Of a stretch of 64,000 nucleotides of DNA, positions 1 to 64,000 are shown piece by piece. Origin of the DNA: Phyllobates terribilis (taxonomy: Eukaryota); assembly GCF_046119375.1 (NCBI RefSeq), contig NW_027362762.1, forward strand, positions 58,280,001 through 58,344,000. Reading direction: 5' to 3'. The stretch's first letter is position 1; every line of letters starts with the position of its first letter. The notes under the pieces were generated by a model. It did not search any database. It was not told the DNA's origin and saw only the letters and a list, made by a program, of their open reading frames with translations. Position numbers and translations under genes: made by a program.

Positions 1-376
1 GCTTTAGTCCAGGTCTGGGAGGAGATCCCACAGGAGACCATCCGCAACCTCATCAGGAGCATTCCCAGGCGTTGTAGGGAGGTCATACAGGCACGTGGAG
101 GCCACACACAATACTCAGCCTCATTTTGACTTGTTTTAAGGACATTACATCAAAGTTGGATCAGCCTGTAGTGAGTTTTTCCACTTTAATTTTGGGGGTG
201 ACTCCAAATCCAGGCCTCCATTGGTTAATAAATGTGATTTCCATTGATGATTTTTGTGTGATTTTGTTGTCAGCACATTCAACTTTGTACAGAATAAAGT
301 ATTCAATGAGAATATTTCATTCATTCAAATCTAGGATCTGTTATTTGAGTGTTCCCTTTATTTTTTTTGAGCAGTG
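1..376 (+). mobile_element. 3' end of a Tc1-family DNA transposon (transposase C-terminus plus right TIR), cut by the window edge
   Basis: Translates as ALVQVWEEIPQETIRNLIRSIPRRCREVIQARGGHTQY. It ends in TTTTTTGAGCAGTG (376), the same TIR as the bounded copy at 58504-59672. Confidence 0.85.
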
Positions 377-384
377 TGTGTGTG

Positions 385-440
<56 letters not shown>
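377..440. repeat. (TG)n(TA)n microsatellite at the Tc1 insertion site
   Basis: Directly visible dinucleotide run abutting the Tc1 TIR. Confidence 0.95.
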
Positions 441-445
<5 letters not shown>

Positions 446-820
446 AATATGGTACAGTCTGGAGGACCCATTCTGAATGGAGGACTATGTGGGGCCCATT
501 ATACTGTACGGAGCATCGTGTGGGGCCCATTTTACAGTATGGAGGACTATGTGGGGCCATTATTCTGTATGGAGGACTGTGTGGGGCCCATTATTCTGTA
601 TAAAAAGCAATGCAGGGATGGGGTCACCATTATTTGTCAGGGAGGCTACACTAGGGTCATCATACCGTGTGGGGGTATTATACTCTGTGTGTGGCACTTT
701 TGTTGGCATCATACTTCATTTAAGCTGTATTATTCAAGGTTTTTTTTTATCCTTTATTATATATTTAAATTAGGCCATATGCTTTTTACTGTTTGTTTCC
801 ATATGAAAAAGTTTGTTATA

Positions 821-2432
<1,612 letters not shown>

Positions 2433-2970
2433 TATTTGATAAGGAAAAAGCTCAATTGTAGACTTTTTTTTAATATCTATCAAGGTTGACCCACTACGTT
2501 GTCCAAGCTTTTGTTCCAGCTGCCAGGGAAATATATTGGCTACCCAGGTACATTGCAGGAATGACAATCTGGTTGCAGGAGATTTCTCCCTCTTTTAAAC
2601 CACCTAGATGCCATGGTCAATATTGACTGTGGCGTCTAATGGATAAAACTGCCATGATTCGAAGATGTAATCGTGTCGGCTCTGATATATAGCGTACACT
2701 TGCTGCAGATGATGTGGGCATTGTCCTTGCGCAACCATTTCCTGTGTCTGCGACAGTCCGATCTAGTGCATGGCGTGGGTGGCACGAAGGGGATAAGACT
2801 CGACCAGTGCACAAATGATATATTAATAGCTGGTTGGATGGAGAGATCATTATGGCCCTGCAGCTAAAGGGCCGCAGACCCCCAATGGCAGCACGGTGGT
2901 GAGTGGTCACACCCCTAGGGATTCAGTAGTATGCATGTTAATGTTTGCAATTTTTTTCTTACCCCTACAG

Positions 2971-3085
2971 GTAAGATGAATTGTTCCCTATGTAACACTA
3001 TACGGGGTACCTGCATTGGCGCCATTGTCGGGGGTGTGGGTTCAGCGTCCTTAGCTGCATTACTCAGCACAGCATACTTTCTCAA
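2971..3085 (+). CDS. TMEM126A: TMEM126-family gene, penultimate coding exon (115 nt, phase 1 to phase 2)
   Basis: Polypyrimidine tract plus CAG acceptor and AA|GTAAGT donor. Translates (G)KMNCSLCNTIRGTCIGAIVGGVGSASLAALLSTAYFL(K), matching the CxxCxxxRxxxxGxxxGG pattern of TMEM126. It joins in frame to 6538, and synteny with CREBZF and SYTL2 fits. A versus B paralog identity is uncertain. Confidence 0.8.
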
Positions 3086-4253
3086 GTAAGTAACTAGCAA
3101 AACTTGATATTTGTCATGTCATTTTGCATTCCAGTATATCCAGAGCGCATCATGTAGCTGTGTGTATCCCATGTGTATCTTGTTGTTCCTGAACTTGGGT
3201 ATACAAAGTGGCGCCACCTGGTGTTCATTAGATCAGGCAAAAGTTTTCATTATATATATATTATTTTTGTCTAGTGATTACTGTTACATATAACTTATGG
3301 CGCCCTCTTCATACTCATCAGTCCACCTGATGAGTCCATTGCCGGTGGTCGCACATGCTCAGTAGCTCACTCTCACCCCCTGGATCCTCTTGTACATGGA
3401 CGGTAAAGTGATTCATGCCATCTTACAACCAGACGATAGAGCGGCATCATCGCACCGACATCGGGCACATCAGGTGGATTTTCCCAAAAGAAATCCTTCT
3501 ATGTTCCCGTTAACCCTTTCACAAGCTGTCAATTTTTTTTGAACAGCGATTCAGACTGGTGGAGTCTTTTTTTATTTCTATCTTTTTTTTTTTATTTTAC
3601 AGGCTGTGCCCCGTCCTCACGAGTTGTTACTAGACCTTTTTTTCTGGATGGGGAAAAGGGGGGTGGGGGCATTTGAGCATAGTAATATATTCTTTTTGTT
3701 TCTGATTTCCCCTGTAACTGGGGCTGGTGTATTAACCCCAGTTACAGGGGAATATCAGCCCCCTAGGATCCATGTATAAAGTATATGGACATTCCAGTAG
3801 ACATTAACATATGGTGTAAATCATTTTATATTTTGATTGCTTATACTATATACTAGAATATTGGTGTGATTGTCTTCACAGAACTGGGATGGCTTTTAGC
3901 AGGATCCCTGCTGCCACGGTGTAACCTATTAACATCCAGAAATCGTGTTGCAAAGGGATTTGGGGCTGTGAGGGGAATAAACCAGACCAGTTAAATCCTG
4001 TGGTCACAGATTGAAAGCGGCATTTAAATGATCAAACAGCAGCAAAAGGAGCCACTTCTGTTACAGGCAGATGCCGGGTTTAGTGCAGGCTCAGCTCTGG
4101 AGCCTGCGCCATATAGGAGGACCCACCAATGCATACCATCACATGCTATGTAGGAAAGATATAGTTATTTGTTCTAATCAGGAGAGGAGAGCTTACAGGA
4201 AACTTTTGAGCACTGTATGTAGTGAGCGCCCTCTAGTGCAGGGGTGCTCAACC

Positions 4254-4847
4254 TGCAGCTTAGGAGCCATATGCGGCTCACTATATTGCAGCTTAGGAAC
4301 CATGTGCGGCTCACTATATTGCAGCTTAGGAGCCATGTGCGGCTCACTATATTGCAGCTTAGGAGCCATGTGCGGCTCACTATATTGCAGCTTAGGAACC
4401 ATGTGCGGCTCACTATATTGCAGCTTAGGAACCATGTGCGGCTCACTATATTGCAGCTTAGGAGCCATATGCGGCTCACTATATTGCAGCTTAGGAACCA
4501 TGTGCGGCTCACTATATTGCAGCTTAGGAGCCATATGCGGCTCACTATATTGCAGCTTAGGAGCCATATGCGGCTCACTATATTGCAGCTTAGGAACCAT
4601 GTGCAGCTCACTATATTGCAGCTTAGGAGCCATGTGCGGCTCACTATATTGCAGCTTAGGAACCATGTGCGGCTCACTATATTGCAGCTTAGGAGCCATG
4701 TGCGGCTCACTATATTGCAGCTTAGGAACCATGTGCGGCTCACTATATTGCAGCTTAGGAACCATGTGCGGCTCACTATATTGCAGCTTAGGAGCCATAT
4801 GCGGCTCACTATATTGCAGCTTAGGAGCCATATGCAGCTCACTATAT
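4254..4847. repeat. 33-bp minisatellite, 18 copies (TGCAGCTTAGGA[G/A]CCAT[A/G]TGCGGCTCACTATAT)
   Basis: Unit starts at 4254, 4287 ... 4815 (17 x 33 apart). It explains the repetitive ORFs on both strands. Confidence 0.97.
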
Positions 4848-5497
4848 TATCGCTCATCACTTGAATCTGTGGATTATTATTCACAGATTTGAGACTACCA
4901 CTCCCAATTGTAATCTCCTTGAGCACTGTAGTAGTACCCCACGATCAGACTGGGCACTTTTTCTATCCCTGCACTATGTTCATATGCAGCAATATTTTTC
5001 TTTAACCAAAACTGCTCTCTTGGCAGTAATAACAGATTTTTGCTGCGTTTTGGATGCAGATGACGTGATTTGCCTAGTTGAAGGTGGGTTTTGCAGCGTA
5101 TTTGGTGAATAAAACTATTTGTCCAGGAAAGGGGGGGCTTTCAGTGTTTTTGCACTCATTGTTTTCTATGGGTTAAAAAAAAAGTGCTGAAAGAATTAAC
5201 ATGCAACAGATTTAAAGAAAACCTTAGTTCTCAAATTTTGTCAGGAAAAATATGTGTACGAGATGTCCGAAACCTCATAGCTTTTCGATTGTATTGTGAA
5301 ATGCGGTTTTTCTGCAAAAAAAACACACAAAAAAAACGTACAGCAAACAAGCTGTATGTGAAAACTGCCGAAGGTGTAATGAGCTGTGCACTCTTGGCTC
5401 CTATCCCTCCACTGTAGGAGCATAAAACAGCACTCCTGGGCTGAATTTCTATTATACTGGCTGTGATAAATTCCCCTGAATGACTGCTGGGCATTAA

Positions 5498-5979
5498 AGG
5501 GGTATTCCCATCTCCAACATCCTATCCCATTATGTAGTAAGTGCCACGGACCCACTATCAGTATTTGGTCAGTATTATTTCTCAGGAGTGGGTGATAAAT
5601 TCAGAATTGGTGACTTGTTTCTATTATACCTTTTCTTGTTCCTCACCTGGTTTTGGCTCCCACTCCTGAGAAAAAATACTGATAGTGGGGCTGTGGTCTT
5701 ATAATAATAGCAAACAGCTCCTATTAGAAATGTAGTACAGTTCTCCTGATTAACCTATGTCACTTACCCCATGTGCAGGGCATTGCAGTAGCTTAGATCT
5801 CCATGGTTACGACCACTCATATAATGAGTTAGCTGTTGTCATAACCATGGATACCTAAGCTACTGCAATGCCCTGCACACGGGCTAAACATAGGTTATCA
5901 GAACTATACTACATTTCTAATTGGAGGTATTTGCTAATATTATTACACCTGCTACATATTGGGAGATGGGAATACCCCT
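5498..5979. mobile_element. Kolobok/T2-type MITE
   Basis: TTAA then AGGGGTATTCCCATCT at the left and AGATGGGAATACCCCT at the right. Same family as 41459-41810. Confidence 0.7.
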
Positions 5980-6537
5980 CAAAGGAGAAGCCCACACGCC
6001 CATGCCCAACATCATCAGCCCTCTCTGTCTTCAGCTGTGTGAAACGGCGTTGGGCTTGTTTATGGCCGATGCTTGTAAATCGAAGAGTTTGAATTTGTGT
6101 GGACCCGCAAACTTCAGGAACTTTGACTGTAACTTGGCCCTCCCATCTCTATAAACCACTAATGGGGGCATCATCTACGTCGAGAAAATGAAGTGGCCGT
6201 GCCCGAGTGCTGCCATAATCATTCTAGTTTACGGGAGTAGGGAAACACTCGATTGTTTGCGTCTCGCATAAGCGACCATGGAGAAAACTTAATCCTTGCT
6301 CCCTTATTTTTGGATTTTGACAGGAAGAGAACCGCTATCCTGATAGGGTTAAAGTCCTAAAACAAGGAACTGGCAAAAGTTTGTGCACCCATGCTGTAGT
6401 GGATCCTACGGGGCAGAATTGTATTTTTGTGAACATGTGATGTACGTGGGAATAGACGGGCTCGGCAGAGTTTTGGGGGCTGTGCTTGGACAGAAGCCAT
6501 TCAGATGTTGGTAAATTCCTCCTCTTTCCTTACACAG

Positions 6538-6730
6538 GTACGACAAGAGGCCGTTACCAAAGAACGTCTTCCGCTTCTCCATTAACCTCTACAAACCCGC
6601 ACTCCTGAAACTGAAGTATTTCTTCCTTTTCCAAACCATTTTTTGCATGGCGATCAGCGCTCGTTATTACGCCGTATACGAGAAGATGCTGATGATGTCT
6701 CCTCAGCCGGAAGTGGCGCAGGAGGAGTGA
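6538..6730 (+). CDS. TMEM126A: TMEM126-family gene, last coding exon
   Basis: CTCTTTCCTTACACAG acceptor. Translates YDKRPLPKNVFRFSINLYKPALLKLKYFFLFQTIFCMAISARYYAVYEKMLMMSPQPEVAQEE*, with the Y...LP...KP...LFQT pattern of the TMEM126 C-terminus. Phase is compatible with 2971-3085. Confidence 0.8.
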
Positions 6731-7547
6731 ACTCAGCCATCAAGATTACATGGGTTTTGTTTTTTTTTTGAAGGCACTTCTTTGTTTTGTGGTATACTCT
6801 GACGGGTTTTGGGCCAAATTCTTTAATTCTGAGCCAAATGTAAAAAAAAAAAAAAAAAAAAACCCGTAAGTTTTTGTCTTTAGCCCTAAAGTTTCAGGTG
6901 TGTGTGCAGTAACAAGGAAGAAAAATTGGAGCACCTTAGAAAAAAAAATTGTAAGATTCTTAAAAAGTTGAAATTGTGGAATGAGCTGAAAATATCTGGT
7001 AAACCCGTCCCCAATGATGTAATTTAATAAAACCATATATGAAGCCAAAAAAAAAAAAATACAAAAATGAATTGGGCTCAAAATCTTCTTGGAAAATAAG
7101 TTTTCGGTATGCTATAACAACAAAAAAAAAAAAAACACACACAGCGCTCAAGTACACCATGCTGCTCTTTTCCCCATTGGCTTATCTGACGTTCTCCTCA
7201 CATTGTGGATTGAGATCGTAAGTTCCCCCACGATCCAGCACGAGGGGGTCCTAGAAGCAGGACCTTCACCAACCACATAAGGCCATGTCTTGGCGCATTT
7301 GTGCTGCGGCTCCGTCATTCCCGATCATCTAATCCAGCAGCTGTACAAACCCATTAAGAATCTGTCAACCCTACTACATTGCCTTCCCGACTAAAGAATA
7401 TTCATGGACGTCAGCAGATGAAGAGGCAGCACCTTTGCTCCCGTGTAGCGGCCGATAAAATGGGATGTGAATGAATTGGCACCGACTCAATCTATGACCC
7501 TGTCTGTCTCCTGATCTCTTTAGCCTAGATTTACTACCATTTCAAAG

Positions 7548-7803
7548 CAGGGCTGTGGAGTCGGTCCATTTTATACCAACTCCTAAAATATATAATAAAC
7601 TGGGGGCAGTCGTTCAATGCAATTTGTGGGGAATATTTTTTTTCATAAGAATTTGGTAAAGTTATGAAATGTCCTATAAATGTCTGTCCTATTCCTGATC
7701 TAAGGGTCTAGACTTTTAGCTGAGATGAATCTCACTTTCATCACTTAAACATGAGCCGTGTATGAGGGAGTCGGAGGTTTGGCTTACCGACTCCACAGCC
7801 CTG
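7548..7803. mobile_element. hAT-type MITE (CAGGGCTGTGGAGTCGG TIR), uninterrupted copy
   Basis: TIRs at both ends. 8-bp TSD TTTCAAAG / CTTCAAAG (7 of 8 match). Confidence 0.8.
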
Positions 7804-8591
7804 CTTCAAAGTTTATCCAAATGTACCTAGTGCTTATAAAATGGTGTCTCTCCCACAACCCTCTGGTTATCATGTGGTTTTGTGTTTTTTTTTTAAATAA
7901 AATCCAGATTTTTCAAGAAGATTGTTTATATCGGATTCATAACTAAAAACCATTAGCTCCTTGGGTATTGCTGGGTATAATCTATAACGCTGGAGGAACC
8001 CAGCAACTTAATTCTGAAATCAATTACACTTACACCCTGTATTATACTCCAGAGCTGCACTCACTATTCTGCAAACAAAAATAACCCTCATTCCCATAAT
8101 AAATGTATTTTTTTTTTTTAACCGGCTCGGCAGTTTAGCTGTAGAAACTGATGAAAAAGCTGGATGACAAAATTATGCTGTTTTGACATCACTTGAGGCA
8201 CAAGAAAACTAGTAAGCCATATATTAATCACCAGAACTAGCCCTGAAGACATTGATCCAAGCAGGAAGTTTCTGAACTAAAGCCTCACATCTAGCGGACC
8301 GAATAAATTCATAAAACTCTGTCACAGCTGCCACGTCTGTAGTTTCTGGTTGCTGGCGGGGGGCTCTGCAAACCATCTCCTACCTACCGGCAATCCCTTG
8401 GCTCCTCCGGATTTACTGGCCAGGTAATAATGCAGACAACATGCACCAGGCCAGCTAATCAACAAAACAAAAGCTGAGGCTGCTGGCAGGTAACCGGCTG
8501 TTTGCAGGGATCCTGGCCGGCCGCTACACCAGGGTCCTGTGAATGTATTCGCTTATCTCTACCCAGAAACATAAATGCAGCTATGGACTAA

Positions 8592-9172
8592 AGCCCCCGT
8601 CTCACATAGCGAGATCGCTGCTGTGTCACGGTTTTGGTGTCGCTATGTGTGACACCTTGCAGCGATCAGGCCCCTGCTGTGAGGTCGCTGATCGCCGCAA
8701 AGTATCCTGGACCATTTTTTGGTCTTTGCCCTCCCGCTGGTCAGCACACATCGCTGTGTGTGACCAGCGATCAGGCTAGTAACCATGATAAACAGCGGGT
8801 TACTAGGGGCACACAAGCACTTAGTAACCCGCTGTTTATCATGATTACCACTCTGCTACAGTTAGCGGTAACCTCCCGCTCACCGTAGCAGAGTGATAAT
8901 CATGATAAACAGCGGGTTACTAAGTGCGTGTGTGCCCCTAGTAACCCACTATTTATCATGGTTACTAGCCTGCTCCTGCTTCAGCAGCAGGCTGGTAACC
9001 AGGAGCAGGACATCGTGGAAAGATTCTTTCCACGATGTCGCTGCTCCCCTGATCGTTGGTGAGCCTGCCTGTTTGACAGCTCACCAGCGATCACATAGCG
9101 ACGCACCAGCGATACCGGCCAGGTCACATCGTTGTCGGGATCGCTGGTGCGTCGTTATGTGAGACGGTACCC
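8592..9172. mobile_element. PIF/Harbinger-type MITE with internal palindromes
   Basis: TAA at 8589-8591 and 9173-9175. TIR core CCGTCTCACATA[G/A]CGA. Internal inverted repeats built on ATCATGATAAACAGCGGGTTACTA. Confidence 0.75.
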
Positions 9173-12100
9173 TAAGACTGAGGCCTCATTCACACTTGCA
9201 AATAACTTTTCAATCAGCAGCTTCATAGTACAGATGCTGTACAACTTGTATGCCCTCCAGGAAGAATAGGTCTTATTATAGGACATAAAAAGAGTAGTGT
9301 ATGCTGCCACATTTTAGGGTCAGTAGTGTGATTGACATGCAGATCCCCTGTCCTCTAACAATACAATGTGATCACCATAGAGGAACATCACTTCAGTAGA
9401 CACGGAGGGGGGTCTGGGTGCTGCAATATGGCCCCTGTAAACACAGCACTGGGCAGAGATGGCATCACTGAAAATAAGGCGGCTGCATTTACCTCTCACA
9501 ATCAGATTCTAAGGTTTGATCCTTGCAACAGCAGATTTAGAAAAATTTTGGGCACCGAATAAATTGCCCTTCTTAAAAGGATATAGTTGAAGGGTTGTGA
9601 GAGTCTTACCTAAACATGCCCATCTGCTCTTCCCGTGCACTCATTCTGCATTTTTTTTTTTACCCGTCTCTCAAGATGCACCTTATAGATAAGCTCATAA
9701 TATAATTAAAAAAAACAAAACAAAACGTATTCCCCAAAAATACCAACTCCCCCCCCTTAGAGCATGCATGTCAAAATCTGGCCCACGACACCTATGTGGG
9801 GCCCATTATTCTGTATGGAGGACTATGTGATGTCCATAATACTATATGAAGGACTGTCAGGCCCATTAGTCTGTATGAAAGTCTATGTGGGGCCCATTAT
9901 TCTCTATGAAGGACTTTGTGTGAACCATTATTCTGTATACTGATTGTCCCGCAACTTTGTCCAAGTTTTTAATTATGGCCATGTGTTTAAGAGTTTCACA
10001 TCCCTGCTTTAGAGGAATGACTTAAAAGGGGGAAGCACAATACCCAAAATGCCCTTAGAAATAGATATTAACTACACCCTAACCACTGTTGTAATTAACT
10101 TTAGTACACCACTTCTCTAATCCCTAAATGTTTGTTTTTTTAACAACTTCCTGTGACGTTTTGTTTGACTGGAGTCTCACACATGACGTTACAGGATGCT
10201 GGCGCTGCACTCACTTCCTGCAACATCCATCGCCCCTCCTAGCACAAGATGGCATCATGGGGGCAGCATTGCAATTACATAAAAGTTTCTTGCATTGTCA
10301 CTGTCTGCAGCTGTCCTGGGTGAAAAAAAAAAAGCTGTGCTGTGGGAGAGGTGAGCGCAGCGCCAACACTGCTTCTATCTTTTGCCGCAGCGTCTCACAG
10401 TGCATCAGGGGGATGGCGATAGAAGCAGAGCAAGATACACCAGTGCTGGCCCATGATTACAATTCATTTGAGGGCGGTGGCACGGGTGTAAATCACCCTG
10501 CTTTCATCACTGCCCCCTGATGACACCATGGATCCAGGACATCTTCAGAGAGCGATGATGAAAAACCGTGATAAGTGACCGCAGTGCCGCCCCCCGATGA
10601 AGTGCTGTTTGAGAAGGGGTGATGGACGCTGCGAGAAATCAAGTGCAGCCCCAGCCTCCTGTGGCTTTCTGTTTGAGATTCCCATCAAATGAAAAGTCAC
10701 AGGAAATGAATTGGAAAAAAAACAAAGCATTTAAGGATTAGCAGGATAGTAGAGTACAAAAATGCTTGGGGTGTAAAGAGACATTTAAAAGGGCATTAAA
10801 GTGCCAGACCAACCCTATAACGGCATCAAAAATGGGTAATTAAAGCTGACAATCAGCCGTTTCAGAGTAGGAATAATAGCAGCTTCACAAGTCCAGCTTT
10901 CACGGTCTAAGCTACATTTGTCAAACTTTGGCCCACAGGTCAAATCTTTCAACTTGCAAAGGCTTCCTAAGTGTTTAAAAAGGTCCCTTAGTCTGTTTCA
11001 GTAGGCACCGCATGGGGAAGACTGCTGACTTGACACATTTTGTATTGAAAAAAAAAAAAAAATTTACTTTTTGATGATATTCTAATTTAGTGAGAAGCAC
11101 CTGTATATCAGTATCCTAGATGTAGATACAGTTTAACCCCTTTACCACCTTGGCCTTTTCATTTTTATTTGCTCCTCTTCTTCCCAGACCCATAACTTTG
11201 TTTTTATTTTTCCATCAATATGGCCATGTGAGGACTCTCTTTTTTCGCACAACGAGTTGTACTTTTGCACGACACCATTGGTTTTACCATATAGTGTACT
11301 CGAAAATGGGAAAAACAGCCCAAAGTCTCTACATGGCTAGGAGTCTGTATTGCTCAGGTCAGGAGACCTGTGACTGCTCCATGTTCAGACCTCAAACGTG
11401 TGAAACTACAAAATGCAGGGCCCTATGATTTCAACTTATTTTACGGGGGGTGCAAGTATTCATCAAAAACACACTAGCCCAGAATAGGCACCAGTCCCAC
11501 ATGGGAATGCTCCTCATCTACCCTTTAAATGCATAGTCGGAATATCCCCTTTAAAATAAAACAATGAACATGTTCGCATGTGTGAGCCATGAATATGATT
11601 GTGTTGTAACAAACCATAGTACACTTTAAACCAGGGAGGTTTTACCCCCTTGTCAAGTCCTGGTTTATGAGGTTTTTGCATTAGTAGGGTAATGCACCGT
11701 CTGCTGCAGACACGAACGCTCCACCTCCATGTATTAGACGTGGACGAAGCTGTTTGAAACAAAGAGGAGATATTAATTTATCAGGATCTCATTACTGGGG
11801 AGATAGAATAAACATACCACACAATGTGCAGCCACCGGTTTATTACATCTTACACTACATCGTTATACACAGGAACAATTAAGATTTGTGCTGCAGATAC
11901 ATTTCTTCCATTGCTGCCCGGTTTTCCAAAAGAAAAAAAAATAGTGTCCAATGCACAAATATATACAGACATGAGCAGGTGTAATCATACAGAGCGGCAT
12001 CCATTACCAGAATGCACATGAGTAGAAACTGATAAACGTGAAATTATACATCGTGACATCACAGAAATGCATCCTCCCTCCGCCTGATCTGTGGACTCAC

Positions 12101-15100
12101 GATCCAGAAGCAGATGGTCTGGTATTATATTCCGTCCCATTAAGACTCGACAGCGCTCACACTTTAGTCCGGCAGAGCCGCGAGGTTTGCCTATAATACC
12201 GCCACTATGTAATAAACACAAGATCTGCTTGGACCATGCAATCAAGGGGAAAGTGTTCACCCAAACCTACAAATATTAAAGGGGTAATCTGGCCCTGCTC
12301 ACATACGCATCGAGAGGACTGGCAATGTCACCGGCATGGTGCACCCAGTCTATTCGTTAGAGGACAAGGTATCCGCCAAACCCACAGGAGGCATCTAGAC
12401 GAGACACCACCAATCCTACTCATCTCTTGGAAGTGAGAAAAGCTGGAAAACCCCTGGAAAAGGAATTTTTTACCACCCAATGCGAGAGCAGCATGAAGTA
12501 GAGGCAGAGACCCCGATTCCAGCAAGGTGTCACTTACTGGGCTGCTAGCTGCAGTTTTGATAAAAATCAGTTTTAATCAGCAGATCATCACTAGAGGACT
12601 AGTAAACCTGCTGCCATATAGACCTCCATAGTCAGGAGCTCTGTATAGCCCCACACCCATCATTGATTTTCAGCTTTCTGGCTATGCACAGAAAACTGCT
12701 AATCAGTGGTGTGGACAGGTTTATATAGAGCTGCGCAATTAGAAAACGGCTAGATCTACAGCAGAGAAAACGGATGTTATAATCTGCAGAAAGCAGCCCG
12801 GTAAGTGACATCACTGGAACCAGGGTCTCTGCCCCTACATCATGTTCCTTTTAGATGGGGTTTAAAAACAAAACAATAAAAACTGGTGATAAGATTCCCT
12901 TTAAAAGATCTATAGTAAATGAAAAGTTTAAGCGTCATTTTAAAAAAATATTTTTCTTCAATTTCCGCTATACCTTTGTCTGATCTATCGGGCCAAATAT
13001 TACTCTGTTTGCTCACAATGAAATGTACCATTGCTGCATACTAAACTCAATATCCTCCTGGAAAGATTAGCAGGAATATGGACCTTAAAAGGGGTATTCC
13101 CATCTCCAAGATCCTATCCCAATATGTAGTAGGTGTAATATTAGCAAATATACTACATTTCTAATCGGAGGTAACTAATAATGGCATTCTAGACATAGAT
13201 CCGAGCAGCTTTTCCATATGATTTAAGGGCTTCTTCAGGTAACTAATCTCTGGGCCACCTATGGACCCCCTACCATATAAACCAGGAGATACGGGCTCAG
13301 GTGGGGAATTGCATCCAATACCACCAGGATACTGTTATGTAAAGAAGCCCTTACTTTGTGGGCACTAGTTTTTTTAAAAAAGGGACGTACATTGCAGACA
13401 TGGTACGGTTATATTTTATGGTAAGGTCACTTGCAGGTTGGGCTTGTGATTATTACATTTTATTCATTAGCATGGCATACCAGACAATATCTGCTCCTAT
13501 ATCCTGGTCCCCCCCCGGAGAGATTAATCATTTCTGGCAACTACCCACATTATAAGATACGTTACAAACAATAGGGATGCAAAGAGGAAAAAACAAAAAG
13601 AAAGCCCTGTGGTTACCTCGTCTCCTCCTGTACCATACCATACAACCTTTTATTACAAAGCAGGACATGTGCGGTGAGCAGCGGGTCCCGAATCTTCCGC
13701 CCCATACAGCTGACTCCACTTTAGCATAAAAGAAAACAAGGATGCTAAATACACAAAGCTCAATGGAGAGAAGCGAGATTTCAAAAGGTTTCCGAGTCCA
13801 CAAAATATTCCACCAATGCACAGTAAAGCGTACGATGATGGGGGTAGTTGTGGAAGTAGTGTCATATCATTCCACTTTATCGCTACGACCCAGATATAAT
13901 CGCCAGTAGTTCTGGGATCATAAAAGACTAATGGTTCAATACAACTGATACCTTTTGAAATCTCACTTTACAAACAATATCAATGTTACAAGAAACACCC
14001 ATCCCAGAACCTGCACTAATCTCCCTCCTGGGCTGAAGGAACAGATATTTTTTTACTCTTTTCAATTCTGAGTAACAGATACGATTAAATTAACACACCC
14101 TTATTGACCTACTTTAAAGGTGCACAAGGGGGCCGCAGCCTTAAGGAGGGTTTTCAAGGCTTACCTTAGGATAGGTGATCACCTAGATTGGCAGGGGTAC
14201 AGCACCTGGCACCTTCAATCTCTCTGGTGCTGCCAAGTGTCAAACTACCACTGATCATCTATCTCCAAGTCCTGAACCACCCCTTTAATGCTGCTCTTAC
14301 GACTGTTAGGGCACAGTCAGACAGACATACAAAATCTGACCAAGATCGAACTGCAATACTCAGGCCGACTGCATGAAAGTGGCCGCCGGACAGTCAGAGC
14401 AATGCAGTCCGATTTATAAGGCCGTATGACTGCATCCGTAAGGTGCTTCATCACCTGGGATAATAACGATGTAAAAGTGAAATGTCCCCTTCATACACCC
14501 TTACAGCAAAGGTTCAAGTATGTTGCTCTGTCCTTCCTCTGTGTTCAGTTTCTGACATGGGAACAATTCACACACAGATTTGCAGAAAATATTAAATCTC
14601 TGCTGCTTGTCTGAATTAGGCTGTGGCCGCAGGTTTCTGCAAGCCTCGTTGAAATTATTGTACAGTCATAGAAATTCCTGCAACTAATCTTTTTTGCATG
14701 ATGTTACTTTTAGAAGATCCACATTGAGACCTCAATTCTGGGCCTGACCCTATAGAACCTTACGGTTTCAGAGAGAGAGAGAGAGAAATTAAAAAAAAAA
14801 AAAAAAAAAAAAATGTATGGGTCTCCTATTCTTGTGAACCTTTTACAACCTGAAAGTGTCCTCATTTAATGTGATGCTGTCTGAGCTCAGATGTTGGCTG
14901 CTTTTCTATTTTAAAGTTAGATTTTTTTTTTTTTTAAATGATGCATTTAACATGCAGCCAGATATGGACAAATAGTGGGGTTAGCAACTACAATTCCGGG
15001 GCTGTCAAGGCACGCTGGGATTTGTAATTCTGCATCTGCTGTTGTGCCGTAGGTTGCTGACCCCATCACTACACCCTATATACAAAAAAGAAATCACAAT

Positions 15101-15494
15101 GATACAAGAATTAGACTGAACTGGAAAGATTGCAGCCCGAGTCTACTGTTAAAGTTCAAAGTGTCATTCCCATATTCAGCAGGTCTTGATATCAAACACT
15201 CATTTACAGCTTTTTGCCTAGGAGACAGACCACCGATGCTGAGCGACAACAGGAGGTAACAGCTTCAATAGAAAGGAGCTTGTTCTGTTGTCTAGCGGTG
15301 GTGGTCGGTCTCCAAGGCAACAAGCTGTAAACAAAAAGTTAATATGCCAAGAATGGCTGAAAATATATTGTATTTACACTACGAAAACAGGAATAACCCT
15401 TTACACTGACTTTAATCTTCCCAGCTGAGGGCAGAACAGTAAGGTATGCACCTAGCACTTGGTGTCAGCAGTAGTTAGTGACTTGGATCCTTAC

Positions 15495-15572
15495 CAGGTT
15501 GCGAGACGTATAGGTCTTGCTCTTTAAACACTCCTGCAATGGAGCAAGCCGACAGTTCACCTAAAAGAGAAA
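15495..15572 (-). CDS. CREBZF: Predicted CREBZF alternative exon; first 16 nt are coding (completing I, then FSFR*)
   Basis: Acceptor CCTCTCTTTGACAG|TTTCTCTTTTAGGTGA. In frame with donor AAAAT|GTAGGG at 15948/15947. Downstream donor CTG|GTAAGG at 15495/15494. Confidence 0.6.
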
Positions 15573-15943
15573 CTGTCAAAGAGAGGTTTACTAGTATTAC
15601 ATAGTGACAGCAGAGTCAGATACATGCACGCCCCCCCCCGTCAGTCCAACTCAACCCAGTACAACAGAAAATAAGAGCATTATGCCCGACTCGAGATAAA
15701 CTTTGGCTGTGCAGTTACACAAATAAGTCATAGAGGGGCGCTCCAGCACTGCTTAAAGTTAGGACGCAATACTGATCGCCCAGGCAGCACATTATATACA
15801 TAGCTCTCTGCATGCAGCCTAATTCCTGGAGACGCCCCGCCACCCCCTCTATTAAGGGCGCCTCAGTCCACAGCAGCGCTGCTTCTCCCCCCATATTATC
15901 TGTCCTCAGGATCCATCCAGTACATAAAGTTTGTTACTTGACC

Positions 15944-16699
15944 CTACATTTTGGCTGAAGCGGCCGCGCTCCTGGCACAGGCCGGGCAGAACTCCACTGA
16001 CACCTTCTCCTTGTCCACATGCAGGCAAACTCCAGCAGAGGGTGCCTCTTCTTCCTCCTTTTCCTGGTGCACAGTACTGGCAAGTCCTGGCAGCGCGTAG
16101 TCGTGGTCATCAGGCTTCACAGAAGGGTCGCGGAATAGTGACGTAGACAGCTTGACTCCGCCCAGTCCGGTCAAGCGGCTGAGTAGCTGGGACAGGGCGC
16201 TGTCATTAGCCAGCACGGCACGCAGGTAGCGCGCCTCGGACTCCAGCTCCAGGACGCGCACTCCCAGGGCCCTCCGCTCCTGCTCCAGCCGGACGTTCTC
16301 CTCGGAGAGCCGGGTCACCGTGCGCTCCAGGCCGCTGACGTACTCCTTCTTGCGCAGGCGGTTCAGGCGAGCGGCCACTGCGTTCTTATTGCCGGCGCCG
16401 CGCCCCCTAGTGGCCATTGGCTGCGGTGCGTCACACGCCTCGGGGCTTGTAGCGGTGGACGCGGCCTCCTCCGGGATGTGCGGAGAGTCGTCAGCCCCGA
16501 CTAGCTGCTCCAGCAGCTCAGTGAAGGAAGGGTCTTCCTCCTTCCACCATGGCGCGGCCTCCTCCACGGAGAACAGCTCCGACAACACAGCGCCGTCACA
16601 CTCTCCGCTAGTCTCCACAACACGACTCCGGCACACTCTCCTCCGGCTACGAGCAGTGGCGGCCGCGGCCTTAGGACGCTCCCTCAGCCGGTGCCTCAT
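15944..16699 (-). CDS. CREBZF: CREB/ATF bZIP transcription factor (Zhangfei), 251 aa, unspliced form
   Basis: Starts MRHRL (human starts MRHSL) in an AGCATG context. b[20 protein letters not shown]...[13 protein letters not shown]-1-binding motif DHDY, and conserved tail [20 protein letters not shown]...KM*. Syntenic position fits. Confidence 0.95.
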
Positions 16700-16744
16700 G
16701 CTGACCGACTCCCTCTCTGCGAACGTCGTAATGGCGTCTGTGTG

Positions 16745-16850
16745 AGACGGAAGTAGGAAGAGATGTGCCACGTGACCCCTTACGTCACGGAGCACGCCTT
16801 ATATAGCGCGATAGGCTAGGCCACGCTCTTTATTTTTCTGGCGGGAAACA
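16745..16850. promoter_or_regulatory. CREBZF proximal promoter motif cluster
   Basis: ETS CGGAAGT (about 16748), G/E-box TGCCACGTGACC (about 16765-16776), CRE-like TTACGTCA (16780-16787), TATATA (16800-16805), E2F-like TGGCGGGAAA (about 16837-16846). CpG-rich context. Motif matches only. Confidence 0.6.
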
Positions 16851-17419
16851 GTCATGTGGCCGGAGGCAGCGAATCACGAACTGCCGTTGTGTGAGGTAAA
16901 GGACAACACGTATAAGAAACCTGCTGGAGGTCAACGATTACAATTTCTGAGCAGTGACAAGATGAAGGCCGAATGGTTTCCTCATGGTCACACAGCATAT
17001 TATATAGATCGATTTGCTTTCATACAGTATAATGGCCCCCCACAGCCCTCAAAATATTATAATGGCCCCACATAGCCTTCCATATAGTATAATGCGCCCC
17101 CCATAATCCTCCATATAGTATAATGAACTTCCCATGTTCCTCCATAGAATAAAATGCACTCCCCATAGTCCTACATGAAGTATATTACACACCCCATAGG
17201 GTAAAATGCAGCCCCCATAGAGTATAATGCACCCCACAGTCCTGCAGTATTATGGACACCACAAACTCGCTGATTTTAAAATACTGTACATTTTAAATAT
17301 CCAACCCGAGTATAGGCCGAGGTACCTAATTTTACCACAAAAAATTGGTAAAACGTATTGACTTGAGTATAAGCCTAGGGTGGGAAATGCAGCAGCTAAT
17401 AGTAAATTTCCCCATCATG

Positions 17420-18515
17420 ATATTTGTGGCGCCCCTCAATCCCACAATCCTGGTATGCATCGCCTCCTCATCCCCCAATCCTGGTACTTATGGCACCCCT
17501 TATCTCCCAATCCTGGTGTGCATGGTCTCCTTGTCCCCCAATCCTGGTATGTATGGCACCCCTCATCCCCCAATCCTGGTATGCATGGCCTTCTCATCCC
17601 CCAATCCTGGTATGCTTGGCCCCCCTCGTCCCTCAATCATGGTTTGTGTGGCCTCCTCATCCCCCAATCCTGGTATGTGTGGCCCCCTCATCCCCAAGAC
17701 TGGTATGCATGGCCTCCTCATCCCCCTATCCTGGTGTGTATGGCCTCATCATCTCCCAATTCTGGTATGTATGGCCTCCTCATCCCCTTATCCTGGTATG
17801 CATGGCCCCCCTCATTCCCCAATCCTGCTATGTGTGGCCTCCTCATCACCAAATCCTGTTATGCGTGGCACTCCTCATCCCCCAATCCTGTTAGGTGTGG
17901 CTCCCTCATCCCCCAATCCTGTTATGCATGGCTCCCCTCATCCCCAATCCTGTTATGCATGGCCTACTCATCCCCCATTCCTGGTATGTATGGCTTTTTC
18001 ATCCCCCAATCCTGGTATGCATGGCCCCCCTCATCCTGGTATGCATGACCTCCTCATCCCCCAATCCTGGTATGCAAGGCCTCCTCATCCCCCAATCCTG
18101 GTATGCAAGGCCTCCTCATCCCCCAATCCTGGTATGCAAGGCCTCCTCATCCCCCAATTCTGGTATGCATGGCCCCCCTCATCCCCCAATCCTAGTATGT
18201 ATGGCCTCTTCTCCCCCCAATCCTGGTATGTGTGGCCCCCTCATCAAGCAATCCTGGTATGTGTGGCCCCATCACTGCACACAAAAAAAAACACTTATAC
18301 TCACCTTCCTTCCTCACCTCTGCTCCAGCGCTGCTGTGTTCTGTCTGACATCAGCTCATGTCGGCATCTGAACAGCACACGCTCTCAGATATCAAGGTGA
18401 GCTGCTGCTGATGGCATATTCACTCCCCTCCACTTCCCGCGCTTCTTCGGGGCCATCCCGGCTCCCGGGCCCCATAGCAGTGGCGTGGCCTGCCGCCATT
18501 GGCGGTACGCCACTG
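17420..18515. mobile_element. Non-autonomous DNA-element remnant (hAT-like end TACGCCACTG) with a degenerate ~30-bp tandem array (CTCATCCCCCAATCCTGGTATGCATGGCC)
   Basis: Array visible at 17420-18260. Right end GGCGGTACGCCACTG at about 18515. Left TIR not found. Confidence 0.55.
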
Positions 18516-18812
18516 TTATGAGTGTAAATGGGTCTTATATGGCACCACCTGGTGTTTAGAGTCTATAGTGATGCACACGACCATCTACTGAGCCGAACCC
18601 TCACCGAAAAACACCTGAAAATGAACATTGGTTTCTGACCGCCTAAAAAAAAACACAAAAAAATCTGTGCACATAGCTATATCCAGATGGCATCCGCCTC
18701 TGCCAGAATTCAAGAGATGACAGCTGATGTCCTGTTCGGGTCTATTTGACCCGCAAAAAGTTTGTGAAGCTGCAGATTATTTATTAATAATATAATAATT
18801 GTTACATATGTA

Positions 18813-19652
18813 CCGTATTTTTCCGACTATAAGACGCACCGGACCATAAGACGCACCCCAAATTTTGGGGTGGAAAATAGGAAAGAAAATTTTTATAAGA
18901 CGGGGGTCCGTCTTATAGTCTGAATAGGTATCTTACCTGGGGGGGCGGTGGAGCTGGGGTCACAGGAGGCTGAGTCCTTCAGGAAGCCGGCGGAAGTGGG
19001 TCAATGCTGCGGACCCTGGATGCGAGAAGCCGGTGCTCCAGCAGCAGGGAGTTGTGGTGGAGGTGGAGCAGGAACCTGGCAGCTGCAGCAGACGAGGAGA
19101 GATGCTGCGCGGCCTGTGGTGGGGCCTGGGCCTGTGTTGGGGCCTGAGCCTGTGGTCTGGCTGGGGCCTGTGGTCTGGCTGGGGCCTGTAGTGGGGCTGG
19201 AGCCTGTGGTCTAGATGGGGCCTGGGCCTGTGGTCTGACTGGGGCCCGGGCCTGTGAGCGGTGTGCTTTGCTGTCCAGTGGCCGCGGCTGTGTAGCGGTG
19301 CAGCAGAGCGGTGGTGGGTGCAGCGGTGCGGCTTTCCGGTGGCCGCGTCCATCTTCATGAAGCTGTGATCCACAGAAAAATGGCCGCCTGAGCTCCCAGA
19401 CAGCGCATGCGCTGGCTTGGGCGGCCATTTTCCTGTGTTTCCACTGCCTCGCCGCCAGAACGCTGCACAGCCGCTCTGCCTCGCCACCGCCGCTCTGCCT
19501 CATAGCTGCACCGCCGCTCTGCTGCATCGGCCCTGCGATCCCGCTACACGACCACCGCAAGTATCCGGTAAGGTTCGGACCATAAGACGCACCCCCCATT
19601 TTTCTCCCAAATTTGGGGGGGGGGAGGGGGTCTTATGGTCCAAAAAATACGG
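18813..19652. mobile_element. Tc1/mariner-superfamily (Tc2/pogo-like) MITE
   Basis: TA flanks. TIR CCGTATTTTT..GAC[T/C]ATAAGAC at both ends. Internal GC-rich GGGCCTGTGGT repeats. Confidence 0.75.
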
Positions 19653-19962
19653 TACTTTTCTGGTCGACCCGATAGTGTTTTATGTAGATCTCCTGACATA
19701 TTTCCAGTCACATAAACAATTTATAGTATCATTGTAGATTATTTATGACATAAACAATAGTATATCAATTTTTCCAGGTCCTTGCGCTGGATATATTTGC
19801 AAGTTACTGCAGATGGATGGGCTTTGAGTACAGGTCTGTTTTGCTCTAGTATATAAGCTCTTATTGTTGATACACTGGTTAGTGTTTGCTGCGATTTTAT
19901 TATTATTATTATTGTTGTTGTTTATTTATATAGTGCTATTTTATTCCACAATGCTGATTTAA

Positions 19963-22360
19963 CCCTGTGTGGGTATGTGCACACGATGCAGACATGCTCA
20001 GGATTTTTTCCTGAGCATTTCTGCATCTCCCTGGCAGGAAAAAACGCATACGGATTGTACATGCAGTTTACTGCCAGGGACATGCGGAAATGAAGCGGTC
20101 TTCACTTTCATTTCCGCATGCGGGTTGACAAGCGCTTTCCAAGCGATTTTAGCATCACTTGGAAAGTGCTTGTCAACTTCACACTATATAAATCCATGCA
20201 GCCGGCATGGATTTATATAGTGTGTGAATGTCAAAAAATAAAAAATAAATATATACTTTACCCTCTGATGGCATTCGGTGTCCTGCTTCGCTCGGTACCG
20301 GCTACCGGCAGTGAAGACTGAAGGACCTGCCGACGTCAGCGTCACGTGACCCGTCACATGACTCTGACGTCAGCGAAGGTCCTTCTTCATTCAACCGCGA
20401 AGTGCCGGGAACCAAGCAGGAGCGCTGAGCGGGCCGTCAGAAGGTGAGTATATATATATTTTTTATTTTATTCTTTTTTTTTTAATGGTACCTGGGTCTG
20501 GATGAGAGTCCTCTCATCCACACCCGGGTACCATCCGCACATTAGACCGCATGGAATGCACATCAACATATACAGTGATGCGGATTCCATGCGGTCTAAT
20601 GCAAGTCAATGGCGCCAAAAAAGCAGCGTTTCCGCAAAATTAATTGACATGCTGCGGATTTTTGAGCGCAGCGTTTACGCTGCGGAAAAATCTGCAGCAT
20701 CGGCACAGCACATGCGGATTTCAATTGGGGAACATTTCTGCCCTTCTACCATGCGTTTTTCATGCGTTTCCGCTGCGTTTACGCAACTGAAAAAACGCAG
20801 CGGAAACGCATTAAAAACACATCGTGTGAACTCAGCCTGAAAGTCATGAGTGTCCATTATTTGGATGGTTGGATAAAAATGTGGCGATGATGTCCTTTGA
20901 GTGAAGTTGAATTGTAAAAGCTTGCCAACACCTCAGATTCTGAAGAAGATATCCAACTGGAGAAAGTGTCCAAAGATGAGGACCACATAAGTGGCGGGTA
21001 AGTGATTACAAAAATTCTGAATCTGAAGTTGAATCTGATGAGACACTTGCAGCCTTCTTCCCAGCCAGGAAAATTGTCCTCTGCTAACATCAGATAATTC
21101 TCTAATAACTAGACGCTATTAGAGAAGTTTGGGATAAATGGATAGCGATTCTTCCAAAATTATACAATACTGGTGAAAATGTCACTGGATGAACAACTTC
21201 TGGCATTCCGAGGTAGGAGCCCGTTTAAACCATATATACCGAGTAAGCCAGCAAAGTATGGCATCAAGATATGGACACTGTGACAGCAGAAATTCATACG
21301 CTCTAAACGATTGGATATATACAGGAAAAAAGCCTGGAGAAAAACCTGAAAAGAATCAGAGTGTGTGGGTCGTTTCAGATTTGACGTATGGATTAAGAGG
21401 ACAAATTGTGACAACTTTTAACATTGCACCAACTGGGGCAGCTGTTGCTAAAACAAAAACTTACCATGGTGGGCGCTGTAAGAAATAGCAAGCCTGAGCT
21501 ACCATAAGGTATCCTTGGTAACAGATGCTCATAGTTCAACGTTTTACTTTACTGGAGATATGACTGTGGTTTCTTAAATTCCCAAACAAAAACGTACAGG
21601 TCATTCTGATTAGCACGATGCACCATGACAATGCAGTAAGTAGACAAAATGACAAAAAGACTCAGATGATATTAGATTATAATTCCACCAAAGGGGCAGT
21701 TGATACACTGGATCAACTATTAGTTACGTACACAAGCAGACGCAAAACCCTTCTGGATATATCTGCCTACAATGCATTTGTTTTATAGCTTGAAATAAAC
21801 CAGATCAGAACACCAATAAACTGCATAAACAAAGACTCTTTCTGGCAGAATTAGGGAAATCACTGGTTATGCCATCGATTTTAAGAAGAGTAAAACCCCG
21901 AAGTGAAGCATCAGCAGCCATAGTAGACCGTATCCAGCAGCATGCTCAACAATGCAAACCCACAGCCTCCAGCAGCTCTAGAAAAAGCCTAAAAAGGAAA
22001 AAATGCAGCATTTGTCCATCTTCATGTGATAAAACAAATAGTACAAGTTCTAGTTGTAGTAAATATTTATGTAATGCACATGAGTTATTTCTGTGCAGAA
22101 TGCAAGAATGCCTGAATATAGAAATAAGTGAACCTGTACAACCCTTTGCTTTATTTTCTTTAGAAAACTGAAGGTTTGATTTTTATTTTTCATTTGTTTT
22201 TGACCAACCATGTTCACATATAGTTAAATAATGCAACTGGTATTCAGATATTCAAATAATACAATTTGAGTAACTAAATGTCAAAATGAACAGACTTTAG
22301 GTCGGGTCATATTGACCCAAATGGTACAAGTGTATAGTCAATACAAACAGAACAGCAGGG
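19963..22360 (+). mobile_element. Decayed piggyBac (PGBD4-like transposase remnant about 21050-22100)
   Basis: TTAA|CCCTG left end and CAGGG|TTAA right end. Fragments DEQLLAFRGRSPFKPYIPSKPAKYGIKIW and NSYALNDWIYTGK, plus a Cys-rich tail KCSICPSSCDK...CSKYLC. Many frameshifts. Left boundary is less certain. Confidence 0.8.
19971..20837. mobile_element. Harbinger-type MITE inserted just inside the piggyBac left end
   Basis: TIR core CACACGATG at both ends. Flanks TGT and TGA. Same family as 23015-25160. Confidence 0.65.
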
Positions 22361-22432
22361 TTAAATGGTGCAATTGGATCTGGTTTCTATCATTCCCACT
22401 GCTCCCTCTCGCAGCAAAATGATCGGGAGGTG

Positions 22433-22625
22433 CTGAGGGGTTGACGTGTCAGCCTGGAGCGTGCTGAAGGGTTGACATGGCAGCCTGGAGCGTGCTGAAG
22501 GGTTGACATGGCAGTCTGGAGCGTGCTGAAGGGTTGACATGGCAGCCTGGAGCAGGCTGAAGGGTTGACATGGCAGTCTGGAGCGTGCTGAAGGGTTTTC
22601 AAAGCAGCCTGGAACATGCTGAAGG
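22433..22625. repeat. 31-bp minisatellite, about 6 copies (GCAGCCTGGAGCGTGCTGAAGGGTTGACATG)
   Basis: Directly visible tandem units. Confidence 0.85.
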
Positions 22626-23014
22626 ACATCGTTGTAGCCATCTTGGTGCTCCTTATGAAGTGGAGGCGTTTTACTATATACTGTAACATCATAATCTCCT
22701 ATGAGGACTAGAAAATAAAAATGATAAAAAAATGTTTTAAAAGTTTCCATTACCCCCATGTTTCCCAATTTAGAATATTAAAAATCAATACTCCAAAGCT
22801 GGCGTTTTCCAGTCACCGTACCTTACTCCCCCGTTTTCCACCCCCCAAAACAAAATGCAATAAAAAGGGGAAAAAAAGTCATGTGCCCCCAAATAGTATA
22901 AAACAAACTGCAGCTTAGCACGCTGACAAAAGATCCTTTGAACAGCTCCATCAACATTGAAAAAAACCCATTATGGATCGCAGAAAATGGTGTCACCAAT
23001 TTTATTTAGTTTTA

Positions 23015-23576
23015 GGCTATGTGCCCACGATGCGGAAATGCTCCGGATTTTTTTTCCTGAGCGTTTCTGCATCTGCCAGAAAAAACGCAGGCGGATTGTA
23101 CATGCGGATTGTACATGCGTTTTTCCTGCCAGGGACATGAGGATGTGAAGCGCTCTTCACATGCATTTCCGCATGCGGGTTGTCAAGCGCTTTCCAAGCA
23201 ATTTTAGCATCACTTGGAAAGTGCTTGACAACTTGGTCACACTATATAAAATCCATGCAAATGGTATGGATTTATATAGTGTGACCGAAAGAATGGTAAA
23301 AAATAAATATATACTTACCTTCTGATGGCCCCCGCTGTCCTTGTCTTGGCTTGCCGGCAGCTCGCGGTACACTGAAGGACCTGCCGACGTCAGCGGTTGC
23401 GTGACCCTTCACATGACTAAATGACGTCACCACAGGTCCAAGACAAGCACACCGGGGGCCATCAGAAGGTAAGTATAATCAGGGCCGGCTCCAGGTTTTT
23501 CCTGGCCCCGGGCGAAAGAGTCTCAGTGGGCCCCTTTAACACATACCACGATTCATGATGCAGAGATACGGCGGAG

Positions 23577-23627
<51 letters not shown>

Positions 23628-25160
23628 AATGCAAAGATTTCACTTCTTACATTACATGAGTGATATCTATTGTAAATTCCACAATAGCTCAGAAACCGGT
23701 GAATCGCTCCACACAGAATACTGGCCCCCATATAAGGTTCCATACGGAATACTGGCCCCCATATAACGCTTCATACGGAATACTGGCCCCCATATAAGGC
23801 CCCATAAGGAATACTGGCCCCCATATAAGGCCCCATCCGGAATACTGGCCCCCATATAAGGCTCCATACGGAATACTGGCCTCCATATAAGGCTCCATAT
23901 GGAATACTGGCCCCCATATAAGGCTCCATACAGAATACTGGCCCCCATATAAGGCTCCATACAGGATACTAGTCCCCTTATAAAGCTCCATACAGGATAC
24001 TGGCCCCCATATAACGCTCCATACAGGATACTGGTCCCCTTATAAAACTCCATTCAGGATACTGGCCCCCATATAACGCTCCATACAGGATACTGGTCCC
24101 CTTATAACGCTCCATACAGGATACTGGCCCCCATATAATGCTGCATGCAGGCTGTTACCCCCCACATAATGCCCCATACAGGCTGTCCCCCCCCCCCTTA
24201 TAATGATCCATGCAGGCTGTTACCCCCCACATAATGCCCCATACAGGCCCCCCCCTTTTAATTCTCCATGCAGGCTGTTACTCCCCACATAATGCCCCAT
24301 ACAGGCTGCCCCCCCCCTTATAATGCTCCATGCAGGCTGTCCCCCCCACATAATGCACTATGCAGGCTGCCCCCCCCTTTATAATGCCCCATGCAGGCTG
24401 TTCCCCACCTTATAATGCCCCATGCAGGATGTCACCCCCCCTCTTTATAATGCCCCATGCAGGATGTCCCCCCCTCTCTTTATAATGCCCCATGCAGGAT
24501 GCCCCCCGCCTCCCCCCCTCTCTTTATACTGCCCCATGCCTCCATACATTAAAAAAAAAAAATCAAATACTCACCTCCCTTCTCCTCACCTGCTGCCCGC
24601 TGCTCGGGTCCGAACTCCAGCGTTGTCGGCGTCTTCCCGCTCAGCGCTCCCTGTGACGGCTCAGGGGAGGGCGCGGTGTAAAGACGTCACCGCGCCCTCT
24701 GACCTGAGACGTCACAGGGAGCGCAGAGCAGGAAGACAGCTGATCTGCGGAGGCACGGGGAGAGGTAAGTATCCAGCTGCCGGGGCTGACACCTGCTCAG
24801 TGCCCCGGCATTTGCCCGGGTGCTGACTCCGGCCCTGAGTATAATATTTATTTTTTATTCTTTTTTTTACAGGTACTATGGCACCCGGGTCTGGAGGAGA
24901 GTCTCCTCTTCTCCAGATCCGGGTACCATCCGCACATTGAAACGCATGGAATCCGCATGTACACATCCAGTGATGTGTAATCCATGTGTTCCAATGCAAG
25001 TCAATGGCGGTGAAAACGCTGCGCTTCCGCAAAATAATTGCACAGCACATGCGGATTATCATTGGGGAACATGGCAGACCTTCTACCAAGTGTTTAAGCG
25101 TTTCTGCAGCGGAATTGCCACTGCGGAAACGCTTAAAAAACGCATCGTGGGCACACAGCC
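23015..25160. mobile_element. Harbinger-type MITE split by a nested hAT element
   Basis: TTA TSD at 23012-23014 and 25161-25163. TIR GGCT[A/G]TGTGCCCACGATGCG. Confidence 0.85.
23480..24837. mobile_element. hAT-type non-autonomous element with a (TA)n run and 31-bp tandem arrays
   Basis: Perfect 8-bp TSD AGTATAAT (23472-23479 and 24838-24845). TIR CAGGGCCGG. Unit ATACTGGCCCCCATATAAGGCTCCATACGGA at about 23715-24130. Confidence 0.9.
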
Positions 25161-25376
25161 TTAGGATAAAAAAATGTGGAAAATCCACGCTTCTGGTGAT
25201 GTCTACACGTTTCAAAGTACCATACTTGTTCAGGACAACAATCATCAGATTCACACAAAAAGATTCTGCGGGTTTGGTAGTGTAGTATGGTACTGCAAAA
25301 CACGTACACAAAATAAAAACCACAGAATCTTTTAGTGTGAACCTGAATTGCCTTCATTCACCAGCAGCACAGATTT

Positions 25377-28300
25377 CAGGGCTGTGGAGTCGGAGTCGGT
25401 ATAAAATGGACCGACTCAGACTCCTAAAATTGGGTACCGTAATTTGAATGCAGTTTGTGGGGAATATTTTTTCATAAGAATTTGGGAAAGTTATGAAATA
25501 TCCTATAAATGTCTGTCCTATTCCTGCTCTAAGGGTCTAGACTTCTAGCAGAGATGAATCTGTGCTACAGTAAATTTATCACTTAAACATGAGCCATAGT
25601 TACATAGTTTATAAGGCCGAAAAAAGACAAGCGTCCATCCAGTTCATCCTATTTCTTGTGCACTGCAGCTATTCCGCAGCGTTGATCCAGGGGAAGGCAA
25701 CAAAAACCCATGCGTTATAGGCCAATTTACATCATTGAGGAAAAATTCACTTCCCGACACCAATCTGGCAGTCAGATTAAATCCCTGGATTAATTAACTA
25801 AGCATAAGATGTAATTTTATTGTTCTCAAGAAAGGCGTCCAGGCCTCTCTTGAACTCATTAAGTGAGTTGGACATCACCACTTCCTCTCCCAGAGAGTTC
25901 CAGAGTCTCACGGCTCTGACCGTAAAGAATCCCCTTCTATGCTGGTGCAGGAACCTCCTTTCCTCCAGACGCATAATGTGCCCGCTCGTCTTTGTCACCA
26001 TCCTTGGTATAAACAGGTCATGGGAGAGATCTCTGTACTGCCCCCTGATGTATTTATACATGTTTATGAGGTCTCCCCTAAGCCTTCTCTTTTCCAACGT
26101 AAATAGGCCTAATTTTGACAACCTCTCTGGGTATTCTAGTCCCTCCATTCCCTTTATTACCTTAGTCGCCCTCCTTTGTACCCTCTCTAGCTCCAATATG
26201 TCTTTCCTGAGCACCGGAGCCCAGAACTGTGCACAATATTCTAAGTGCGGCCTTACCAGCGCTTTATACAGAGGAAGAACAATGTTCTCATCATATGTCC
26301 CTATTCCTCTTCTGATGCATGCCATGACTCTATTTGCCTTCCCAGCTGCTGCCTGACACTGGGCACTCCAATTTAATTTGCTATTAACCAAGAGGCCCAG
26401 GTCCTTCTCCATGTCAGATTTCCCCAACGGTTTCCCATTTAATATGTATGGGTGACTGCTGTTTTTCTTTCCCATGTGCATGACCTTACATTTATCGGCA
26501 TTGAACCCCATTTGCCATTTTTTGGCCCAACTCCCCAATTTATCTAAATCCTCTTGTAGCTGTGCCCTATCCTCATCTGTATTAACTACTTTACAAAGTT
26601 TTGTATCATCTGCAAATATTGCTATTTTACTATGCAACCCTTCCACTAGATCATTAATAAATATATTAAATAATATAGGGCCCAAGACAGACCCTTGAGG
26701 CACCCCGCTAGTAACCCTGACACACCCTGAGCTTACTCCATTGATAACCACCCTCTGCTTTCTATCACTCAGCCAGCTATTTACCCACTTGCACACATTA
26801 TCCCCCAGACCAAGCATTCTCATTTTATATACCAACCTTTTGTGTGGCACGGTATCAAACGCTTTGGAGAAGTCAAGGTATACAACATCCACTGACTCTC
26901 CCCGGTCCAGCTGTGAGCTCACCTCCTCGTAGAAGGCGATCAGGTTTGTTTGGCAGGAGCGATCCCTCATGAATCCATGTTGATATGGAGTTAGACAGTT
27001 ATTATCATTAAGATATTCTACAATAGCATCTCTAAGAAATCCTTCAAATAATTTACCCACAACAGACGTTAAGCTGACTGGTCTATAGTTCCCAGGGTCA
27101 CTTTTAGACCCCTTTTTGAATATTGGTACCACATTTGCTTGGCGCCAGTCTAGTGGGACAGTCCCTGTCCATAAAGAGTGCTTGAATATAAGATACAGCG
27201 GTCTATCACATTACTTAATTCTTTTAGTACCCGGGGGTGTATGTCATCTGGGCCTGGTGACTTGTCTATTTTGATATTATTTAGGCGTTTCTGAACTTCC
27301 TCCTGGGTTAGGTGGGTGATATTTAGCGGAGGGTTTACTTTATCACTCTGCATTTCCTCCGATAAATTGTTTTCTTTTGTGAAAACAGTGGAGAAGAAGC
27401 TATTGAGTAGGTTTGCTTTACCCTCATCGCCCTCTATGATTTTACCCAGGTTATTTTTCAATGGGCCAACGCCATCAGTTTTAATCCTTTTACTGTTTAT
27501 ATAGTTAAAGAACAGTTTGGGATTCGTTTTACTTTCCTTGGCAATTAGTCTCTCTGTCTCCTCTTTTGCTATTCTTATTTGTTTCTTACAGATTTAGTTT
27601 TTTTCCCTATAAGATATTAGCGCTTCCTCGCTGCCTTCTTGTTTAAGTTTACCGAAAGCCCTTTTTTTGTTTTTCATTGCCCTCTTGACTTCCTTATTTA
27701 GCCACATTGGCTTCCTCCTATTCCTAGCCCTTTTATTCCCATAAGGTATGTACCTTCTACATTGACTATGTAGGACTGTTTTGAAAATTTCCCATTTTCT
27801 ATCCGTGCTCCTATTACTGAAGATACTATCCCAGTCTATAAGGTGAAGGGCATCTCTTAGCTGATCAAACTTTGCCCTCCTGAAGTTCAGTGTTTTTGTG
27901 ACTCCCTTGCTGGGCACCTACTGAAGCACATGTGGAATTGTATAATGTTGTGGTCACTATTTCCCAGGTGCCCCCCGACCTGCACCTCAGTTATTCTGTC
28001 TGGCCTGTTAGTTAATATTAAGTCTAAAAGGGCCATCCCTCTAGTTGGTTCCTGCACAAGTTGTGACAAATAATTGTCTTTGATAATTGACAGAAACCTG
28101 TTTCCTTTCTGAGATCTACAGCTTTCGGTTTCCCAGTCTGTATCGGGGTAGTTGAAGTCCCCCATAATAATCACCTCGTTATTTTTTGCTACTTCGTCTA
28201 TTTGTCTCATTAATAGACTTTCCGTGGCTTCTGCTATATTTGGTGGTTTATAACAGACTCCTATGATAATTTTATTATTGTTTTTTGCCCCATGTATCTC

Positions 28301-28731
28301 CACCCATAAGGACTCGACCTCCTCATTTCCCTCCCATACATCCTCCCGTATTGTAGGCTTTAGACACGTCTTTACATATAGACAGACTCCACCCCCTTTC
28401 CGACTTCTTCGATCCCTTCTAAACAGACTGTAACCCTGTAAGTTAACTGCCCAGTCATAGCTTTCATCTAACCATGTCTCGGTTATTCCCACTATGTCAT
28501 AGTTACCTGTAGATATTTCTGCTTCCAGTTCATCCATCTTGTCTGTCAGGCTCCTGGCATTTGCTAGCACGCAGTTTACACGATTTTGTTTTGTTCCAAT
28601 TTTCTCCCTGTGGATTGTATTAGAAATTTTCTTACCTCCCTTCCAAGTATCTTGCCATGTATGAGGGAGTCGTGGAGTCGGAGTTGATGTCATGGAAATT
28701 GAGGCGTCGGCTTACCGACTCCACAGCCCTT
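25377..28731. mobile_element. hAT-type MITE (same family as 7548-7803) interrupted by a CR1 LINE
   Basis: CAGGGCTGTGGAGTCGG TIRs. TSD ACAGATTT / GCAGATTT. The two halves are colinear with the 7548 copy. Confidence 0.8.
25598..28653 (-). mobile_element. 5'-truncated CR1-clade LINE, ORF2 (APE endonuclease plus RT) with frameshifts
   Basis: Endonuclease ANARSL...GITETW...MGDFN...SDH. RT PGNYRPVSLTS, DFSKAFD, GVPQGSVLGP, FADD. 3' tail with TAACTATG-type repeats. Flanking GCCAT duplication. Confidence 0.93.
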
Positions 28732-29223
28732 GCAGATTTTCCACATTTTTTTCCTTTTGTAGTATCTAACTTGTTTCCTGGACCAGTGGACCTGCTGCAG
28801 CTGGGATTACATGCTTTTCTAATGTTTTAAGATCACAATTTAATCAGGTTAGCATAACCTTTATTCACTGAATTGATTTTAAACCGGATAAAACTTTATT
28901 ACACTTTCAATTTCTTCCTTAGCATATGACCCATTGCCAGAGCCCCTAAGGTGCCAAAACAGCCAAAACATAAATTACCCTATTTTATACACTACACCTC
29001 TCAATGAATTCATCTAAGGGTGCAGTGGTCATATTGACACCACAGGTGTGTCACAGAATTTTATAGTGTTGAATAAAATATAATTACATTTTTACCACAA
29101 AAATTTAGTTTTAGCCCCACATTTTACATTTTCACACAGGGAAATGGGGGAAAATGGCACTGCTAAGCCACACACAAGAGTCGGGAGGGGAAGAGCACTA
29201 TTTGACTCTTGGAGAACAAATTA

Positions 29224-30040
29224 CACATGTGTGCAAAATTTGAGTTTATGTAAATTGTTTCAAAACCATCACGTATGCATTTTGAACAAAACGAGCATGA
29301 AATTATGTATCAGTGAAATTAGCAAGAAAAATCTTTATGGTAGCCAAAAATATTCACAATATTATATATAAAAATTTATTGAGCATTCATTTTGCAACTT
29401 TATTGGAAATTAATTCTTGCGCCTTTTCCTTTTCTCTTCAAAGCTTCTCTTGATACCTTTTCTCTTATATGAGGCCTGCGGCTCTTCTCTGTAGAGCATC
29501 CATCAGTAGTCCCCCATCATGTTCATGTTACATCTAGCTTGTTATCTTCATTCCCTCTCCTTGATATCCTAATAAAATCTTTCTCCTTTTTCTTCGCTAA
29601 CAGCATCAAGGTTTTCAGGAAAGTAGTCCAAATAGAAATGCAAAAAATGTAACTTCCAATTCATCAGACAACCCAAGGCTTTGAAACATTTCAGCATGTT
29701 CTCCACGATGGACTTAAATTTTGAATATTTGTTGTTACCTAGAAATTTATTCACAACTTCTTTAAATGAATCCCAAGCCCTTTTCTCAACAGCTTTCACT
29801 TTTGTTTCAAACATTTCATTCTTCATGAGTTTGCGAATATCAAGACCTACAAAAATGCCTTCCTTCAGGTTTGCTTCGGACAGTCCCTGAAACTTGGTAC
29901 ACAGGTACTTAAAAGTCTCTCCTTTTTTTTGGTAGAGCTTTCATAAACTGCTTCATCAGTCCAAGATTAATGTGGTGTGGTGGCAAGAGACTTTGTCTCT
30001 ACAGAAGCTTGAAGTGGGTCTTTGATCTTAAAGGAAGTGT
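29224..30040 (-). mobile_element. Chapaev3-like (CMC) DNA transposase remnant
   Basis: Fragments LPPHHINLGLMKQF, EANLKEGIFVG, AWDSFKEVVNKFLGN and KLHFLHFYLDYFPENLDAVSEEKGERFY match the family motifs LPPLHIKLG and FPENLGAVSDEHGERFHQ as recalled. CAC terminus after TTA at 29224. Family name is from memory. Confidence 0.6.
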
Positions 30041-30059
30041 GTTTGGGACTTTGTCTTGC

Positions 30060-30700
30060 TACGTGAAGTGGAAAAGGAATGTCGTCTCTCTACAGGAAGT
30101 GGGGGAAGGTCTGTGTCTACAGTAAATGGGGATGGATCTATAGCTCTCTACTGTAAGTGGAGGCATGTCTTTATCCCTCTACAGACAATGGGGGCGGGTA
30201 TTTGTCTGTCTATAGTAAGTGGGGGCGGGTCTCTTACAGGAAATGGGGCCGGTCTTTATTGCTCTACAGGAAGGGAGTGTCGTCCTTTGACACTACAGAA
30301 AGTTGGGACAGGTCTTTGTCCCTGTACAAGAATTGTGAATGGGTCTTTGTCTCTACAGAAAGTGGGGGAGTGTTTTTGTCTTTCTACAGGAAGTGGGGGA
30401 GGGTCTGTCTCTCTCTACAGGAAGTAGGGGTCGGTCTTTTCCTCTACAGGATATAAGGGTAGGTCTTTATTGCTGTACAGGAAGTAGGGGTGGATCTCTG
30501 TCTCCACAGGAATTGAGGGTGGGTCTTTGTCTTTCTACTGAAAGTGGGGATGAGTCTGTCTTTATACAGGAAGTTGGGATGGGTCTCTTTCTCTAGAGGA
30601 AGTATGGGCGGGTCTGTGTCTACTGGAAGTGGGGACGGGTCTGTGTCACCCAAGATGAAGTTGGATTGACTATCTCTCTACAGGGATAGGGGAGAGGGGA
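30060..30700. repeat. Degenerate ~30-bp tandem array (TCTCTACAGGAAGTGGGGG...GGTCT)
   Basis: Recurrent motif visible throughout the interval. Confidence 0.7.
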
Positions 30701-31489
30701 TTTTTTTTCTCTAGTGCAATGTAGAGTAGATCTTTGTCTTGCAGCTGCAATACATGCTGGGAAAGAAGGGAGGAAAAGAAGTTGCAGCACCAATAGGGCT
30801 GGCGGAATGCTGATGACAAGGAACTGGGCAATCGAGGGGATGGCGAGTTACACAGCTTGAGAATCCGCATAGTTCCTAGACTGCTATGTGCCCCAAAAGC
30901 AGTTTTACCTTGTGGGCAGCTAGACCATGCTTTCTAGTAGGGGGCAATAGATACATTTCACACTGGGACATCTAGTACATATTTATAATTCAGGTCTGAC
31001 TCCAAAAGTGCAAAAATAGAAGTGGAAAAATTGCTCAAGGAAACCAATGAGGCCGCCACTTTCATTTTTCAAATTGTCTATAAAGATTGGTTGGTGCCAC
31101 CTGATTAATTGCTTGGTAGAGATAGATAACTACTAGACCAATGGTTCAAGCAAAGAACCTTCAGGAGTAAAACTGAAAATAATAAATCATCTTACCTTCT
31201 GCTACTATAGATTTATTTTAATAAGCGGAATTACCTTATTGTTCCTCTCTGCTCAGTAGTCCTTTTCCGATCTTCCACATGATATTGCATTCTGGCAGGT
31301 TTTTTTTGTTTGTTTTTTAACTTCATTATGTGGTAAAAATTACCTGGTAATGATTTTTCAGCTCTGTACAGTTATGACAATACCATACTTGGTTTATCGT
31401 AGAAAATAACAAACATCCTGTTTCCAAAGGGACGCAAAGTCTAAAACTCAAAGGAATCCTCTTGAAAAATGTGATTTATTCAGCCAAAA

Positions 31490-33200
31490 ACATAAGTAAC
31501 CTATATGGTTTATCCTTATAGACCAGCATGTACAGGAATTGTAACTCCAATGTAGAGTAAGTCAGGGTAAATTGTAACTTTGGGAACACATGATTGATTT
31601 CATTCTGAAAGGCAAGTGGTAGATCAGTGCCTTCATTCCACACAAATAAGACTTTGTCAATATAGTGACTCGCCCAGGGGGATATGGGGGACTCGGTACC
31701 CGGGCCTTTACCTCCTTGGAATGTCACGGCAGTCGGCTCCCGGGCCCATACCCTGGGGTCACTCTTTAAAAGGGGGTTTGTTAACAGTTTGTCTCGTGAC
31801 GCCACCTGTATCTCCTGGTAATGGGTACCAGCGCTGCTGCAGACCTCCAGGGGTGATGGGATGGCAGCTGGGATGTTTCTGCTCCCCACAGGCCCCCGGA
31901 GCAGGGTTAATGGAAGGGATGCAGATGGTGATGCTGGGCGTTGTAGTGCAGGGGCGGTAGCATGGCAGAAATAACTTGACAGAGACAGTGGAATGCAGTC
32001 ATCCGAGTTTACTCACAGTTCTTTTTAGGTTCCTTGGGTACACTGTCCAGGTGTCAGCCTCCCGCGTCGCACTGCGTTTGCCAGGCAGGGGTTCAGCACT
32101 CCCTCAAGTTTATCAGAAGCACTTAACGGGACCCCCTTTCTTTATGTTCCTTCCCCGGCCGACTTCCCGCGCTGGGTCTTCTCCCTCCTGCCCTGCGTTC
32201 CCCCACACAAAGTCCCGATCGGGTACTCTGAGATCCCTCTGGGCAACCTGGAGTTCCCGGATCTACTTGGTGCCCTTCACTGCGGCTTGGGTGAGGTTGT
32301 GGCAACTGCACCATGGAAGTGCAGAAGCCTCCGGTTTTCCAGCCGAGACCTGGAGTAACACGGCTGGTCCAGGGACCGGTTCCCTTCTTGCGGCCTGATC
32401 CCTCTGACACTTGGCAGATTCGGGCGTACGGGTGCCGTCCTGCACTCACCGTACCCCCTGGGATCCCTTCTGTTCCCCGAGCATTCCTCCCTTGCTCCCA
32501 CTCCTCTCTTGGGCCTCTCTCACTATGCCCCACTTTGGAGCAGAGCATCTGAAGAGACTCTGCTCCCCTCCTCTCCTCTTCACTCTCCTCACTACTTACT
32601 GCACTGTACTGCACTGCCACCTAAGATGGCTACCCTTTATATAGACCTACTATTCAAGTGCTCCCCTGTTCTACGTCCTTCACCCACACCCACTACATGG
32701 TTCCCCCTCTCTTTTGTTCCCCCCCACTCCAGCCAGGGACAGGGCAGCAGAAGAAGTGCATAATGCCCTTCCAGCCGGCCTGGAGTCGTGTAGTGTTGAG
32801 TGCAGGTGTTGGGGTCCCGGGCAGTACTCCATCCTTACCTGAGAGAAGGAGATGCCACACCTCTGGGTGAGGTGCAGTACCTCTGTGGCGACTGAACCCT
32901 CAGGGGCGCCACAATAGCGCCTCCAGCTACGGACATAGCGCCAGAAGGTGGAACGGTACACATAACTGTCCTAGAATACCGCCAAATAGATGTTAGCATA
33001 GATGGGGGGAGGCTATATTGGACCCCATGGCTGTACCCTGGGGCTGCAAGGAGTAATCACCACCAGAGAGAAAATAGCACCCATTCAGACACACTGCCAA
33101 TTGCGGATGTGTGCCATCATTGGGTATTTGCAGCCCATGTAACGCTGATGCCTGTATATCATTGGATGATGGGCCATACAACTCTCTTGCAAACACTGAT
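31490..33200 (-). mobile_element. Penelope-like RT remnant split by a solo LTR
   Basis: YFLSGGDYSLQPQGTAMGSN on the right side. Rejoining across the LTR gives WRRY-IDKVLFVWNEG...LQFTLTYSTLELQFL (YIDD region). Confidence 0.75.
31666..32913. mobile_element. Solo LTR (probably Gypsy-type), 1248 bp
   Basis: TG...CA termini with short inverted ends (TGACTCGCCC / GGGCGCCACA). 4-bp TSD ATAG at 31662-31665 and 32914-32917. No gag or pol motifs inside. Confidence 0.8.
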
Positions 33201-33334
33201 ATATATGCGATCCTTGGGACTTAAGCTATATATAAATTTGTATTTTTACCTATTATGCATGTTTGTTATTACTATTGTTATTACCTATTTTTGCTTTAAT
33301 TAATTATTATATTATCTTTAGCTATGTTACTTAT

Positions 33335-33410
33335 GACTGTTGTATGTGAACCTCTGAATTGTAAAGCGTTGCAGAATATGTTGGCGCTATATAAATAAAG
33401 ATTATTATTA
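33335..33410 (+). mobile_element. SINE/L2-type 3' tail fragment
   Basis: GTAAAGCGTTGCAGAATATGTTGGCGCTATATAAATAAAG followed by (ATT)n, similar to the tails at 37760-37920 and 45790-45842. Confidence 0.5.
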
Positions 33411-34382
33411 CTATTGTTCACATGTGGTGGTTAGAACAGGTGCAGTATTCAAACCTACCATTTTCCGCCCTGCTTCTGCTGAAGACACTCCGTACCTGTC
33501 ATGACTGTACTCCAATGAAAGCCAGCCCATGGCCGGCATTCATAAAAGCCCGTGATTTCTGCTCTATATTGTAATCCTGTGGTATCATTGTATATAGTAC
33601 AAGTGATCAACCGATTGCAGGATCAAGTTTCTTAAGGGAACTACAAAATGCAGTAAAAATGTATTTTTTAAATATCTGAAAAAAATAAAATAAATTTGAA
33701 TTAACCCTCTCTATCCCAATTAAAAATAAAGGAATAAAAACATAACCAACGTGGAGATACTATGTGTGTAAGGACTGATTTACCAAAATCTTAAATTAGC
33801 CCATTAGTAAACTCCGTAATGAGAAGAAAAAATTAAAGTGCCAGAATTGTGTTTTCTTTGGTCACAGCAAAAAATCCAATAAAAAGCGATAAAATCATTG
33901 CATCTGCCCCAAAATGATATCAATGAAAATGTCATCTCAGAAATGTCTTTTTCTTTTCTTTTTCTTTTTTTTTTTTTAATTCATGCACTTTTAAACAAAA
34001 ATTCACTACTTAAATTGAAATAAAAATACTATACAAGTTTGACATAGGGAATCATATTTGCAGTACAATAATCAGAGACAAAACCCCCAAAATCGATTGT
34101 GGAATTGTGTTGCTTTTTTTTGTTTTGTTTTTTTTGCAATTTCTCCGCAGTTGGAATTTTTTTTTCTCCACATTTTACAATCAAACCCTCACATGGCTAT
34201 ATTGACAGAAAGATAAGTTAATACTCCTGGAAGAAGGGGAGGAAAAAACAAAAGTGCAGTGTCAGAAAATTGCCACATCGGGAAGGGGTTAATCTTATAC
34301 TTTGATCAGACTTTAATGGACATGACAATATCGAATTTTATTTTTTCAATTTCTATATTTTCCGATTCGGAAAACAGTCAAG

Positions 34383-34387
<5 letters not shown>

Positions 34388-34431
<44 letters not shown>
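34388..34431. repeat. (TA)n microsatellite
   Basis: Directly visible. Confidence 0.95.
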
Positions 34432-34434
<3 letters not shown>

Positions 34435-35714
34435 CATTATTTGATACATTTTTTACTTTATTTTTCAAACTGCCCTTCATTGCTTGTGATATACACTACA
34501 AAATTCTAGTATTACAGTATATAGTAAAATTACCAATCTCCTATATAAATCCCAGCCACCAGCTGGACTTCTTTGAAGCATTGGCCTTTAATAGTCCTCC
34601 CAACCACCATGATAACTCATTGGCTCTTCGTGTTACTAAGCGCCAATTGCATTTTTTTTTTCACCATTTCACTGCAGTTGGAATTTTTTCCCAGTTTCTC
34701 AGTACAATATATGATAAAATCAGTGGCGTCATTCAAAACTACAACTATGTCCCACAGAGAAACAAGACTTCCTTGAGGGCAAAATAAAAAAAAATCATGA
34801 CTTTTAAAAGAAGTGGAGGAAAAAAACAAACAAGCATAAGCGAAAAATGGGAGGGGGTTAATAGCAGTGAAGAGTACTTGCTCCAGTCGCTACTGTTTGC
34901 TACAGCTGTATAGTACAGCCAGGCACCTGCCCAGTGCGGTGCTTGCTTTGCTATAGATGTATGACATACACGTTTGTCACGTCGGAAAGGGGTTAAAGGA
35001 GTTTCACTATTTGTAAATGGAATACATAAGATTCCAAGAAATTAGGAGGATGGACTTGGTAGTGGTCAACCCTTCTAGATACATCCCTGAAGGATTTCAA
35101 CATCCTGTTTTTTTCTGTCCCCCTAGCTCAGAAAGTTTTGCTCATTTGTATGGCCAGTGTTACTATATTGGTCATTAAGGACAGGTTCAGATGAGTCTAT
35201 CCAAAATTGTCTGTTTTTCATCCAGAAAGAAAAAAATACATGATTTTTCACCCATATTGTCATCCAATTCATACATCTGTATGGCATCCAGTTTTTATGT
35301 GAGCAATTTAATAATAGGCCAAATACAGTTTCCTTTGTTAAGAATTGTAATGGATCTGTGAAAAAAAAACACATGGCATACTTTATGGATGACAACCCCT
35401 ACATGATCCATATTTTTGTATGTGCCATTAACTTATAATGAACGAGTCTTATCTGGCATATGGATCAAAGTAGTAAATGCTGAATTTTTTTACGTGCAGA
35501 TCATCGGTCCCTGTGCAAAAATATTCATGTGAATTACCACATTGGCTTGCATTAGTCAGAGTTCTGTCCCTATGCTAACTTTTACACACGGATGGTTAAT
35601 ACACTTATTAATTAGTGCTTCATGATGGGTAATACCCATAGCGGAGCTCATACTCTGCCGTACAACCTTTTGGATGGCATGTCTAAATGTTCAGAAAGGG
35701 GATTGGAGACCAAA

Positions 35715-36185
35715 GGGCTCATACACATATGCGAGCAAAAACAGACAAGTGCAATCCGATAAAAAAAATCGGATTGCACTCTGACCAATGTTATTCTATG
35801 AGGCACATCTGATTTTTGATTTTTTTCTCAGCTGAAATCGGACTAGGGAAAATAATCGCAGCATGCTGCTTATTGCCGCGTATCTCGGATGAGACTCGCC
35901 AATGCAAGTCAATGGGTGCGAGAAAAAAAAATGGACGGCATACGGACCATCTGTATGCCATCGGATTTTTATGGATACATTACCATTCTGTAGTATAGAA
36001 CATTGTAAACGGTCTTGTAAATGATTGCAGAATAATAGTTGCAGAGAAAAAAAAACGCATTGCATACGGATGTCATACGGATGCTAGGTGTGAAAAATCG
36101 CATTGTCCTCATGAAAATCGCACTCGTCCGTTTTTTTGGTCCACAAATCGGACAGCTTTTTTTTCTCACATATGGGTATGAGCCC
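35715..36185. mobile_element. Harbinger-type MITE
   Basis: TIR GGGCTCATAC[A/C]CATATG[C/T]GAG at both ends. Flanks AAA and TAA. Confidence 0.65.
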
Positions 36186-37759
36186 TAACAATGACCTTCA
36201 TTGTCCTTTTTAATCCTGCCAGAGAGCATATACACTGTAAATTCTCAATATGTCCTGCAAAACTTAAGCCCTCATATAGCTTTGTCGACTAAAGAATGAA
36301 ATCGCTCAAAAAAATATATATATACGGTTTCCTCAAAGCCCAAAGTAGCTGCATACTGCAGAGATTCATGAGGTGATCCGAAACACAAATTGATCATCCT
36401 AAATGCCATAATCTATTTTCTAATATAATTTGATTAAAAAGTCCCTACCATTCCCTCACTACATTATCTAACTGCTTTATTTATTTTTTTTAAACTAATT
36501 CGTTGTTTGAGATTTCCAGTGCATGCTGGGATACTCAAACAAAACATCAGGGGGCAGACGCAGTCATTTCGTGTTGTAAGAAGATTATTCGTTGTGCAGA
36601 GACCAGCGCCGCCCCTGTACTGACAGTGCACTCTCCTTCAAGCTTGTTACTTCTGATCTGAGCTGGCCAAAGAGCGCACTGTCACTGTGCACATCGCACA
36701 GTGACAAGAATCTACTAAGCATACATCGAAATTGACAACTGATAACAGGAACAGACCACAAAAAAAAAATAAAATATTTTCATTTTATTAAAAGGGATTG
36801 TGCACTGTTCGGACAACCTCTTCTAAATTACAATATTCCCCCCATGTTGTGGGTCTCGCATGACGTTATGTCACGTGAGCCCTGCAAGAAATCAGCAGCC
36901 ACTAACGGGCCGCTCCTTTCTCACTTCCTTCAGACACAACGAACATCCGGAGGAAGTCAGCAGCTCTTACCCCTTCTAGATGTCAGATACGAGGGGCATT
37001 CATTAAAGATTTCCCCTGACCCACTTCTATTTATCACAGGACGCTGAAACTTCACATGTGTAATTATACAAGTCTCTATAGGTTATGTGCCAATTTGAAA
37101 CTCAGAACTGATAACTCTTTTTTTTGTAAATTTGTTTATTAAACAGCAGCAATAATAAAAAAAAGTACACGTTTTGTATATAACCAATATAACGTATACA
37201 CACTCATCATAAAAATTATAAGAAAAGAGCAAGTTTGTATAATGAGTTATTTGTATAAACTTCAATTCCACAAGTCCATATTCTTTTGCGAGGCTTATGA
37301 AACAATTGAGGAGTAATTAAAAGACTCATTATTCAGATTTATATATGTTTGGTTAAACATAACTCAGAGTGATACAATACATCCAACATAACTATTATAT
37401 TCTTAAAGAACGAAAAAACTAAGACTTCCCTGCTGCCAAGAGCGATTTTGACATTGTTAATAAAATTATGATACTATCAAGTGTGAGTCAATGTATTCTT
37501 TACTACAGCTATTATAATGGTACCGGACCATTATCAACGTGTTGATATAGTAAGGTGAGATGAGTTCCACACATCCCAAATCTTATTGAATTTCCCTAAG
37601 CAGCCTCTATTCTGATACATTGTCCGCTCGTAAGGTATAATTGAGTTTACCAGCTCAATCCAAGCTCTAAGAGATGGATGTAAATTACCCATCCAGCGTA
37701 GGGCCAATATTTTCCTAGCTAAGAAAAGAGTCTCCCGCAGGAAAATTTTAACATGATAT

Positions 37760-37920
37760 TATTATTATTTATTATTATAGCGCCATTTATTCCATGGCGC
37801 TTTACATGTGAAGAAGGGGTATACATACAAGAACAATTACAATAATCTTGAACACAATGTGACGGCGACTGGTACAGGAGGAGCGAGGACCCTGCCCGCG
37901 AGGGCTCACAGTCTACAAGG
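37760..37920 (-). mobile_element. 5'-truncated SINE/L2-type retroposon inserted in L1 ORF2
   Basis: GATAT duplication at 37755-37759 and 37921-37925. (AAT)n tail. Removing it restores the L1 frame EEIWGYHVKIFLRETLFLARK. Confidence 0.75.
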
Positions 37921-40900
37921 GATATCCCCATATCTCTTCATCTAGCACACCAAATAAGTATACTAATGGATTAAGAGGAACAGGAGTAGATATAAGGGAG
38001 GTTAACAACGAGGTTACCTCTTTCCAAAAGGATAGGATAACTGGACATATCCACACCATATGTATAAAATCCGCATCCATTGTATGGCATCTTAAGCATT
38101 CTGAAGTTTGAGACCGTCCCATTCTGAATAACCGTAACGGGTCAGGTATGATTGGTGTACTATATATAATTGGGTCATTTTTTTATTTGCCGATGGGGAC
38201 ACCTTGGTTGGAGATTCAAGAATCTCCTCCCAATCTTCATCTTGGATATCAGGAACGAGGAGTTTCCATTTTTCTCTTACTGTCAATAAAGTAGAATCAG
38301 TACTCACGGACAACATGTATGTATATAAAGTGGAAATAAGATGAAATAAATGAGCTGTAGTTAGCGAAAAAATTGGGGCCTAGGGATTCTGTATTTAGTT
38401 TGTACTTGTTCAAAGGACATTAGGACAGCGTGAGCATATAAATCTTTAACCAAAAAAACATTATGTGAGATCCAGAATTGAGTGGACGGGTGGTTTAGTA
38501 GCTCTGGGAAGTAAGTATTATTCCATAATGGCATTTCAGCTATGATGTCATCAAAATGAATCACTTTTTTAATTTGTCTCCAGACTGATCGTGCCAATCG
38601 GCGTAAGGGTAATAATCTAGGGGTATTAGGTTTATCTGTTTCTAAAAAACCCAACAGGCTATCAACTTTTGCAGCATGGGCCAAATGGCTCTCCGAATTA
38701 GGTAGGTAATTATTGGGCATACACTTACTCAAAGCTTTGATTTGCCCAGCCAAATAATACAAAAAGAAATCCGGCAGTGCTGCTCCTCCCATTTGTTTAG
38801 ATCTATGTAAGGTGGACAATTTAAGTTTGGGTCTAGTCTTCCCCCATATAAAGGACGAGATTAATGAATTTAGGTTTGAGAAGAAAGATTTAGGAATCGA
38901 TACTGCATTATGATGGAGGGAATAACTGAGCTTTGGAAGTAGAATCATTTTAATCAGGTCTATACGTCCTGAGACCGATAACGGTAATTTACTCCAAATG
39001 GCAAATTTAAGCTTGGCGAGTTCTAACAACGGGAGAATATTAAATTGTAAATCGAGTCTGCTGTGTTTTGATCTATTTATTCCTAGATATTTAAAATTAG
39101 ATACAATAGGCAGTGGGGATAACGTTTCAAGGTGATCCATTGGATCCTGGGAAAGAGGCATCAAAGCGGATTTATCCCAGTTTATGTATAATCCCCAATA
39201 TTTACTACATTTGTCTATAGTGGTAATCACATGTGGTAATGTTTCTTCTACTTTATCCATAAATATCACCATGTTGTCAGCATATTAGCCAATAGTGTCT
39301 AAACGGTCTGCTATAGTTATACCCATAATGGCTGGAGTGGATCTTATACGTATCGCTAGTGCTTCAATTGCAAGAGCAAAGAGGGCAGGGGAGAGGGGAC
39401 ATTCCTTGACGTGTTCTTCTTGCCAAAGAGAACGACCCCGATATAGAATTGTTTATAATTATTCGGGCTTTTGGTTTCATATATATTGCGCAAATCCACT
39501 TCCGAAATTTAGGACCGAATTCATATTTTTGTAAACATGCTGATAAAAAGGACCACTCAATGGAATCGAAGGCCTTAGCTGCATCCAGCGAGGCCAGGGC
39601 CCATTTATTATCTGGCACCAGAACTGTACTGAACTACTGAGTGAACGCTCTTGATGTTAATAGATGTATTCTTCCCGGGCATAAAACATGTCTCGTCTAG
39701 GTGTATTATTTCAAGTATCACCGAATTTAGTCTAGTGGCCAGGATTTTAGTGAAAATGTTGTAATCCACATTTACTAACGATATGGGGCGGTATGAACCA
39801 CATTCGAGGGGATCTTTCTGTTCTTTCTTAAGTATTATTATATTTGCTTCATAAAAGGAGTCTGGTAAAGAACCTTCCTCCCAGGTCCTCTGAAACACTT
39901 TTAGAAGGAGTGGTGCCAAAATATCCAGATATTTCCTATACATTTCTATAGGAAATCCATCTGGCCCAGGTGTCTTCCCTGAAGCCATATCCACTATAGC
40001 TCTATTTATCTCCTCTATAGTAAAATCAGCGTCCAGAAAGGCTTGTTGAGTGGGGCTTAACGTGGGAAACTTTATGTCTTATAAATATTCCAGCCATTCT
40101 AAGGTGTTGAAAACACCTTTGGAGCTATATAGTGTTTTATAGTAATCATGAAAACATTGGAGTAGGTCATCTGTTGAGGTTACTATTGAGTTATCCGGTT
40201 TTCGAATTTGTATGGTATGGTATTAGATGTGTTATGCTGGCGTACTATAAATGCCAGTAGTTTACTGGACTGGATCCCTAATTCAAAATATGACTGGGGG
40301 TAAAGAATAATTTACGCTTAGATTTGTTGTCCATATATTGGGTATATAACCTATAGGAGTTCAGCCACTCAATTCTATTTTCATTTGTTTGATTAGTTAT
40401 ATAAGTTGTTTCCGAATCCCTCAGTTGTTTTTCGATTTCATCATCCTCCTTTGATGTCACCCGTTTAATATAAGATATTGTAGAAGATAAACATCCTCTT
40501 AAATACGCTTTAAGGGCATCCCAGAACTAGTTAATATTTCGGGGTTCAGGGTGAGATGAAATGAAACAATCCAACTGATCTAGAGTTGGAGCCTATCAAT
40601 TTCAGCCAGAATGGGTTTAGCGTTTAAAATAAATTATTTGTTTGGCCAAACCTGAGTTTAAGTATTACCGGACTATGATCTGAAATACCCCCGTTACCAT
40701 GTTCCACATCCCCCACCCACATTGCCAAGTTACTGTATCCAAATATATAGTCTATACGGGATAAAGTGCATCTAGTGGACGAGTGGCAAGTATATTCTCT
40801 CACATCAGGATGACGTACCCTCCACAGATCCAACCAGCCATTCCCTTCCATGAACATTGATAACTGGGATGAAGAGGTCACCCAGGAGACTCCGTCATCC

Positions 40901-41458
40901 AATCTGAGTATCAAGACCGTTGTCCATGACAAGGTTAAAATCTCCCATGCATATAACGTGCATCCGGATAATTTAGGGCAAAGCTTACCGCCTTCTTAAG
41001 AACTGTCATATTAGCTGGGGGACGGGTTATAGATACACATTATGATGTAATCTTTCTGATTTACCGATGCATGCACAAAAATAAAGGGTCCCTCAGGGTC
41101 TCTCCGAGCCTCTTTGACCTCCCATCTAACATCTTTGTGTATTAACAAGGACACCCCTCTACAGTAACTGGTGTGAAATGCATGTATGGACCATTGCACC
41201 CATGGTTTCTGCACATAGCGAGCCGAATCTCTGGTCAGGTGTGTTTCAACCAAAGCTACAATGATGATGATGCTTAATCTGGGGGAAAAAAAACGTAATT
41301 CTGTTTCAAGGAGATTTGAGACCCCTCACATTCCAGGTCATACATATAATTTCAGATCCCATGTTCCCCTATCCAGATATGATGTACATTGTCACACAGG
41401 TTAAATTTTGCAAGCAACTTAATTGGTGTCTTGGCAGCAGTATCTATATAAACATTAA

Positions 41459-41810
41459 AGGGGTATTCCCATCTCCAAGATCCCATCCCATTATGTAGTA
41501 GGTGTAATAATAGTAATATTAGCAAATGCCTCCAATTAAAAATGTATAGTATTTTTGATTCGCTATGCCACTTTCCTCATATGCAGACATTGCAGGAGCT
41601 TAGGTATCCACGATTACGTCCACTGATAAAATTACAGTTAGCTAGCTGCTAGTGGTCGTAACCATGGATCCCTAAGGTCCTGCGATGCCTGCACATGAGA
41701 TAAGAGAGATAGCGAATCAAAAATACTATACTACATTTCTAATTGGAGATATTTGCTAATATTATTATTACACCTACTACATATTGGGATAGGATCTTGG
41801 GAATACCCCT
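41459..41810. mobile_element. Kolobok/T2-type MITE in the L1 inter-ORF spacer
   Basis: TTAA TSD at 41455-41458 and 41811-41814. TIR AGGGGTATTCCCA. Confidence 0.85.
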
Positions 41811-44800
41811 TTAACTATCAAAACTAAAGCAAGAAAGAACAAAATAAAGTTCAAGAAGGAGCACAATTTCATGCTCCTGTCGTATTCCAAAAAGAGGGTA
41901 CCTTCACTGAACACAATGTCCGATTTGTTGTTACATTGGACGCTGGCGGTAAGAGCTCCTATCATTACAAATATTGAGAGAGTTCCATTTCCTATGCACA
42001 CATATAGGGATGGCGGAAAACAAATCAGGGCTACTTTCTGTTTGCTCCTGTGTGGGACCGCAGCCATTCCACGGCCTCTGCTGGGGTTGTAAAAAATATG
42101 GAGGAACCCTCAAACAATTCGGAGTCGAGCTGGGTAGGTCATTGAATACAGAATATTCCTTTCTTTGAGTTGTTTCTTGACCTCCATGAATTGAGCCTGC
42201 TGTTTCTGAAGCTCCATAGAGAAATCCGGGAATATTGATATTGTGGCATTGTTGAATTTAATGGGACTTTTTTGCCGTGCCATACGGAGAATAGTGTCCA
42301 TGTCCCTGCAATTTAAAAATAGAAAGAAAAGGTCGCGGTGGAGTGCCCGGGGGGAGAGGTCTTGCGGGGACCCTATGAGCCTTTCCACAGCAAATGTTGG
42401 AAAGAACTGATACCCTAAAGTGTCCTTGAGACAGCTTTCCAAGAATTGCTCAGGTCGCTGACCTTCCAAGCGTTCTGGTAATCCAATGATTCGGATATTA
42501 TTCCGGCGCATTCTATTCTCCAAGTCATCCGCCTTCTGCCTCCAGGCATTTATGGAACCAGCCACCTTCGTCAATTTAGTCTCCATAGGTGCAAGGTTAT
42601 CATCCAGGTGGGACACTCTTGATTCGACTTCAGTGATGTGCCCCCCCATGGCTTGCATATCCTGTCGGAGACATCTCACTTCAGAATGCACCTCCTCTAT
42701 TTTCCCAGTCAGGGATGTCCTAGTTAAAGATATGGCTTGCATTAATTGTTAATATGCCTGTCTTAAGAGTTAAATCTTCTTGATCTCCAACTTCTTCACT
42801 GTCAGAAGCGCGATTTTTACGTTGGTCTGCAGCTTTAACATTTAATGGGTTATTTCTAAGAGATCGTGAGTTGTCTGGGGGTCAGTTCTTGCAAACTCTT
42901 TTAGCTTTTCAGCTACCCCCGAACTCTTTGAGTGACTCATAGTTAACGTTTATGAGAAACAGCAAAATGGTTAGGTATATTCTCTTCTTCCCTTGCTCCC
43001 AACTGAAGTAGTACTTTTATGAGATGTAAGTACAGTTTTCCTGGTTTACTAATAATGTGAAGCAGTACAGACAGTCTTAAGCAGAGTAATAGAGCAACTT
43101 GAAAAAACTGGCATGGATTTCAGCAATGTAGAGAGAGTCAATATGGTCGGGTTAGTGAGCTTTATGACTAGCCCAGTCTGCTAGTCATAAAGTCAGATCT
43201 TTTTGCAGATATGATATGTTGCACTGTCAGCAGGCTGCTGCGTCATCTATGGCTCCAGCCTCAGGGGACTGGGGAGATGAAAGTACAGAGATAGACTCCA
43301 GCAAGTAGTCTAATATACTGCCCTGCCAGGAAATTGTTATACCAATTATGACCCCAGCCTCTGAGCGGTGAATGCAAAGTATAAGAGTCCTGTCAGCAGA
43401 CTGCCGTAGCAACCGCGGCCCCAGTTCTGAGCTACGGAGGTGATAGTGAAAGCACTAGTACAAGTACAATGGCGGGCGCTAGCATGCAGTCTATGTCATT
43501 AATGAGGGAGCGCGGGGCTCATTTTTCAGAGCTCACACTGTGTTTTCCTTCCTGTATACCTCTGTGAGTCCGGTGTGCCATCCAGCTAGCCACTCCTGAG
43601 GTGGATTCTTCCTTGCTGTGCCTCCAACTGCTGAAGCACGCAGCAGCAAATGGCCGCCATCCTCTGCTGTCTCTGTCTTCCGCTTGGATTCTCCTGGATC
43701 TGATCCGACCGGAACCGCACACCGCACCTCCTCAGGAGCCAGGGGTCCACAGTATCACCGGTGTGAGTCCTTTTTGGATAATATAAATGCAGGAACTGGG
43801 TCAGGATTATGAGAGCTCTGCCTAGACACGTCCTCTCTGCTCCACTACATCGCCACGCCCCCCCCCCACAGAACTGATAACTCTTGATTTTACAGGTGCT
43901 GAAGTGGTGTGAGGTTTGATAATGGACCCAGTGGAATACAGAGCAGTTATCACGCTCCTTTACTTGATAGGCTGCACAACAAAGGAGACATTTGACGAGA
44001 TGAAAGGTTTATGGTTATGATTCCCCATCATATGATGTAGTCAAGAAAAGGCATCGGCAATTGAAATGTGGTCGGACTTCGGTGCAAACAGCTCCAATTC
44101 CAGGGCGAACCCACTCTGCTATTGATGAACACACCATCCAGCAAGTGGAGGTCACCATTTTGGAAAATTGCTGTGTAACCATTCGCCACCTAGCCCAAAA
44201 TGTCAAGACTAGTGTGGGGTCTGTGGAAAAAAATCATCCAAGACCATCTTCACATGTATAAAGTATGCGCTCGCTGGGTTCCCCGGCTGCTCACACCTTT
44301 CCAGAAGCAGGAACGAGTCGAATGCTCTCAGGCTCAATTGACGATGTGCCCTGGAAAACCTGGACGACTTTTTCAACAGACTGATCACACAGGATGAAAG
44401 CTGGGTCCATCACGATGATCCTGAGACTAAAGTCCAGTCGATGCAATGGAAGCATCATGACTCACCTTCCAAAGAAGGCACGTGCCTAACCCTCGGCAGG
44501 CAAGGTCATACTCACAGTATTTTGGGACCAGCACGGAGTAATATTGATGGATTTTCTAGCAAAGGGTACCATGATCACTGGGGCATACTATGCTTCACTG
44601 CTGCGGAAATTGCGGGAGGCCATCAAAACCAAGAGACGTGGCATGCTCACCAAAGGTGTCCACCTTCTGCAAGACAATGCACCAGTTCACAACTCACATG
44701 TTGCCCAAATGGAAGCATGCTCCTGTGGCTTTGAAATTCTACCGCATCTCCCTTATTCACCCGACCTTGCACCACAACTTCCACCTCTTTCCAAAAATTG

Positions 44801-45573
44801 TTATTTTTGAAGGGCAAGCATTTTCCAGATGATGAGACACTGATTTCCGAAGTCACAATGTGGCTTTTGGAACAACCTGTCGACTTCTACAAGCGAGGTG
44901 TTTACAGTTTCTTAAAGAGATGGGAGAATTGTGTGTCCCTAGGTGGCACCTACGTAGAGAACTGTCCACAGGAAGTGGGTCAGGGGAAATCTTTAATGAA
45001 CGCCCCTCGTACGTCCAAAGGAAGCGATAGTTAAGTGGCCCATGATTGCTTCCTAGGAGATGAGTATAAGGCTATGTTTGCATGTTGAGGTTTTTTTGCT
45101 GCATTTTTTTCCCACACCAAAAATGCAGCATTTTGCTCTACCAGAAAAGTGAATGAAATTTCTCAAATCTCATGCAGCTGTTTTCGTTACAGATTTGAAG
45201 CAGCTTCATATCTACATGATGTCATTTTTTCAGAATTTCTCACCCAAAAAGTGAGAAATTTTTTTTTCTTCTCAACACTCCAGAAAATCTGCTGCAAATA
45301 ATGAACGTGTGCACATACCCTGAGATGTTTTTATTCTACGTGTAAGAATTCTGTAATTATGAAGGGGTTGTTCGAGTAGTAGCAGTCACTGCATTGCACA
45401 GGGCAATGGAGGAAGAAGGCGATGATAGTCGTGGAAGTGGAGACAGGCGATAGACATGGCGGTTTTGTTTATTTTTTTTACTTTTACTTTATGAAAAGGG
45501 CTACTAAAGAGGACATTATGAGGACATTATAAGTGCATGAGGACCAGAATTGGGGGACATTTTAAGTATATAT

Positions 45574-45842
45574 GGGCAGCACAGTGGCTCAGTGGATAGC
45601 ACTGCAGCCTGGCAGCGCTGGGGTCCTGGGTTCAAATCCCACCAAGGACAACATCTGCAAGGAGTTTGTATGTTATCCCCGTGTTTGAGTGGGTTTCCTC
45701 CAGGTTCTCCGGTTTCCTCCCACACTCCAAAGACATACTGATAGGGAATCTAGATTGTGAGCCCCAATGGGGACAGTGCCTATAAAGTCTGTAAAGCACT
45801 GTAGAATTAATGACGCTATATAAGTGAGTAAAATAAATAAAT
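45574..45842 (+). mobile_element. tRNA-derived SINE (V-SINE-like)
   Basis: Pol III A box TGGCTCAGTGG (45585-45595) and B box GGTTCAAATCC (45629-45639). Core GTGGGTTTCCTCC...GGTTTCCTCCCACACTCCAAAGACAT. L2-like tail ending in (AAAT)n. Confidence 0.85.
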
Positions 45843-46653
45843 ATATGAGGGACATTATTAGTGTATGTGGCACAGTGGGAAAAATTATTACTGTATGGGT
45901 TCATAGTGGGAGACACTATTAATGTAAAGAGCCACAATGGAGGACATTATTAATGTATGGGACGACAGAGCAGGGTATTAATATCTTCCATTGTGGACTT
46001 ATACATTATTAATGTCTCATTGTGACCCATAGTTTTTGTTTTTAATGTCACAAATTGTAGCCTCATACCTTGAGAGGGCCAAAATGGGTGATGTTACTTT
46101 AAAGTAGCCGAGAGCGGTAGCCTTGGCAGAGCTGCTGCTCTATAACGCCCTGGCACTTTACAGGAAAGCAGTGTACCAGTCTTCCGTCATGTGGGGGGTG
46201 CATCATACTCACTTGTAGGCCACATGCCTCCATCTTCAGGAACCACCGCACCCAACTCCGGGTTCACCAAGTTCATTTTAACAAGCAAAACATTACTGGA
46301 CAGTCTTAGTTCATCAGATTGTAACATGTGAGATAAGTGTTGTGCCCTATTTCCTTAGCACACAAGGAACATCTTCAGCCCAACCATCCTTTCCTCCTGG
46401 ACTATCCCCATGCCCACTGACTCTGTGAACTCCAGGGATTTTCTATCCAGTTTTGCGTCCCTTTTCCCCTTGTCCTCTGGCGCACAAGAGGTGCCCTTTA
46501 GCCCCTATACTGCCGGGCCTTGAACGCCTAACGTAGCCGGTTTTTCCTGAACCCATGACAGCACACCTTGAGAGAGAGGGATCCGCCCCACCAAGGACAG
46601 GAAACAGTCTGAAATAAGAGGGCGGTACCTCTCCCTCGCTTCAGTTGGATTAC

Positions 46654-46803
46654 NNNNNNNNNNNNNNNNNNNNNNNNNNNNNNNNNNNNNNNNNNNNNNN
46701 NNNNNNNNNNNNNNNNNNNNNNNNNNNNNNNNNNNNNNNNNNNNNNNNNNNNNNNNNNNNNNNNNNNNNNNNNNNNNNNNNNNNNNNNNNNNNNNNNNNN
46801 NNN
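46654..46803. other. Assembly gap (150 N)
   Basis: Run of N. Confidence 1.
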
Positions 46804-47336
46804 TTCTAACGCATCGGGTATTCTAGAACATGTGTGCCGCCGGCCACGGCCAATCAGCAGAGCGGTGTTTAAATTTGGCACCAATATCGCCGATTGGCCG
46901 TGCCCAATCAGCGAACCGTGTTAGTGAGGACCGGGCAGCGGCGCTGGCTGTGCGGGTACTTCCGCTGCAAGCAGCCGGGAGATGGGCGGCTGCTAGCAGC
47001 CGAAGTATCCCGACCGGCGGCGGCGCTCCCCGGTCCTCTTTTCACACTTGCCGTCGGGAGATCAGCGAGCCAAGCCGCTGATCTCCCGACGGTAGCCGCA
47101 TGGAGGTCAGCGGCGCCGCCGGTCGGGGTACTTGTGCTGCCAGCAGCCGGGAGATGAGCGGCTAGCGCCGCTCATCTCCCGGCTGCATCGCCGCTGACCT
47201 CTGCATAGCAGATGAGCCGCTAACAGCCGCCATCTTTTTTCTGAAATCCCGCGTCACTGATTTGCCGCGGCCGGACCAATCAGCAACGCGGGATTTCCTG
47301 GACAGACAGACAGACGGGATAAGACGATTATATATG
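46804..47336. repeat. Unclassified GC-rich interspersed repeat (possibly a non-autonomous Helitron-like element) inside the DIRS 3' region
   Basis: No similarity to DIRS domains. Internal inverted repeats and three CCAATCAGC motifs. Left end is hidden by the gap. Confidence 0.4.
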
Positions 47337-50300
47337 TTTTCCCCTCACCCATGACAGCACACCTTGAGAGAATTTTGGAGAATATGAGCACCCTAGCGGG
47401 GGACCACCGCCTGAAGTACCCTTCTCCCAAAGGTGAGGTCAGAGGAGGATATATCCAACCTATAGTGCTTGTAGAAGGTGGATGGTGCAGACCAAGTAGC
47501 AGCTTTACATATCTGGTCAATTGAGACGTCTGCTCTCTGCCCAGGAGGTTGCGACAGCTCTGGTGGGATGAGCCTTAATACCGTCCGGTGCCGGAACACC
47601 TGTACATATGTAAGCTAGACAAATGGCCTCCCTAAGCCACCTAGAAATAGTTCCCTTTGACACCCTGTGACCTTTCCTACTCCCCTGAAAGGTCAGAAAC
47701 AAGGAGCGGTCCTTCCTCCACTGACTAGTCATGTCTATGTACTGTAGTAAAGTCCTTCTAACATCTAGATTGTGGAACCTAACCTCCCCAGGATTTTTTG
47801 GGTTACTGCAGAATGAGGGAAGCACAATCTCTTGATTACAGTGGAATCTGGAAACTACTTTCGGAAGGTATGCTGGATCTGTACGTAGGACGACCCGGTC
47901 ATCATGAATTTGGGTGTATGGGGGATCAACAGAAAGGGCCTGCAGGTTATTCACCCTATGGGCCGATGTTAGGGCTACCAGGAGAATGGTTTTGAGGGTG
48001 AGGAACTTTGGAGAGATAACCGGCATGGGTTCAAATGGGTCGCCAGAGAGTGCATTTAAAACCAAATTCTGGTCCCAGGGAGGGACTCAGAGCCTGAACT
48101 GGCTTAGCTTTGGAATCTAGAGACCCACATGTTCCCTGCCAGGTTGCAATTATAGAGCGCCCCTAGGGCGGACACTTGAACTTTAAGTGTTCCCGTAGCT
48201 AACCCCAGGTCGCGTCCCTTCTGTAAAAACTCTAGGACATCTTTAATTGGAGGTTTATCCGACAACATAGTGTCTATAAAATCCAGGAATTTTCCCCAGA
48301 TTCTGCTATAAATCTTATTTGTTATGGGCTTCCTACTACCCAATAGGGTGGAAACTAGGCCTGGTGAAAAACCCCTATTGTTCAGTAACAACGTCTCAAA
48401 TTCCAAGCCGCCAGATGTAAACCTTTGACTTGTGCATGGAACATCGGCCCCTGGATGAGAAGGTCTGGAAGAACCCAGGGATCCGAGAGACATTAGGCGA
48501 AGCAGGGAGAACCAGGGTCTTTTTGACCAAAAGGGGGCTATTAGAATTATCCTTGCCACCTCCTCCAGAATTTTCGTCACAACTGCCGGGATCTTTATTA
48601 TTGGTGGAAAAGCGTAGGCCTTCCTGAACTTTCAGGGTATGTGGAGAGCGTCTACAGCATAGGGATTGTCTGTTGGATCTAGTGAACAGAATCTCTCCAC
48701 CTTCCTGTTTGCCCTGGTGGCGAACAAATCTATATCCGGTGATCCCCATAGCTGGATAATCTGTTGGAAGACTATCGGGTTTAGAGCCCACTCTCCCTGT
48801 CTTAAAGTGTGGCGACTGAGGAAATCTGCTTTTGAATTTTCTACCCCCCGGATGTAAAGAGCACTGAGGGATGGAAGATGCTGTTCTGCTAGTTTCAGGA
48901 TTCTGTCTGCCACTACCATTAGGGAGCGTGATCTTGTTCCTCCATGGTGATTTATATAAGCTACTGTCAGATTGTCGGGTCTGATCTGGACATGGCGACC
49001 CTGTATGTGGGGAAGGAAGCCTATCAGGGATTTCTCCACTGCCAAAAGCCCTTAGGTTCGATGATGTCCCTATCTCGTGACGTAGCCAGAGCCCCTGAAC
49101 CGAGAGATCTAGATGATGCCCCCAGCCGGAGCCACTTGCATCTGTTGTAATTGTATGGTCGACTGGTCTGGACCACTGCAAGCCTGAGGTCAGATTTTCC
49201 CTGTTTGTGCACCATGAGAGGGAGTCTACCGTCTCCAAGGAAAGAGATAGTCTTTTTTCTAAATGTCTGTTGAAGGATTTTTGCGCTGACAGGACCTACC
49301 ACTGAAGAAGCCTCATATGACCTTGGGCCCATTTGACTGCCAGGAGACAGGATGTCAAGGAGCCCAGTAGGGACATTGCTCCTCTCAGGGACATGACTGG
49401 AGACTTTATGGCCCTTGAGACCAGGCTGATTATTTTGCAAACCTTGTCTTCCGGGAGGAAGCAGGCTTGGAGTTGGGAATTTAGGGTCAAGCCAGAAAGA
49501 TCCTTGAGGGGGATAGTTTGGATTTTTGAATATTTAGCAACCATCCTAGTTGGTGTAAGGCTGTCCTGACCTCTAAAAGTTGAGAGGAACAGTGGTCCTC
49601 TGATTTCCCTATTACCAGAAAGTCGTCCAGGTAGGGAGCGATCACCACGTTTTTGATTCGGAGAAAAGCTGTCACCTCCACTATAACCTTTGTAAACACT
49701 CTCGGTGCTATTGAGAGGGCAGTAAACTGGAAAAGTCTCAATTCCCCTTGGATGAATAGGGCTACCCTTCGGTACTTCTAGTAGTCTGGATGGATTGGGA
49801 CGTGATAATAGGCATCTTTTAAGTCGATAACTGCCATGAAACAATTGTGGTGTAGGAGTTTTACTGTCGACTTCACTGATTCCATTTTGAAAGTTTGGTT
49901 CTCTACCAGCTGATTTAGACTTTTGAGGTTGATAATGGTCCTTAAGGACCCATTTGTTTTTTTTTAATCACAAATAGGGAGGAATAAAATCACTTTCCCT
50001 ATTGTTTAGAACATGGAACTTCGTGAAGGACCTGCTTGTTGACTAAATCTAGCACCTCCGACTCTAGTGCTATCTGCTCCTCCATGGACTTCCTCCTGGA
50101 GGTGATCATGAAGGTTCGGTGGGGGACTTGACTGAAGCGTATCTTTAGGCCATTCTTTATGATACTCAACACCCAGGGATTTGAAGTAATGGCTTCCCAA
50201 GCTGGGATAAAATGGGAAAGCCTTACCCTGACCTCTAGCCCTGCATCATTGGGGAGATTTTTTGGTACTGGAGGATGGCCCCCCAAACATGTAACCAGTC

Positions 50301-53300
50301 TTTTTTTTAGATCTGGGCTCCCATCTTTTCCTTTCTCCCAGAGGGCGACCCCAGTTAAATCTTTTCCTCCGAAAGTAGGACCTTTTTGTGTCCCCCGTGA
50401 ACCCTGGGAAACCTCTCTTCCTGTCGCCAGCCTTCTCCAAAAGCTCATCCAATTTTTGGCCAAACAAGGGTTTACCATCACAAGGAAGGGAACAAAGTTG
50501 ATGTTTAGACTGCAGGTCTCCTGGGCAACCCTTGAGCCACAGGGCTCGTCTGGCAGCGTTAGAGAAGTTAGCAGACCTGGCCGCGAGTTTAACCAAATCC
50601 GCTGAGGAGCCAGCAAGGAAAGCGGACACTGCCTGTAGTAAAGGTAGATTGGAGAGGATTTTATATCTCTGGATATCTTTTTATCCTTGAGCTGGTCTTC
50701 TAATTGTTGAAGCCACACCATGAGTGACCTAGCGACACAAGTGCCTGCTGCCGCTGGTTTCAGGCCCCCTACCGCCGCTTCCCAGGTGTGACACAGGAAG
50801 GAATCTGCCTTCTTATCTAGAGCATCCTTTAGACTGCCCAAGTCTTCCAGGGGTAGGGACGATTTTTTGAATGATCGGGCGACAGACCCGTCAACTTTAC
50901 GAATTTTATCCCAGGACCCAGAGACACTATCCTCGAAGGGGTACCTTCTTTTAGAGGATGAGGGCGACACTCCCGATTTCTCAGGCTTCCTCCATTCCCA
51001 GTCTATAAGGGTCTGAATTTTAGGATTCACTGGAAAGGAGAGTCTTTTTTCCTCCAGGCCTGCGAACATAATGTCTTCCAGGGACCTGGCTGCCTTCTCC
51101 TCCCTCAACCCCATGGTAGATCTGACCTCTCTGACCAACTTGTCCGTATCCTCAATAGGAAAACAGGGCCTACCACTGTCTGATGAAGAGGAGGATGATG
51201 AATCCCTGAGGCATGGATCCTCTGACTGGGAGGATGAATCATAGTCGGAGGAGATATCCTTATGGGATCTCTTTTTCCCCTTAAGTAAGCCTTTTAGGGA
51301 ATTTTGAACCTCTGTACGGATTATGGACCTCAAATTAGAAGCAAAATCCAGGGTGCTCTCCGCTATGGTTTGGTTAATACAGCTAGCACAAAGCTGTTTC
51401 TGCCAATCTATGGAAAGGGGGACTTGACATAAGGCGCAAACCCTGTGCTTCTGTTTGGCGCTACTCTTCTTAGGTTCCTAAGGAATGAAGCACATAACTT
51501 TCCATTACTATTAAGTGACATTCACGAAGATCACTCGCCCCTGAAGTCACAAAAGGGTACCGGATTTGGAGGCTGTGGCGGGACATAAGATGAATCTCTT
51601 CTGGATGGCCCTGAAGCGTCCGACACCTTACTACTTCTGCTGCCGCTACGGTTGCTGGAGCGGCTGTCCGTGTGAGAGGCATCTGACTGCCTCTTCCGCT
51701 GGCGTTGAGATGGAGGGGTCAGCTGCTGCTGCTTCTGGCTGTCCTGGTCTGCCATAGCTGCTATACCACAAGCATGAGTATAGGCAGCGTTTGACCAGGG
51801 CAACCCCCCCCACCTTAAATAGGACACATCCGGAACCTCCTCCGGATCAGGTGTCCTCCACCCTCCTGACGCCCGCCAGCCAGCGCTTACAGGGCGCCGA
51901 CATAATAGATCCGGGTGCCGCCCCCTGACGTCATCGGGCACGCCTCTCCCAGCGTGCACCGCGCCATGACGTACGGCGCGTCACACCCGGAAGATGCCGC
52001 TCCCGGCGTGCGGCCAGCCAGGAGCCTGTGGCAGGGAGAGGACAGCGCAGCAGTCTGCGGGGAGCCGGAGCCCTCCTCACCGCCTGCGCACGCTCGGACA
52101 CGGCTCCAGGGAACCGCGGACGGCGCTTCTGGAACCTGGTGCACAGGCTGGTGCCCGCTCTTCCACACCGGAACAGGCCCAGGTAAGCAAGGACATCTTC
52201 TTTTCAGACAGGTTCCCATCAAGGACAGGAAACCAACTGAAGCGAGGGAGAGGTACCGCCCTTTTATTTCAGACGGTTTCCTGTCCTTGGTGGGGCGGAT
52301 CCCTCTCTCAAGGTGTGCCGTCATGGGTGAGGGGAAAAATGACATTGCGGTTTTAGGGCCTAGACACTGCCACTGTATGGGAACTTTTACAAGTGTACGG
52401 TGGCCATAAAGGAAGACATTTATTAGTACTGTATAAGGCCACAGAGGAGACATTTCTATTTTGAGGGTTTAAAATGTAATATATATTTTAAGTTTAGGGA
52501 TACTGTTAATGAGGGGTGAACAAAAAACAGTTACTGTTACTGTGCAGGGTACAAATATGGTACTTTTCTTTATCCAGGACATGAATTTTATTTTTTCACA
52601 TAATTTGTTACCATATTTTTTCCCAATGTAACTGGGACATCCATGGGAGCCGCAGTGAGGGTAATTCCCCATGACGTCTTTTTCAGGTATATTCCGCCTG
52701 GAACAGGTCTGAAAAAGTGCTGAAAGGCATGCAAAAAAAGGAATGAACAAATGCACTGCAATGTATAAATGACTTGCTGTGCAAACGGTCAGTGATTTTA
52801 GGCTTGTTTTAACCTCTTCTTTTTTTTATTTTTCAAGTCTTTGAAAACCCAGAAGTCAGCGGTCCATTCTTGTGGAGTCTTCCACATGACCCCACAAAAA
52901 ATGACTAAAAAGACTTCAGAAAATAAAAAAAAAGTCTAAAAAAATGTCGTGCGCTCATACCCTTACAGGGAAAACAACCCACTACAGTACCACAAGTCAC
53001 TGGTAGAGCTGAACTGGGTGTCTGCTAGAGCTCAGCTACTCCTGCATACACCTGGCAATCAAGTGATCGCCAGTGCCAATGCTTCTGTACTATACTTGGC
53101 ACTCATTGAGCACTATATAGCTGGCAAAATAGAAAACAAACTGTAATAAACCACTTCTGTCTTCTCCCCAGAGTCCTCGACTGTGTCTGATAGCTGGGCA
53201 CTCAACCTGCTCCTGCTAAATTGCAGGAACCTTAACCTGGTGTGGTAAATTTAAAGAATCTCGCAAAGTGAAATCTTGGTAATTTACAGAACTTGGACCT

Positions 53301-53708
53301 TAAAAGTAAATTTTATGAGTTTCATAATGCACATCTTGCCCATTTGAAAACACAAATAAGTGATAATATACCTGCCGCAAAAGTGATAACATGGCCCTCG
53401 ATAGGCTCTCGACTGCTAGGACCCTTACTAATTCACAGAGCAGGACTCTAAAAAAAAAAACATATAATGAAGTGGTGGTCACACATGCACGCCATGGCTT
53501 CATTCATTGTCTGTGGGACTGGAGAGATAGCAGATATCTTGCGCTCTTGAGAATCTCTCTTTAGTGGCATCTATAAATTTTTCCACAACAACAAAAATAA
53601 AGAAATATTTTGATGTGGAATTCAATCATTTTATTGAGATAATTACATATATACACTTACATTCTACATTATTTTTTTTTTTTATTTATTTATTTTTTTT
53701 TTTTACAC

Positions 53709-53714
53709 TTTATT
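53709..53714 (-). terminator. Candidate SYTL2 polyadenylation signal (AATAAA)
   Basis: About 950 nt downstream of the SYTL2 stop codon. A genomic A-rich tract follows, so cDNA support could be confounded by internal priming. Confidence 0.45.
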
Positions 53715-54661
53715 TTGTACAAAACCGACAAGCACACGTACATACGTTGAGGTTTAGGTTTTACATTTAAAAAAGGTACAGACAAACAAAATCTTATACC
53801 ATGGTAAAAGTTGGAATAGTTCAACTGTTCCTACCCGGTTACACCAACTTACCCACAAGACAGTAAGACTTAAATATATTTATAGAGATCCATATATTAC
53901 ACAGTTTGCCCACATTGTTCTTTATAAAACGCTCCCAAACAAAACCGTAGAAGAAACTTACAGAACCATATCATAAAAAAAAAAAAAAGCTTTGGTTTCA
54001 CGTCAAGACCCGTTTACGACAGAAATTAAGTCTGCGCCATTTTATGATAGCAGTATAAATGTAGGGAGATACAAAAACAAAATATTGACCAAGGACTTGA
54101 CAGAAGGCAACATTTAGTGGAGATCCTTCATCTCGAATTCTAGATACTTCCAAGTCGTCAGATATGGTTCTGAATCATGGACTTGGATATCTAATACAGG
54201 TTCTGAAGAAAAAAAAAGAAAAAATCTATGGAGCTGCACTATCTTTGAGATTTCAACAACCCCAAATAATTTTCAGAGCGTTTTTTTTTTTTTTTGCGTG
54301 GATCCAACCTCAAAATTTGCATCAGAAGACGACTTGAAGTGGAATATCACTTATAGTTGACTATTCTCTAAAGTCAGGTTCCCGTAGATCTGTACCATAG
54401 TTTGTTAATAATGGTGTAAGTTGTCAATGCATTGCTGTACAGTAAGCTATGGACGGGCACTACTACACAGGACACTGTACAATTGTCTTAGTATAGTCTG
54501 CGCTTCTAAGATCACGACGTTAAAAACATGGACAATTTGGGACAGGACGTCATTTTTGGCTTCTAAAACCATCCGAGAAGGTAAATGAGGATTAACATTA
54601 TGGAAAGCGATTGCAGTGCCCTGATGGCACAAGAGGTTTATACATTTTATTTTTTTTTCGT

Positions 54662-54807
54662 TTATTTAGCCAGCTTGGCCATCTTGAACATGCGCAGTGG
54701 AAGCATCCCATCAATCCAGGTGTTGGGTGAGGCGATCATTTTTTGCCAAACGGTTGATTCTTCAGGACTTGAATCCATCCAGTCTACTGGTGTCCCATAG
54801 CTCTTTC
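54662..54807 (-). CDS. SYTL2: Synaptotagmin-like protein 2, last coding exon
   Basis: CAG acceptor. (G)[47 protein letters not shown], the end of C2B. Confidence 0.93.
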
Positions 54808-56820
54808 CTGTCGGATGGAAGTAAAACAGTCAGTTTCAAGTGTTAAACCTATTATTTGGGTTTATCACCAGGAGTGGGGTCAGATGTCTTAAAGACAGAC
54901 CACATTTCTCCACTAATGTAAATGTTTAGGGCAGAATCATAGGATAGGCAAAGGAAGGAACCAACTACAAGTCTCTGACGTCTGGTTTAAAGATGTTGCC
55001 CCATGAAATGTTGCCATATTGGGGAATATAGGAGTCAAACCAGGAGATCCTAATGGATCACTGTGCGACAAACTGCAGCTTCTCCTGGCGATTCCCAGCC
55101 AGATTCAGTTTATAAAGGCATTGCCTGTCTGGAAATGTCCCTTTAGAAGAACAATGTGTAGAACAAAGGTTTTTATTTATTGTATAGTGATGTTATGTAG
55201 TGAATTGCAATATTTATTAGGGCACTAAAAACACAATATTTAGGCATTTTATAACTTTCTTGGGTAGGGGCAATATTCTGCTCCCAGAATGGTGGTATTA
55301 TTTATACACTATATAATACTGTTATTTGTGCTGTTTTAGTAGTGCTCCTAATCTTAAAGGGAAGCCATCACAATAACCTATTGTTTAATTAAGGTTTTTG
55401 TGCTACATGTTTTTTTTCTGTAAGAATTGCTTGCAATTTTTTTATTTTTTTTTTTAGATCAATTTTTTCTTCACACTGGGGCTTTTTAAAAAAAAACCTT
55501 AATATTTCCGGTCCATTTAGAAGGGTTTTCAGCAGGCTCATCACAGGCAGGATTACAATGACTGATAAATCCTCTATATACAGTAGATAACACAGGATCC
55601 ACCATTCACAATAGGTGATGTCACAGCTCACCTGCTCCCAATCCCTTTACAATGACCTTTGCACACGCTCATTAGATGCTTCAATACAGAAGATGGGGTC
55701 AAAGTCTTTTCATTGCTACTAATGTACATGTCAATTTCCTGTTAACAGGAAGTTAGAGTCTAAAAAAGCCCTAGAGGCCAATGTGCATATTGCAAGATTA
55801 AAAAAAAAACAAACAAAAACATACAGGTAACAAAAACCTTATTTAAAACAATGGGTTATTTTCAGATGGCTTCCTTTTATGGGGGTGTCTTGCCTTCTAG
55901 ATTTTTGGAGGTATTAAAAACACAGGAGTGCTGGACAAATCATTGTAGAGCTCTGCACATGCACGAACACCTCTGCATTTCACTATGGGGCATTTCTCTC
56001 AAGATCATCCCACATTTATCAGACATTCATGACAGTCTGTAGGAGTATTTCTTAATATTTGCACCGGGATCCATGGTTCAATGTGAATGTGATTAGTAAG
56101 CAGTTGCTGGCTGTAAACACCTACATCCCATTAATTGTTGTACAAGTGTACCATCTCGGGTAGAAAACGGTGCCTGGGCTTCATAGGAGATCGTTACTTC
56201 TACTAAACACTGCAATACTGGAATATTGGTGTATGTAGTATAAGTGATCAAATCATTACATATTTAAGTCCCCTAGAAGACTTTAAAAAAGTAAAAATAC
56301 TATTAGTTAAAAAAAAAAAAAAAAAAGTAAAAAATTAGATTCATCTTATTTTTCCAATACAAAGATAAAACATTTGTTATGGACAGGTTCTCAAAAAATA
56401 ATCCAATATAGATTTTTTTTTTTTTCTTTTAAACCCTTACAGTAAATATCATACATTAAAGAATTGACGTGCCAGAATTGCATTTCTTCGTTCCGTGCAC
56501 CTCCGCAAGAGAAGACAATAAGAGATTATAAAAACATCTTATGTATCCCAAAATTATACCATTAAATACGAAAACTCACCACGAGAAGAAAAAACAAAAA
56601 CCACAAGCCCTCACGCAGCTCAGTCAACGAAAAAATATAAAAAAAAAGTGACAGGTCTCAGAAAATGGTGAAACAAAGTTAGGTATTTCTGTGAATCGTA
56701 CTGACCTGGAGAATCATGTTGCCAAGTCATTTTTACCAAAGAATGAAGGCCATAAACAAAAAAATAGCAGAATTTCTAAGACTTATGGCATCAATGTTTA
56801 ACTGGTGCTCCTGATCTTAC

Positions 56821-57026
56821 CTGTTCCCTGTCCTATTCTTATACCTCCCAAGAAGTGATTAGTCAGTTTATTGTGGTCCCACACTGTCAGCTCCACGCAG
56901 GCTTCTCTCAAATCGTCTTCCTTGAACCCATCATAAACCATCGTGTGGTTAAAAATGGGATTTGGCGTCTTGTCCACTGTTCGCGTTTTCTGACGACTCT
57001 TCCTACTTGTATCTGGCAGGATCGTG
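56821..57026 (-). CDS. SYTL2: SYTL2 exon (C2B)
   Basis: AG/GT bounded, 206 nt. [34 protein letters not shown]...[17 protein letters not shown]. Confidence 0.95.
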
Positions 57027-57167
57027 CTGTATACACAAGGTAAAGGAAATAGGTCAGTGATCAAACTGACATTGCACCAAGTAGGACTGTACTATACTAT
57101 GGAAATAGCATCAGGCAACAAAAGCCATAAAACTAATTAATTAAGCCTTAAAAAAGCATTCCTGTAA

Positions 57168-57311
57168 GGGTGCATTCAGATGTCGCCGTCCAAAATCAGA
57201 CCGCAATGCACAGACTGTCCGTGGATTTCCTAACCCGAGCGTGACTGTCACTCCCAGGTCAGGCTGCCAGTCTGTGCACTGAGGTCCGATCTCAGACGTC
57301 TGAATGTGCCC
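57168..57311. mobile_element. Short Harbinger-type MITE (144 bp)
   Basis: TAA TSD on both sides. TIR GGG[T/C][G/A]CATTCAGA[T/C]GTC. Confidence 0.75.
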
Positions 57312-58061
57312 TAATAGTTAAGGGAAATTGTATGGTGATGCTGAGAGTTGTAGTTTTTCATTAGTTTGAGACCACTATCATAGCACCGCTATTGGCAGAA
57401 GAGAAATGGTTAAAAGGATAAAAGACAAAAAAAAAAGTGATAAAAATGTTTGCAATAGGGAATTTTCCATCGTTTTTACAGATCTTGTTCCTTTGCACAT
57501 TGCTTGCTGCAGAATTAACCAACCAATAATCCAGTGAACTTGTTCTGACGGGGAGTTGGTTACCGTTTGCATCTGATTTTTTTTTCTCATCTCCTCGGTG
57601 CCGATTTATTACTTCAGACCACATCAAAGTTGAGCTGAACTTTGATGTGTTCATAAATCTGCTGAAAGAAGCTCACAAGAGGACCCATAAGCATCAGATA
57701 ATGTAACTTTTCTCAGTTAATCCATTCTGCAGCCAACGATACGCAGGGAAGCAAAGTGCCTGTAAAAGCCAAATGGTGTTAAAATGTTAATAAAAAAACA
57801 AATTGCAAAAAAAATATTTAAATTAAAAAAAAAAAAAATTCCCCCAACATTGTCTTTATATTTTAAGTACATTGCTACATTTTGGAAAAGGAGAGCCAAA
57901 TAATTAAATTAGAAATTAATGCATCAGATATCGTGATAGTCCTGGCAATTATGCACTGTTCTAGGGAATTAACATATTTTGGGCTTATTTCATTTTCAGG
58001 TCAAGTCCAAAATACTATTTGAGCAGACATCAAACATGGAATAGAGGCGTCAGGTAGTTAC

Positions 58062-58167
58062 CATTTTACAAAGGAGTTGATCTTGTTTTCGCGAAGCATC
58101 GGCAGCTGGATACACTCCCGGATCCAGATGTGCACCTCTCCAGTTGTATTCGGCTTTTTACCAACCT
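58062..58167 (-). CDS. SYTL2: SYTL2 exon (C2B start)
   Basis: AG/GT bounded, 106 nt. VGKKPNTTGEVHIWIRECIQLPMLRENKINSFVK(C). Confidence 0.93.
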
Positions 58168-58260
58168 CTGGAATTGGGGACAACATGATTATTATTTTGA
58201 TTAGTATTATCTTTGAAGCGCGAGTAGATGGGAAATGGTATTAGCAGTAACAGCACCTAC

Positions 58261-58339
58261 CAGACGGAGACACAGGAACGTACTGAAGAGACAGCTTCAT
58301 CTCGCCTCTGTTCACCAATCCAATACTGGATGCCGGGGT
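58261..58339 (-). CDS. SYTL2: SYTL2 exon (C2A-C2B linker)
   Basis: AG/GT bounded, 79 nt. TPASSIGLVNRGEMKLSLQYVPVSPS. Phases join both neighbours. Confidence 0.9.
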
Positions 58340-58503
58340 CTAGAAAAGATAAGATACCACAGTAATGCACAGAAAAGCAGCGATATACATCACTATTAAA
58401 AGAAGGCTAGAGCAGATATATTTTTTCTGAATTCTTATGCAGACTTGCATGGTTCTGTCTGTAGATTGTGTAGCCTTTCCCATCACTTGGGCACCTACAT
58501 GTA

Positions 58504-59672
58504 CACTGCTCAAAAAAATAAAAGGGAACACTCAAATAACACATCCTAGACCTGAATGAATGAAATATTCTCATTGAATACTTTGTTCTGTACAAAGTTG
58601 AATGTGCTGACAACAAAATCACACAAAAATCATCAATGGAAATCAAATTTATTAACCAATGGAGGCCTGGATTTGGAGTCACCCCCAAAATTAAAGTGGA
58701 AAAACACACTACAGGCTGATCCAGACCTGGACTAAAGCATCCGCCAACTCCTGGACAGTCTGTGGTACAACGTGACCCCAAACCTTCTTGCCACAGCTCG
58801 CATTGATGTGCCATCCTGGAGGAGATCCCACAGGAGACCATCCGCAACCTCATCAGGAGCATGCCCAGGCGTTGTAGGGAGGTCATACAGGCACGTGGAG
58901 GCCACACACAATACTCAGCCTCATCAGGAGCATGCCCAGGCGTTGTAGGGAGGTCATACAGGCACGAGGAGGCCACACACAATACTCAGCCTCATCAGGA
59001 GCATGCCCAGGCATTGTAGGGAGGTCATACAGGCACGTGGAGGCCACACACAATACTGAGCCTCATCAGGAGCATGCCCAGGCGTTGTAGGGAGGTCATA
59101 CAGGCACGTGGAGGCCACACACAATAGTCAGCCTCATCAGGAGCATGCCCAGGCGTTGTAGGGAGGTCATACAGGCACGTGGAGGCCACACACAATACTG
59201 AGCCTCATCAGGAGCATGCCCAGGCGTTGTAGGGAGGTCATACAGGCACGTGGAGGCCACACACAATACTCAGCCTCATCAGGAGCATGCCCAGGCGTTG
59301 TAGGGAGGTCATACAGGCACGTGGAGGCCACACACAATACTCAGCCTCATCAGGAGCATGCCCAGGCGTTGTAGGGAGGTCATACAGGCACGTGGAGGCC
59401 ACACACAATACTGAGCCTCATTTTGACTTGTTTTAAGGACATTACATCAAAGTTGGATCAGCCTGTAGTGTGTTTTTCCACTTTAATTTTGGGGGTGACT
59501 CCAAATCCAGGCCTCCATTTGTTAATAAATTGGATTTCCATTGATTATATTTGTGTGATTTTGTTGTCAGCACATTCAACTTTGTACAGAACAAAGTATT
59601 CAATGAGAATATTTCATTCATTCAGATCTAGGATGTGTTATTTCAGGGTTCCCTTTATTTTTTTGAGCAGTG
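58504..59672 (+). mobile_element. Internally deleted and rearranged Tc1 derivative with 8 tandem 71-bp copies of the transposase 3' end
   Basis: TA flanks. Long TIRs starting CACTGCTCAAAAAAATAAAGGGAAC. Repeat units start at 58848 + n x 71 up to 59416. Confidence 0.93.
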
Positions 59673-60000
59673 TAGTTACTGGATGTGTACCTTTCTCGGG
59701 GCCCATGCACAACCTTTGAGCCCTTTCAACTCCTTATCTCAGTCTTGTGGTCAAGAGAGAGTACAGAGAACACAAGTCTCCCATTTTAGCATATGATACA
59801 AATCGATCCACGTTAATTTAGTACTTTCCACCCAGTGGAAAACCTGTTGGATTGCATTCTGCGCCTTGGACAATCTTTTGTTAGAAGAGGAGCTAAGTAG
59901 TAGGCTGATCACAGGGTGCTCCGCTGCTCGAATCGTCATTGATCAGCTGTAATCTTTGAGCGATTCTCTACAGTGCCCCAATAGGTGAAAAGGAGTATTA

Positions 60001-60314
60001 GGGCTTGTTCACCTGATGCGTTTTTGCCACAGAAGGAGAAAAAAAAAAACAGTACCAGCCAAGCGAGTGAGATTTATGAAATCTCATGCATAAGCTGCTT
60101 ATTTTTTTCTTTGTGGATTTGAACCAAATAGTTTTTTTCTTCAAATCTTCAGCGCGTCATTTCTTTCAGCTTATTAGCAGCATTCGTCACCCATTCAACT
60201 GAATGGGAAAAAAATGCTCCAAAATGAAAAAACAACTCAGACCTTTTCCTGCTAATACTCTGTTTTTTTCTGCAGAAAAAATCTATTGTAAATACTCAAC
60301 ATGTGCACATACCT
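60001..60314. mobile_element. Harbinger-type MITE (diverged TIRs)
   Basis: TTA flanks. Ends GGGCTTGTTCAC and GTGCACATACCT. Confidence 0.5.
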
Positions 60315-60836
60315 TTATGCGGTAATCACACAAGTCAACGTGCCGTCTGCATATTGCATCGGCAGGCAACATCCTTCTAAGGGTTTTGTCCCATGACCAT
60401 CTGAGAAAAACCTTGGACCAGATCTGCATTTTCTTTTCTCCACCTTCTCCATTCTGTAAGTCTGTTCAAAATTGGATCACACTCCGAGCTGTCTGATTTT
60501 TTTTTTTCACGGACCCATAGACTTCCATTGCCTATTTTGATCCAACACTAGGATCAGAAACAGACATATCTCAGATTTCTTTCCAGTTGTGCAATCGGTC
60601 CGATGGTGACCAGAAGTGAATCGGACATGTGTGGAGCCCCAAAGAATATCATAGGTACAAGTGCCATGTGTAAAACCCACGGATAGCAATCGTACGGGAA
60701 AATCTGTGTGCACGGGCCCCAAGTAAGGTCCTCTTTGCAGTCAACTCTTTATTCCTACAGTTTTGCATCAGCTTACACAGGAAACATGGTTATATATAAA
60801 CTATTCTGCATGAGATGAGTAGAGTCTGTGACTTAC

Positions 60837-60998
60837 CCGTGGTTCAAGTGGGTACCAATTCTTCTGTTTATTTTCCCATTCCCAATTTGCCAAATTCTGG
60901 TTGACTTCACCCAGGAAACTGTTTCGGCCAAGAACATCACGGTGCCACACAGATAAGTTCAACGTTTGAGCTTGAAGGGATTGTTTCGGGATCTTATA
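60837..60998 (-). CDS. SYTL2: SYTL2 exon (C2A)
   Basis: AG/GT bounded, 162 nt. YKIPKQSLQAQTLNLSVWHRDVLGRNSFLGEV...WYPLEPR. Confidence 0.95.
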
Positions 60999-61325
60999 CT
61001 GAACCAAAGAGAGAAGAGATCTCAAGACACAGCACTACAGCGTCATCACTTTTTATGCGTCTTGTAGATCCAAATTCATGGCTTTCTGGGACTGGTGGGC
61101 ACCAAGTGGAGGCCAACAAACTACTCTGCATTGGCTGGAGTATCATCTGGATTGAGAGTAAATGCCACAGAATTTAATCTTTACCTCTGGTGAAGGAAAG
61201 CCTGGCTACAAATGTCAGTAAACCAGCGATAATAGAGATTAATGAAACCAAATCAATATGGATATCCACCAGTGTGTGGAAAAAAAAGTTTTAACAAAAG
61301 ACCCGCCATCATAATGGTGTCTTAC

Positions 61326-61428
61326 CCTCAGTATTTCATTATACACAGGATTTAAGGTCTTTTTCTTCACGGCAGTTTTCCTTTTTCCCATCTTTGCCTT
61401 CTCTGGAAGCAAATAAGCCTTCACATAC
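61326..61428 (-). CDS. SYTL2: SYTL2 exon (C2A)
   Basis: AG/GT bounded, 103 nt. [34 protein letters not shown]. Confidence 0.95.
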
Positions 61429-62166
61429 CTGCAACAGACCGCAAGCACTATATATTTTTCTATATTACGCCATATACCAAGAGAAGGGATGAGGCCTTAT
61501 AGCAGTTTTTGGCCGACTATTGAAATTGATGGAGATTTTTCAATTAGAAAAATAGCTCTTCTCAATGACTAAAGATTAAGAAAATATTTTTTTTCTCCCA
61601 TTAACTGATCCACAGCCTAATTCTCAATTCACACAAACCTGTCAGTCAATTCTCAGGTAGGAGACTCCCACAAATTGCAGATGTCACTGTGTCCAGAGGA
61701 TAGGTGATAACTTATCAGTGGGGATCCGACGGCTGGGTCCCCCTCCGATTGGCAGAGCGGGGCACTTCTATCCCTGCAATAGCAGCGTGCATACTCCACT
61801 CCATGCCTTCCCTATAGGGCTGTCAAATGTCAGCAGGCCATAGAGAATTACTGGAGCGGCGGTCAAGCATGCGCACTGATGCTCCACTAACTAGGAGTAA
61901 AAGTTCCCTATTCTGATGGGTGCAGGTCCCAGCCGTAGGATCCCCACAGATCAATAAGTTATCCACTATTCAGAGGATTGGTAATAACTTATACTCCCCT
62001 GAGAACCTCTTTAAGGCTCCGTGTGTGGTCTGCTCCCTTTAAGTGTCAATTGAATATAAAATAATTCCAAAACATCTTTTCTTTGAACCCTTGGTTGTCC
62101 CGTTCTATTCTTTGGCAAATTATATTGTGAGAATATAGGCATATACCATTCTTCCTTACAGACTAA

Positions 62167-62405
62167 GGGCATGTGCACGCGACGTCTTTTTCATGGTGGT
62201 ATGCCCCATAACCCACCTGAAAAAAGCGCTAAAGCAAGTCTCAAAAGGAGGGACATATGCATTGCAGTGTAGAAATGTCTTAAAAGATGCAAAAAAAAAC
62301 AAAAGTGATGCTTCAGGAAAAATAAAGTCAACATATTCCTGAAGAGTCGTCTTCTTGAAAAACTCTGGTTCACCTGAGCGTAAATGACGTTGTGTGCACA
62401 TGCCC
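62167..62405. mobile_element. Harbinger-type MITE (239 bp)
   Basis: TAA TSD on both sides. TIR GGGCATGTGCAC. Confidence 0.8.
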
Positions 62406-62577
62406 TAACCTTTAGGGATATATTGCCCTTCTACCAGGGTGTTTTCAGCGCTTCCATAGCAGCCAGCTTGTCTCATGTCTTCAGATAGAGTTTAGTGGGC
62501 AACGGAGGGACAATTGCAGAAATATCTTGTTAGTCGGAGATATCCCCCCGTCAGTAAGTCCCATTAGTCACACTCAC

Positions 62578-62747
62578 GGGTCAGAACGCTGCTTCTTAAC
62601 ATCTGCTGCTGCCAGGTCTTTGCATTGGTAGATATAGATGAGGAACTCCTTCAACTGCTCCACATATTCAATGGAATATTCAATGTTGCCTTTAATGTCC
62701 ACATTGCCAAAATCACCACTGTAGACACTCATGACACTTCCACTAAC
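62578..62747 (-). CDS. SYTL2: SYTL2 exon (C2A start)
   Basis: AG/GT bounded, 170 nt. [35 protein letters not shown]...[15 protein letters not shown](P). Upstream exons are not recognised in this window. Confidence 0.95.
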
Positions 62748-64000
62748 CTGGAAACATGAACATTTGTTGCAATTATATACTGTAGAATGGTCACAAAGCC
62801 CACCCTCCTTCCCCTATACAGATGTGTCCACCGTCACCTTCACATAAATTCCATCAAAAGGGGTTATCCAGAGCTGCCCACATCAGAAGTGAGCAGCGTC
62901 GATGACATACCGACCTGCGTGATCAGCATCCATTGTGCCAAATGTTTATTATGACAGGACACTTGACGGATACCTGGTGATGGTGCACAGGTCTCAGCAG
63001 GTGTGGTGGTTGTAATGTCATCAGCACTGTTCATTTCTGATGCAGATGTGAGCAGATCCAGACATCGCTGGATGACCGCCTTAAGGAGTACAATTTCTCA
63101 GGATACAAATTTTGTACAATATAGATGGACACAGACCATAGAAGATAACACTGCTTCACATCTACTGTACAAAGGGTGGAAACGATTTTCAGAAGCTCCA
63201 CCACCTCATGGCTTGCTGCTTGCCAGGTGGCGGTGCGGTCCTGATGATTGACAATTCGGGCAAGCGACATCATCACCATGCTAGCATGAACTGTGCACTT
63301 TCCCATGCTGCAAACAAAGGCAGTTTTGGGACTGCAGCATCGAAGGAGTGCAGGGAAACGGAAGCTGGCCAAATCAAGCAAACTTCAGAGCAGCACTTGC
63401 AAGGTCCATTTGAAAGGGCTTGCAAGTGCTGCTCTCCTTGCCTAAGAGGACCTTCAACCATTGAAACTGCAGGCAGTGGCTGGTAATCTAGGCAATAAGC
63501 TGTAAACTATGAACTCTCAAGAATGGAGGAATTTTTAACTTTACAATTTATTACTTATTGAAAATACTCTAAAGTGTTTTATTTTTACATGCAGTTTGCA
63601 ATTTTTTCCCTTATTCAGGATGAGAAAACTCTTTAAATTAGAACAGTCTGACATCCTGCAGCCACCAGGAGAGCTTAGGAGCCTAATGGGTTACTCAACG
63701 CATTCAATTATGGTATATACATAGGACATGCTTTAAGATTAAATGCGGATCCCACAACTTTCTTACGAATGGGGCCCTTACGGGAGTTGCTGTCAGTGGA
63801 AAGGTGGTCGGAATTCTCATTAATTTGTATGGAACTTTTGACCACTTCTCCACTGACAGTGAGAGATGGGGCCCCATTTCACATTACTTAGTATGCAGTC
63901 AGTTCCCCCTGGTGGTGGGCTGCAAGCAGACAGAATTTTGCATTTAAAGAGGATTGCACCCACTAAATGGTACCCCTTGGCTGCAATATCATTAATGGAT

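Follow-up and report, generated by a model that had tools for sequence, protein, structure and literature searches.

The CREBZF gene of Phyllobates terribilis very probably carries a splicing module of the human type at its 3' end, and the tailed mRNA that this module would produce is predicted to be prone to nonsense-mediated decay (NMD); its use in P. terribilis, its NMD sensitivity and the function of the tail are what we infer from the comparisons given below. The gene lies on the minus strand of the window, by which we mean the whole stretch of 64,000 nucleotides that was analysed (positions 58,280,001 to 58,344,000 of contig NW_027362762.1). Its open reading frame (ORF), which looks intronless, runs from an ATG at 16699 to a TAG at 15946-15944 and encodes 251 amino acids ending in ...SAKM. 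A public protein of P. terribilis annotated as CREB/ATF bZIP transcription factor (P0001) is 100% identical to the window ORF, and further matches extend from other dendrobatoid frogs, with 81-88% identity, down to fishes; a search among representative proteins with CREBZF returned 28 of them, with E values up to 1e-30. The bZIP domain (PF00170, from precomputed Pfam assignments) was present on P0001 and on nearly all the matches, being rated as weak in one listing, and the C-terminal block VSVEFC...K-M-stop, a conserved CREBZF feature, is also present in the window ORF. By sequence comparison, the window gene is the frog orthologue of CREBZF (Zhangfei).

In the basic region of the bZIP domain (window 16369-16395 region), the signature position of the frog protein is still occupied by Asn, as it is in 124 of the 147 scorable homologues, mostly from amphibians and fishes. 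This residue is replaced by Ala or Ser in turtle, bird and mammal-like CREBZF proteins. Mammalian Zhangfei has been noted as odd for the absence of the bZIP signature Asn; on the compared sequences, this absence looks amniote-specific. Regarding the genes next to crebzf, a gene with C2 and FYVE_2 domains (SYTL2-like) and a TMEM126 gene were found beside it in a fish locus, L008 (L008:1-1963 and 7982-9283), and a C2-domain gene in Engystomops (L006:1-1788), which suggests, from the related loci L006 and L008 only, that synteny of crebzf with SYTL2-like and TMEM126 genes is conserved.

The first-pass annotation of this DNA had proposed that a splice donor, AT/GTAGGG (the slash marks the cut in nucleotide motifs), is hidden in the final Met and stop codons, and that its joining to an acceptor across a 375-nt intron yields a product ending in KIFSFR. 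Every letter and coordinate of this proposal was found to be right on the minus strand. The ORF ends with the letters AAA ATG TAG GGT, where a GT comes after the AT at 15948/15947; the acceptor of intron 1, ...CTCTCTTTGACAG, ends at 15573, and exon 2 begins at 15572. The join of 15948 to 15572 reads AT+T TTC TCT TTT AGG TGA and gives ...SAKIFSFR-stop, with Met swapped for IFSFR. The mini-exon downstream of the intron does exist, but it is an internal exon of 78 nt, followed by a second intron and a third exon (Table 1). In the window, 62 nt separate the IFSFR stop from the junction of exons 2 and 3 downstream of it. Splice-site strength was judged by eye versus the consensus: the first donor is weak, with T at -1 and G at +4 and +6, and the second one is strong (GTAAG). 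In addition, the beginning of exon 2 contains a second AG, whose use as acceptor would give AT+G TGA, thus KM-stop and the same protein as the unspliced mRNA. The element TTTCTCTTTTAG/GTGA at 15572-15557 juxtaposes an acceptor and a donor-like sequence, as in tandem or recursive sites, and is conserved in frogs, turtle and fishes.

Table 1. Features of the CREBZF gene in the window; coordinates are window positions.
Feature	Position	Strand	Basis or remark
TATA-like box TATATAAGG, CREBZF promoter	16797..16805	-	sequence; RNA-like contigs begin 35-45 nt downstream (16754-16764)
Exon 1: 5'UTR and whole bZIP coding region, ATG 16699, end AAA AT	15948..16764	-	5' end from contig starts
Last Met codon and TAG of the unspliced mRNA; donor AT/GTAGGG inside	15944..15949	-	cut at 15948/15947
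Intron 1, 375 nt, kept in the default mRNA	15573..15947	-	annotated span; missing from cDNAs L001 and L002
Exon 2, 78 nt, internal, end CAACCTG/GTAAGG	15495..15572	-	separate block for cDNAs L001 and L002
Tail codons (I)FSFR and stop TGA (15559-15557)	15557..15572	-	sequence; 16/16 nt invariant in four frog families
Second AG, 12 nt into exon 2, TTTCTCTTTTAG/GTGA	15561..15562	-	sequence; X. tropicalis model; motif conserved
Intron 2, 1776 nt, strong donor GTAAGG, acceptor ...TTATGCTAAAG	13719..15494	-	missing from cDNAs L001 and L002
Exon 3 / 3'UTR, AATAAA 11844-11839	11827..13718	-	cDNA blocks from 13719/13718 downward; contig ends 11827-11867

Two further motifs lie downstream of the TATATAAGG box (16805-16797), ahead of the contig starts: TGACGTAA (16787-16780), which is CRE/ATF-like, and CACGTG (16774-16769), an E-box. 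Both are possible candidates for stress or bZIP inputs to the CREBZF promoter. Directly upstream of the promoter lie two tandem arrays, one with about 27 copies of a 31-nt unit and 81% matches (17427-18274) and a smaller one of 30/31-nt units (17021-17199), which are the cause of the long proline-rich ORFs called mechanically there. In another region of the window, a run of 150 N (46654-46803) corresponds to an assembly gap or a masked stretch.

Analysis of the public P. terribilis model revealed a protein of 255 aa with the C-terminus SAKIFSFR, versus 251 aa for the bare ORF. Its gene span in GCA_046119375.1 is 1143 nt, equal to window positions 16699-15557; thus, the public model already uses exactly the 375-nt intron. 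The claim that annotation based on ORFs would miss the tail holds for a bare ORF caller, but not for the public annotation, which already has KIFSFR. This 255-aa annotation could have been transferred by homology instead of being supported by RNA. Transcripts of P. terribilis were checked on assembled contigs of four runs, and the RNA status of the runs was guessed. Contig coverage begins at 16754-16764 and ends at 11827-11867, near the AATAAA at 11844, with none outside; such coverage, bounded by the TATA box and the AATAAA, fits an RNA origin of the contigs. Two of them (record 16 of X15, 14937-16754, and record 32 of X2, 15422-16764) cross intron 1 and the second donor without interruption, so the assembled form is the unspliced mRNA of ~4.9 kb. 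The joint of 15948 to 15572 was found in none of the P. terribilis contigs of the four runs, a result that is uninformative on absence, as contigs drop minor variants. One contig (run X15) lacks 2 nt in a poly-G run of intron 1 (15631); most likely, this difference reflects a length polymorphism of the G run or a slip of the assembly there.

These contigs could be read as the sign of a splice that is unused in Phyllobates, where only the unspliced KM mRNA would be made and the 255-aa model would be a homology transfer: all P. terribilis contigs covering the site in the four runs are unspliced, and, the genome itself excepted, no recorded assembled contig encodes the exact 255-aa product. However, none of the splice signals is damaged, and all of them match exactly those of frogs with spliced cDNAs; contig assemblies lose minor variants, and low abundance is what one expects of an NMD-prone form, so we regard a dead splice as very unlikely.

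Besides being an annotated product in P. terribilis, the proposed KIFSFR splice was present in assembled cDNAs of two other frogs. These KIFSFR-ending matches were on Logan assemblies of ~1 kb from public runs, L001 (SRR5149374) and L002 (SRR6291278), the source of the latter being a bufonid (94% to Bufo bufo) and that of the former another hyloid frog. Both contigs read ...AAAAT/TTT(T or C)TCTTTTAGGTGA... across the junction, and when mapped on the window, they were split into three blocks: exon 1 up to 15948, exon 2 from 15572 to 15495, and exon 3 from 13718. Both junctions of the frog cDNAs recurred in a third contig, L007 (SRR27880518), from a turtle-like cDNA. The first AG was used in the three cDNAs inspected (3/3), and the second AG in none of them, the one hint of its use being an X. 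tropicalis protein model that reads KMWFLAF....

The comparison at the DNA level included the window, the frogs Nanorana, Eleutherodactylus and Engystomops, the teleost Stegastes, and the further fish L008, and all these loci read ...KM-stop-GQV in frame. No difference was found in the 19-nt donor context CAAAAT/GTAGGGTCAAGTA between the window, Stegastes and the three other frogs, and L008 has this context too. Intron 1, of 375 nt in the window, measures 270, 396, 2130, 185 and 189 nt in the other loci, with its junctions fixed, and exon 2 ranges from 71 to 78 nt in every species compared. Among the four frogs, which belong to four families, the tail and its stop are invariant (16/16 nt). Mean pairwise identity is 85% for the last 40 nt of intron 1, 84% for the final 90 coding nt of exon 1, 74% for the non-coding part of exon 2 that remains and 37-43% inside intron 1. 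Frogs and the teleost have in common the second donor, TG/GTAAGGATC, and the acceptor flank of exon 3, and a Y-tract-TAG/GTR motif persists in frogs, turtle and two fishes.

Some further stretches of the locus showed conservation. The start of intron 1, AUGUAGGGUCAAGUA (15935-15949, minus strand), is invariant from frogs to fishes beyond the needs of U1 pairing or of the stop codon, and it includes UAGGGU, which we take to be a high-affinity motif of the hnRNP A1 type. The start of exon 3 (13560-13718, minus strand) is 85-90% identical among frogs, its acceptor flank being recognisable in the teleost. In addition, protein models of salmonids and Leptobrachium enter exon 3 in two different frames, which points to exon-2-skipping or other isoforms annotated elsewhere.

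A match to four of the five residues of the mammalian tail with an immediate stop had been considered unlikely by chance, and this was confirmed in mononucleotide shuffles in which the donor was fixed and any AG within 3 kb downstream was accepted, at least 4/5 of IFFFR followed by a stop being counted and no pyrimidine tract being required: 110 of 20,000 shuffles (~0.55%) gave such a match. A GT...AG pair resembling the mammalian tail by accident can therefore arise at this rate, but not with spliced cDNAs in relatives, junctions invariant across vertebrates and intron length that varies between fixed ends; chance resemblance is extremely improbable, and we consider it ruled out by the cDNA contigs of the relatives and by conservation.

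The mammalian IFFFR isoform, to which the first-pass annotation had pointed, is documented in human, where the same splice event of CREBZF has been described (Li et al., bioRxiv 10.1101/2022.10.10.511668, the source of all the human data used here). The human intron has 213 nt; when it is spliced out, the stop alone is lost and IFFFR is gained. Among cDNA clones, the unspliced variant is the commonest, with 341, and the doubly spliced variant c comes second, with 177; by the 50-55-nt rule, the preprint classes the spliced variants as NMD substrates, and it calls the junction "highly conserved" among homologues. According to this single preprint, which is not peer reviewed, the CHOP promoter is activated only by the tailed isoforms, chiefly the short stZF, and stZF is induced by prolonged ER stress, its half-life in human cells rising from 2 h to 5 h under stress (bioRxiv 10.1101/2022.10.10.511668). 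A literature search on the CREBZF splice, including nonsense-mediated decay and intron retention, returned nothing beyond bioRxiv 10.1101/2022.10.10.511668. The frog module is similar to that of the human tailed isoforms ltZF/stZF and variant c in its default unspliced mRNA, in the removal of the stop only and in the added pentapeptide, and it shares with variant c the downstream intron, a stop that falls under the 50-55-nt NMD rule and the conserved junction sequence. It differs from variant c in the size of intron 1 (375 versus 213 nt) and in the tail, IFSFR instead of IFFFR (S for F), and the frog protein has 255 aa, whereas the human one is a 354-aa form plus the tail. Stress induction and CHOP activation have been reported for human cells.

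In the mechanism that we favour, the default product would be an unspliced mRNA of ~4.9 kb whose ORF ends in ...SAKM-TAG. The weak 5' splice site AAT/GTAGGG inside the Met and stop codons would be used occasionally or under regulation; a weak first donor, a strong second one and an assembled unspliced form fit such default retention with occasional or regulated splicing. Once the donor is used, the 375-nt intron would be removed and the frame would run 16 nt into the 78-nt exon 2, with IFSFR replacing Met before a TGA stop. The subsequent removal of the 1776-nt intron 2 would leave 62 nt between this stop and the exon junction downstream of it. The tailed mRNA is therefore a predicted substrate of nonsense-mediated decay, as proposed for human, unless decay is relaxed, e.g., under stress. 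For NMD sensitivity and regulation in the frog, we extrapolate from the general 50-55-nt rule and the human preprint, and the function of the frog tail would be that of the human tailed isoforms, able to activate the CHOP promoter.

The switch had also been proposed to predate the split between amphibians and amniotes, and protein models place it well before that split: isoforms X1 and X2 of the coelacanth end in KIFSFR and KM, respectively, sharks have KIFFSR..., and turtles and lizards KIF(F/S)FR.... The IFSFR tail is present in most frogs, in addition to the coelacanth X1, and IFFFR in some frogs and caecilians, ILFFR in salamanders, and IFF in percomorph fishes, often as a KM/KIFF pair of X1/X2 isoforms. 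Other tails are longer, such as IFFSR plus 10 more residues in sharks, IF(F/S)FR plus 11 more residues in turtles, gecko and lizard, and IF(F/S)FR plus 10 more residues in Xenopus laevis and Rhinophrynus. The gene in the window shares with the RefSeq X1/X2 models (coelacanth, bichir and teleosts) and with shark models the donor inside the Met and stop codons and the K-I-F... start of the tail, but tail length varies among these models, from IFF in percomorphs to 5 aa in the coelacanth, most frogs, salamanders and caecilians, and 15-16 aa in the groups that have a sense codon in place of the stop after Arg, namely sharks, sauropsids and pipoid frogs. Pairs of KM and KIF... isoforms are annotated in coelacanth, bichir and teleosts, sharks carry the KIF... 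tail, and the C-terminus of invertebrate-like homologues is not KM. At the DNA level, the splice module is, from the compared loci, at least as old as the common ancestor of bony vertebrates, and by annotated models it would reach the ancestor of jawed vertebrates, the shark part corresponding to protein models only.

In the window, the frame that follows the TGA (15495-15556, minus strand) reads TVGLLHCRSV-stop and is similar to two extended tails, SFLALLHCRS in Rhinophrynus and WFLAFLCCRS in Xenopus. In these two frogs, a sense codon follows the Arg and the corresponding exon 2 sequence is translated.

The position of the new stop also varies. In the seven short-tail sequences that could be measured (7/7, the window and six others), the distance from stop to junction ranges from 55 to 65 nt. 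In the turtle-like cDNA, with its longer tail, the stop is only 29 nt before the junction, and in the fish L008, one extra T changes IFF-stop into IFLLGD..., with no stop in exon 2; bichir and conger protein models also read IFLLG. Because of the turtle-like stop and of the L008 exon 2, the NMD feature is not universal. Of the peptide, the NMD geometry and the nucleotide motif, only the last is universal among the sequences compared.

These data bear on a further claim of the first-pass annotation, that the tail is under selection, which stood only in part: its 16 nt are invariant in four frog families, but the same letters make up the pyrimidine tract and the AG/GT, and they are read in another frame in L008. 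It is possible, if rather unlikely, that the splice is real and the peptide tail mainly a by-product, the start of exon 2 acting as a splicing element (a tandem acceptor or a juxtaposed 3'/5' pair) in a module that shunts mRNA to an NMD-prone form, i.e., regulated unproductive splicing (AS-NMD). AS-NMD through introns in the 3'UTR is known for SR-protein genes and other regulators. The frog gene is similar to these genes in that a conserved alternative splice leaves more than 50 nt between a stop and the exon junction that follows it, and different from them in that the CREBZF splice also alters the end of the protein and in that the rule does not hold in some lineages. The tail codons are all-pyrimidine up to the AGG, and the vertebrate variants FSF, FFF, LFF and FFS correspond to pyrimidine-to-pyrimidine changes only, as expected if the peptide were secondary; likewise, the Y-tract-TAG/GTR motif is kept even where L008, bichir and conger change the reading, the non-coding remainder of exon 2 is also conserved, the stops of short tails keep their distance to the next junction, and the human spliced variants are listed as NMD substrates. 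However, IF(F/S)(F/S)R persists across sharks, coelacanth, amphibians and sauropsids, with IFFFR in human, the stops of turtle and L008 would escape the 50-55-nt rule, the cDNAs inspected use the first AG and not the second, and only the tailed isoforms activate the CHOP promoter in the preprint (bioRxiv 10.1101/2022.10.10.511668). On the present sequences, selection on the peptide and constraint on the splice signal are inseparable.

Beyond the human-type module that we prefer as explanation, a more speculative extension, which we hold to be unlikely, is that control elements can be read directly in this switch, as old as jawed vertebrates. The UAGGGU in AUGUAGGGUCAAGUA, which overlaps the weak donor, would make retention of the intron the default, the beginning of exon 2 would act as juxtaposed acceptor and donor, and the C-terminal Arg (or ...RG in sauropsids) might be a C-degron, one splice thereby setting the stability of both mRNA and protein. 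No description of any of these elements for CREBZF was found in the papers retrieved.

In conclusion, the splice that adds the tail is already known: its description in human cells dates from 2022, and the public annotation of P. terribilis has it as well. It does not represent a new mechanism. CREBZF is a regulator of the stress response and of metabolism, and the tail splice has been proposed as a switch that turns it into an activator of CHOP in prolonged ER stress. The modest addition made here is a three-exon module and a donor context that are fixed across bony vertebrates, with the tail in shark models, together with the 55-65 nt that separate the stop from the next junction in lineages with a short tail. 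The fact that the letters of the tail double as a splice element bears on what the target of selection is in this gene, the peptide or the fate of the mRNA.
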